Assembly: GCA_951406725.2 (NCBI GenBank) | Contig: OX597819.1 | Location: 126,418,001 to 126,482,000, forward strand | DNA: 64,000 nt | Reading direction: 5' to 3' | DNA from: Octopus vulgaris | Taxonomy: Eukaryota | Part shown: positions 1 through 64,000 of the stretch, piece after piece | How positions within the stretch are numbered: the stretch's first letter is position 1 | Layout: each line of letters opens with the position of its first letter | The notes under the pieces: generated by a model | The model's input: only the letters and a program-made list of their open reading frames with translations | Database searches by the model: none | What the model was told of the DNA's origin: nothing | Made by a program: the position numbers and the translations under genes

Positions 1-65
1 AATACAGACACAAAGATAGACACGCATACATACACAGACACATGCACACGCATATATATATATAT

Positions 66-119
<54 letters not shown>

Positions 120-203
120 ATAGATACATACATACATACATAAATACATAGATGAATAAATAGATAGATACATACATACATACATACATACATAGATGGA
201 TAA

Positions 204-279
<76 letters not shown>

Positions 280-972
280 CAAAGAGAGGGAGAGAGAGAG
301 AATGATACACATGAGCAAATAAAACCGCTTGCACTAGATATATAAAATATACATGCATATATACATGAAAAGAGAGAGAAAATAAAGATTGAAAATATTC
401 AGACGATGAGCACTCTTGCATAAATATAGTGATATTTGTATATTGACAGGACAAAACTTATACAAAATAGGAAGGCACGAGTATTTAAGGTGACAAGGTA
501 TGGCAATACACCTCCGACAGCCGTATCTCTGGTTTGTGACAAAATTTGAAACCAACTCTTCAGGACACCATGCGACGGTCGAGATCTGCACATCCATGTA
601 TACATCATTTACAAACATGCGCGTATATAAACATGCATATACGGACATAGTCATAAAGTTACACATGCATATACATGCACACTCAAACATATTCGTACGT
701 ATAGATATACATATATCTATATGTATAGATATATAGATGTACATATACTTATACACCCATGCACACCGGCATGCAGTTTTACGATCAAATGTAAGTTCCA
801 GATCCAACAATGGGAAGGTTCCAAGGGTTTACATAAGATAAGAACACAAATTGGTTAAAGGTATGCTACAGCTGCCTTGTACTCTGAGTTTTTTCTTTAG
901 ATATGATCTTTCGAGCAACAACAGAATTGTTACACGTATTTTCGTTTAGAATGTTTGTACAGTACATTCTTA

Positions 973-1024
<52 letters not shown>

Positions 1025-1253
1025 TACACATATATACTCATATATATGCATGTATGAGTATATATGCATATATATATACTTATGTACGTATATAAATATT
1101 GTGTATATACATATAGTAAAAAAGATTCAGCGTAAGAGAGAAGGAACATATATATGCATACAACGCATTTTATATATATAAATGCTAAAATGCCTCTTGA
1201 ATCACCTTCTTTCGGTACAGACATACACACACACACACACACGTGTGCACACA

Positions 1254-1294
<41 letters not shown>

Positions 1295-1399
1295 GGAGAG
1301 AGAATGGAAGAAAGAAAGAAAGAGCGTGTGTGTGTGTGTGTGTGTGAGTTAAGGGGAGGGAAAGGTATAGAAAACAAGTAGTTTTATGATGCAGATGGT

Positions 1400-1720
1400 A
1401 ATCTCGTGCGATGATCATCACAAGGAACAGTGAGACAAATAACAACAGCAACAAAGAAGTGACAAGAAAACTATTATAATGGCGACAAAGACAATATTAC
1501 TAACGGGGCTCACTACCGCAGGGCCGCAACAACAGTTACAGCAATTGAATACCAATCTGTTGTACTGAAGACCTACGCAAAAGAACTGTAATATGAAATG
1601 ATGAGGGTATTGTGGAGGCCATCACCCGCACCGACTCTTTCGTGAACAACTGCTGTTGTCCATCAAGAAGAGCAAAATTGTCATAGCATTGCAATTCAAA
1701 AATCAAATAACATCTTTATC
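1400..1720 (+). mobile_element. Possible decayed LTR-retrotransposon gag zinc-knuckle remnant
   Basis: Frameshifted GYCGGHHPH...CPSRRAK-CHS pattern resembles Gypsy gag knuckles; multiple stops. Confidence 0.22.
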
Positions 1721-1769
1721 AACCCTCAACCAAGTTTCCCTTCGCGACGGAGCTCCTCTCTTGCGCGCG

Positions 1770-1890
<121 letters not shown>

Positions 1891-1954
1891 ACAATCACAC
1901 ACACACAACCACACACAATCACACACACACACAACCACACACACACACACACAC

Positions 1955-2107
1955 ACATACGGATACATCAAACACACGGATTAATAGAGTGATATGTACA
2001 CACACACACAACACACACACATATACACAAAGAAAAATATACATACAAGAACACACATACACACACACATACGGATACATCAAACACACATATTATTAGA
2101 GTGATAT

Positions 2108-2147
<40 letters not shown>

Positions 2148-2300
2148 AAAGAAAAATATACATACAAGAACACACATACGCACACACACACACACACACA
2201 CACATACGGATACATCAAACACACAGATTGATAGAATGATATATACACACACACACACACACATACACAAAGAAAAATATACATACAAGAACACACATAC
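1955..2300 (+). repeat. Compound minisatellite, 3 units of about 110-135 bp built on CA tracts
   Basis: CATACGGATACATCAAACAC and AAAGAAAAATATACATACAAGAAC each occur three times. Confidence 0.85.
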
Positions 2301-2997
2301 ACACTCACATACACAGAGTAATCATATTCACACACGAACAGAAACACATGTACATACATACACACACACTAGTGCAAAAACAGAAATACTCACGCGTCCA
2401 ACATTTACACACAAAGTAAATACGAACACAGAACAAACACATACACAAAAATATAGCAATAAATCAAAACAAACACAAAAATGAATAAAAAAATTAACAA
2501 AAAGTAAAGCAAATAAACATACCTAATAAAAATGAAATACAACTAAAATCTTGGTTGCGCTATCTGGTGCTGGTATTGAACCCGTTTCATTGTTATTACT
2601 ATACTATTGGTGCTTCTGACCTATTACGGTGACATGTCACTTTGGATGCAAAAATGATGTCTTCTTTCCTTTTTGTCTTTTGACAGCGTAAGACATAATC
2701 ATCCATCATTTTCAACCCCATCCTCTCCGCCCTCTACTCTTTACATCACATCACATCAAACCACAGCACATCATCTTGTTATGACCTGCTCTTCCGCCTC
2801 GCCCATGCCAGAATCCACCCACCCGCACAACCGCAGAGTTGTATCGCTTCCATGTGTCAGAGCAAAGCTAAGCAGTTTCTAATTAGAAATTAGAAATGTG
2901 GATGATTCTTGAAACAATTTCCCAACACTGCTGCTGCCATAACCTTCAACTCACAATATTTTGTTCGGTTCCAGTATATATTTATTTATCTCAGTCC

Positions 2998-3232
2998 AAG
3001 GCGGCGAGCTGGTAGAGACGTTAGCACGTCGGGCGAGATGCTTAGCGGTATTTCGTCTACCGCTACGTTCTGAGTTCAAATTCCGCCGTGGTCGACTTTG
3101 CCTTTCATCCTTTCGGGGTCGATAAATTAAGTACCAGTTACGCAGTGGAGTCGATATAATCGACTTAATCCGTTTGTCTGTCCTTGTTTGTCCACTCTTT
3201 GTTTAGCCCCTTGTGGGTAATAAAGAAATAGG
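2998..3232 (+). mobile_element. SINE family A (tRNA head, GCCTTTCATCCTTTCGGGGTCGATAAA core), full length
   Basis: A-box-like TGGTAGAGACG and B-box GAGTTCAAATTCC; 18-bp TSD TATTTATTTATCTCAGTC at 2979-2996 and 3233-3250. Confidence 0.9.
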
Positions 3233-3346
3233 TATTTATTTATCTCAGTCATAGAACCACGGCCATGCTGGAGCTTCAAGAGTGTTCAGTGGAATACATT
3301 TATCGCTCTACTTTCTTTACGTTCTATTTTCATGAACCTTGGTTGA

Positions 3347-3388
3347 AGCTTAGGACAGAAAATGTCGACAAAATCGTTAGCATATATG

Positions 3389-3419
<31 letters not shown>

Positions 3420-3710
3420 ATATGTATGTGTGTGTATGTAATGGATGTATACATATATGTATGTATATTTGTGTGTGTGTGCATACACACACATACACAT
3501 GCAGATAGACATATACACATATATTACATACATGAAAGTGAAGTATATACATATATGAGTGTGTATGTATGTGTGTGTGTTGTGTGTTCGTATGCGTGCG
3601 CGTGTGTCTCTATACATATTAATGTTTATGTGTGTGCGTGCATGTGTGTGTCTGTGTGTGTGTGTGTGTACATACATATTATAAATGATTGATAGGAAAT
3701 ATAGAGTGTA
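3347..3710 (+). repeat. Local segmental duplication, copy 1 (copy 2 at 9511-10372)
   Basis: Shared unique anchors AAGCTTAGGACAGAAAATG, CATGAAAGTGAAGTATAT and ATTATAAATGATTGATAGG in the same order. Confidence 0.85.
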
Positions 3711-4837
3711 ACAATCCGATTTCACTTTAAAAGCTTGAGTGTAACCAACAAGTTGATAATTGTTTTTACTAGACTAATTAGAGGAAGAAAAATATCGCCA
3801 ATGGTACTTTTAAAGGGTTCTGAGATTGGTGGGAGATTAGTGAGAGTGAGAGAGGAGAAGGTTGTCTTTAGACCGAAGACGCGACCGAAATGCTTGTAAC
3901 AGAATGCACTCCGCTCAAGGCATCCAAGAACCAAATGATGTGAAATAGGAATATCAATTAAATCTACCACCTACGAATAATGATGACCGCTTTGGCGGGT
4001 TTACCCACAAATTCCGTGTCTAACAAGGCTTGAAGTTTTGATCGACGACCCTTGTTCTGTACGCTGCACAGTGCGATCGAACCTAAAATATATAGCAAAG
4101 CGGAAGACTTAATCACACAGCCGTACCTACTTTAAAAAAATAATAACCAAACATGTCACTCATAAGAGAGTAGGACCTGATATCTTGTACTAAGCTTTCA
4201 CAAGTCATTTAAGGTTTCTATGAAATCTCAGCCTTTCTACACTTGAGCTAGGGGATCATCGAGGATCTAACAGTTTGGAGAAAAGAAGGCTGCACCAGTA
4301 AACGGGTGGCGTTCACTTTCAGTTGGAGCCACATGAAATAATGAGCCTTGCTCAAGAACACCAAGCATGACACGGTCTCGGAGTTGAACCTTGTGATCTT
4401 GAGTCCAACATCCAAACTATTGAGCTACATTGGTGCACCCTTTAAAATTTAAGCACAAAATCATAAACATGGAAACCGAAAACAATTACATGAGTAATAA
4501 TGAATAATAATTATGATAGTTTGTGAAAAAAAAAAACCAGATTTTTAAAATAACCTTTGACAAATGAAACCCTTAAACGGGAAGATGGCTATCACAAAAG
4601 CTCACTGCGCTTAGGTTATGTAGAGCGGGTAGGCATCGATGTCTGTTGAACTGAATTTGAAGGCAACCGAACGACAGATGTTTGGTACACAGCGTTGAGA
4701 TAACTGATATTGAGAGGACAGCTAACTAATGGATGTCGTGACAGTACGACTGATCGTGCAACGTGAAAACAATATATAATAGGCGGTCGATATATCTATG
4801 TGTGTAGTACGTATCGTGTGTGTATGTCACAGACGAG

Positions 4838-4911
<74 letters not shown>

Positions 4912-5094
4912 TGTGGAGACTCATGGCTTAGTGGTTATGGTATTGGGCTCATGATCTTAAGATTGTGGTTTGGATTCTTGGTGATGCGTTGCAAAACACT
5001 TCCTTTCACGTTGCTCCTGTCTATTCAGCTGATTAAAATGAGCAATCTTGCGAGGGACCGGTGCCGCGTCCAGGGAAACCGAGAAACCGGCCCT

Positions 5095-5141
5095 ATGCTC
5101 CATTTACGGAGTGAATGGGGCCTGACCATATATACAGACAG

Positions 5142-5187
<46 letters not shown>

Positions 5188-5240
5188 ACACACATGCTCC
5201 ATTTACGGAGTGAATGTGGCCTGACCATGTATACAGACAG

Positions 5241-5277
<37 letters not shown>

Positions 5278-5330
5278 CTCCATTTACGGAGTGAATGTGG
5301 CCTGACCATGTATACAAACAGATAGACACA
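5095..5330 (+). repeat. Tandem triplication of a SINE 3' end, separated by variable (CA)n
   Basis: ATGCTCCATTTACGGAGTGAATG(G/T)GGCCTGACCAT occurs three times, following a decayed SINE at about 4912-5130. Confidence 0.85.
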
Positions 5331-5958
5331 CACACACACACACGCAGGACATACACACAGTGCATATCAAAACATTCATGTATAAGACGCATTGCCCCAC
5401 GCTCGCACACAACCTTATGTATAATACAGTAAATGAATGGATCTCCATCGGTTTCGACGACGATTATAAGTTGTTTAATGAATATGTAAAAAGTATCCGA
5501 GCAGAACTAGTGTAATATAGTGTATGTGAGACAAAGATGAATGTTTAAATGGTAGGAATGATTCATTTAACGGGTTTCAGTTCACATTCTCTCAATCCGA
5601 TTTCTCTTTAAAAGCTTGAGTGTAACCAACGATATTGTAAAAGACACTTTCTCCAAGATGCTACACAGTGGGATCGAAGCAGAGATGATTGTAAAGCTGA
5701 AATGTTAAACCATTCGGCCCAAAACAAACACGTAGGGACCAGTATACAAAAGAGCCAGAAACACTTTTGTGGCGACTTTGTTTAATAGAAAATAAGGAAA
5801 CAGATCTGCTTCAACTCAAAGACTGTCGTTTTAAAGAAATATGAAGGTATTTAAGACATTTGGGGTAAATGGTTGAAGGAAAAATTGTGGGACAGAATCG
5901 TAACCTCTGAAATATCTTCGATCTGTTAGGATTGACCTGGGGTTTAACAGCAACAACA

Positions 5959-6290
5959 GTGGAGGTGCAATGGCCCAGTAGTTAGGGCAGCGAACTCGCG
6001 GTCGGAGGATAGCGGTTTCGATTCCCAGACCGGGCGTTGTGTTTGTTTATTGAGCGAAAACACCTAAAGCTCCACGAGGCTCCGGCAGGTGGTGGTGGTG
6101 ACCCCTGTTGTACTCTTTCGCTCCAACTTTCTCTCACTCTTTCTTCCTGTTTCTTGTCCCCGACTTCCTACGCCACCGCTGAGCCTGGATGCGCATTCAT
6201 CCATCCGTCGATGCCCTTGGTGTCGGGGGTTGACCTGCTTTCTCTTCTGCGGGTCTTACGAATAGCAAAGGACCACATTTCGGACTTCTC
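5959..6290 (+). mobile_element. SINE family C, tail type 1
   Basis: tRNA-like head (TGGCCCAGTAG...GGTTTCGATTCC); TSD AACAGCAACAACA at 5946-5958 and 6291-6303. Confidence 0.87.
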
Positions 6291-6567
6291 AACAGCAACA
6301 ACAACAACAACAAACACAACAGCATATTACACACATGTTAACATGTATATACATGAGTGAGTCTTTACGTGGTCACTGTACTAGTGTTTATCGTTGGTTC
6401 TTCCTTGGTATTAGTACTTTATACTTTTGAAATTCCAGTTGTCGCTATGGATGTTTCCATCTTTTCGATATAGGAAAACATTTTAACAATAAAAAGAAAA
6501 TGGAGAATGCTTACACATTATTCAATATATTGATTATTCTGTGTATGCATTCTCCATTTTCTGTGTA

Positions 6568-6634
<67 letters not shown>

Positions 6635-6870
6635 TATAAGATTGTTAATTTAAAAATAAAATAACGATTTTATCAAGTGGTCAGCATGGAAAATTATCCA
6701 GTAATTTTTTACTAGTTTCATCTTGTCTCTTTGTTTTCTCTCCGTGTTGATATATGGACAATTATGGTGGTTTTAGAGTCAGATCATGGCTGCTATTTTC
6801 AGCATGGTGGTATCTCGTAGATACCCTAATTTATAATTTGATATATATGTCAGTCATATATATGGAGTCA

Positions 6871-7077
6871 GTCGCCATGATAGATCGTTAGCCACTACAC
6901 ACATTTTTTCTCTCTTTATTTCTCTCCTTGTTTTTTTTTCTGTGTCCCTTTCTGTAGAAGAGCGTAGGCTCGAAACATAAAATACTTTTTCTATTCCTGA
7001 GCGTTATACTAATACATCTGTTTGTTTTGTACACCACCTGTCTTCGTCTTTTGTTTCTTTCGTAAACTCTTCCTATA
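6871..7077 (+). mobile_element. Family P1 element with a hammerhead-like motif at 6948-6983
   Basis: CTTT-CTGTAGA-A-GAGC-GTAG-GCTC-GAA-ACAT-A; homologous to the copies at 21252, 22500 and 46400. Confidence 0.68.
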
Positions 7078-7277
7078 CTCTTTTTACTCTCTCTTTTACT
7101 TGTTTCAGTCATTTGACTGCGGCCATGCAGGAGCACCGCCTTTTAGTCGAGCAAATCGACCCCGGGACTTATTCTTTGTTAGCCCAGTACTTATTCTATC
7201 GGTCTCTTTTAGCCGAACCGCTAAGTGACGGGGACGTAAACACACCAGCATCGGTTGTCAAGCAATGCTAGGGGGAC

Positions 7278-7337
<60 letters not shown>

Positions 7338-7498
7338 CATATATATACATATACGACAGGCTTCTTTCAGTTTCCGTCTAGCAAATCCACTCACATTGGT
7401 CGGCCCGGGGCTCTAGCAGAAGACACTTGCCCAAGATTCCACGCAGTGGGACTGAACCCGGAACCATGTGGTTGGTTAGCAAGCTACTTACCACACAG
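7078..7498 (-). mobile_element. SINE family B (tRNA head, CORE-like ...TTGGGCAAGTG, internal TA/TG microsatellite, GTAAAAGA tail)
   Basis: Reverse-complement match to 13578-14028 and 24338-24744. Confidence 0.85.
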
Positions 7499-8151
7499 TA
7501 TATATATATAGTTGGTGATACGATGTCAAATGACGTACGGTAATAAGTTCACACAATTAGCGATCAGGTCGAATTTGTGCCTAAACTCCAATTGTAACTG
7601 TAGGGATGTGATAGCTGCCTGCATGAAAATCAGCTTTCGACAATGTTACTGATCGAGTAGGTTTGTGTGTATCAGAGCATAAGCATTGACAGGCGGACAA
7701 CAGGCATCAAGTCAGATTATGACATGTTTATGCAGCACAACGAGAAAAGACAAATACACGAAGAAGAGTATAAAGCAAGACGTCGGCAAGACTACCGAGT
7801 GTGGGAAGTTCTTCATAGTTGAAATGTTAACAAGTAGACTCCAGGATGAGGTAGAAAGGAAATTCATAGTGTTGTGACATAGTTTGGAATAACGTGCCAG
7901 CGTGAGGACATTTCGTGGTCATTCGATGTGCTGGAAATAGCAGCCGAATCTCCGTCAGCTCAAACTTCACCCGTTTAAAAAAAATGGATATATCGGAAAA
8001 TAGGGTACTCGTACACTACTCTTTTGAAAGGAAAGAAGAACCCCACCTGCCAAAAAAAAAAGATCGATAAAAATAAGATACTGGTTGATCGCTGCAAGAA
8101 TGACCAAGTTTGATCAGGTCCAACTTGGGTCAGTCATCAACAGCAACAACA

Positions 8152-8521
8152 GGAGGCGCAATGGCCCAGTGGTTAGAGCAGCGAACTCGCGGTCGGAGGA
8201 GCGCGGTTTCGATTCCTAGACCGGGCGTTGTGTGTGTTTATTGAGCGAAAACACCTAAAGCTCCACGAGTCTTCGGCAGGGGGTGGTGGCGACCCCTGTT
8301 GTACTTTTTCGCTCCAGCTTCTCTCACTCTTTCTTCCTGTTTCTTGTCCCCGACTTCCTACGCAACTGCTGAGCCTGGATGCGCATTCATCCGTCTGTCG
8401 ATGCTCTCGGTGTCGGGGGTTGACCTGCTTTCTCTTCTGCGGGTCTTACGAATAGCAAAGGACCACGTTTCGGACTTCTCCCACTAATGGGACGATGACC
8501 GCTTCGCTTAACAAACAAATA
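8152..8521 (+). mobile_element. SINE family C, tail type 1
   Basis: TSD AACAGCAACAACA at 8139-8151 and 8522-8534. Confidence 0.88.
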
Positions 8522-8832
8522 AACAGCAACAACAACGACAATAACAACAGTAAGGACAACAACAACAACAACCAATACTTTACTGTTTTACTGCTGCTTA
8601 CGACCGTAAATTTTAATCAACAACCGCCGTCTTCCTTCCGTTGTAATTATTCACGGTCAGTTGTACTAAGCAACGTACTGTATTGCTGTTGACAGCTTTA
8701 CTGGAAATGAGATGGGCAGTTCTCGAGGAGCAGGTCAATATTCTGTTGGCTCAGTCACCTGTAATACCACATAAATAAGCACACATATAGCATACGCATA
8801 CACCACACATCTTGACAACCAAAAGCATACTC

Positions 8833-8871
<39 letters not shown>

Positions 8872-8921
8872 ACCGAGAGTGTCTTATTCGAGATTTTACA
8901 AACAAAATGCAGAAATATATA

Positions 8922-9152
8922 CTTCTTCATTGCCCACAAGGGGTTAAACACAGAGGAGACAAACACGAACAGACAAACGGATTAAGTCGATTACATCGAC
9001 CTCTGTGCGAAACTGGTACTTTATTTATCGACTCCGAAAGGATGAAAGGCAAAGTCGACCTCGGCGGAATTTGAACTCAGAACGTAACGACAGACGAAAT
9101 ACCGCTAAGCATTTCGCCCGGCGCGCTAACGTTTCTGCCAGCTCGCCGCCTT
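8922..9152 (-). mobile_element. SINE family A
   Basis: Reverse-complement match to 2998-3232. Confidence 0.88.
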
Positions 9153-9295
9153 TATATAGACGTCACTAAAGTGGTTAAGGGCACTAGTCAGTACCAGTAT
9201 AGCTAGAAATAAGAGTCAAAACAACTCATAGCCACAAAAAAAGCACTTATCTTAATGACGAACAAAGAAGGCAAGTTTCCTCAGCATCCGGGCAT

Positions 9296-9344
9296 AGCCA
9301 GGTCACCAGTGATTTCGTATTTCTATTAATACTCATCAGTGGCT
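9296..9344 (-). ncRNA. Type I hammerhead ribozyme motif, near canonical
   Basis: Minus strand AGCCA-CTGATGA-GTATT-AATAGA-AATAC-GAAA-TCAC-TG-GTGA-C-C-TGGCT. All three stems pair; U16.1 is replaced by C. Confidence 0.7.
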
Positions 9345-9563
9345 CTCATCCGGCGCCTAAGGTTAAACTCAACTCGTCTTGTCAGTTTAAAAGATTGCCG
9401 CAGAAATCACACGCTGATTTCATAAATGGTGTACAAGTGTACAAGCGATAACATCAATAACATCAACCTTGAAGACATTTTGAATATAAAAGATATGAGC
9501 CGATGAGCAAAAGCTTAGGACAGAAAATGCCGTCAAAATCGTTAGCATATATGTATATATGTT

Positions 9564-9797
9564 AAGGCAGCGAGCTGGCAGAAACGTTAGCTCGCCGGGC
9601 GAAATGCTTAGCGGTATTTCGTCTGTCGTTACGTTTTGAGTTCAAATTCCGCCGAAGTCGACTTTACCTTTCATCCTTTCGGGGGTCGATAAATAAAGTA
9701 CCAGTTTCGCACTGGGGTCGATGTAATCGACTTAATCCTTATGTCTGTCCTTATTTGTCCCCTCTATGTTTAGCCCCTTGTGGGTAGTAAAGAAATA
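9564..9797 (+). mobile_element. SINE family A, inserted in a locally duplicated segment
   Basis: Matches family A; absent from the paralogous segment at about 3380-3400. Confidence 0.88.
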
Positions 9798-10108
9798 TAT
9801 ATGTATATATATGTGTGTGTGTGTTATATGCGCATGTGTGTACATATGTGTATGCATGTGTATGTAATGGATGTATACATATATGTATATTTGTGTGTGT
9901 GTGCATACACACACATACACACGCAGATAGAAATATACACATATATTACATACATGAAAGTGAAGTATATATATGCATATATGTGAGTATGTATGTGTGT
10001 GTTATGTGTTCGTATGCGTGCACGTGTGTCTCTATACATATTAATGTTTATGTATGTGCGTGCGTGTGTGTGAGTGAGTGTGTGTGTGTGTATATACATA
10101 TTATAAAT

Positions 10109-10338
10109 TTCCTTCCGGTCATTCAAAATGTGACCGCGTGTGTACCGTTGGCGATTTTTTTCCCTCTGTCTTCCCTTCTCTGGATCTTTCCTTTTCCTAT
10201 GTTTCCGACGAAGAGCTCCGCTCGAAACGTTAAGCCCCCCTTCTTTCCTTCTTTCCTGAGCGTCCAATAATACTATATTTGTTCCACGTCCTCGCGTTGT
10301 TGTGTTTTTTTATGCTTTCTTGTTTGGATTAACTTTAT
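10109..10338 (+). mobile_element. Short non-autonomous element with a minimal hammerhead-like motif (family P2; Penelope-like/retrozyme-type)
   Basis: Motif GTTT-CCGACGA-A-GAGC-TCC-GCTC-GAA-ACGT-T at 10201-10231; 11-bp TSD ATATTATAAAT at 10098-10108 and 10339-10349; empty paralogous site at about 3675-3687. Confidence 0.75.
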
Positions 10339-10390
10339 ATATTATAAATGATTGATAGGGAAAATAGAGTGTACTGTTAGCTTTATTTAG

Positions 10391-10484
10391 CACGACGATC
10401 ATTTCGGCTGCTTCCTGGTTGGTGGAGAATGATATAATGAAATCGAATGCACCCCACGGGGCAGAAGAAACCTCATCAGGTTAC
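10391..10484 (-). ncRNA. Type I hammerhead motif with a long stem II
   Basis: Minus strand AC-CTGATGA-GGTT.CTTCT...GGAAG.AGCC-GAAA-TGATCG-TC-GT, followed by AATAAA. Confidence 0.6.
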
Positions 10485-10830
10485 ATAACCCGTTACAGTG
10501 TTATAATATGGACATTTCGCTGTTGTATGTGACAAGATGAAGTTGTTAGGATGCGTGCGTTTATAGTAATTCACGAATCCATCAACGAGGCAGGATGGGA
10601 GTGGCAGGTGAAGAAAGCAGAAAATCAAATACAAAGAACAAATGGGAAAGTCAGAATGGCTTTTGAATTAAAAGCGCTCTAAAGTGTGTAGAGTTCTTTG
10701 ATGGCTGGTCATGCGTATCATTCGGGGGCAACGTGGTCTCAAAGCAGACTACTAGGGAGATACCCAAAACAAGGTTTGGATACTACATTTTGAAGTCCCC
10801 TAACTTTAATTTTAAATATAACCTATATAC

Positions 10831-10863
<33 letters not shown>

Positions 10864-10916
10864 TGTATGTATGTATGTGTGTGTATTTGTGTATGTATGT
10901 ATGTATCTCTTTCTCC

Positions 10917-10980
<64 letters not shown>

Positions 10981-10985
<5 letters not shown>

Positions 10986-11188
10986 TAATCCAAACAAGAA
11001 AACACAAAAAAAACACAACAACGCGAGGACGTGGAACAAATATAGTATTATTGGACGCTCAGGAAAGAAGGAAAGAAGGAGGGTTTAACGTTTCGAGCGG
11101 AGCTCTTCATCGGAAACATAGGAGAAGGAAAGATCCAGAGAAGGGAAGACAGAGGAAAAAAAATCGCCAACGGTACACACGAGGTCAC
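10981..11188 (-). mobile_element. Family P2 element with a hammerhead-like motif at 11083-11117
   Basis: Minus strand GTTT-CCGATGA-A-GAGC-TCC-GCTC-GAA-ACGT-T-AAAC; 3' end abuts (TA)n. Confidence 0.75.
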
Positions 11189-11577
11189 ATGCGTTCTGTA
11201 AGCTAGCAGTTCGGCAAACGAGTCCGATATGATACGTATCAGGATTTAAAACAATAAGTACTGGGGTCGATTTGTTCGATTAAACCCTCCAAGGCGGCTC
11301 CCATCATGGACGTAGTCCAATGACTGAGTCGTAAAAGAAAGAGAAAAGAAAATAATCAACTTTGTTCTATGTATCGAGTACTCTGGCCTTTCTCACTTAA
11401 AAACTTACACTCCATTAAACAAACTAACACTCACACACATGAATAGTATATTAGCTATAATCTCGGTTGCTATGCGGCGCCGAGCAAACATCTAAAGAAT
11501 TGATTCGCTTCTCACAAGACGTTGCATAAGTACAACAAACGAGAACTAATCAACGAACATTATTAATCCTCTGAAAT

Positions 11578-11815
11578 AAGGTGGCGAGCTGGCAGAAACG
11601 TTAGCGCGCCAGGCGAAATGCGTAGCCGTATTTCATCTGTCGTTACGTTCCGAGTTCAAATTTCGCCGAGGTCGACTTTGCCTTTCATCTTTTCGGGGTC
11701 GATAAATTAAGTACCAGTTACGCACTGGGGTCGATGTAGTCGACTTAATCCGTTTGTCTGTCCTTGTTTGTCCTCTCTGTGTTTAGCCCCTTGTTGGTAG
11801 TAAAGAAAAAGAAAT
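11578..11815 (+). mobile_element. SINE family A
   Basis: Full-length match to family A. Confidence 0.88.
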
Positions 11816-12356
11816 ATGTATGAGACTTTGTTTGGCTCAAATCCTTAGTTACTTCGAAAATATACGTACTTGAATCATAAAATATATAATTATGCAACTT
11901 ACCACCACTCCCTAGAATTACTGGCCTTGTGCAAAACTTTTAAGCATTTATTTCGACTGTATTATGCTAATACAGTTAATTGTGGTTATATAATCAGGTG
12001 TCTAGAGTGGCACAGTCGGTGACGCGCTGAGCAGTAATTAGTTTTGGTGATTAACAATTGGGTTTAAATCATGTCACTCAGCTTCGACATTGCATTTTAT
12101 ATTACCGTTGGTCTACTGCAAAATATTCATTATATTCCGTTCAATTGACTGCAGCTGTTCATACACATCGTCTGTGTATGTGTTTGTGTAGATACAATAT
12201 ATATTATGCAATAGAAATTTATACTAATTGACTGATGCATATATATATATATATTTACGGAGATGTACTTGCATAGCGAATGACTTGATCTGAGATAGTG
12301 TGCTGCAACGAAAACAATTGCAGCGTGGAAGCCATTTAAGAAACACACAAAAACCG

Positions 12357-12400
<44 letters not shown>

Positions 12401-13017
12401 GCATATAATATATATGTGTATGTATGTATGTGTCTATGTATATATATATATATATATATATATACATTGACACAGGCGTGGGTGTGTTGTAAGACGCTTG
12501 CTTCTCAACCTCATGGTTCCAGGTTCAGTCCCACTGCGCAGCACCTTGGGCAAGTGTCTTCTACTAGTCTTGGGTCGACCAAAGACTTGTCAGTATTTGG
12601 TAGACCGAAACTGACAGAAGCCCGTCGTAAACATATATATATATACGACAGAGCTAAAACATATCAAACTCTGTGTGTGTGTGTGTGTGTGTGTGCGTGT
12701 GAATGCTTATATAATGTCTTTCGTTATGCAAAGGTCTAACACAGAATCATGACTGATAATACAATTTCAAATCTTAGTAATAATAATTGAAAATAGAAGA
12801 TTATTCAATATTTCATGCGAAGAAAATTCAACTTCCGGCATGGTTTCTTTGTAGTTCACATGATGCCACTTAATTATAAAAAGTTGCATCGCTACATTTA
12901 TTAGGTTTCTCAGTACAAACCCTTATATGATTTCATTTCGTTACATACTCTTTTTGCAACATTATATATATATACACACACATACATTGATATATACATA
13001 CATGTATATACATATAT

Positions 13018-13084
<67 letters not shown>

Positions 13085-13577
13085 GAATAGTATATACAGT
13101 TTGCTATGTTTTAGCTCTATTGGGGGTTTTTTTTCTTCTTATTGTTGCCATTGTAATTATGGTTCTTGTCCGTCGAATTCTTTATCTTTTTTTTCTTTTT
13201 CTTTTCGCTCATGTTTCCCAAGCCAATCTGGTAGACACAAAACGTCAAAAGCTACTTCGAGATTAAGCGTATCGAATGCGGCCATGCTTTTTGCTGGTTT
13301 GAAACCACACTGAGCATTCTGTCAGCTTTTGATTGATTGCTTGTGCAGAGAAGTGTGACAATATGGACAGGTTGCATCTCGTTTTGCAGTCCCGGCTGGC
13401 CTTCTGTGCCTTATGGTGCACCCAGCGTTAAACATGCAATCAAAGAATCGATAAATGGTAGCTAGGTTTACCGTCTAATTGAAGTTTATTCAACAGCTAA
13501 CTTGGTTTTCTTACAGCTTGTCTGCCACAAAATTATCGTAAGTCAGAATATTATTATTAGTTAGAAGTTCTACCGAT

Positions 13578-13740
13578 AGGCGTAAGAGTGGCTGTGTGGT
13601 AAGTAGCTTGCTTACCAACCACCTAGCTCCGGGTTCAGACCCACTGCGTGGCACCTTGGGCAAGTGTCTTCTACTATAGTCTCGGGCCGACCAAAGCCTT
13701 GTGAGTGGATTTGGTAGATGGAAACTGAAAGAAGCCCGTC

Positions 13741-13825
<85 letters not shown>

Positions 13826-14028
13826 TCTGTGTCTGTCTGTTTGTCCCCCAACATCGCTTGACAACCGATGCTGGTGTGTTTACGTCCCCGTAACTTAGCG
13901 GTTCGGCAAAAGAAAACCGATAGAATAAGTACTAGGCTTACAAAGAATAAGTCCTGGTGTCGATTTGTTCGACTAAAGGTGGTGCTCCAGCATGGCCACA
14001 GTCAAATGACTGAAACAAGTAAAAGAGT
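13578..14028 (+). mobile_element. SINE family B, full length
   Basis: TGGCTGTGTGG A box, GGTTCAGACCC B box, CORE-like GGCACCTTGGGCAAGTG, central microsatellite, 3' TGAAACAAGTAAAAGAG. Confidence 0.88.
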
Positions 14029-14965
14029 TCATACATGTCGTCGAATAAAATAAAATATTGGTTATCTATTTTAACTGTACATGATTACCGTCAGAGTCGA
14101 GCCAGAATATGTGTTGTAAAACAAAAACAAAAAGGGAATTATGAGTAATGTGTAGTCGTATTTATAGCGTGTCGTCTAAGTTTTAGTCTTATGAAAATGT
14201 GTTGCTACCTATGAAGTTTTGAAACATTACTGTTTTTTATACAAAGGAAATAATACATTGGATAACATAGCCCAATATGCATTTTTACATGTATATTACT
14301 AATAGAAACTCTAATCCTTTGTTCTCTAATGAAATTGTTGACGTAGATGTACCATACAATAATAAAGTACCAGAAAAATATCGGATACAAAGCTATCTCC
14401 AGATATAAAACCTAACGAAGCCAAACAAGCTGCGAAGGGATTCGAAGATTCCCCTCCCCCCCCCCCCCCCAGTGGCTTAATGAAAGGTGAAAGGGCAGCT
14501 CCTATGACAATTTTAAGAGCCCCATGACTGTTGGGAGGAGAAAAGATGCTTATTTTCAGACGGATGGCCTGCTTCGAATGCTTCCAAGAAGGTATACCCT
14601 ACTGATGAGATCCAAGGGTCATGAGGTGGTTTGAACCGCATGACGGATTAAATCTATCAACCAAGAACAGAAATATTAAATCTTACAGATTTCAACGAAG
14701 TTTTTTTCCATAAAATTTCCATGGTTTATTTGGGCTATGGTAGATGACAGCTGCGCATAGTGACATGTAGTGAAACGAACCCGTAATCATGTAGTTTCGA
14801 ATCGACCATCTTAACTGTAGAGCCATCCCTGAATACATCTTAAAAATTAATAGGAAACTGTAACTAAAGACTGCAATGCATTCCATCCAGCACCTCATCA
14901 TATGCATTATTAATCCAAAATTTAAGAGTGATAATAGCTTATGTATAGTTTTTAAATTTACATAC

Positions 14966-15107
14966 AGGCGCAGGAGTGGCTATGTGGTGAGTAGCTTGCT
15001 TACCAACCACATGGTTCCGGGTTCAATCCCACTGCGTGGAACCTTGGGCAAGTGTCTTCTAATATAGCCTGGATTTGGTAGACGAAAACTGAAAGAAGCC
15101 CGTCGTA

Positions 15108-15158
<51 letters not shown>

Positions 15159-15387
15159 GAAAGAATGGAGTCGAACGACGATTTAACAAAATTCCTTTAT
15201 TCTCGACATATGTCTCGAAGACTGCATATTCCTAATTCCGAAGGAATAAAGGGTGCATTATGCCGCCTTCTCATCAGGAAAGACAAGGAACTTGGCATGT
15301 AGCTTCAACCGTGTTTTCTGACGTGAATTTGCTACCCGGGTATCGGTTAACCGAATTATCCATACTAGGATAATTCATTCAACTACT

Positions 15388-15431
<44 letters not shown>

Positions 15432-15553
15432 TGTGTGTGTGTGTGTGTGTGTGTTGTATGTCTGTGTTTGTCCCCCTTGCATCACTTGACTAAAGGCGGT
15501 GCTCCAGCATGGCCGCAGTCAAATGACTGAAACAAGTAAAAGAGTAAAAGAGA
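14966..15553 (+). mobile_element. SINE family B split by a hammerhead-bearing insertion in its internal (TA)n
   Basis: 5' half at 14966-15110 and 3' half at about 15460-15553 flank a foreign segment (about 15157-15390). Confidence 0.75.
15200..15282 (-). ncRNA. Type I hammerhead motif with a long stem II (GAAA mutated to GAGA)
   Basis: Minus strand TTTC-CTGATGA-GAAG...ATTCC-TTC-GGAAT...CTTC-GAGA-CATATG-TC-GAGAATAAA; same family as 63731-63818. Confidence 0.62.
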
Positions 15554-16096
15554 TACATATGAGAAAACTCTGACTACTGCATCACTTATTATTAAATATA
15601 TATTTATGAAATACATTTAAGGTTATACATTCATGCACACACACACACACACACACACATTCACACACACACACACATACACACACACATTCACACAAAC
15701 ACACGCACACGCGAGTGGAAGAGTGCTTCTGCTCAATATGAGAAGTTGCGTTTATATTTAATGGAAAACAGTCAGTGAGTCTGCTTCATCGCAACTCCGA
15801 GTTTTACACTCACGCACGTGGGATGGTAAGGTACGCGGATGTCGTTCTTTGGAGGATGATACAGAACTGTGAAATCTCGTGGTGAACATAAGTGCGCGTG
15901 TGCGTATACATGTGTGTATATCTTTATGTGTGTGTGTGTGTGTATGAAATAGAAGCAGCACTAGCGTAATCAACATTATCGACCACGCATACCTAACATA
16001 CACGCCCAGCATGATTGCCGGCAGGCTGCGATTTGGTGTGGTAGAGATTGCTCTACATTTCAATTTATTTATCTATCTATCTATGTAGCTAGCTAG

Positions 16097-16130
<34 letters not shown>

Positions 16131-16272
16131 GCACACACACACACAAACACACACAAGCACACACACACACAAACACAAACACATACGCACACATACACAA
16201 ACACACACACACATACACATACACATACACACACACAAGCACACACACACACACACGGACGCACACACACAA

Positions 16273-16315
<43 letters not shown>

Positions 16316-16323
16316 CACATAAT

Positions 16324-16358
<35 letters not shown>

Positions 16359-16364
16359 CACATA

Positions 16365-16401
<37 letters not shown>

Positions 16402-16689
16402 CCGGCTTTGTTGTTCACAGAGTGCCTTGCATTATTTAGATCCATTTCCATCATGAGTTAAAATTCTTCTTCGCTTTTCCTCCTCCGTCGATGAAGCGAA
16501 GTATCAATGAAATATTTAGGGTCAATAATATCGATTAAACTCCTCCAATAAAATTTGAGGCAGAATGCCACCGTTAGAAGTCAGTGTTAATCAAAAAACC
16601 TGTGTCTAGGTTAACGAATCGTTATCGGAAAACAAGTTGATTTAATCGTGGTTCGACTCTCAGCTGACGCATGCACTCAGTAATATACA

Positions 16690-17203
16690 CACACACACAC
16701 ACACATTCACACAAATACACACACACATATATATATGCACATGTATACATACATACACAGGACACACACGCACATACATAAGTGCGCGCGCACACACAAC
16801 CACACACATACATATACACACACACACACACGCACACACACACATGTATATATGCACATATATACATACACACACAGGACACACATGCACATACGTATGT
16901 GCGCGCGCACACACAACCGCACACATACACATACATACACATACATACACACATGCACACACACACACATATATGGACATATATACATACACATACAGGA
17001 CACACACGCACATACATACACACACACACACAACCACACATATACACATACACACGCACACACACACACAACCACACATATACACATACACACGCACACA
17101 CACATATATGCACATATATACATACACACACAGGACACACGCACATACGTACGTGCGTGCGCATACACAACCACACAGCCACACACACACACAACACACA
17201 CAC

Positions 17204-17248
<45 letters not shown>

Positions 17249-17256
17249 CCGCACAA

Positions 17257-17288
<32 letters not shown>

Positions 17289-17430
17289 CCGCACAAACAC
17301 ACAACCACACACACACACACACACAACACACACACACACACACAACACACAAACACACACACACACACACACACAACCACACACACACACACACACACGT
17401 ACACACACACACACACATACATATATATAA
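16690..17430 (+). repeat. Cryptic CA-rich minisatellite; related block at 18890-19180
   Basis: Recurring CAGGACACAC..GCACATAC and CACAACC(A/G)CAC units. Confidence 0.75.
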
Positions 17431-17903
17431 CAGAGAGACGGAGTTGTTCTTTAGGAAGACGAGCTACAAGTGAATATATTTTCATAACTGCAAATAGACA
17501 TGTCGTCCGTTTCCAAATATGGCATGCCGCCGTGCACTCGATAAACCCCGACTCTGTATTTTTATTAGCCACACACTTGTATTTTAGTTGCAATACATTC
17601 ATCTCTCTGCTCTCTTGTTCACAGCGTGACACCGTTACACACATATAGCCGTGTATTGCACTGCAAAACCCCTGCCAATTTAAACTGATGTATTTGTCAT
17701 TGAGATAAAAACACATCATCAAACTGCAACACAGATGGCACCCTCGGTCAAACTCAACCTAATTTAAACTAGCTTGGTCTAGCCCAGTCCTTCTCTCTCT
17801 CTCTCTCTCTACGCTCCCACCACTCGCTTTCACAATGAAATATTCATAAGCAGCTTTAACATTTCTAAACTTAATTAGCCATGAACGGACAGCTATTTTT
17901 ATG

Positions 17904-17942
<39 letters not shown>

Positions 17943-18059
17943 ATAGTCGTAGTAGTAGTAGTTGTTGTTGTTGTAGTAAAATTTTTAAAAAAGTAATGTT
18001 AATAATAATGATGATGATGATGATAATGGTTGTATAAAACTGTTATCATCATCACCATA

Positions 18060-18063
18060 TTAA

Positions 18064-18142
<79 letters not shown>

Positions 18143-18186
18143 AATTATTATTTTTATTGTTATTATTATTATTATTATCATTATTA

Positions 18187-18225
<39 letters not shown>

Positions 18226-18271
18226 GTTATTATTATTATTACTATTATTATTATTATTATTATTATTACTA

Positions 18272-18302
<31 letters not shown>

Positions 18303-18395
18303 TATTATTTTTATTGTTATTATTATTATTATTATCATTATTAATTATTATTGTTGTTATTATTATTATTATTATTATTATTAGTTTTATTATTA

Positions 18396-18427
<32 letters not shown>

Positions 18428-18445
18428 GTTGTTGTTGTTATTATT
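18060..18445. repeat. (TAT)n microsatellite
   Basis: Directly visible. Confidence 0.97.
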
Positions 18446-18921
18446 AGAGAAAAGAGAAACTGAAAGATGGAGAATGAAAGATGGAGAGAATGAAAGGTGT
18501 CTAAAGCAAGAAAAAAAATATATCAAACTCCAACTAAAACATACCCTTCATTAATTTTAATTGTAGCCTCAAGAGCTACATTTTAATTAATTGCCTATCT
18601 TCTTATAAAACAAGAACAAAACAAGAAAAATAACAAAGGAAGAAAAAAATTCAACTTCACTATTTTTCAATTATGCTTTTGAAATTTTCATTTTATACCG
18701 ATTCTAAAAGCTAACCTTTCCTATGTCTTTGCTGGTACTTCAATTTATGGAATATATATCAATGAAATTTACTTTAATATATTGGCTTTTTATCCTGTTT
18801 TTATTTTGTTTTGTTGAATTCTTCATTATGAAATTAAAGGAGTTTTAGAGTTTCGTTGTCGGAATCCAATCATAGACATAGCGCCCGACACATACTCACA
18901 CACAAATACACAAATACACAT

Positions 18922-18961
<40 letters not shown>

Positions 18962-19293
18962 GCACATGTATACATTCACACACAGGACACACACGCACAT
19001 ACATACGTGCGGACGCACACACAACCACACAAAACCACACACATACACATACACACGCACACACACACACACATATATACACACACAGGACACACACGCA
19101 CATACATACGTGAGGACGTACACACAAACACACACAACCACACATATACACATACACACACATACACACACGCGCGCACACGCAGAGCCAATTCAAATAA
19201 GCAATCAATTAAAAAATGAATAATAAAGTTAATGGACAACAAGAAGACGAGCACAAGGACTGCATTAACTTGACGCTCGGTAAAAAGAGAGAG

Positions 19294-19326
19294 TTTGACG
19301 TTTCGAGCATCGCTCTTCGTCGGAAA
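19294..19326 (-). ncRNA. Minimal hammerhead-like motif in a diverged P-type element
   Basis: Minus strand TTT-CCGACGA-A-GAGC-GAT-GCTC-GAA-ACGT-C-AAA, with a GUC cleavage triplet. Confidence 0.6.
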
Positions 19327-19459
19327 GAAGAAAGGGAAAAACCCAAAGCAGAAATGCGTGTGTGTACACACATGAAGAGAGGAAGAGAGGTATAGAGAGG
19401 AAGAGAGAGTGGGAGTAATAAATAGACAGATAGACAAAAAGAGACAGATATTCAAACAG

Positions 19460-19563
<104 letters not shown>

Positions 19564-19616
19564 GAGGAATGAGATGTGACCGCAGTTAAATGACTGAAAC
19601 AAGTAAAAGATAAGAG

Positions 19617-19652
<36 letters not shown>

Positions 19653-19878
19653 ATATGTCTATATATATTTACATATCTATATGATGGGCCGTGGGTATAT
19701 TTGATAAATCACTGGTTACCGAGAATCGACTCTATTCTTGCAATCCACAAGGCAAGAGAACCGCGTATTTCAGGAGCCAAATAAACACCCTGTAAAAATA
19801 CGTCCATTTTCTTCTCTATTTCTTTACGTGTCTGAGGATTTCTGTTGTTGAAGTATAAAAACTACTGGTCACTATGTA

Positions 19879-19968
<90 letters not shown>

Positions 19969-20013
19969 GCTAGCTAGCTAGCTAGCTAGCTAGCTAGCTA
20001 GGTAGCTATCTAT

Positions 20014-20330
20014 ATATATCACAGTGATCACCATGACCGACCAGGCTATCAGATATTGCTACACATCGCTGGTCACAATGCGCTTCGCATTGTTTTAGCC
20101 TTCAAATAACGTCACCCCGCTGGCTAAGCGAGCAGGCCAACAGAAGAAAGAGTGAGAGAAAGTTGTGGCGAAAGAGTACAGCAGGGATCGCCACCCACCC
20201 CCTGCCGGAGCCTCGTGGAGTTTTAAGTGTTTTTCACTCAATAAACACTCACAACGCCCGGTCTGGGAATCGAAACCACGATCCTACAACCGCGAGTCCA
20301 CTGCTCTAACCACTGGGCCATTGTGCCTCC
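20014..20330 (-). mobile_element. SINE family C, tail type 2
   Basis: Same head/body with a different tail (CCTGCTCGCTTAGCCAGCGGGG...GTGATATA); flanked by AGCTATCTAT in a (TATC)n tract. A solo tail lies at 46802-46922 (+). Confidence 0.85.
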
Positions 20331-20332
20331 AG

Positions 20333-20404
<72 letters not shown>

Positions 20405-20920
20405 ATATATATATATACATATATATAGATATATATATATATATACATATACATATACATATATATATATATATATTGAAAATCATCTGAGGAAAATGGA
20501 AACTCGAAGTTATGTAGAAGGGAAAGTGTAGCTTTACATAAATTACTATATAAAATACGATTAATTTTTCCCTCTTTTATTAGTTGTATGTCCAAACACA
20601 CAAACATGCACATACATACACGTACGTATATATGTTGCATATAATCACACACACATACACGTATATCCATAATTTTTTTTATTATGTTAGCGATCTGTTC
20701 TCGATGAAATATTGCTTTCTCTACAAAAACAAACTTCCCAGATGTATATCGTTTATATGAGTACATCGACAGTATCCGTCGTTCAACACACTTTCAAATG
20801 GATCTTTTTCCTTGTAAGCTATTTTCAGAATTCATTATGGAATTAGAGATATTTTAGGAACCGAAATAATGGTACGTCCGTTGTTTGTATATTTTTGTAT
20901 AGACGCGTCTCCATTGTTGA

Positions 20921-20992
<72 letters not shown>

Positions 20993-21251
20993 TAGTTTGT
21001 ATTCATCGGAGGAACAAAGGGTCCAGTGATTTCTTTCCGAAAGAATATGTTAGGTTAAGAGAATCATGTGAATTTATCTGTTATAAGATTTATGCTAGGT
21101 TTTATTAGAGAAATCAGAATAATAATATATATGTAAATAAAATGCACACGCACGCAAACCCACCCAGACACACACACACAGAGGCACACACAAACACACA
21201 ACATACGCATACGCACAACTCACATATAATGTAATATAATCTATAATATAT

Positions 21252-21444
21252 AGGGAGAGTTTACGAAAAAAAACAGAAGACGAAGACAGGTGGTGTACAA
21301 AACAAACAGATGTATTAGTTTAACGCTCAGGAATAGAAAAAGTCTTTTACGTTTCGAGCCTACGCTCTTCTACAGAAAGGAACACAGAAAAAAAAAACAA
21401 GGAGAGAAAAAAATGTGTGTAGTGGCTAACGATCTATCATGGCG
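21252..21444 (-). mobile_element. Family P1 element with a hammerhead-like motif at 21344-21379
   Basis: Minus strand CTTT-CTGTAGA-A-GAGC-GTAG-GCTC-GAA-ACGT-A-AAAG. Confidence 0.72.
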
Positions 21445-21630
21445 ATTATAATATATACTCATACATATGTATATACGTATCCGTATCTAGCTATTTTCCT
21501 GTGTCATTCTCCTTCTCTGCGTGTGTATACATTTATATCCGAGTTAAATTTGATACTTTACATCACAAGTAAAAAAAGAACATAATATCACATCCAAAAA
21601 CAAAATTGTTTAAAAAAATCTAGATATAAT

Positions 21631-22100
21631 CTAGATTATTACAGTTTTCACAAAGCTGTTGTGTTCAGCTTTCACTACGGCCTCAAGGGGCTCCGGAACT
21701 TGGCACATGCATTCTTCTAACACCTCCTTGATCTTGGCCATCAGCTCTGCCTTGGTGTTGCCGGCAGAGCGGTTGGTGTCTTTCCCAACCATGTTCCACA
21801 CATAGTAATCCATGGGATTACAACCGGGAGAACTAGGAAGCCAGAAATTCGAGCTGGTATGATCGTAGAAATTCTTCGACAACTACCCCTGGCTCTTTCG
21901 GGCAGTATGGCAAGGAACCGAATCCTGGAGCTACACACATGGCCTTCCAGCAGCAACCATTGCCACAGTTTCCAGCAGCCTCACACAGCCGTCTGAATTC
22001 AGCCTAAGGCTCTGTTCAAAGATGTGGATCAGCATGATGCCACCCTCACCGGTAACACATCCAAAGACCATCAAAGTTTGGGGTAACTTGGTTTTCATGG
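21631..22100 (-). mobile_element. Decayed Tc1/mariner transposase, DD37D (maT-type) catalytic domain
   Basis: Minus strand reads MKTKLPQTLMVFGCVTGEGGIMLIHIFEQSLRLNSDG...AGRPCV*LQDSVPCHTARKSQG*LSKNFYDHTSSNFWLPSSPGCNPMDYYVW. There are 37 residues between the QD and NPMD aspartates, and two TAG stops where Trp is expected. Confidence 0.88.
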
Positions 22101-22499
22101 TACATGGGTTTTCTTGGTAGAACCTTTACAGTGTTCACAGAGCATTAAGCAGCAGTCATGATGTTGACATTTTGAAATCTGGTGCGAATCTTCATAATAC
22201 AGGTAACTTCTTTATCAATATTCAGTTAGCTTCCAGTCATCCATGTCTGCGAACAATTAATTGTTCACCTAAGAAAGGAGAAATAAAGGAATCGTCAAAT
22301 TCAGCCCGAACACTCTGTCTCTCTATGTGTGTGTGTGTATGTGTGTGTGTGTGTGTGTGTATGTGTGTGTGTGTTTGTACATATATACACATAGAGAGAG
22401 AGAGAGAGAGAGAGAGTGTGTGTGTGTCTGTCTAAATTCCATCTTCCTATCCCTTTCTCACTCTTTCTTTCGCTCTTTCTCTATGTTTCTCATATATAT

Positions 22500-22671
22500 T
22501 TCTCTCCTTGTTTCTCTCCGTGTTTCTTTTCTGTGTATCTTTCTGTTGAAGAGCGTAGGCTCGAAACGTAAAAGACTTGTTTTATTTATATTCCTGAGCG
22601 CCACACTAATACAATTGTTTCTTTGTACTCCACCTGCCTTCGTCTTTTGTTTATTTTCATAAAGCTTCCCT
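22500..22671 (+). mobile_element. Family P1 element with a hammerhead-like motif at 22538-22575
   Basis: TCTTT-CTGTTGA-A-GAGC-GTAG-GCTC-GAA-ACGT-A-AAAGA; 3' end runs into (TA)n. Confidence 0.72.
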
Positions 22672-23291
22672 TATATATATATATATATAGATGCATATAC
22701 ATACATACATACGTACATACATACATACATACATACATACATACATACATACATGCATACATACATACATACATACGCATGTATGTATATGTATGTATGT
22801 GTGTATGTATGTATATATGGTGGTCTTCCACACAATCTCCGTTCATCAAATTTATTTAAGAAGCACTGCACGACTAAGTGCTTATAGTAAAAGACATCCA
22901 AGTTATCGAGTGATTTTCCGATTTTCTAAATAGCCGAGGTTGCTCCTGCATGTAAAAATATCTCTAGATATTTTTTTCCCTTCTTTGGATTCGTCATATG
23001 CTCATATGACGAATCTGTAATTCCCCAAAAAGTTGTTAGCTGCAAAATACGAGTAAAAGCAGTACGATATGTATATATAAAAAATCTTTAAACATTACGT
23101 CACTGAGATTATAGGAGCAGAAACTTCGTGTAGCGACTCGCATAGGTTTAGTTTCGAATAAGTGCGTGTGTGTGCGCGCCTGTTTGTGCGTGAGAGAGAG
23201 AGAGAGAGAGAGTGTGTGTGTGTGTGTGTGTGTGTACGTGTGTGCGCGCGTGCGAGTGTATGTAGCAAACAAAATACCTTAGGGAAGAGAT

Positions 23292-23901
23292 TATATTTCT
23301 TTACTACCCACAAGGGGCTAAACACAGAGGAGACAAACAAGACAGACAAACGAATTAAGTCGATTACATCGACCCCAGTGCGTAACTGGTACTTAATTTA
23401 TCGACCCCGAAAGGATAAAAGGCAAAGTCGACCTCGGCGGAATTTGAACCCAGAACGTAACGGCAGACAAAATACCGCTGAGCATTTCGCCCGAGATAAT
23501 CAAAAGAATCAGAAATAAAGAAATACGCGTGCGCGTGACCTAAAGGACAGTCAGGAATAGCTACAGCTTCGATAAAAGAAATCAACATACGTGTGTGTAT
23601 ACATAGATATACATGTGTGCGCACTCGTATTTGTGTCTGTGTATGAGCGTGTGTGTTTCATGCATGTATATATATTTCTTTACTACCCACAAGGGGCTAA
23701 ACACAGAAGGGACAAACAAGGACAGACAAAGGGTTTAAGTCGATTACATCTACCCCAGTGCTTAACTGGTACTTAATTTATCGACCCTGTTAGGATGAAA
23801 GGCAAAGTCAACCTCGGCGGAATTTGAACTCGGAACGTAACGACAGACGAAATACGACTACGCATTTCGCCCGGCGTGCTAACGTTTCTACCAGCTCGCC
23901 G
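23292..23901 (-). mobile_element. Two SINE family A copies (23292-23492, 5'-truncated; 23673-23901)
   Basis: Reverse-complement matches to family A. Confidence 0.85.
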
Positions 23902-24337
23902 GTATATAATGTCTGTATATAATCTCGGAAAATGTCTTCAGTCAGTCAATACAAACAATAATATAATAATGAAGAAGTCCGTCATTGGTGGGGCGATCTG
24001 TGATTTCATTTGTTTTTTGATTCGTTCGTTGTCTTAAACACTTGCTACCGAATGTCTGGTTGGCTGACTGACTATTTACTGTGTGGTTGTCTGTCAGGCT
24101 GCCTGCTCGTCTGACTGTCATGCTGGCTGTCTGTCTGTCTGGCCGTTTGCAAGCTTAAAGTTTAGTCTCGCCCATTTCTCTCTAGAGACGCCATTGTAAA
24201 CGCTGTTTGCCAACGGCGATTTCCACCGAGAATAAATTTATAAAATAAAATTGTCTTATATTTGGTGGGAGAAAGCCGTTGGCAAATATCAATAGTTATC
24301 CCGAGACAACGAGAAATCCCTCTATACATTGTACAAT

Positions 24338-24744
24338 AGGCGCAGGAGTGGCTGTGTGGTAAGTAGCTTGCTAACTAACCACATGGTTCCGGGTTCAGTC
24401 CCACTGCGTGGCATCTTGGGCAAGTGTCTCTGCTATAGCCTCGGGCCGACCAATGCCTTGCGAGTGGATTTGGTAGACGGAAATTGAAAGAAGCCTATCG
24501 TATATATGTATATATATGTATGTGTGTGTATATGTTTGTGTATCTGTGTTTGTCCCGCTAGCATTGCTTGACAACCGATGCTGGTGTGTTTACGTCCCCG
24601 TCACTTAGCGGTTCGGCGAAAGAGACCGATAGAATAAGTACTGGGCTTACAAAGAATAAGTCACGGGGTCGATTTGCTCGACTAAAGGCGGTGCTCCAGC
24701 ATGGCCGCAGTCAAATGACTGAAACAAGTAAAAGAGTAAAAGAG
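24338..24744 (+). mobile_element. SINE family B, full length
   Basis: Matches family B. Decayed or partial copies also at about 12474, 25240 (-), 25670, 33037, 38449, 41820, 60143 and 61220. Confidence 0.88.
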
Positions 24745-26224
24745 AATGATTTTTATTAGACACACCATAGAAAGACAGAATCGACTAAACAGGACAAGAG
24801 GGTACACGTGGGATGGAGAGTCGCTGAAAAGATCAGACGATGTGCGATAAAAAAATTTCCAGACAATGGACATAAAATAAGAACAATAATAAGCAAGCGA
24901 AGAACGAATAAACAGTGCGTGTGTTTATTTGGAATGAAAAAAAAATCACCGTCCCGAAATATAACAATAGATTTTATTACTGTTCAGCTTCAACAACAAC
25001 AAGGATGACGATTGCAACAATAACAATATCTAGTAGATAAATATATAAGCCGAACGAAGAGAGGGGAAGAACCTTTCTCTAACGCAATTAACTCACTGGC
25101 TTCGATTCAATTTATCATTATGCCATACTAATAAATATTGTTTTTTGTCAACCGAAAAGGCATTAATATAAGTGAGGTGGGGGTGGGGAAGACTAGATAA
25201 TGTAGAACTCGACACAATATCTTTTATCATGTATCTTTTATCTGCTTTTCAGTCATTAGACTGCGGCCACTCTTTGAAGAACTTTTAGGTTAAATGAATC
25301 GACCCCACTACTTATTCTTTTTAGAGCCTGGTACTTATTTTATCGGTCTTTTTTGCTGAACTGCTAATTGTTACGGTGACGTAAACACACCAACAATGGT
25401 TATCAAGCGGTTGTTGGGACAAGACAGCCCCCCCCCACACACACATATTTGTACGACGAGCTTCTTTTAGTTTCCGCCTTTCAGATCCACCCACAAAGCA
25501 TTAATCGGCCCGAGGCTATAGCAGAAAACACCTGACCAAGGTGTCACGCAGTGGGACATACATCAGAACATACATCCTTCGGAGTCGATTAAATAAGTAC
25601 CAGTTGAGCACTAGGGTCGATGTAATCGACTAGCTCCCTCCCGCCAAATCTCAGGCCTCGTGTCTATAGAAGCTGTGTAGTAAAAACATTGGTTCCCAAC
25701 CACATGATTCCAGGTTCAGTCTCACTGCGTGACATCTTGGGCAAGTGCTTTCTATTATAACCCCGGTCCGACAAAATTCTTGTGAGTGGATTTGGTAGAC
25801 AGAAACTGAAAGAAGCCCGTCGTATATATTTATGTCTGTGTGTGAGTGTGTGTACTTATTTCTGTAGCCTTGATTTAATCTTAAGTAGAGTGAAGCTGTG
25901 CCGAAATCCGTCGAATGGACTGCACATGAAATTTGAAAGGTCTAGCCATGTCACATACTGTATCTCGCTGATCCTGCTTAAGGATTACGTCGAGAGTACA
26001 AATGTCTGTGGAGTACTCAATCACTTACAAGCTTTATCAATGAGTTGATCGAACAGCAAATTACATTTCCTTGAAACAAATGAAGATCGTGTTCTTCTTT
26101 ACTTTTTTTTTTATTACCTCTTTTGCAGAAATATACTTACATCGTTGAAATACACTTCTCTCCGCCGCCACTCGCTCTCCATCTCTTTCATCCTTTCCTT
26201 TTACCCCACCTAACTTTATTCATA

Positions 26225-26622
26225 CCTATTTCTGTTTCTTTATTACCCACAAGGGGCTAAACATAGAGAGGACAAACAAGGACAGACATAGGTATTAAGT
26301 CGATTACATCGACCCCCAGTGTGTAACTGGTACTTATTTAATCGACCCCGAAAGGATGAAAAGTAAACTCAACCTCGGCGGAATTTGAACTCAGAACGTA
26401 GCGGCAGACGATATACTTATTTCTTTACTACCCACAAGGGACTAAACACAGAGAGGACAAACAAAGACAGACATAGGTATTAAGTCGAATACATCGACCC
26501 CAGTGCGAAACTGGTACTTAATTTATCGACCCCGAAAGGATGAAAAGCAAAGTCGACCTCGGCGGAATTTGAACTCAGAACGTAACGGCAGACGAAATAC
26601 CGCAAAGCATTTCACCCGCCTT
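26225..26622 (-). mobile_element. SINE family A head-to-tail dimer
   Basis: Two units flanked by one TSD, TAACTTTATTC(A/G)TACC, at 26211-26226 and 26622-26637. Confidence 0.85.
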
Positions 26623-27823
26623 AACTTTATTCGTACCACTTCGGTTTCTTTGTTCATATTAACCGATCGGCAATAATACTTTCCAATTTTGTTTTATTTT
26701 TCGTAATTGTCTTTTTTAACTTACATTGAATAGCCCCCCCGGCCCACTTTCTCTAGTTCTCCTCCTCTGCCCAATTCTCCCTCCTCCACTTCTTTTTCCA
26801 TCTTTCTTTCTTCTTCTTCTTCGCCAGGTTTTCCTTTACCTCCTTTACCTCCACGTTTTTGCTCTCCTCACCTTTTTTCTCTCTATTTTTTTCCTTTCCT
26901 ATACATTTTCGCTCATTCTTTCCCTCTCTCACCACACTGCTTTTCAAATACCTCTTTCCCTCTTTATATCATCTCCTCTTTTGCTATTACTCTTTCTCTC
27001 TTTCACACAACCTCTCTCTCTCTCTCTCTCTCTCGCTCAATACACCCGATGTTTCCATTCCTTCCTCATCCATACATCCATCCAGTCAGTCAGTCATTCA
27101 GTCTTCCACACATACAAGTATCATCCTGACCTATCAGTTTCCTGTCCATCATCCTTCCCTCAATTTTACACTGCCAATCACTTTTTCTCCATACTCTTCC
27201 TTCCCCTCTCCACTCGTTCACTCACTCACTCACTCACTCACTCACTCACTCACTCACTCATTCAATCTCTCCCTCAATCATTCGCCAGTTAACTCTCTAT
27301 CTCGTCTGCTTCTCATTCTTTCTGCCAGTGTGTCGTCTGCTCGATCGCCTGTCTCTCATTCGCTCCCCCGTTTTGTCGACTGCCCCCTAAACAAACCAAC
27401 GAGGGAACCGCTACGAGGCTGATCCCTCGACCTGCAAGAATTAACAATCAAATGTCACTCAAATCACACCCAGGTCGTCTTAGAAAAAAATACGTGTGGT
27501 AATGTGACCCTGGCTCTGTAAGTAAGAAAAAGATGGAATGGTCACAAGAATGACTTTAATCAGTCCCGTAATATTCTTGAATCTCGCTCCTAACCTTGAG
27601 CCAAAATTTCATCTCATCCTGCTTCTTTTCTTTCTCTGTCCCTCTTCCTCTCTCACCGTCTTCTCCTCTCCTCACTCTCTCCTCTTTTCTTCCTCTACCA
27701 TCTCTTCCTTTCTCTCTCCTCTCTCCGTCTATCTATTGACTAATATGAGTAACTTCAGATAATCTAACTAGTTTGTAAGTATATGCATCTAAGCGTATAT
27801 TGTGCGTATACATTTTGACGCTT

Positions 27824-28076
27824 AAGGCGGCGAGCTGGCAGAAACGTTAGCGCGCCGGACGAAATGCTTAGCGGCATTTGAACTCAGAGCGTACTCTGAG
27901 TTCAGATTCCGCCGAGGTCGAATTTGCCTTTCATCCTTTCGGTGTCGATAAATAAAGTACCAGTTTCGCACTGGGGCCGATGTAATCGACTTAATCCCTT
28001 TGTCCTTGTTTGTCCCCTCTATGTTTAGCCCCTTGTGGGCAGCAAAGAAATATATACATTTTGACGTTTGTATGTA

Positions 28077-28107
<31 letters not shown>

Positions 28108-29200
28108 ACCTGTGTGCTTGTGTGTGGGTGTGTGCACGCATACTTACACACACTATGACATATAGCTACAACTAATACAGAGCGACATTAGCAAATGCGA
28201 TTAGGCCACATCTCCAAATAAATCTATACACAATTATCTTCTATCTTTTTACGCACTTTGTTTCTTTCAGTTTGATATCTTCGTCAGCAGATGCAAAGAG
28301 AGTTGTGCTTTGGTATTTATATACACGATAACGCAAAAACTGGTGTTACTCGGAACCATTCGATATATCAAAAATACAAATATCGCAATTTGCTTCGGGG
28401 AAAAAAAATCGAAACTCTAAAACAGAGTTCGAAAATTAATTTACGGAAATTGGTTCGATATAACAGTTATATAAATTAATATTATGCAGTTGTGAAGAAA
28501 ATACATTCTTTTTGCAAAATAGCAAGCGGGAAGTTTCAATAAATTTGGGAAGAATCAACTTATATATATATGTTTCTTTACTACCCACAAGGGGCTACAC
28601 ACAGAGGGGACACACAAAGACAGACAAAGGGATTAAGTCGATTACATTGACCCCAGTGCGTAACTGGTATTTAATTAATCGACCCCGAAAGGATGAAAAG
28701 CAAAGTCGACCTCGGCGGAAATTGAACTCGGAACGTATCGACAGACGAAATACGGCTACACATTTCGCCAACAATCAACTTATATATAATGACTGCTATA
28801 CCTTTTGCCGTCATAATTCTGATTAAGGGTCACCAATGCTTGAATGATCCCAGGGAAACCGCTGAAAACGGGACTATAAAGTGCAGCTAATAGCCTCTCT
28901 TGCATGGCATAAAATAGATACAGAATACAGACACCCACCCCGCTACATGCAGAGAAAACGACGGAGTAGTAACAACTACTGGCAGAAACGTTAGCACGCC
29001 GGGCGAAATGCTTTGCGGTATTTTGTCCGCCGCTACGTTCTGAGTTCAAATTGCGCCGAGGTCGACTTTGCCTTTCATCCTTTCGGAGTCGATTAAATAA
29101 GTACTAGTTACGCACCGGGGTCGATATAATCGACTTAATCCGTTTGTCTGTCCTGGTTTATCCCCTCTGTGTTTAGCCCCTTGTGGGTAGTAAAGAAATG
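27824..29200. mobile_element. Cluster of three SINE family A copies (27824-28052 +, 28573-28769 -, 28979-29200 +)
   Basis: Matches to family A on both strands. Confidence 0.85.
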
Positions 29201-30456
29201 GAGTAGTAACAACTGGGACATTTTCTTCATTTGTCTACTTCGTCAGAGTCGATCTCTACTGCTAAGCAACAGCAGCAAAAAAAGGTTTGTTTCACAAGCC
29301 GATGAGGGTCCCTTGGCAAGCGGTCGACACGCTTGGAACAACTACTGAATCTTACTGAAATCATATCGTTACCGTCAGAAAAGGAAATGAGCACGAATGA
29401 CGAGATCATGAACTTACAACGAGACGGAATGGGTGGTCACAGCTGGAATATTTCCAGCTGAATAATGACTAGGTAGAGGTCAATTAGATTGATTAACTGT
29501 AGATTATTTTATTGGTTATTCAGAGAAAGAAGAACAACAATGGGACAGCTAAGAACACCTACAGACCAAGTTCTGATGTTAAATCAGATGGAGGGTTTAG
29601 TCTACCATCCAGAAATAAGAACAGTTCCTCCAGACAATTTTTGTTGATCCAGATTTTACTCTCAAGGCTTTAGTCAACTCAAAGCTACGACAGAACATTC
29701 TTACGATGCCGAGGAATGAGATCAAAAAACCTCAAACCACATAGTTGCGAAAGTAACTACTGAACCACAGAGCCTTGTCTACGCCAAGGTTGTCGTTTCC
29801 GTCACTGTTATTGACACTTCAGTTCAGACCTGATCGGGAAGGAACAATATTAATGACACTCCGGGCATGACCACCGATCTTTTCTTCTTTCTAAAGCCGG
29901 TGTATTATATTCTTCTAAATTTCTGACCTTTTTAAAACAGCAGAGGAGGATTTGCGGGAGATTTTCGCTGTAATTTCTAGCAAGGGCTCACAGCTCACAT
30001 AGAAACTGGTTCGTTAACCTAAGAAGAGATTGCAAACCTGTAAATATGATTTTAAAAAAAGAAATCAAGCAACTGACTCTAACCTACATAATACCTGCAA
30101 TTTTTCTGAATTCTTCAAACAGAAAGGCCTCCTTACCTCAAACATTTCTTCTGAGACAGGTGATACCGATGTTATTGGTAGCGATGACTGCAGGAATAAT
30201 ATGTGTGGGACAGAGGATTTATTGGGCAGAGTGGGTCGTGAAGGGTTTAAGGACGTAGTAGAATTGCAGTAAATGATAAGAAGAGGAGGGGGGAAGCAAG
30301 CCTGTCTGATGGACCTGAATGGTACTGATAAAATTTTACAAGGTCCAGGTCACGATGTTCTAGGCTCTAAATCCATGCGGCTTCTGAAACTACTATTTAC
30401 TTGTTTCAATCATAAGATTGCAGCCATGCTGGAGCATCGCCTTCAATATTTATAGT

Positions 30457-30516
<60 letters not shown>

Positions 30517-30599
30517 ATATATAAACATTCATAAATACGTATATATATACACACACATATATATATTATATATAAATACATACATATATGTATATCTTT

Positions 30600-30992
30600 T
30601 TCTTTTATTCTTTTACTTGTTTCAGTCATTTGAGTGCGGCCATGCTGGAGCACCACTTTTAATCGAACAAGTCGACCCCAGGACTTATCTTTGCAAGCCT
30701 GGTACTTATTATATCGGTGTTTTTTGCCGAAACGCTAGATTACAGAGTGATACACACACCAGCATCGGTTGTCAAGCGACGGTGGGAGGGACAAATACAC
30801 ACACAAATACATACATATACCTATATATATACGACGGGCTTCTTTCAGTTTCCGTCTACCAAATCCACTCACAAGGTTTTAGTCGGCCTGAGACTATAGT
30901 AGAAAGCACTTGCCCAAGGTACCACGCAGTGGGAATGAACCCAGAACCATGTGGTTGTAAGCAAGCTTCTTACCCTCAGCCACACCGGCGCC
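30600..30992 (-). mobile_element. SINE family B
   Basis: Reverse-complement match to family B. Confidence 0.82.
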
Positions 30993-31147
30993 TATATATG
31001 TTTATGTATCCTATCCCACACCTGAACCCGTACACACACACTCACACACAAACACACACATGCTCTCCTTCTCACTCTCTCTCTCTCTCTCACTTTCGTA
31101 CCCAATCGCGCGGTTTTCCTATACTGTGAATATAAAAAAAAACTTTT

Positions 31148-31384
31148 CTTATTTCTTTACTGCCCACAAGGGGCTAAACACAGAGGGGACAAACAAGGAC
31201 AGACAAACGGATTAAGTCGATTATATATCGACCCCAGTGCGTAACTGGTACTTAATTTATCGACCCCGAAAGGATGAAAAGCAAAGTCGACCTCGACGGA
31301 ATTTGAACCCAGAACGTAACGGCAGACGAAATACGGCTAAGCATTTCGCCCGGCGTGCTAACGTTTCTGCCAACTCGCCGCCTT
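31148..31384 (-). mobile_element. SINE family A
   Basis: Full-length reverse-complement match. Confidence 0.88.
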
Positions 31385-31889
31385 AAAAAACTTTTCTGCC
31401 ATTCTTTCACCTTCTCGGGTTTCCTTCTCACACTTCTCCGCGAAAGACAAAGAGAGAAAGAAAGAGAGAGAGAGAGTGTGGTGGAGGAGAACGAGAAAGA
31501 GAGAAAATGAGGGAGGAATGGAGGGAGTGAAAGAGAGGGAGAGAGAAAGAGGCGGAAAGTGAGAAAGAAAATGAGAGGGAGAAGGTAGCAGGCAGAGGAA
31601 AGGGGAGCGAGAGAGAGAGAGGTTAATAGAGTGAAACCATGAGTGAGTTGCCGACCTGAAAGTTTCTGTTGTGTTCAGGAAGAACATGGCCTGTGTCTGT
31701 GTGTCTGTATCTATGAGTGCATACATGTGTGCAGATGGACGGGTGCGACTAGGCGAAAGGATCTGATTGGCACGAGCCTCTCTCTGTCTGACTGTCAGTC
31801 GTCGCTCCGTCTATGCGACTAGCTCTAGAAATGCACATACACGTGTGTGTATGTGTGTGTGTGTGTGTGAGTGCGTATGTATGTCTGTA

Positions 31890-32450
<561 letters not shown>

Positions 32451-32662
32451 GGGTTCCGTAATTTCACCAGGACATGCTGGAGCACCTCCCCTGTACCTAT
32501 ATTTCAATGTCTGGTACTTCTTTAATGGATTTCTTTCAGTAACAGCCAACTTACGTGGCTGCAAGACAACAAACACCGGTTTTCAAGCGTGGATGCTGAC
32601 AGCCACAAGCACAAATACACGGATACACACACACATTTATATATTCTATATAATATGCAGTA

Positions 32663-32771
<109 letters not shown>

Positions 32772-33398
32772 TTTAAAGTGAGGGTAAGAAATTAGATATT
32801 AATTTAATTAACATCGATTTCACACCAGTGGTCTAGCATATAAAAAAAATCTGAAGGTTTAGTAAAATTGTATTATATACATATTAGAGGGAAACCACTA
32901 TGTGGACACCCTTATGCTAGAAATTTCTTAGTGGTAAGACCATAGCGGATCTATTTCTAGCATAAGGGTATCCACATAGTGGTTTCCCTCTAATATATGT
33001 ATATATATATATATATATATACACATACATATCACAGGGCGCAAGAGTGGTTCTGTGGTAAGAAACTTGGTTCCCTCCGCCTGACAACCGGTGTTGTTTT
33101 GTTTTCGTTTCTGTAACCTAGCTATTCGGCAATAGAGAAGGAGACAATAAGTACCGGGCTTTACAAAAACAGTCCTGGGGTTGATTTCTTCGATTAAGAC
33201 CCTTCAAGGCGGTGCGCAATCAAATGATTGAAAAAAGTTAGCATTGTATGGGGAGGGGATTATATCGACTTCGATGCTGAAATGGTATTTTGAAAGTCGA
33301 TATCTGCGGAATTTGAACTCGGAACGTAATGGACGGACGAAATGCCACTAAGCATTTTACCCGGCGTGCTAACGATCCTGCCAGCTCGCCTTAAATAC

Positions 33399-33465
<67 letters not shown>

Positions 33466-33508
33466 CATACATACATACATACATACATACATACATACAC
33501 ACACATAC

Positions 33509-33577
<69 letters not shown>

Positions 33578-33751
33578 CATATATATACATATATAGATAT
33601 AGATATAGATATATATAGATATATATGTATATAGATATATATATATTTTTCAATATTTTCAATTTTTCAGATGTTTTATATGTTAGGCTACTGGTTTTAA
33701 ATTGATATTAATTAAATTAATATTCAATTTATCTCCCTCATTATCTAAATG

Positions 33752-33924
<173 letters not shown>

Positions 33925-34608
33925 GTATATATGTATGTATGTATGTATGTGTGTGTGTAAAGAGCGTAGACGTATGTATATGTATATACATAGTATATTC
34001 ATATATGCATAAATATGTAAAATATATACTTATAAATGCATGTATATCTGTGTATATATATATATATACATAGATGAATGTATATATGGACATACAAATA
34101 CAAGCATATATGCGTTCATACACACGTACATGCACAAACGTGTGTGAGTGTGCATAGGAATAAATGCATACACACACATACACGCACACATACACGCACA
34201 CATACACGCACACATACACGCAGACATACACGCACACATATTCATTCTCTCGCCTCTCTTCGGCAAATATTCTGTTCAGCTTATAAATCAACTGTCGGTC
34301 GGAAAAAGCCAGCCTCCATTCCCTTTTGCTGCAAACCGTTTCTCTCTCTCTCACACTCTCTCTCTCTCTCTCTCTCTCTCTCCCCCCCCCCCTGTCTGCC
34401 CCCCCCCGTCTCTTACGTTCTCCTCTTTCTCTCAATCCATCTCTCTCTCTCTCTCTCCTGTCTCCTCCTTATTTCCCCCTCTCTTCGCTCAGTCTTGCCC
34501 TCACTCTCCACTACTCTGACCACTGCTATATGCCAATTTCAATCATCTCTTTCAACCATCAACAGCCGAGGGGAGGCTACGTTTTGCGAAAGGAGGACAA
34601 GGCAACAC

Positions 34609-34662
<54 letters not shown>

Positions 34663-34888
34663 ACATTTTTATATATATATATATCTCCTCTCTCTCTCTT
34701 TCGCTCTATCACATTTACTTTCATTTACACTATTCTCTCCCCCCCCATACACACACACGCACACACACGAATATACACTCACTCTCACTCTTTCGTCTTG
34801 TGTCTGTCGTCTTAGTAAGGGTGTTTGCGTTTGTGCGAAGGAATATACACACATACATACACACACACACACACACACATATATATTA

Positions 34889-34926
<38 letters not shown>

Positions 34927-36157
34927 GTAAGTCGTGTATGTTTGTGCATGTATGTGTGTTTATATGTCGAACCAGTTCTCACTTTTTTGTCGCGTTTAGA
35001 ACTTCGTCTCCTCTTTTACACGCACTATCACACTTCGCCTTGCTTATATACTTATATACGAAGATACGGTGATAACATACAGATACACACACAAAGTCAC
35101 ATATACACACTGACACCCACACACACACACACACATGCAGACAAGCACATACATGCACACACACGCAAGCACATGACGTGAACAGAAACGTAAACAAGCG
35201 CACCGTTATCACAGATAACGCTCACATATCTATATACACAAAATCAACTTATATCTACACACACATATATATATATAGATACGTGTGTTTGTGTGTGTAT
35301 ATATATATATAATTTCATTAGTTTGACTTGGACACTATATATGCGTCTATTTATTTACACTCTCACACAAGCGAATATATATTTATATATATACTTACAT
35401 AAATGCATTTATACATACAAAAATACATATACGCACTTATATACATTGATGTTTTGCAAGAATACGGTATTCTAGCAAAGTTCCAGTTATGAAGGCCAAA
35501 ATGGACTGACGATCCACGGAACACATACATACATACATACATACATACATACACGTACATACATACATACATACATACATAAATAAATAATAAAACGAAA
35601 TACAAATTGTAAGAAAAAACAACAACAACAAACAGTAGCAGCAATAACAACGACAACGGCTGTAGAAACGGCAACGAAAATATTATCTGTCCATCTTTCT
35701 ATCTATCTATCTACCTATCTATCAATCTATCTATCTATCTATCTATCTACCTATCTATCTATCTGTCTGTCTGTCTGTCTCTCTGTCTGTTCTGTTGTAT
35801 TGCTGAGTGTGTGTATGTATGCATGTATGCATATATAAATATACGTATGCAAGAAAATTTCATAGGAAAAAAGATACGCGTAGAAGAAAGCGAAGATTTC
35901 GAAAGAGATTACATGAAAACTTAGGCAAGACAACGACTTTGAAAGAGAAAGACACAGAAAGACAGGGAAAGAGGGATGGACAGAGACAGAGTCTGAGAAC
36001 TGAATAGAGATAGATAGATAAATAAACTGAGAGACGTATCTGCTGAGGGAGAGACAGATAGATAGTAAGAGGGCGAGACAGAGAGAGAGAGAGAGAGAGG
36101 CAAAGAGAAAGTGGAAAATCTATTAGTCCATACAATTTCAGTACCAAACTTTGGAAC

Positions 36158-36473
36158 ATGTTGTACTTTTCTGATACCCTGCCGGGTCACTTTTGCCAGA
36201 ATCAAGCCCCTACGGCCTCGTGTGGGGCAGCTGCCGCTGCCGCCGCCGCCGCTGCAGCCGCCGCGGCCGCTGCGGCTCTCGATTTCGGTGATTCTTGTAT
36301 ATACGGTCAAAACCAAATGGGACCCCGGTTTTGGGACGCGGCCTCTGTGTCGGCGGCGGCGGCAGCGGCCAATTTGAACTTTGGGACGAATTCCGGATCT
36401 TACACGATTCCAAGATATTTATCAGGAGCGCAGTTCACCAATGACCAACAGAATGGAAGATCGTGCTTAAAAG
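36158..36473 (+). CDS. First coding exon of a probable developmental transcription factor (polyalanine N-terminus); gene not identified
   Basis: ATG in AACATG context; 105 codons + 1 nt of GC-rich non-repeat sequence (MLYFSDTLPGHFCQNQAPTASCG-A17-LDFGDSCIYG...NGRSCLK). The Ala17 and Ala6 tracts use mixed GCN codons. Phase-1 donor AAG|GTAAAT at 36473/36474; possible upstream acceptor AATTTCAG ending at 36141. Product class is inferred from polyalanine; no DNA-binding domain is seen in the window. Confidence 0.8.
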
Positions 36474-37365
36474 GTAAATTGAATATATATTGACACCGCA
36501 TGCTTTTTCCCTACACTTTTTCATTTATTTATTTCGTCTTGTTTCCCACCTCTTCACTCACCGAAAGAAATTACACACACAAACACACTCATTCAAATTC
36601 ACACATACACAGACACAACACTGTATGCATGCACATATATATACTCATATAAATATATGCATAAATATAAGATTACATGTGTGTGTGTATATATGTGCAT
36701 ATGTATATATATATATATATATATATAAATGTATATATATATGTATATTTATATATATATATATGTGTGTGTATATATATGTGTGTGTGTGTGTGTGTAT
36801 GCGCATATACACATGATTACGTATATACATGTATATATATATGAGTGTGTGTATGTGCATGTGTGTGATTACACACACGCATTCACTTATACACGCATCA
36901 CTTACAAGCTGAAAGGTTTATTACGTACACACCTGTACCAACATGCATGAGCTGCTATCTCACACTAGCAATCACACACACACACACACACACAACGCAC
37001 TAACACATGCCCATGCAGGCACACACACACACACACTCATTCGCTCCCAGAGGTAAATGAAGAAATACAATTATTCCGATTCCTGTTTTAACGAATTAAT
37101 TATGTCTTTCAGTTGTGCACCTGTATTGAATTTGTGTTCTCCTTTCTCTTCAAGTGTACAGGGCAGGGGAAAATCATTGTAAATAAAAAGAAAAAAATAT
37201 AATTCATATGCAAATTATTTTTGTATGTAAATCACGGATGACACTTCTCACTCTTTCTCTGCGTGTCCTTCGCCCCTTACTCTTCACAACTTTCTCTCTA
37301 CCTTTAAAGCTTACCTTCTATACACACACACACACGTATGAATGTACCTCTCTATCCATCCATCA

Positions 37366-37428
<63 letters not shown>

Positions 37429-37807
37429 CATCTATCTTTCAAGCTAGCCACATACCTGGCTGGATGGCTATCCTCAATATATGTACGCATATATATATGT
37501 AAACACGGAAAGTGCATCAATACGTAAATGACATAAACACTTTACTCTAACTTGTGTATTTTGTAGCGAATCTCATGGACAACAACGGACATGATCGTAC
37601 TCAAATATGTCACTATATATAAATATGTATATATATATATATTTATATATATATATATACACATATTGTTGTATTTCGGAATGGTCATTTTGCCAGTTTA
37701 GCCAATAAAAACACAAAATCTTAAAGGATCTTGCACAACAAATATATAAACGTATATACATAAATCTAAATATATGTTTTGTATGTGGGGCACCACGCTG
37801 TATGAGC

Positions 37808-37898
<91 letters not shown>

Positions 37899-37988
37899 AT
37901 ATACATATTTACATATATATGTAACCATACTTACAAACACGCACACATGCACGTGTACGCATACACACAAACATAACCATATATGAAA

Positions 37989-38035
<47 letters not shown>

Positions 38036-38038
38036 ATA

Positions 38039-38086
<48 letters not shown>

Positions 38087-38166
38087 GTAAACTGGACAAA
38101 TTAGTAATTATAACTTCATCATACATGTGGCTGTCTCGGGTCCTTAGAATGTGTAATGTGTTTGTA

Positions 38167-38223
<57 letters not shown>

Positions 38224-38403
38224 CTGTGTGTTTATATATATATACACGTACGTACACACATATATATGTATGTAAATATCAATTTATATTTCTGAACATA
38301 TACATTTATATATACATGTTTATATATGTCTGTGTATTGTGTATATAAATGTGTATAAATATATATATATTTACTTATATATATATACACACACACACAC
38401 ACG

Positions 38404-38447
<44 letters not shown>

Positions 38448-38615
38448 CGCAGGCGTGGTTGTGTGGTAAGAAGCTTCCTTCCCACCCGCATGGTACCGGG
38501 CTCGGTCCAACTGCGTGGCCCCTTGGGTAAGTGTCTTCTACTATAGCCCTATATTCTCGGGCCTTCCAATGTCTTCTGAGTTGATTTAGTAGACGGAACC
38601 TGAAAGCCCGTCGTG

Positions 38616-38650
<35 letters not shown>

Positions 38651-38836
38651 ATCTATATATTTGCGTTTGTGTGTGTGTGCGTGTGTCTTTGTGCCCAAGC
38701 ATGGCCGCAGTCAAGTAAGGAAAAGAATAAAAGTATATATATATATATACATGTTTATAAATATGTATATATATATGTATATATATACATACATACCCAC
38801 CCACACCCACACACACACACACATATATATATGTAT

Positions 38837-38927
<91 letters not shown>

Positions 38928-39124
38928 TATACAGGACAAATTAGTTTTAATTGCACATTATCTGAAACAAATTATGGTAAAAGAAGTATTTTTAATATTT
39001 TAATTAAATTTTTTGTCATAGCGTGTCATTATATGGAAAGCATGCCTGAACTTACACACACACACACACACACACATGTTTGTATGTGTGTGTGTGAGTG
39101 AGTATGAATGTATGAACATGTACG

Positions 39125-39166
<42 letters not shown>

Positions 39167-39586
39167 AATATGTATATATCTACATATACATATAAGTGTT
39201 TTATGCACACAAACACACACACACACATACATATTTATATATATACATGCATACATACACACACACACACAAACATGTATATACATATATGTATTTATAC
39301 ACTTATATAAAGAAGCAAAGACCTACCGACATACCGTGTATGTCTATCTGTGCCTTATTTATTTAGATAAACTTCACATGCATGTAAATATCATAAATAC
39401 ATTATTATATATAATTTTTCCTTGTAATATAATTAATCATATTAAGGTACAATATTTATGTATTATTATTATATTTATATAATGAGTGTATATTTATGTT
39501 TATAGGCACGGCTGTGTATATCTCTGTGCATATTTCTCCCTCTCTTTCTTTCTCTCTGTCTTTCTCACTCCCCCTCTCGATCTTTA

Positions 39587-39630
<44 letters not shown>

Positions 39631-40173
39631 TATTCCTGTATGCAGGCAAGTTTGTGCTTGTATGTAGGCCTGTATGTATTTGTGTTTGTGTATATTTTAC
39701 ACATGCAAGTATCCTGTGCCGTTCGTGATTATATATGCTTGTGTCACACAATTTGCAAGTTGCATGCCTCACACAGTATATGCGGAAGTAAATTTTTTTT
39801 TGAAAACAAAATTAAATGCGTATAAATGTAAGGAAATGTGTGTATGTGTACTGTTCATACATATATACATACATATATACATACATACATGCAAATATGC
39901 ATACATACAAACATGCATTCAAACATACATACATATATAAATATTTATACATATGTATATTTGTCTTTGTGTGTATGTTTTATATATTTATCTATCTGTT
40001 CATATACGTCTGTGTGTATGTGTGTGTGTACACACACCATTGTATAAATCTGTAAATTCATATATGTATGGACCTATATATGTATACATATTATATGTAA
40101 ATAAATATATATTTAGTATGTTAATATAATATAATATAATATAACATAATATAATATAATATAATATAATATA

Positions 40174-40225
<52 letters not shown>

Positions 40226-40321
40226 GTATGTTAATATAATATAATATAATGTAATATAATATAATATAATATAATATAATATAATATAATACATAATATA
40301 ATATGATATATATATAATATT

Positions 40322-40520
40322 GTGACCGCGTGTGTATCGTTGGCGATTTTCTTTCTCTGTCTTCCCTTCTTTGGACTTTTTCTATATTTCTGATGAAGAG
40401 CTCTGCGCGAAACATGAAATCTTCATTCTTTTCTTTCCTTTCCTGAACGTCCAATAAAACAATACTTGTTCCACGTACTCGCGTTGTTATTTTTATGCTT
40501 GTTCTCGTTTGGATTGACTA
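40322..40520 (+). mobile_element. Family P2 element with a hammerhead-like motif at 40386-40420
   Basis: ATTT-CTGATGA-A-GAGC-TCT-GCGC-GAA-ACAT-G-AAAT; canonical CUGAUGA core but decayed stems and cleavage site. Confidence 0.7.
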
Positions 40521-40669
40521 CATATATATATATATATTAATCAGCCGAAATTGCGAAGATGATCCGGTTCTTGACTGAAGATTGAGGGCTTCGAATGTCC
40601 CGTCCGTGTTTTTTGTATCGTCTTCTAACTGTTTCACGTTCTTGTCCCAGTTTGTATTTTTCTACATTT

Positions 40670-40740
<71 letters not shown>

Positions 40741-41389
40741 AATGTCTGTTAGCATATTGGCATAGAAATAAACAATTTTTTTGCCCTTGTTTATAATTTT
40801 AACCTTTAAAAGTATTTTAATATGCTGCCACTTTTTTGATGAAATTTTTTTCTGTAAAAAAACTTCATCCTATATTAGTTGTATATATATATATATACAT
40901 AGATACACAAACACACATACATATATATATATATATACACACGCAGAGGTGCGCCCACACACACAAACACGCACACACACACATTTAAATAATATCCAAA
41001 TATATAGGATTTTATAAAAAAAATAATAGATAAAATGTCAGTTGATCCTTTCTCCTAAAGGCACAAGGCCTGGAAAAAATGTTTGTTGATGTGTTGCTGT
41101 TGTTGTCGCTGTTGGCACCACTTTTTTGCTGCTTCTGGTGTTGTTTATCACGAAGTTTTGTTTTGGGGATTAGCTGCCAAATTTTCAAAGTCGAAAATCC
41201 ATCTGAATATTTAGATCTCTGATTACGATGAGTGCTCAAAGTTATGGCTACGTGCATCAGATAGGTTAGGTTTCTTTCTCTCATCATGTTGTTTTACCGG
41301 ATAGATATTGAACTCAGAAAATTTTCTACATGTCCATATTTTTCTCTACCTAATATAACTAACAAGGAGATAATACACACGCCACACAC

Positions 41390-41556
<167 letters not shown>

Positions 41557-41650
41557 AGAGAGAGAGAGAGAGAGAGAGAGATACATATATATATATACAT
41601 ATACATATGTATATATATATATGTATATATATATATATACATATATATAC

Positions 41651-41736
<86 letters not shown>

Positions 41737-42598
41737 GTGTGTTTATATATATATATATATATTTGTATATATATATATACACATATATATATATACATGT
41801 ATAGGCCTATGTATATATGTATAGAGTTGTGTGGTAAGAAGTTTTCTTCTTTCTCAACCACATAGTTGCAGGATCATTCCCGGGCCGATTAGTGCCTTTT
41901 GAGTGAAAACTGAAACAAATCCGTCATGTGTGTGTGCATGTGTGTGTGGGTTTGTGGGTGTGTTTCCGTGTGTGTCTGTGTGTGTATTTGTGTTTGTCCC
42001 CCTTCACTGCTTCACAACCGGTGTTGCTACGTTTGCGTCCCTGTAACTTAGTAGTTTGGCACAAGAGACCGTTAGAAAAAAACCAAACTTCAATAACTAC
42101 CTGTACTGGAGACAATTCTTTCGAATAAAATTCTTGAAGACAGTCCTCTAGCATGGCCGCAATGTAACAATTGAAACAAGTGAAAATTAAAAGGTTAAGA
42201 TACAATCTTACTTAACCAAAATCTCCAATATGGGTCGAGACAACCACTTGGGCACATTTCTCTGCAGAACGCTCTATAATTCATACTTCATTTTAGTTGC
42301 TCTGCTCCGTTTGTGAGAATCGTTGAATTTTGTCATTTAGACCCAGCTCAGTCCTCCGAGGAGTGACCTGTGAAATAAGGGGCGTCCTCAGCACGACTAT
42401 TCTATCTGTTTGGATTACTAGAACATGATTGTGTTAAAAGGGTCTACGTACTAAGTTTATCCAATAATACAGAGGGAGGCAGAGTTAAACTTATATAGAC
42501 ACACACACACACACACGCATAACTATATATATATGTGTGTGTGTGTGTATACAAATATTATATATATATATACATACATACATATATATATATGTATG

Positions 42599-42647
<49 letters not shown>

Positions 42648-42662
42648 ATGTATATTTATAAG

Positions 42663-42699
<37 letters not shown>

Positions 42700-42967
42700 T
42701 TGTAAGTATGTATATATGTATATACGTATATATATATATATATTTATACATACGCACACACATGCTCGCACACATACACACACGCACACACACACACACA
42801 TAGTCATTATAATGTTTAATGCGTACAAACACTGGCAAATATATGATATAGACAGTGTATTTACGTATGCGTATATGTTTGTTTTAATCGGAAAAAAAAA
42901 AATATATATTACATATATATATTTTTTGTATGCATGAATCTATGTGTGTGTGTATCAATCACACATA

Positions 42968-43016
<49 letters not shown>

Positions 43017-43027
43017 GCATACATACA

Positions 43028-43082
<55 letters not shown>

Positions 43083-43329
43083 GTATATACATATACACAT
43101 ACACATACCTACATATTATCTCTGTCTCTCTGTCTCTTTTTCTCTCTTACACACACACACACACACATTACACATTGAGACATCTAAAATTACTCCACTA
43201 TTTGCTTTTCATAAAGTGTTCTTTATCATTATTAGTACAAGGTAAACACATCCACTTTATTTTGTTTTAACACTAAATCAGCTACAGTTGTATCTTCTGT
43301 AATGATAATGATGATAATAATAATAAAGA

Positions 43330-44142
<813 letters not shown>

Positions 44143-45286
44143 AAGATGAAGATGAGGAAAATGATGCTGATGATAGCAATGATGACGATGATGGCGATGA
44201 TGATGATAATGACGATAACGATGATAATGGTGAGGATGACACCCTTGACCTAACTATATGTTCCAAACTTATTTTGCATGTGGGTAAAAATTTAAATATA
44301 TAAATCATTGTTTCGTACCCTCTTGCAGTTCTGCTAATTGACTACCCTTACGCAAATTTTTATACCTTAAGACGTTAATTGCCGGGGCAACGATGGACCA
44401 TCTACGCAGCCACTCCATCTGCTAAAATTTAACAGTCATTTCTTTAAATCATACATCGTATGGTTTAACCTAGCAATATATAATATCCCCAAAATTTGAA
44501 AAAAATTATGCAATGTGAAATATTTATTGCTTACAATTAATTATAGAATTATAAAATAAAAAAAGAGATGTACTTGCATAGCGAGTGACTTGATCTGAGA
44601 TCGTGTGCTGGAACGAAAACAATTGCAGCGTGGAAGGTGATTATAAGCCATTTAAGAAACATACAAAAACCGTTGAAGTTTTGTCTGCGAACATGTCGCG
44701 GTCTGAAAGCGACGAAAATATTTTGACAAATTAAATTTAAATGTTGAAGTGAATCTAACAGTTTTTGTGTGTTTCTTAAATGGCTTATAAACACCTTCCA
44801 CGCTGCTATTGTTTAAAATAAAAAGCTTCTCTGTAAATAGATTAAAAGGAAAAATATACATTGGGCAACATATTCTTCGATAAATCTACGAAGATAAGAT
44901 TACCTTAGTCTTTTGAACTTTTGATGGAGTTCTAGCGGTGTGTATTCTAACATGCAGTATACGTTAGACATTTTCAGAGCTGGCAACACCAATATTTCAT
45001 CTGGTCTCACCACAACAGATTGCTCGCAGAAAGAGACACAGACAGATAGGTGGAATGAAAGAGGGTGATGAGATAAGAAATGGCCCAGTAAAATGCTGGT
45101 ATTTTTAGATATGGACTCTAAAAGGCGGAAAAGCGAAGTTGAGAGCAGAGAGAAGGGGCGAATGCTACAAAGCAAGTTATCCGATGCTCGAAACGGCTCA
45201 GCCTTTTCGCCGCCCTCTAATGATGGGGTTGTCGTTGCTGAAATGCTTTTCATCATATACATGCTCCAATAACAACAGCAACAACA

Positions 45287-45661
45287 GTGGAGGCGCAATG
45301 GCCCAGTTGTTCGGGCAGCGGAAGCGCGGTCGGAGGATACGGTTTCGATTTCCAGACCGGGCGTTGTGTGTGTTTATTGAGCGAAAACACCTAAAGCTCC
45401 ACGAGGCTCCGGCAGGGGATAGTGGCGACCCCTGTTGTACTCTTTCGCCCCAAATTCCTCTCACTCTTTCTTCCTGTTTCTTGTCCCCCGAATTCCTACG
45501 CAACCGCTGAGCCTGGATGCGCATTCATCCATCCGTCGATGCTCTCTTGGTGTTGGGGGTTGACCTGCTTTCTCTTCTGCGTGTCTTACGAATAGCAAAG
45601 GATCACGTTTCGGATTTCTCCCACTAATGGGACGAAGACCGCTTCGCTCAACAAACAAACA
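45287..45661 (+). mobile_element. SINE family C, tail type 1
   Basis: TSD AACAGCAACAACA at 45274-45286 and 45662-45674. Confidence 0.88.
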
Positions 45662-46282
45662 AACAGCAACAACAAGTAAAACTTCTCAGATCAATAACGT
45701 TACCAGTCAACAGTTAGATCCATTGAACCCTGAGATTGATTGTTTTATAGACCGTGAGAAAAGGTCAAATATAAATGAGTTCGAATCTAACAAGGTATTA
45801 TGGTGATCCTAAGGGAGATTTCAGCAAAAATCACGGGTATATTATTTGATTTCAAAACTTAATCCCATCTCTTCCATATTTTCAACAGATTCCTTCTATT
45901 ACTGTATTTTCCTCTCTTGATAATTAACTTCAGGTTTGTGGTGGTAATCATTTCTAGTTTAACCATTAAATTAAGTTTAATGTAATTTTAACCACATCAT
46001 GTAATTTTAGCCATTAAAAGTAGTTTTTACTACTTCATTAAAGGTAATTTTAACCACTTGATTAAAATCACTTGTAATCCCTTCATTAAGAAGTAATTGC
46101 AATTATTTCATTGGAAATACTTTTAAGCGTAACATTCTATAAATATTTTACGTTCAAGCAAAGTGGGAAGCCCCGAAGTAATCGCTCAACCTGTTAGAAA
46201 AAGCAGCTACAACTCACTCTATATTAAAAGCTAACCCCTTGACAAGGGAGAGGAAAATCTCACATACGCATACAGACACACG

Positions 46283-46339
<57 letters not shown>

Positions 46340-46399
46340 ACATACATACATATATATATATAAACATATATACACACATATATATATATGTATATATAA

Positions 46400-46592
46400 A
46401 GGGAAAGTTTACGAAAATAAACAAAAGACGAAGGCAGGTGGAGTACAAACAAACAAATGTATTAGTATAGCGCTCAGGAATAGAAATTGAAAAAGTCTTT
46501 TACATTTCGAACCTACGCTCTTCGACAGAAAGATACACAGAAAAAAACAAGGAGAGAAAAAAATGCGTTAGTAGCTAACGATCTATCATGGC

Positions 46593-46593
<1 letters not shown>
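46400..46593 (-). mobile_element. Family P1 element with a hammerhead-like motif at 46496-46533
   Basis: Minus strand TCTTT-CTGTCGA-A-GAGC-GTAG-GTTC-GAA-ATGT-A-AAAGA; (TA)n on both sides. Confidence 0.68.
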
Positions 46594-46633
<40 letters not shown>

Positions 46634-46771
46634 CAAAATAAGCAGCAGGATATCAAGTAGCATCCTGTTGCTTATTTTGATTTTATTCACCTCACTTCGG
46701 GCTGCGCAGATAATACTGGACTGACTTGTTGCTTTAACTTGAGTACCTAATTCAACTGAATCGCAATTATT

Positions 46772-46802
<31 letters not shown>

Positions 46803-46918
46803 GGTCTGCTCGCTTAGCCAGCGGGGTGGCGTTATTTGTAGGCTAAAACAATGCGAATCACATTGTGACCAGCGATGTGTAACAACATCTGATATCCTGG
46901 TCGGTCACGGTGACCACG

Positions 46919-46981
<63 letters not shown>

Positions 46982-47664
46982 TAACGCACATATTTGCATT
47001 TATACATATACATATGCATATGTATTCTTATATATATATATATATCTATGTAAGTATATGTGAGTGGGTGTGTGTGCGTGTGTTTATGTGTGGTTATATA
47101 TATATGTATGCGTCTTTGTATGTGTATACGTACGTACTTCTGCATATATGTATCGTCGGTTGACTACTCGGTCACTGTGACTTCTTTTTTATTGCCATCA
47201 ATTAACCATATCATGCTAATACAACTTCTCCCATATTAGATGACTACAGAGACTCAGCTTTAATTTTCCTGGCAAATATAGCAAGGAATTTGGGCAGCGA
47301 CATCAAAAGGGGCGGCACCTCTGTGCATTCGTCCAAATTGGATATCCGACCCAAAATCAGATGTATACATCTCTGAGCCTAATAAGAACACTGTTCGGGT
47401 TTAGCTGGTGGTAGTGCATCCATATAAGCGTCTTGCGCTTGTCTCCCTCTTGTGATCTTCCACAGTTAAGGAACCTGGCTTTCAAAAGCTTTATTGCAAC
47501 TACAAGCATTGCAAAGTGAGATCACTTGTAGATTTTAGATCTTCTACAACACAGATCCTCAACATCTTGGCATTTTCGGCTATTTTCGTTCATGACGCAC
47601 ATTTCTGTTTCTCTCTGCTGACAATACTTCCAGATTGCAGACCCCACTCATTTTGTTTTATTCA

Positions 47665-47887
47665 TTACTCTTTTACTCTTTTACTCGTTTCAGTCATTTG
47701 GCTGCGGCCATGCTGGAGCACCGCCTTTAGTCGAGCAAATCGACCCCGGGGACTTATTCTTTGTAAGCCCAGTACTTATTCTATCGGTCTCTTTTGCCGA
47801 ACCGCTAAGTGACGGGGACGTAAACACACCAGCATCGGTTGTCAAGCAATGCTAGGGGGACAAACACAGACACACAAACACACACAT

Positions 47888-47962
<75 letters not shown>

Positions 47963-48128
47963 TACGACAGGCTTCTTTCAGTTTCCGTCTACCAAGTCCA
48001 CTCACAAGGCATTGGTCGGCCCGGGGCTATAGCAGAAGACACTTGCCCAAGATGCCACGTAGTGAGACTGAACCCGGAACCATGTGGTTGGTTAGCGAGC
48101 TACTTACCACACAGCCACTCCTGCGCCT
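47665..48128 (-). mobile_element. SINE family B inserted in the RTE remnant
   Basis: Full-length reverse-complement match. Confidence 0.88.
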
Positions 48129-48508
48129 AATGTTCCTAATTCGTATTTGTATTTGGCTTGCAAAATACTTGGTATGAGTTCGTGTGAGCCTCCCCGGGGA
48201 AAACAAGATATTCCTAGTTTTTTCTATTAATCAAAGAATTAAAACTTAATTGTTCTCTTCCGTTTCATTTTTCTTTCTTTCTGAGTAACCGCAGAAACGT
48301 CATAACCAAGCCTAATGCATATAATTCATGCTGAGCTGTGCTTCCATACTGGAACTGTACGCCTTTCCAAACACTTCTCTATCAGATTTAAGAAATATCC
48401 CACTGATGCTTGATACGATGCTTAATTACTTCTGATAGGATCTTCCACAAATTTTTTGATCTCTTGTTATTATAGTACCCGTGTCTACGATGGGTATATT
48501 AAGTATAT

Positions 48509-48925
48509 AAGGCGGTGAGCTGGCAGAAACGTTAGCATGCCGGGCGAAATGCGTAGCCGTATTTTGTCTGCCGTTACGTTCTGAGTTCAAATTCCGCCGA
48601 GGTCGGCTTTGTCTTTCATCTTTTCGGGATCGATAAATTAAATACCTGTTACGCACTGGGGTCGATGTAATCGACTTAATCCGTTTGTCTGTCCTTGTTT
48701 GTCCCCTCTGTGTTTAGCCCCTTGTGGGTAGTAAAGAAATAGGTATTCCGTCTGTCGTTACGTTCTGAGTTCAAATTCCGCCGAGGTCGACTTTGCCTTT
48801 AATCCTTTCCGGGTCGATAAATTAAGTACCAGTTACGTACTGGGGTCGATGTAATCTACTTAATCCCTTTGTCTGTCCTTGTTTGTCTTCTCTGTGTTTA
48901 GCCCCTTGTGGGTAGTAAAGAAATA
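48509..48925 (+). mobile_element. SINE family A head-to-tail dimer inserted in the RTE remnant
   Basis: 16-bp TSD GGTATATTAAGTATAT at 48493-48508 and 48926-48941. Confidence 0.9.
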
Positions 48926-49452
48926 GGTATATTAAGTATATGATGACGCAAGCTTGGTGGAAAGCTTCAAGTCTCTATCTGACCCAACTACTTTTTCGAG
49001 TGTTCCAAACGCGACTGAAGCTTTCCGAACCCTTTTGATCATCTCAGTATCTAAGAACATTTTTGAAAACAGATATGCTAGGTACATTAAGTAATGAAAA
49101 TATATGTGCATGTGTGTATGTGTGTATTTGAAATAATCTAACTATGACTCGTCATATGATCCTAATTTCTATATTTCTATATTTCTTCTCATTGATCTCA
49201 CTGAATACATATATGTACGTAGACTCAGACTGCCAACGATAGCTTTATAGAAATTTCTTGTGAGCCAACAAGGGATCCTGAATATGAATTCATCACACTC
49301 ATTAGAAATAGCAACAAAATGTCCCACTGTACCGTCTGAAAAATGATACCTTCTACTACACCTGATTCTAAAGTATTAAAGATGTGATACCTGTAAGAAA
49401 GAAAATGGAATGGTGAGTAAGAGGAGGCTTTTGATCATAGGTTTAATGAGTC

Positions 49453-53484
<4,032 letters not shown>

Positions 53485-53938
53485 TAGAGAGTCGAAACAA
53501 TACCGCAAAGCATGTTGTCCGATACTCTAAATGATTCTTCCACTAGCAAAAGTATATACGTTACAGAATCGGAAATAAGAATATGGGTTTTCAATAACAA
53601 TCAAAATCACAGCTTAGTCCTCGATCTATTCAATTAAGTTTGAGCTAGTTTTAAACATCATCATCAGCAGCAGCAGCATCGTCGTCGTCGCCGCCGACAT
53701 GGTTATAATCAGTATTATTGATATCCGTCGATTTCACTCACATGGTTTGGAAATCATCCTGTTGCTTTGGTCGAGGATACAAGCAGGATCGAAACCGGTG
53801 ATAACTGGGGCTACGATTAGGATAATGGTGTAGTTGTTGTTGCCGTTGTCGTCATCGTCGTTCTCTTCTTCCTCCTTCTCCTCCTCTTCATCGCTAGCAT
53901 TAGCAGTAACAGCCAAATCAAATTCAAATCACTTACTA

Positions 53939-54552
53939 CCTATTTCTTTACTACCCACAAGGGGCTAAACACAGAAGGAACAAACAAGGACAGACATAGG
54001 TATTAAGTCGATTACATCGACCCCAGTGCGCAACTGGTACTTAGTTTATCGACCCCGAAAGGATGAAAGGCAAAGTCGACCTCAGCGGAATTTGAACTCA
54101 GAAAGTAACGACAGACGAAATACCTATTTCTATTTCTTTACTACCCACAAGGGGCTAAACACAGAAGGAACAAACAAGGACAGACATAGGTATTAAGTCG
54201 ATTACATCGACCCCAGTGCGCAACTGGTACTTAGTTTATCGACCCCGAAAGGATGAAAGGCAAAGTCGACCTCGGCGGAATTTGAACTCAGAAAGTAACG
54301 ACAGACGAAATACCTATTTCTATTTCTTTACTACCCACAAGGGGCTAAACACAGAAGGAACAAACAAGGACAGACATAGGTATTAAGTCGATTACATCGA
54401 CCCCAGTGCGCAACTGGTACTTAGTTTATCGACCCCGAAAGGATGAAAGGCAAAGTCGACCTCGGCGGAATTTGAACTCAGAATGTAAAGACAGTCGAAA
54501 TACGGCTACGCATTTCGCCCGGTGAGCTAACGTTTCTGCCAGCTCACCGCCT
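53939..54552 (-). mobile_element. SINE family A trimer, 190-bp period
   Basis: Near-identical units recur at 53941, 54131 and 54321 on the + strand; single 15-bp TSD TTCAAATCACTTACT at 53923-53937 and 54553-54567. Confidence 0.92.
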
Positions 54553-55552
54553 TTCAAATCACTTACTCCCATTTTAGGAAAAAGAGGTTAGATTTGATTT
54601 TTAAAAAGTCGATATGCTTATAATGGGAACACTTTTGACCATGGGTTTCTTAGATCTCATCTAACTCCTGGGTTAAACTACATCAGTGATCATATTCGTC
54701 ACTGTTATCATCATCGTTCACATCGTCGTCATCATTAGTGTCGTAGTTGTGGAGGTGGTCATCATCATAATAATAATCATTATCAATAATTTTCTTATTA
54801 ATCAACCAAAATAGTGCAAATGCCGTCAAGAAACGTTTGGTTAGCTATTTTAAGTTGGATTAGACCCGCCCCCCGGTCCCACCTCAACACGTCACATCCT
54901 GTTTATTATTATTCTTTATGCTTCTATTATTGTTGTTGTTGTTCTTCTTCTTAATCAGCAAACTTCTTCAGAAGAGCGGGTCGGGGGAGCAGCGGTCATT
55001 AGAATGGGCAGTGTAGCAACCAAAACTGATCTCGTTTTTTTTTTAGATGTGTTGTTTGTTGTTGTCATTGCTTTTGGTATGTTGTTGTTGTTGATGTTGT
55101 TTTCAATAGTTTTTAATAAATAGCATTCATCCATTGCAAGATAAATCAGTTACAAACAGACAAAAAAATAATAAAAAAAGCAACCTAAAACAAAAATCGG
55201 TTGGAATAGAATGTTAAAATGTAAAGAAACGAAGAGATGGAGACGGTGGGAGCGAGCGTCAGACAAGCATCGCAGTGAGAAAAATCCTTCAAAAATAAAT
55301 GCTGGAAGATATATTCACACTGGAAATCAAATTGGAAACTGAGATGTGAAATTGAATGTTAACACTTCAATGATTTTAAACAACAACAACAACAACAACA
55401 AAAAACAAAAACAACTAGAGAAACAATAACAAGAAGAAAAAAAACTCCAACAGTAATAACACTAATAACAACACTGCTCTTAATCATCAATATCGTCAGT
55501 ATCAACATACATCAGACGCAGCAACAACAGCAATAACACTAACAAGAAGACA

Positions 55553-55973
55553 GCATCATCATCATCGTCATCGTCATTATCATCATCATCATCATCGTCA
55601 TCATCGTCGTCATCATCATCATCACCATCACCATCATCATCATCATCATCATCGTCATCGTCATTATCATCATCATCATCATCATCATCATCGTCATCAT
55701 CGTCGTCATCATCATCATCGTCATCATCATCATCGTCATCATCATCATCATCATCGTCATCATCATCATCATCATCATCATCATCGTCATCCTTCTCCTC
55801 CTCCTCCTCCTCCTCCTCTTCATCATCATCATCGTCATCATCATCATCATCATCATCATCGTCGTCGTCATCATCATCATCATCATCATCGTCATCCTTC
55901 TCCTCCTCCTCCTCTTCATCATCATCATCATCATCATCATCGCCATCATCATCATCATTATCATCACCACCAC

Positions 55974-56030
<57 letters not shown>
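55553..56030. repeat. (CAT)n/(CCT)n compound trinucleotide repeat
   Basis: Directly visible; source of the poly-D and poly-M ORFs. Confidence 0.97.
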
Positions 56031-56031
<1 letters not shown>

Positions 56032-56682
56032 GTTAGTATCAACAATAGTAATGATAAGAACAACAACAACAATAAGAAGAAGAATGAAAATGCTAGCAAC
56101 TCCAAGCAATAAACAAGAAAAACAAAAGGCTCAACAGCCATAATCAACAACAAACGCAAGGAGAATAAGAGTAGCAACAACAACAACAACAACATCGAAA
56201 AATAACTGGAAACAACCAAATTGACATCAACAAAAACAACAACAACAACAACAACAACAAAGGCAAAAGACACAGCTGAAAGAGTTTGAGATTAATAATA
56301 CTGATATAATGGATGAGCATGATTATGAAGATGGTGATGGTGATGATGACGACAACGACGACGACGACGATGATAAAGATTAAAGCATGTATAGATTAAT
56401 GATGTCATCGCCGTGTCCATCATTGCCAGTAGCAACCTAAATCAAAACTGATGAAGAGGTAACTCTGTTAAAATAGCTATGTCACCTAAACCTATAAAAT
56501 TTATGGTGTATCATAGTGTAGACTTAAAAGTTATGAGGTCCCTACATAAACATGACCGTGTGGGTTAAGTTCTTCGCAGTCATGGTGGTCCCGGCTGAGT
56601 TTAATCCTTCGATGCGGCACAAGGCGCAAGAGCTCTCTGCCATAAAGATTGGTTCAAGCATTGTAAACGAAATGGATACAGT

Positions 56683-57005
56683 TGTTTGTTTGTTGGTTTG
56701 TTTGTTCCTTCTCGAGTCATACCTGGCTCATAAGGGCCGGTTTCCCGGTTTCCTTGGCGTATAGGTTCTCCACCTGGACGGGATGCCGGTCCGTCGCAGG
56801 TGAGCTGCAAGATGCAGGAGGAAACAGTGAGAGAAAGTTTGTGGCGAAAGAGTCAGCAGAAGTTCGTCATTACCTTCTGCCGGAGCCGCGTGGAGCTTAG
56901 GTGTTTTCGCTCATAAACACACACACATCACCCGGTCTGAGATTCGAATCCGCGATCCCTCGACCGCGAGTTCGCTGCTCTAACCACTAGGCCATGTGCC
57001 TCCAC
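56683..57005 (-). mobile_element. SINE family C, tail type 3
   Basis: Same head/body; tail CCTGCGACGGACCGGCATCCCGTCCAGG...(AAAC)n; TSD AAATGGATACAGT at 56670-56682 and 57006-57018. Confidence 0.85.
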
Positions 57006-57820
57006 AAATGGATACAGTGCGGAAGCCCGGTAGATAAATTGTACCTGTTCTTGGCGGTAAACATAATGCAATGCCCGTGTTAATACCGACATCTGGTCAT
57101 TGGGCGTGTTTACCAAAGTACATAAGGCCACAGGTGAGCAAAATCGATTAGAGTACCGGACAGAATGTCCTGCGATATTTGTCTAGGCTATTTGCGCATT
57201 GAGTTCAAATATCAATGATGACAGCTTTGCCTTCTTTCTGACCGGGATTGATAACGGTAGTATCATTTCAAGGTGATGTACTGCAGTAACATCGTTAAAA
57301 TGGAGAAAATGATAAGAGGTATTTCTTCCAGTACTTTATATTCTAAGTGTCCGATCAAGAAGGGTGAACTTGTCTGCATTTATTTCACAAAATATTGTCA
57401 TGTAAAACACATGCCCTGGGAGATGCAACGAAAACCCACTTTTGAATCCCTTAGAATAAAAAAAAAACACTAAGTGCTTGTCAAAGAATTTATCGGTGGA
57501 TTAAATTACTTTCGTCGATGTGATGGGGCAGAAAGAAAGGCCAGAATAAGCCTTTCTCTTGTAGCATCCAAATCAAAGATCTGCTTGGTTTCAGGACAAG
57601 TCTCATACAAGTCTCGACTGCTTTGAACATTTTCATAAATGATACCTTAACTTCTCTGACTAAATGGTAAATGAAAAAAAAAGGAAAGAAGGCCACCTAT
57701 TTTAGAGAAAACGGCGCAACCAATTTACATTCGATTCCTATTTTATTGACTCCAGAAAGATTAAAAGGCAATGTTGATCTTGAGAAGATTTTAATGTCAG
57801 AAGTCAAAGTAACGCAACCG

Positions 57821-57896
<76 letters not shown>

Positions 57897-58137
57897 GTGG
57901 TGGTGATAATTAAAGTTATATTTATTATTATTATTTCAAATTTTTGCCACAAGGACAGCAGATGGAGATTAGTCGATTACATCGACCCCGGTGTTCAACT
58001 GGTACTTATTTTATCGACCCCCAATAGGATGAAAGGCAAAGTCGACCTGGTGGAATTTGAACTCAAAACGTAGCGACGGGCGAAATACCGCTACGCATTT
58101 CGTCCAGCGTGGTAACAATTCTGCCAGCACACCTTCT

Positions 58138-58197
58138 TAATAATAATAGTAATAATAATAATGATGATGATGATGATATAAATAATAAAAATGATAC

Positions 58198-58245
<48 letters not shown>

Positions 58246-58254
58246 CAACAACAC

Positions 58255-58305
<51 letters not shown>

Positions 58306-58317
58306 TGGTAATAAAAA

Positions 58318-58373
<56 letters not shown>

Positions 58374-58427
58374 TCAATAATAATAATGATATAAATAATA
58401 ATCAAGAAGAAAAAGAACAACGACAAC

Positions 58428-58461
<34 letters not shown>

Positions 58462-58465
58462 ATAG
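58138..58465. repeat. (AAT)n/(AAC)n microsatellite
   Basis: Directly visible. Confidence 0.95.
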
Positions 58466-59065
58466 TAATAACAATATCAACAGCGAGGGAAAAATTTGAT
58501 GAGAAGATGGTAATAGTGACGAGTGTTTTTTTTAAAGTTAATTAATACAAATATATGTACATAAATTTGAAAGAGATAAGACAAAATTCTGCCTTAATAC
58601 ATTTTTTTAGGCATACACATACATACACAATGTATGAAACATATATGCTGACATACACACTCGTTCGCGCGCGCAAACAAACATACATAAACACACACGC
58701 GCGCACACACACACATATGTCCACACATACATACCGACTGACAGCCAGTCATATACTCATGCATACATTCACAAAGATATGGTCGGGTGGTTCCAGTCTT
58801 TGACCCATCTAAAGTTCTCTGGGCTAAACATTAAATTTCACGTGTGAAGTTTCAGATAATCATCCTAATTACTATATACCTTTCTTCCTTCCTTCCTTCC
58901 TTTCTTTCTTTCCTTCTTTCTTTCTTTCCTTCTTTCTTTCTTTCTTTATATATTTATTCACTCTCGTTGTTGTCACCCTTTTTTGTTTAATTTTTTTTTC
59001 ATCGCTAACGTGGTTACCATTTTCACAGCCATATTACTTTAACTACTTAAAACCATCATCGATTA

Positions 59066-59097
<32 letters not shown>

Positions 59098-59217
59098 GTA
59101 AGTAAGGCATCTACATAACGCACATACTAAAACTCCTACAATTCCTACATGTATGTTTATATTTTGTGTGTGTGTATATATATATACAGCTATATGCATA
59201 TATATTCACACACACTT

Positions 59218-59288
<71 letters not shown>

Positions 59289-59488
59289 CTATATGCATAT
59301 ATATTCATATATATATATATATATATAAATATATATATATGCATATATATTCATATATACAGCTATATGCATATATATTCATATATATATATATATGTAT
59401 ATATATTTATACTTACATATATGTATATACATGCATTCATACCCACCTACATCATCCATCCTGTCTATCTCTCTGTCACACACACTCA

Positions 59489-59527
<39 letters not shown>

Positions 59528-60298
59528 GCACATACACACATACACGCACACATACAAGCCGAAAAGTAAAAAAAATCAATGGCTATCGATAGAAATGGCC
59601 ATCGATAGAAACGAGACGTGCAAAGAAGAAAGCTTCTTTCAGCTCATCCCGCTAAATCGCCATTTTTGTGGTTTACGCATTTGCCATCATGACTTTTAGC
59701 ACCACGAAACTTTTGCCTGATAAGCCGTGATATAAGAACCGCTGGTAGCTTTGGGCGATTATCGTTCTTATATCTCGAGCCGTATTACTGTTACACGCAG
59801 AAACATACCGGAAGTCTATTTGATCGATTGTAAAGTAATTCAATGAACAAGCAGACAACAATGATTTCTTATTCAGGTACAAGGCCACCAATCTTGAGGT
59901 GGGGAATCTAACCAATACCTATTTCTTTATTGCCCACGAGGGGCTAAACATAGAGGGGACAAACAAGTACAGAAAAACGGATTAAGTCGATTACATCGAC
60001 CTCAGTGCGTCACTGGTACTTTGCCGAGCTCAAACCTATACGCTCCATTATAATCATTACAATACGTGCTCTCTAAAGCTGCAAGACGTAGCAGTCAAAT
60101 TTCACTCACAATCGCCTTTTTAAAATGAACATAATCGATGCAAGTGTGGCTGTGTTGTAAGACGTCTGCTTCCCAACCACATGATTCAGGGTTCAATCCT
60201 ACTGCGTAGCACCTTGGGCAAGTGTCTTCTACAACAGCCTCGGGCCGAACAAAGCCTTGTGATTGGACTTGGTAGACGGAAGCTGAAAGAAGACCGTC

Positions 60299-60395
<97 letters not shown>

Positions 60396-62519
60396 GACAA
60401 CAAATGAGTGTGACCTCGATATTAGTTGAATAGGGGAATTCATATATGTAGAGTTTAGGACAATCAGTAAGTTGTCGTAAAAGGACTCAGAGTTTCAAAT
60501 GCCGGACCTAAGAGCTACGATGCATTCTCATCGACTATTAATTGCAATAGACGCTATGAAAAATTTGAATAAAAGGGAAGTTGCTCTAATTTTTAGGAAA
60601 AATATAAAAGATAAAAAATATACGCAGCCATATTCTCACAATACATAGACATAAAAACCTCCTGCGTTCATAACGTCTACATACCTACACACTCACACAA
60701 ACATGTATATGTACATGCCCATACACACACAAACATATATGTACATTCACATACTCATAAACATATCCATTCACACACGCAAACAAACATACACTCACAC
60801 ACACACATATATTATATAATGATATAAATAATATATAAATATATGCATATATACATATATGTACATACCTACATCTATATGTATATATATATACATGCAT
60901 ATATGTGTACAGGGCATCAAAAAAACGTTGAACACAATGAGAAACGAAAACATATTTTCGGACAACGAAAAAAAAAGCAAACAGAGAAACGAGACATGCA
61001 ACATAAAAAATATTCCCCTTCTTCAGTTGTCCCTTTTTCAACTACTCCACGTTTATATGCAAGCAACTTCATCCCCATATACACACAGCTTAAATATATA
61101 TTATACATATAAATACACGCAAACACATACACACACACACACACACACATATTTACGTATATATGCATGTAATTTCATCCCCATATATATATATATATAT
61201 ATATATATACATGTGTGTGTGTGTTTCTGTCTGTGTTTGTCCACCACAACCGCTTGACAGCTGGTGTTGGGTTGTCTACATCCCCTTAACTTAACGGTTC
61301 GGCAAAAGATACCGATAGGATAAGTACCAGGCTTAAAAGATAAAAAAATATTTACTGGGTCGATTCATTCGGCTAAAAAGTTTTCGAGATGGTGCTCCAG
61401 CTTGGCCGCAGTATAAGATAATAAAAAGTAGAAGACAAAAGATATCCGAAGAAAATGAAAAAAGAAAGAAGAATGTCGTTGGCAGAACAGTTTCCAGAAT
61501 AGCTTTATTCAAGTGGAACTGACCTGGGGCTAAAAAGCATCAATAACCATTCCGTTACGGACCCTGTCTTTTACTATCTGCCTCTTCTATCGCATGCACA
61601 ACTTTGTTCAACGCATTCCTCAGTTTTCCTTCGTTACATCAATTCGCCCTACTCCCACGTTATCACATCCTCAGTCAAAAATATTTCCTATAGATGTCGA
61701 CCTACAGAAACTGAAGCTGAATATAAATTATATTGATCTCCTTGATCTTGGATAGGCATCAAAGGTCAAGGGCAGTGCCCCTCCTCTACTTCCTGCTAAT
61801 TAATTAAAAAAAAAATGTGTAACTATGGAAATGCGTACAGATGATTTATCGTTTGTTTAAACAAGGAAATATTACTTCGTATAGTAATCAATACTACAGT
61901 AACCATTCAGTTATTTACAACAGTTTTATACGTTTACGAACGCAGATATGCGTATGGATGAATACACTCGCCCGTGCGCACACACACACACACGCATACA
62001 CACATATATACATATGCGAGTGTGTATGCTCACATACACAAAACAAACACATGCACACACAGAAACAAACGCATACACACACACACAAATACGGAATTTC
62101 CCATAAATCAGGCGGTATTTAACCGTTAATATAATGTTAAACTATGCTTTACCTATTGAACGCATAATGAGTATACGTGCGAACATATCACATTACCGAG
62201 ATTGCAAATAAAATTATTGCGTTAGGTTAGAATACGACTGCCTGCTCATGGATCGTGATTTCAATCCCAAGGTTGGTCATCTGGACTTTCATCTTATTTT
62301 TTATACTGGAATTAATGAAAAATAGCGCCGTCGGTTACAGGTTTACAACAGGCCAACATCTGAGCTCTCTATTTCCGACGCTGATGGTAATTAGTGAATG
62401 TTTGTAACTCGGTAGTCAACAAACATGCAGACACCTTCGCTTGAAAAGCACCGGCGTCTTGGTCTTCTCCTTTGTCCAGCTGTAGAAACGTTAGAGAGAT
62501 AAAGTGAAAGATAGATATA

Positions 62520-62905
62520 GATCGTGGCACTCCGTCGGTTACGACGACGAGGGTTCCAGTTGATCTAACGAACGGAAAAGCCTGCTCGTGAAATTAACGT
62601 GCAATAGGCTGAGCACTCCGCAGACACGTGTGCTCTTAACGTAGTTCTCAGCGAGATTCAGCGTGACACAGAGAGTGACATGGCTGGCCCTTTGAAATAC
62701 AGGTACAACAGAAACAGGAAGAAAGCGTGAGAGAAAGTTGTGGTGAAAGAGTACAGCATGGTTCACCACCACCCCCTGCCGGAGCCTCATGGAGTTTTAG
62801 GTGTTTTCGCTGAATAAACACTCACAACGCCCGGTCTGGGAATCGAAACAGTGATCCTACGACCGCGAGTCCGCAGCCTTAACTACTGGGCCATTGCGCC
62901 TCCAC
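62520..62905 (-). mobile_element. SINE family C, tail type 4
   Basis: Same head/body; tail GTACCTGTATTTCAAAGGGCCAGCC...GACGGAGTGCCACGAT. A decayed copy of this tail lies at about 25935-26055. Confidence 0.85.
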
Positions 62906-63036
62906 ATACAAATCGAAATGTTGTAATTACGGTCAACTTTTTACTTCTAAAAATCAAGAATTAATTACTCTACTAAAAAGTACAGAATAATCCTTCAGTT
63001 TAACGTTAAATTGCTTTTTTTAATATATATAACACG

Positions 63037-63087
<51 letters not shown>

Positions 63088-63245
63088 ATACATATATACA
63101 CCATAGTAAGCACATAAATGCGAAACAAGGTGGAAAATAAATTTTACTCCAATACCAGGCGTATATGTTTTTTAATAAAGTATATATATACATATATATA
63201 TATGTATATATGTATATATATATGTATATATATATATACATATAC

Positions 63246-63281
<36 letters not shown>

Positions 63282-63730
63282 CTATATATATATATACATA
63301 TATATATACATATATACATACATATATACATATATATATGTATATATATAAATGGATGTGTATATTTTAGATAGATATATATAAATGGATGTGTGTATTT
63401 TTTCATTGTTTACATACCTTTAGTTCATATAAGTGATATCTACCATTATATATAATTTGAACATTGATTTTCTTCTCACATTTCAATTCCACTAGATATA
63501 TCTTTTTCCAAGCCTTTAAGCTTTTATTTTAATTCCCATATCGCTCTATATTTCTCCTTTATTAGTTTTCTGCTTATTTCTTTCCTTTACCCCTTCTCTT
63601 TCTATAGGCTACCTTTGGCGTTTTATCTTCTAACGGTTTTTATTAAAATAACTTAATAGCGTTCCGTTCATCATTATACACATCTAACACATTCTGTTAT
63701 AATGTCTTACTGATGAAGTTTGGTTTCCTT

Positions 63731-63818
63731 CTTTTCCTGATGAGACGATTAAATTGTTTTACACCATTTTATTCCTTTGGAATAATACCAATGTTGTCTT
63801 CGAAACATATGTCGGAAG
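63731..63818 (+). ncRNA. Type I hammerhead motif with an intact core and palindromic stem III
   Basis: TTTC-CTGATGA-GAC...TTATTCC-TTT-GGAATAA...GTCTTC-GAA-ACATATGT-C-GGAA; GUC triplet. Confidence 0.68.
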
Positions 63819-63862
63819 TAAAATAATTTGAATAACAGCTGCGTTTAACTCCATTTATTTAT

Positions 63863-63934
<72 letters not shown>

Positions 63935-64000
63935 ACACATACACACACACACACATATATGTATGTATGTGTGTGCGTGTGTCTGTGTAATATATATGTA

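Follow-up and report, generated by a model that had tools for sequence, protein, structure and literature searches.

The question raised by this locus is why three units of a SINE, lined up in tandem within a single TSD, should be joined at exactly the same internal point as the units of two dimers lying elsewhere in the window (by which we mean the whole 64-kb stretch of Octopus vulgaris DNA that was analysed). The window is eukaryotic in character and rich in microsatellites, with 173 stop-to-stop ORFs listed, and it harbours 18 insertions of an element of ~232 bp, hereafter family A, in the form of 15 monomers, two dimers and one trimer.

Family A is a tRNA-type SINE, not an intact tRNA gene. 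Its parts, which can be read directly from the copies, are A- and B-box-like motifs (assigned by the Pol III consensus), a long head hairpin, a central domain common to an older family, family B, and a tail ending in AAAGAAATA. The head is predicted to fold with an acceptor-like pairing, and a tRNA gene search with ARAGORN found none. The element is dispersed and in high copy number (besides the insertions in the window, 291,396 contigs were matched in run X1), its monomers differ from each other by a median of 9.3% over 91 pairs, and a TSD-like match of at least 10 bases flanks 13 of the 18 insertions, one of these 13 being doubtful. In the TSDs, priming by microhomology at GGTAT-like targets is evident. 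Exact-motif scans for family A in genome, viral and metagenome contig collections returned no loci.

The head hairpin has a loop of 4 nt (positions 45-48, by fold and alignment), and 91.7% of its cells are paired across copies, one pair being altered on both sides, so that the covariation amounts to a single pair and probably to a single event. One subfamily has G-C in place of U-G at the loop-closing pair, positions 44/49 (for instance window 54509 and 54504), both bases having changed; its share of depth in organisms A and B is 17-21%, as against <1% in organism E, a more distant relative. Cleavage by the tRNA-splicing endonuclease was considered and rejected as the origin of the joint, the sites predicted by manual tRNA mapping lying near 39|40 and 58|59 and not at 49|50. 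Several copies are rearranged: the monomer at 50592-50798 (minus strand) has a 28-base internal deletion within the central domain; two 5' truncations, at positions 32 and 34 (window 23493 and 28769), and an internal deletion ending near 34 (26616-26621) are all located at the base of the hairpin 5' arm; and in the copy at 27825-28052 positions ~56-70 are replaced by an inverted copy of ~66-83 (window 27875-27900, plus strand), an inversion that begins at the same ATTT of the hairpin arm and amounts to a fold-back template switch.

Other repeats share the window with family A. Three family B copies in a row at 43320-44142 (minus strand) have the family A head and centre and a tail ending in ATT-type microsatellites, and the middle one starts at position 51, behind a microsatellite, adjoining the point at which family A units are joined. 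Interspersed repeats of at least three more families, 200-470 bp long and 75-95% alike, are also present (the first at 5946-6290, 8138-8535 and 45273-45675; the second at 7084-7498, 13577-14028, 24333-24749, 30594-30995 and 47662-48133; the third at 10128-10349 and 10967-11190), as well as a 318-column repeat, 87% alike, at 3382-3686 and 9797-10108, which begins exactly at the end of the SINE copy 9565-9797.

The trimer occupies 53938-54552 on the minus strand, between identical 15-mers, AGTAAGTGATTTGAA, at its 5' (54553-54567) and 3' (53923-53937) ends, and tandem-repeat finding gives a period of 190, 3.0 copies (unit number as assembled) and 98% matches over 53940-54503, just as a preliminary description of this DNA had it, namely a trimer of 190-bp period inside one TSD. 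The tRNA-like head (positions 1-49; 54504-54552) is present once in the alignment and bears the A-box-like motif (54530-54541); the core of the predicted hairpin (54493-54520, loop 45-48) has as its 3' arm the start of every headless unit. The body of unit 1 (190 bp; 54314-54503) contains the B-box-like motif (54468-54479; both motifs being assigned by the Pol III consensus) and leads into junction 1 (54306-54320), at which a tail with a doubled GAAATA meets position 50. Next come headless unit 2 (190 bp by tandem repeat and alignment; 54124-54313), junction 2 (54116-54130) and headless unit 3 (53938-54123), for which alignment and inspection of the end reveal a single GAAATA tail and a run-on into GGT; the second GAAATA is present at the trimer junctions and missing from the terminal unit. 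The variants specific to the trimer are common to its units, as had been described, save that unit 1 departs from the others at three sites within positions 58-69. Unit 2 differs from unit 1 at three of 183 sites and from unit 3 at one (one to four differences in 183 overall), four of the five private changes fall within the first 69 bases (p about 8e-4), and there is no T4 run on either strand of the trimer. The trimer units are nearly copies of one template.

Both dimers have a period of 184 with 91% matches, at 26235-26600 and 48559-48930, by tandem-repeat finding. The one at 48 kb (48510-48925, plus strand) consists of head and body (48510-48742) and a headless body (48743-48925), with TSD copies at 48493-48508 and 48926-48941 that are identical at 16 of 16 bases; the one at 26 kb (26227-26621, minus strand) consists of a head with an internal deletion plus body (26621-26417) and a headless body (26416-26227), with TSD copies at 26622-26637 and 26211-26226 that agree at 15 of 16, which bears out the earlier reading that the dimers at 26225-26622 and 48509-48925 each sit inside one TSD. 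The deletion in the head of the 26-kb dimer covers about positions 7-34 and is not a 5' truncation. The units of these dimers differ like unrelated monomers, at 16 and 15 of 183 sites. In the 26-kb dimer 13 differences are non-CpG, and at eight of them both alleles recur in at least two of 14 monomers (p <= 1e-5 against random decay), hence decay alone is an insufficient explanation, and the two units were not copied from one circle. In the 48-kb dimer three of 12 differences are at family-wide alleles, which is not significant (p 0.02-0.12). T4 runs occur in both dimers, one of them being a variant common to two monomers. The raw TSD mismatches (10 in 217 bases, or 4.6%, mostly at the edges), taken as a clock against the non-CpG dimer-unit differences of 7.5% and 8.2%, are non-discriminating when raw and biased low when trimmed. 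In a tree of family A units, from which the truncated copy at 59916 was left out, the multimer units need three changes, a number as low in four of 500 shuffles, although near-copies inflate this result; the pair formed by the 26-kb dimer has a support of 89/81 and is not starred.

It is at the joints that the three multimers agree. All four internal junctions (two dimers plus trimer), observed directly in the alignment, join the tail to element position 50; the four extra units start there and are therefore not full length. As the loop spans positions 45-48, the joint lies 0-1 base into the hairpin 3' arm, depending on whether its first G is counted as tail or as position 49. The preliminary description had placed a fixed joint right after the loop, which stands as far as fixity goes (four of four at position 50) and has to be adjusted for a loop of only 4 nt. 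Each multimer plainly has one outer TSD and none inside. Head sequence is present in three of three multimers, none of the 18 insertions begins at position 50 against flank, and none of the three multimers in the window is an array of four or more units.

How common this joint is was surveyed in contigs of four public runs, aligned to one monomer (53251-53484, minus strand) at 85% likeness. In X1, a DNA run that may stem from the same sample as the window, the strongest joint by depth among those listed is 53434 to 53251 (184 back; depth 9,179 in 44 contigs), joined by the same-register 53436 to 53253 (depth 1,866 in 10 contigs), while 802 contigs have a loose end at position 50 for which the consensus is the tail. 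Among the nine tail-to-body joints listed, 12,510 of 13,193 depth units (94.8%) are in the 183-184 register, and the remaining two joints lead from the tail to positions 58 and 66; the share is ~83% if 5'-end-to-tail joints are included (depth 1,142 and 800, 37 and 26 contigs), in which the intervening letters are not known. With a depth of 9,179 against about 20 for single-copy flank, the junction copies number at least hundreds. The joint recurs in two further runs, probably of RNA, that belong to two other studies (14 and 9 contigs), and is thus no assembly artefact. By contrast, organism E yields a single junction contig out of 144,103, whereas X1 has at least 54 out of 291,396, and in organism E the junction, the tail end and both young alleles are all rare together. 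The 49/50 junction is thus a real, common and lineage-restricted feature. Junction contigs in X15 and X16, whose RNA status is a guess from runs of unrecorded library type, have mean depths of 26 and 35, and their junction-to-tail depth ratio is 1.3% against at least 0.8% in DNA, a comparison in which contigs cannot show expression level and which we use neither for nor against a circular template. Separately, an opposite-strand joint of 53419 to 53485 (position 66 with the 5' end) occurs in 20 contigs of X1 and 24 of X10, and possibly reflects inverted neighbours or a second insertion hot spot.

Letters of the junction also turn up where no further unit follows, and these run-ons are again seen directly. 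At least GG comes after a complete tail at eight of 18 insertion ends (0.61 expected; nine if the looser 28979 is counted) and at least GGTA at five of 18 (0.06 expected), GGTA being found at the end of three of three multimers versus two of 15 monomers (Fisher p 0.012). The monomer at 2999-3237 (plus strand) extends into the junction letters by 7 bases, of which the initial GG is not in its 5' TSD copy, and the 5'-truncated monomer at 59914-60021 (minus strand), for which no TSD was found, runs 6 bases into them; the run-ons noted beforehand at 3230 and 59915 are just as described. Part of the run-on is target-derived microhomology, which implies that the RNA carried the junction letters. A second tail class, which continues with T(A), accounts for seven of 18 ends; since it matches a related tail without junction letters, these letters look like an addition. 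That related tail closes an 80-bp element, of which one copy was seen, at 32196-32275 (plus strand), within a (TATC)n array. At its 3' end this element is similar to the family A tail (74-87% in local matches, without junction letters), its upstream sequence being different, and it may represent the 3' terminus of the partner LINE or else of another, third SINE family. Fainter resemblances to the tail are found at 17555-17574 and 24752-24766.

Alleles add a further layer. The joint has G49 although two of the three multimers have heads of the G44/C49 type. None of the joints listed in X1 (lowest listed depth 230) is of the C49 type, yet the C49 allele makes up 17.8% of depth there and 18-21% in the probable RNA runs; this G49 would also be explained if the tail ended in G and were joined end-to-end at 49|50. 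The A-form of the junction, which is that of the 26-kb dimer, has a depth of 1,866 versus 230-333 for other single-base variants, that is, it is 6-8 times commoner, as would be the case for an inherited lineage. The C176A allele is present at two of three multimer loci (five of seven units), in none of 14 monomers and in 4.5% of X1 depth; its share is higher in the probable RNA runs (8.7% and 15.2%), which is a hint at most.

The explanation that we favour on balance is that the 49/50 joint arose once or a few times and has since been inherited from concatemeric masters, whose read-through RNA gets primed at any tail. The founding joint would have been a template switch or a ligation, favoured by the GAAATA of the tail, which resembles the hairpin 5' arm and is complementary to positions 51-56 of the 3' arm. 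According to the predicted folds, the 3' arm is locked in the hairpin in full-length RNA (probability about 1.0) and the tail is free, whereas in headless RNA the tail pairs with 51-56 (probability 0.87-0.995) and both ends meet at the junction; such a pairing would favour a jump or a ligation at the junction and leaves some room for a circle. From then on, we infer, source concatemers would be transcribed by Pol III read-through and the LINE reverse transcriptase would prime internally, at any tail of this RNA, so that the joint would be inherited rather than formed repeatedly. Priming at the first tail would yield a monomer, often keeping a few junction letters, and priming at the second or third a dimer or trimer within one TSD. 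In favour of this reading are the dominance of one register among the joints, the run-ons, the second tail class without junction letters, the G49 of the joint behind C49 heads, the depth of the A-form, the tie between multimers and the C176A subfamily, the heads on all multimers, the lack of a T4 run in the trimer and the joint rarity of junction, tail end and young alleles in organism E. An intact RTE LINE is named in Octopus vulgaris in a passage of PMC12988792, and may be a partner for family A.

Inheritance from concatemeric masters does not come free of charge. Because dimer units differ at family-wide alleles, it needs either mosaicism or repeated formation, and mixed-lineage dimers call for exchange between copies, whether by homologous template switching or by gene conversion. 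For the near-identical trimer a later homogenising step would be required: unequal exchange or slippage, whether in place or in its source, or else one template copied repeatedly. Its pattern fits both unequal exchange, local or in the source, and a single template that was copied several times before a switch. The T4 runs of both dimers also count against this reading. Whole multimer loci number only three, and neither a source concatemer nor a read-through transcript was seen in the window and contigs examined. More speculatively, the junction TATTT behind the tail could be a leaky terminator handed on intact by multimers alone, which might keep them active as sources. In mammalian SINEs TATTT is a moderate Pol III terminator, at which 42% of transcripts ended in a B2 construct (as given in a section of PMC8466645), and the idea is weakened by the presence of TATTT also in the head (51-55).

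Of the alternatives, the one that survives best, though we consider it unlikely, is a template jump programmed anew at each insertion, from the hairpin 3' arm to the 3' end of a second RNA. The reverse transcriptase would copy the 3' arm, the refolding hairpin would free the cDNA end (or the RNA would be cut at the loop) and the cDNA would land on the second RNA by GTATTT microhomology or by tail-to-arm pairing. Such a jump accounts for dimer units of different lineages, is in line with the modelled behaviour of the tail (paired in headless RNA, free in full-length RNA) and with the clustering of rearrangements at the hairpin (5' ends at 32 and 34, the deletion ending near 34 and the fold-back at 52-55 in copy 27825), and has precedents, in that switching between SINE RNAs is invoked in part of PMC4824008 and end-to-end template jumping by R2 is cited in a passage of PMC2881922. 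However, no headless copy is joined to flank among the 18 insertions, six mostly A-U pairs in trans would presumably be weak, and three near-identical units are not explained by the jump alone. Moreover, a jump by microhomology requires RNAs that already end in junction letters, which means that its sources already carry the joint. A programmed jump at each insertion, which had been proposed beforehand, may occur without being needed.

The circular template proposed at the same time is more doubtful still. Here, a ribozyme-free circle would be made by cutting the loop and ligating the headless body, rolling-circle reverse transcription would follow, and a final switch to a full-length RNA would provide the head. 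In its detailed form, which we hold to be equally doubtful, a host nuclease would open the loop, the tail would zip onto the 3' arm, a tRNA-type ligase would close a circle of 184/190 nt and the LINE reverse transcriptase would roll and then switch, the trimer being the genomic print of these events. In its favour, units 2 and 3 of the trimer are almost the same, four of the five private changes crowd into the first 69 bases as a two-template switch would have it, the end-to-end stem predicted by folding would bring both ends to the junction, and the doubled tail would yield an 8-nt loop. Yet the terminal trimer unit lacks that doubled tail, all three multimers have heads whereas a circle of positions 50-232 has none, and the 26-kb dimer units are not copies of one template. 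An Rfam search for known ribozymes gave nothing up to E 10, neither strand of the unit has a hammerhead or HDV core motif, and the circular MFE folds do not surpass those of shuffled sequences (z 0.1, -0.2 and +1.9; 100 shuffles each), leaving no highly self-paired fold. Of the original proposal of a circular or concatemeric RNA template, the concatemeric RNA persists, as does the non-randomness of the junction; multimers in general cannot stem from a single circle, in view of the alleles of the 26-kb dimer and the three heads out of three.

Duplication in the DNA itself, in which a monomer flanked by 5-7 bases of microhomology would be duplicated by slippage or unequal exchange, strikes us as improbable. 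The excess of GGTA ends in multimers is in its favour, it fits the homogeneity of the trimer (for which, at that locus alone, its chances are about even), and unit number is stated in part of PMC10702118 to vary at orthologous SINE-derived satellite loci. Local duplication nevertheless gives identical units, while dimer units differ at recurrent alleles; junction tails are unlike terminal tails in the trimer and the 26-kb dimer; and units 1 and 2 differ directly behind the microhomology.

Least probable by some way is self-insertion, in which a new copy primes at GGTAT in an older one and homologous annealing makes a seamless tandem, for although the GGTAT-like microhomology priming evident in the TSDs and the divergence of units are what it would lead one to expect, it predicts identical positions 50 to ~65 in first and last unit, where three, two and two differences of 16 bases were found (7 mismatches in 48 bases), and the two units at 26 kb share a subfamily allele whose frequency is 4.5%. 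The preliminary description had named scattered junctions, or units as divergent as independent insertions with nested TSDs (self-insertion), as contrary to its own reading. Half of this is found: the units of the dimers diverge as much as independent insertions do, yet nested TSDs are absent and the joints keep to one position. Self-insertion in situ is thus disfavoured, while the founding junction may have been made in this way.

The closest known system is that of the squamate SINE-derived satellites (sSat), notably sSat3Ati1/2 and sSat3SRP, which likewise repeat part of a SINE in tandem, the terminal unit being longer. Typical of sSat are arrays of four or more units, a unit number that varies between orthologous loci and a subtelomeric bias. 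As laid out in parts of PMC10702118, sSat3Ati2 (179 nt) extends from the last part of the head through the body and LINE-derived region, and the boundary of sSat3SRP is fixed across snakes, its start lying at position 42; unequal recombination and same-locus insertion are discussed there, and in the main text the terms 'TSD', 'template switch', 'rolling' and 'microhomology' do not occur. Unlike sSat, the arrays in the window are of two to three units, dispersed, each in a TSD and accompanied by monomers running into the junction, which indicates a spread through RNA. Head-to-tail SINE dimers and trimers as such are also known from B2, Dip and Ves, as well as Alu-type dimers, the former three reaching 40%, 49% and 11.5% of copies in the account given in part of PMC8466645, which in that part leaves open whether they transpose as units. 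Those units are full-length (a passage of PMC10702118 says so for Dip), whereas here the additional units have neither head nor A box and are all attached at one internal point. Non-LTR retrozymes, with 150-450 bp units, monomers to multimers and sometimes TSDs, for which rolling-circle spread is proposed in portions of PMC7229834 and bioRxiv 10.64898/2026.07.22.740005, differ in having a hammerhead and a highly self-paired circle, neither of which is predicted here, where a tRNA-type head and a LINE-like tail are found instead. We rejected a retrozyme identity on these grounds, the unit being free of a hammerhead and the circular folds at shuffle level.

Closer to home, the octopus SINEs OR1 and OR2, reportedly described by Ohshima and Okada in 1994, are said to share a tRNA head and a central part and to differ in the tail, much like families A and B here, a likeness by description only. 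The central domain of family A is presumably Nin/Deu-like, in contrast to the filing of OR1/OR2 as CORE-SINEs. The latter filing is that found in some of the SINE classification literature. No account of the 49/50 junction was found in the literature searched, which was mostly non-subscription and without supplements.

Family A behaves as a SINE that on occasion transposes in multimeric form. A circular template, if true, would be a new way of making and copying circular RNA without a ribozyme. More broadly, these multimers show how a dispersed SINE can turn into a tandem repeat whose boundary is fixed and, it seems, spread by retrotransposition, which bears both on why SINE-derived satellites have uniform boundaries and on whether SINE multimers transpose as units.
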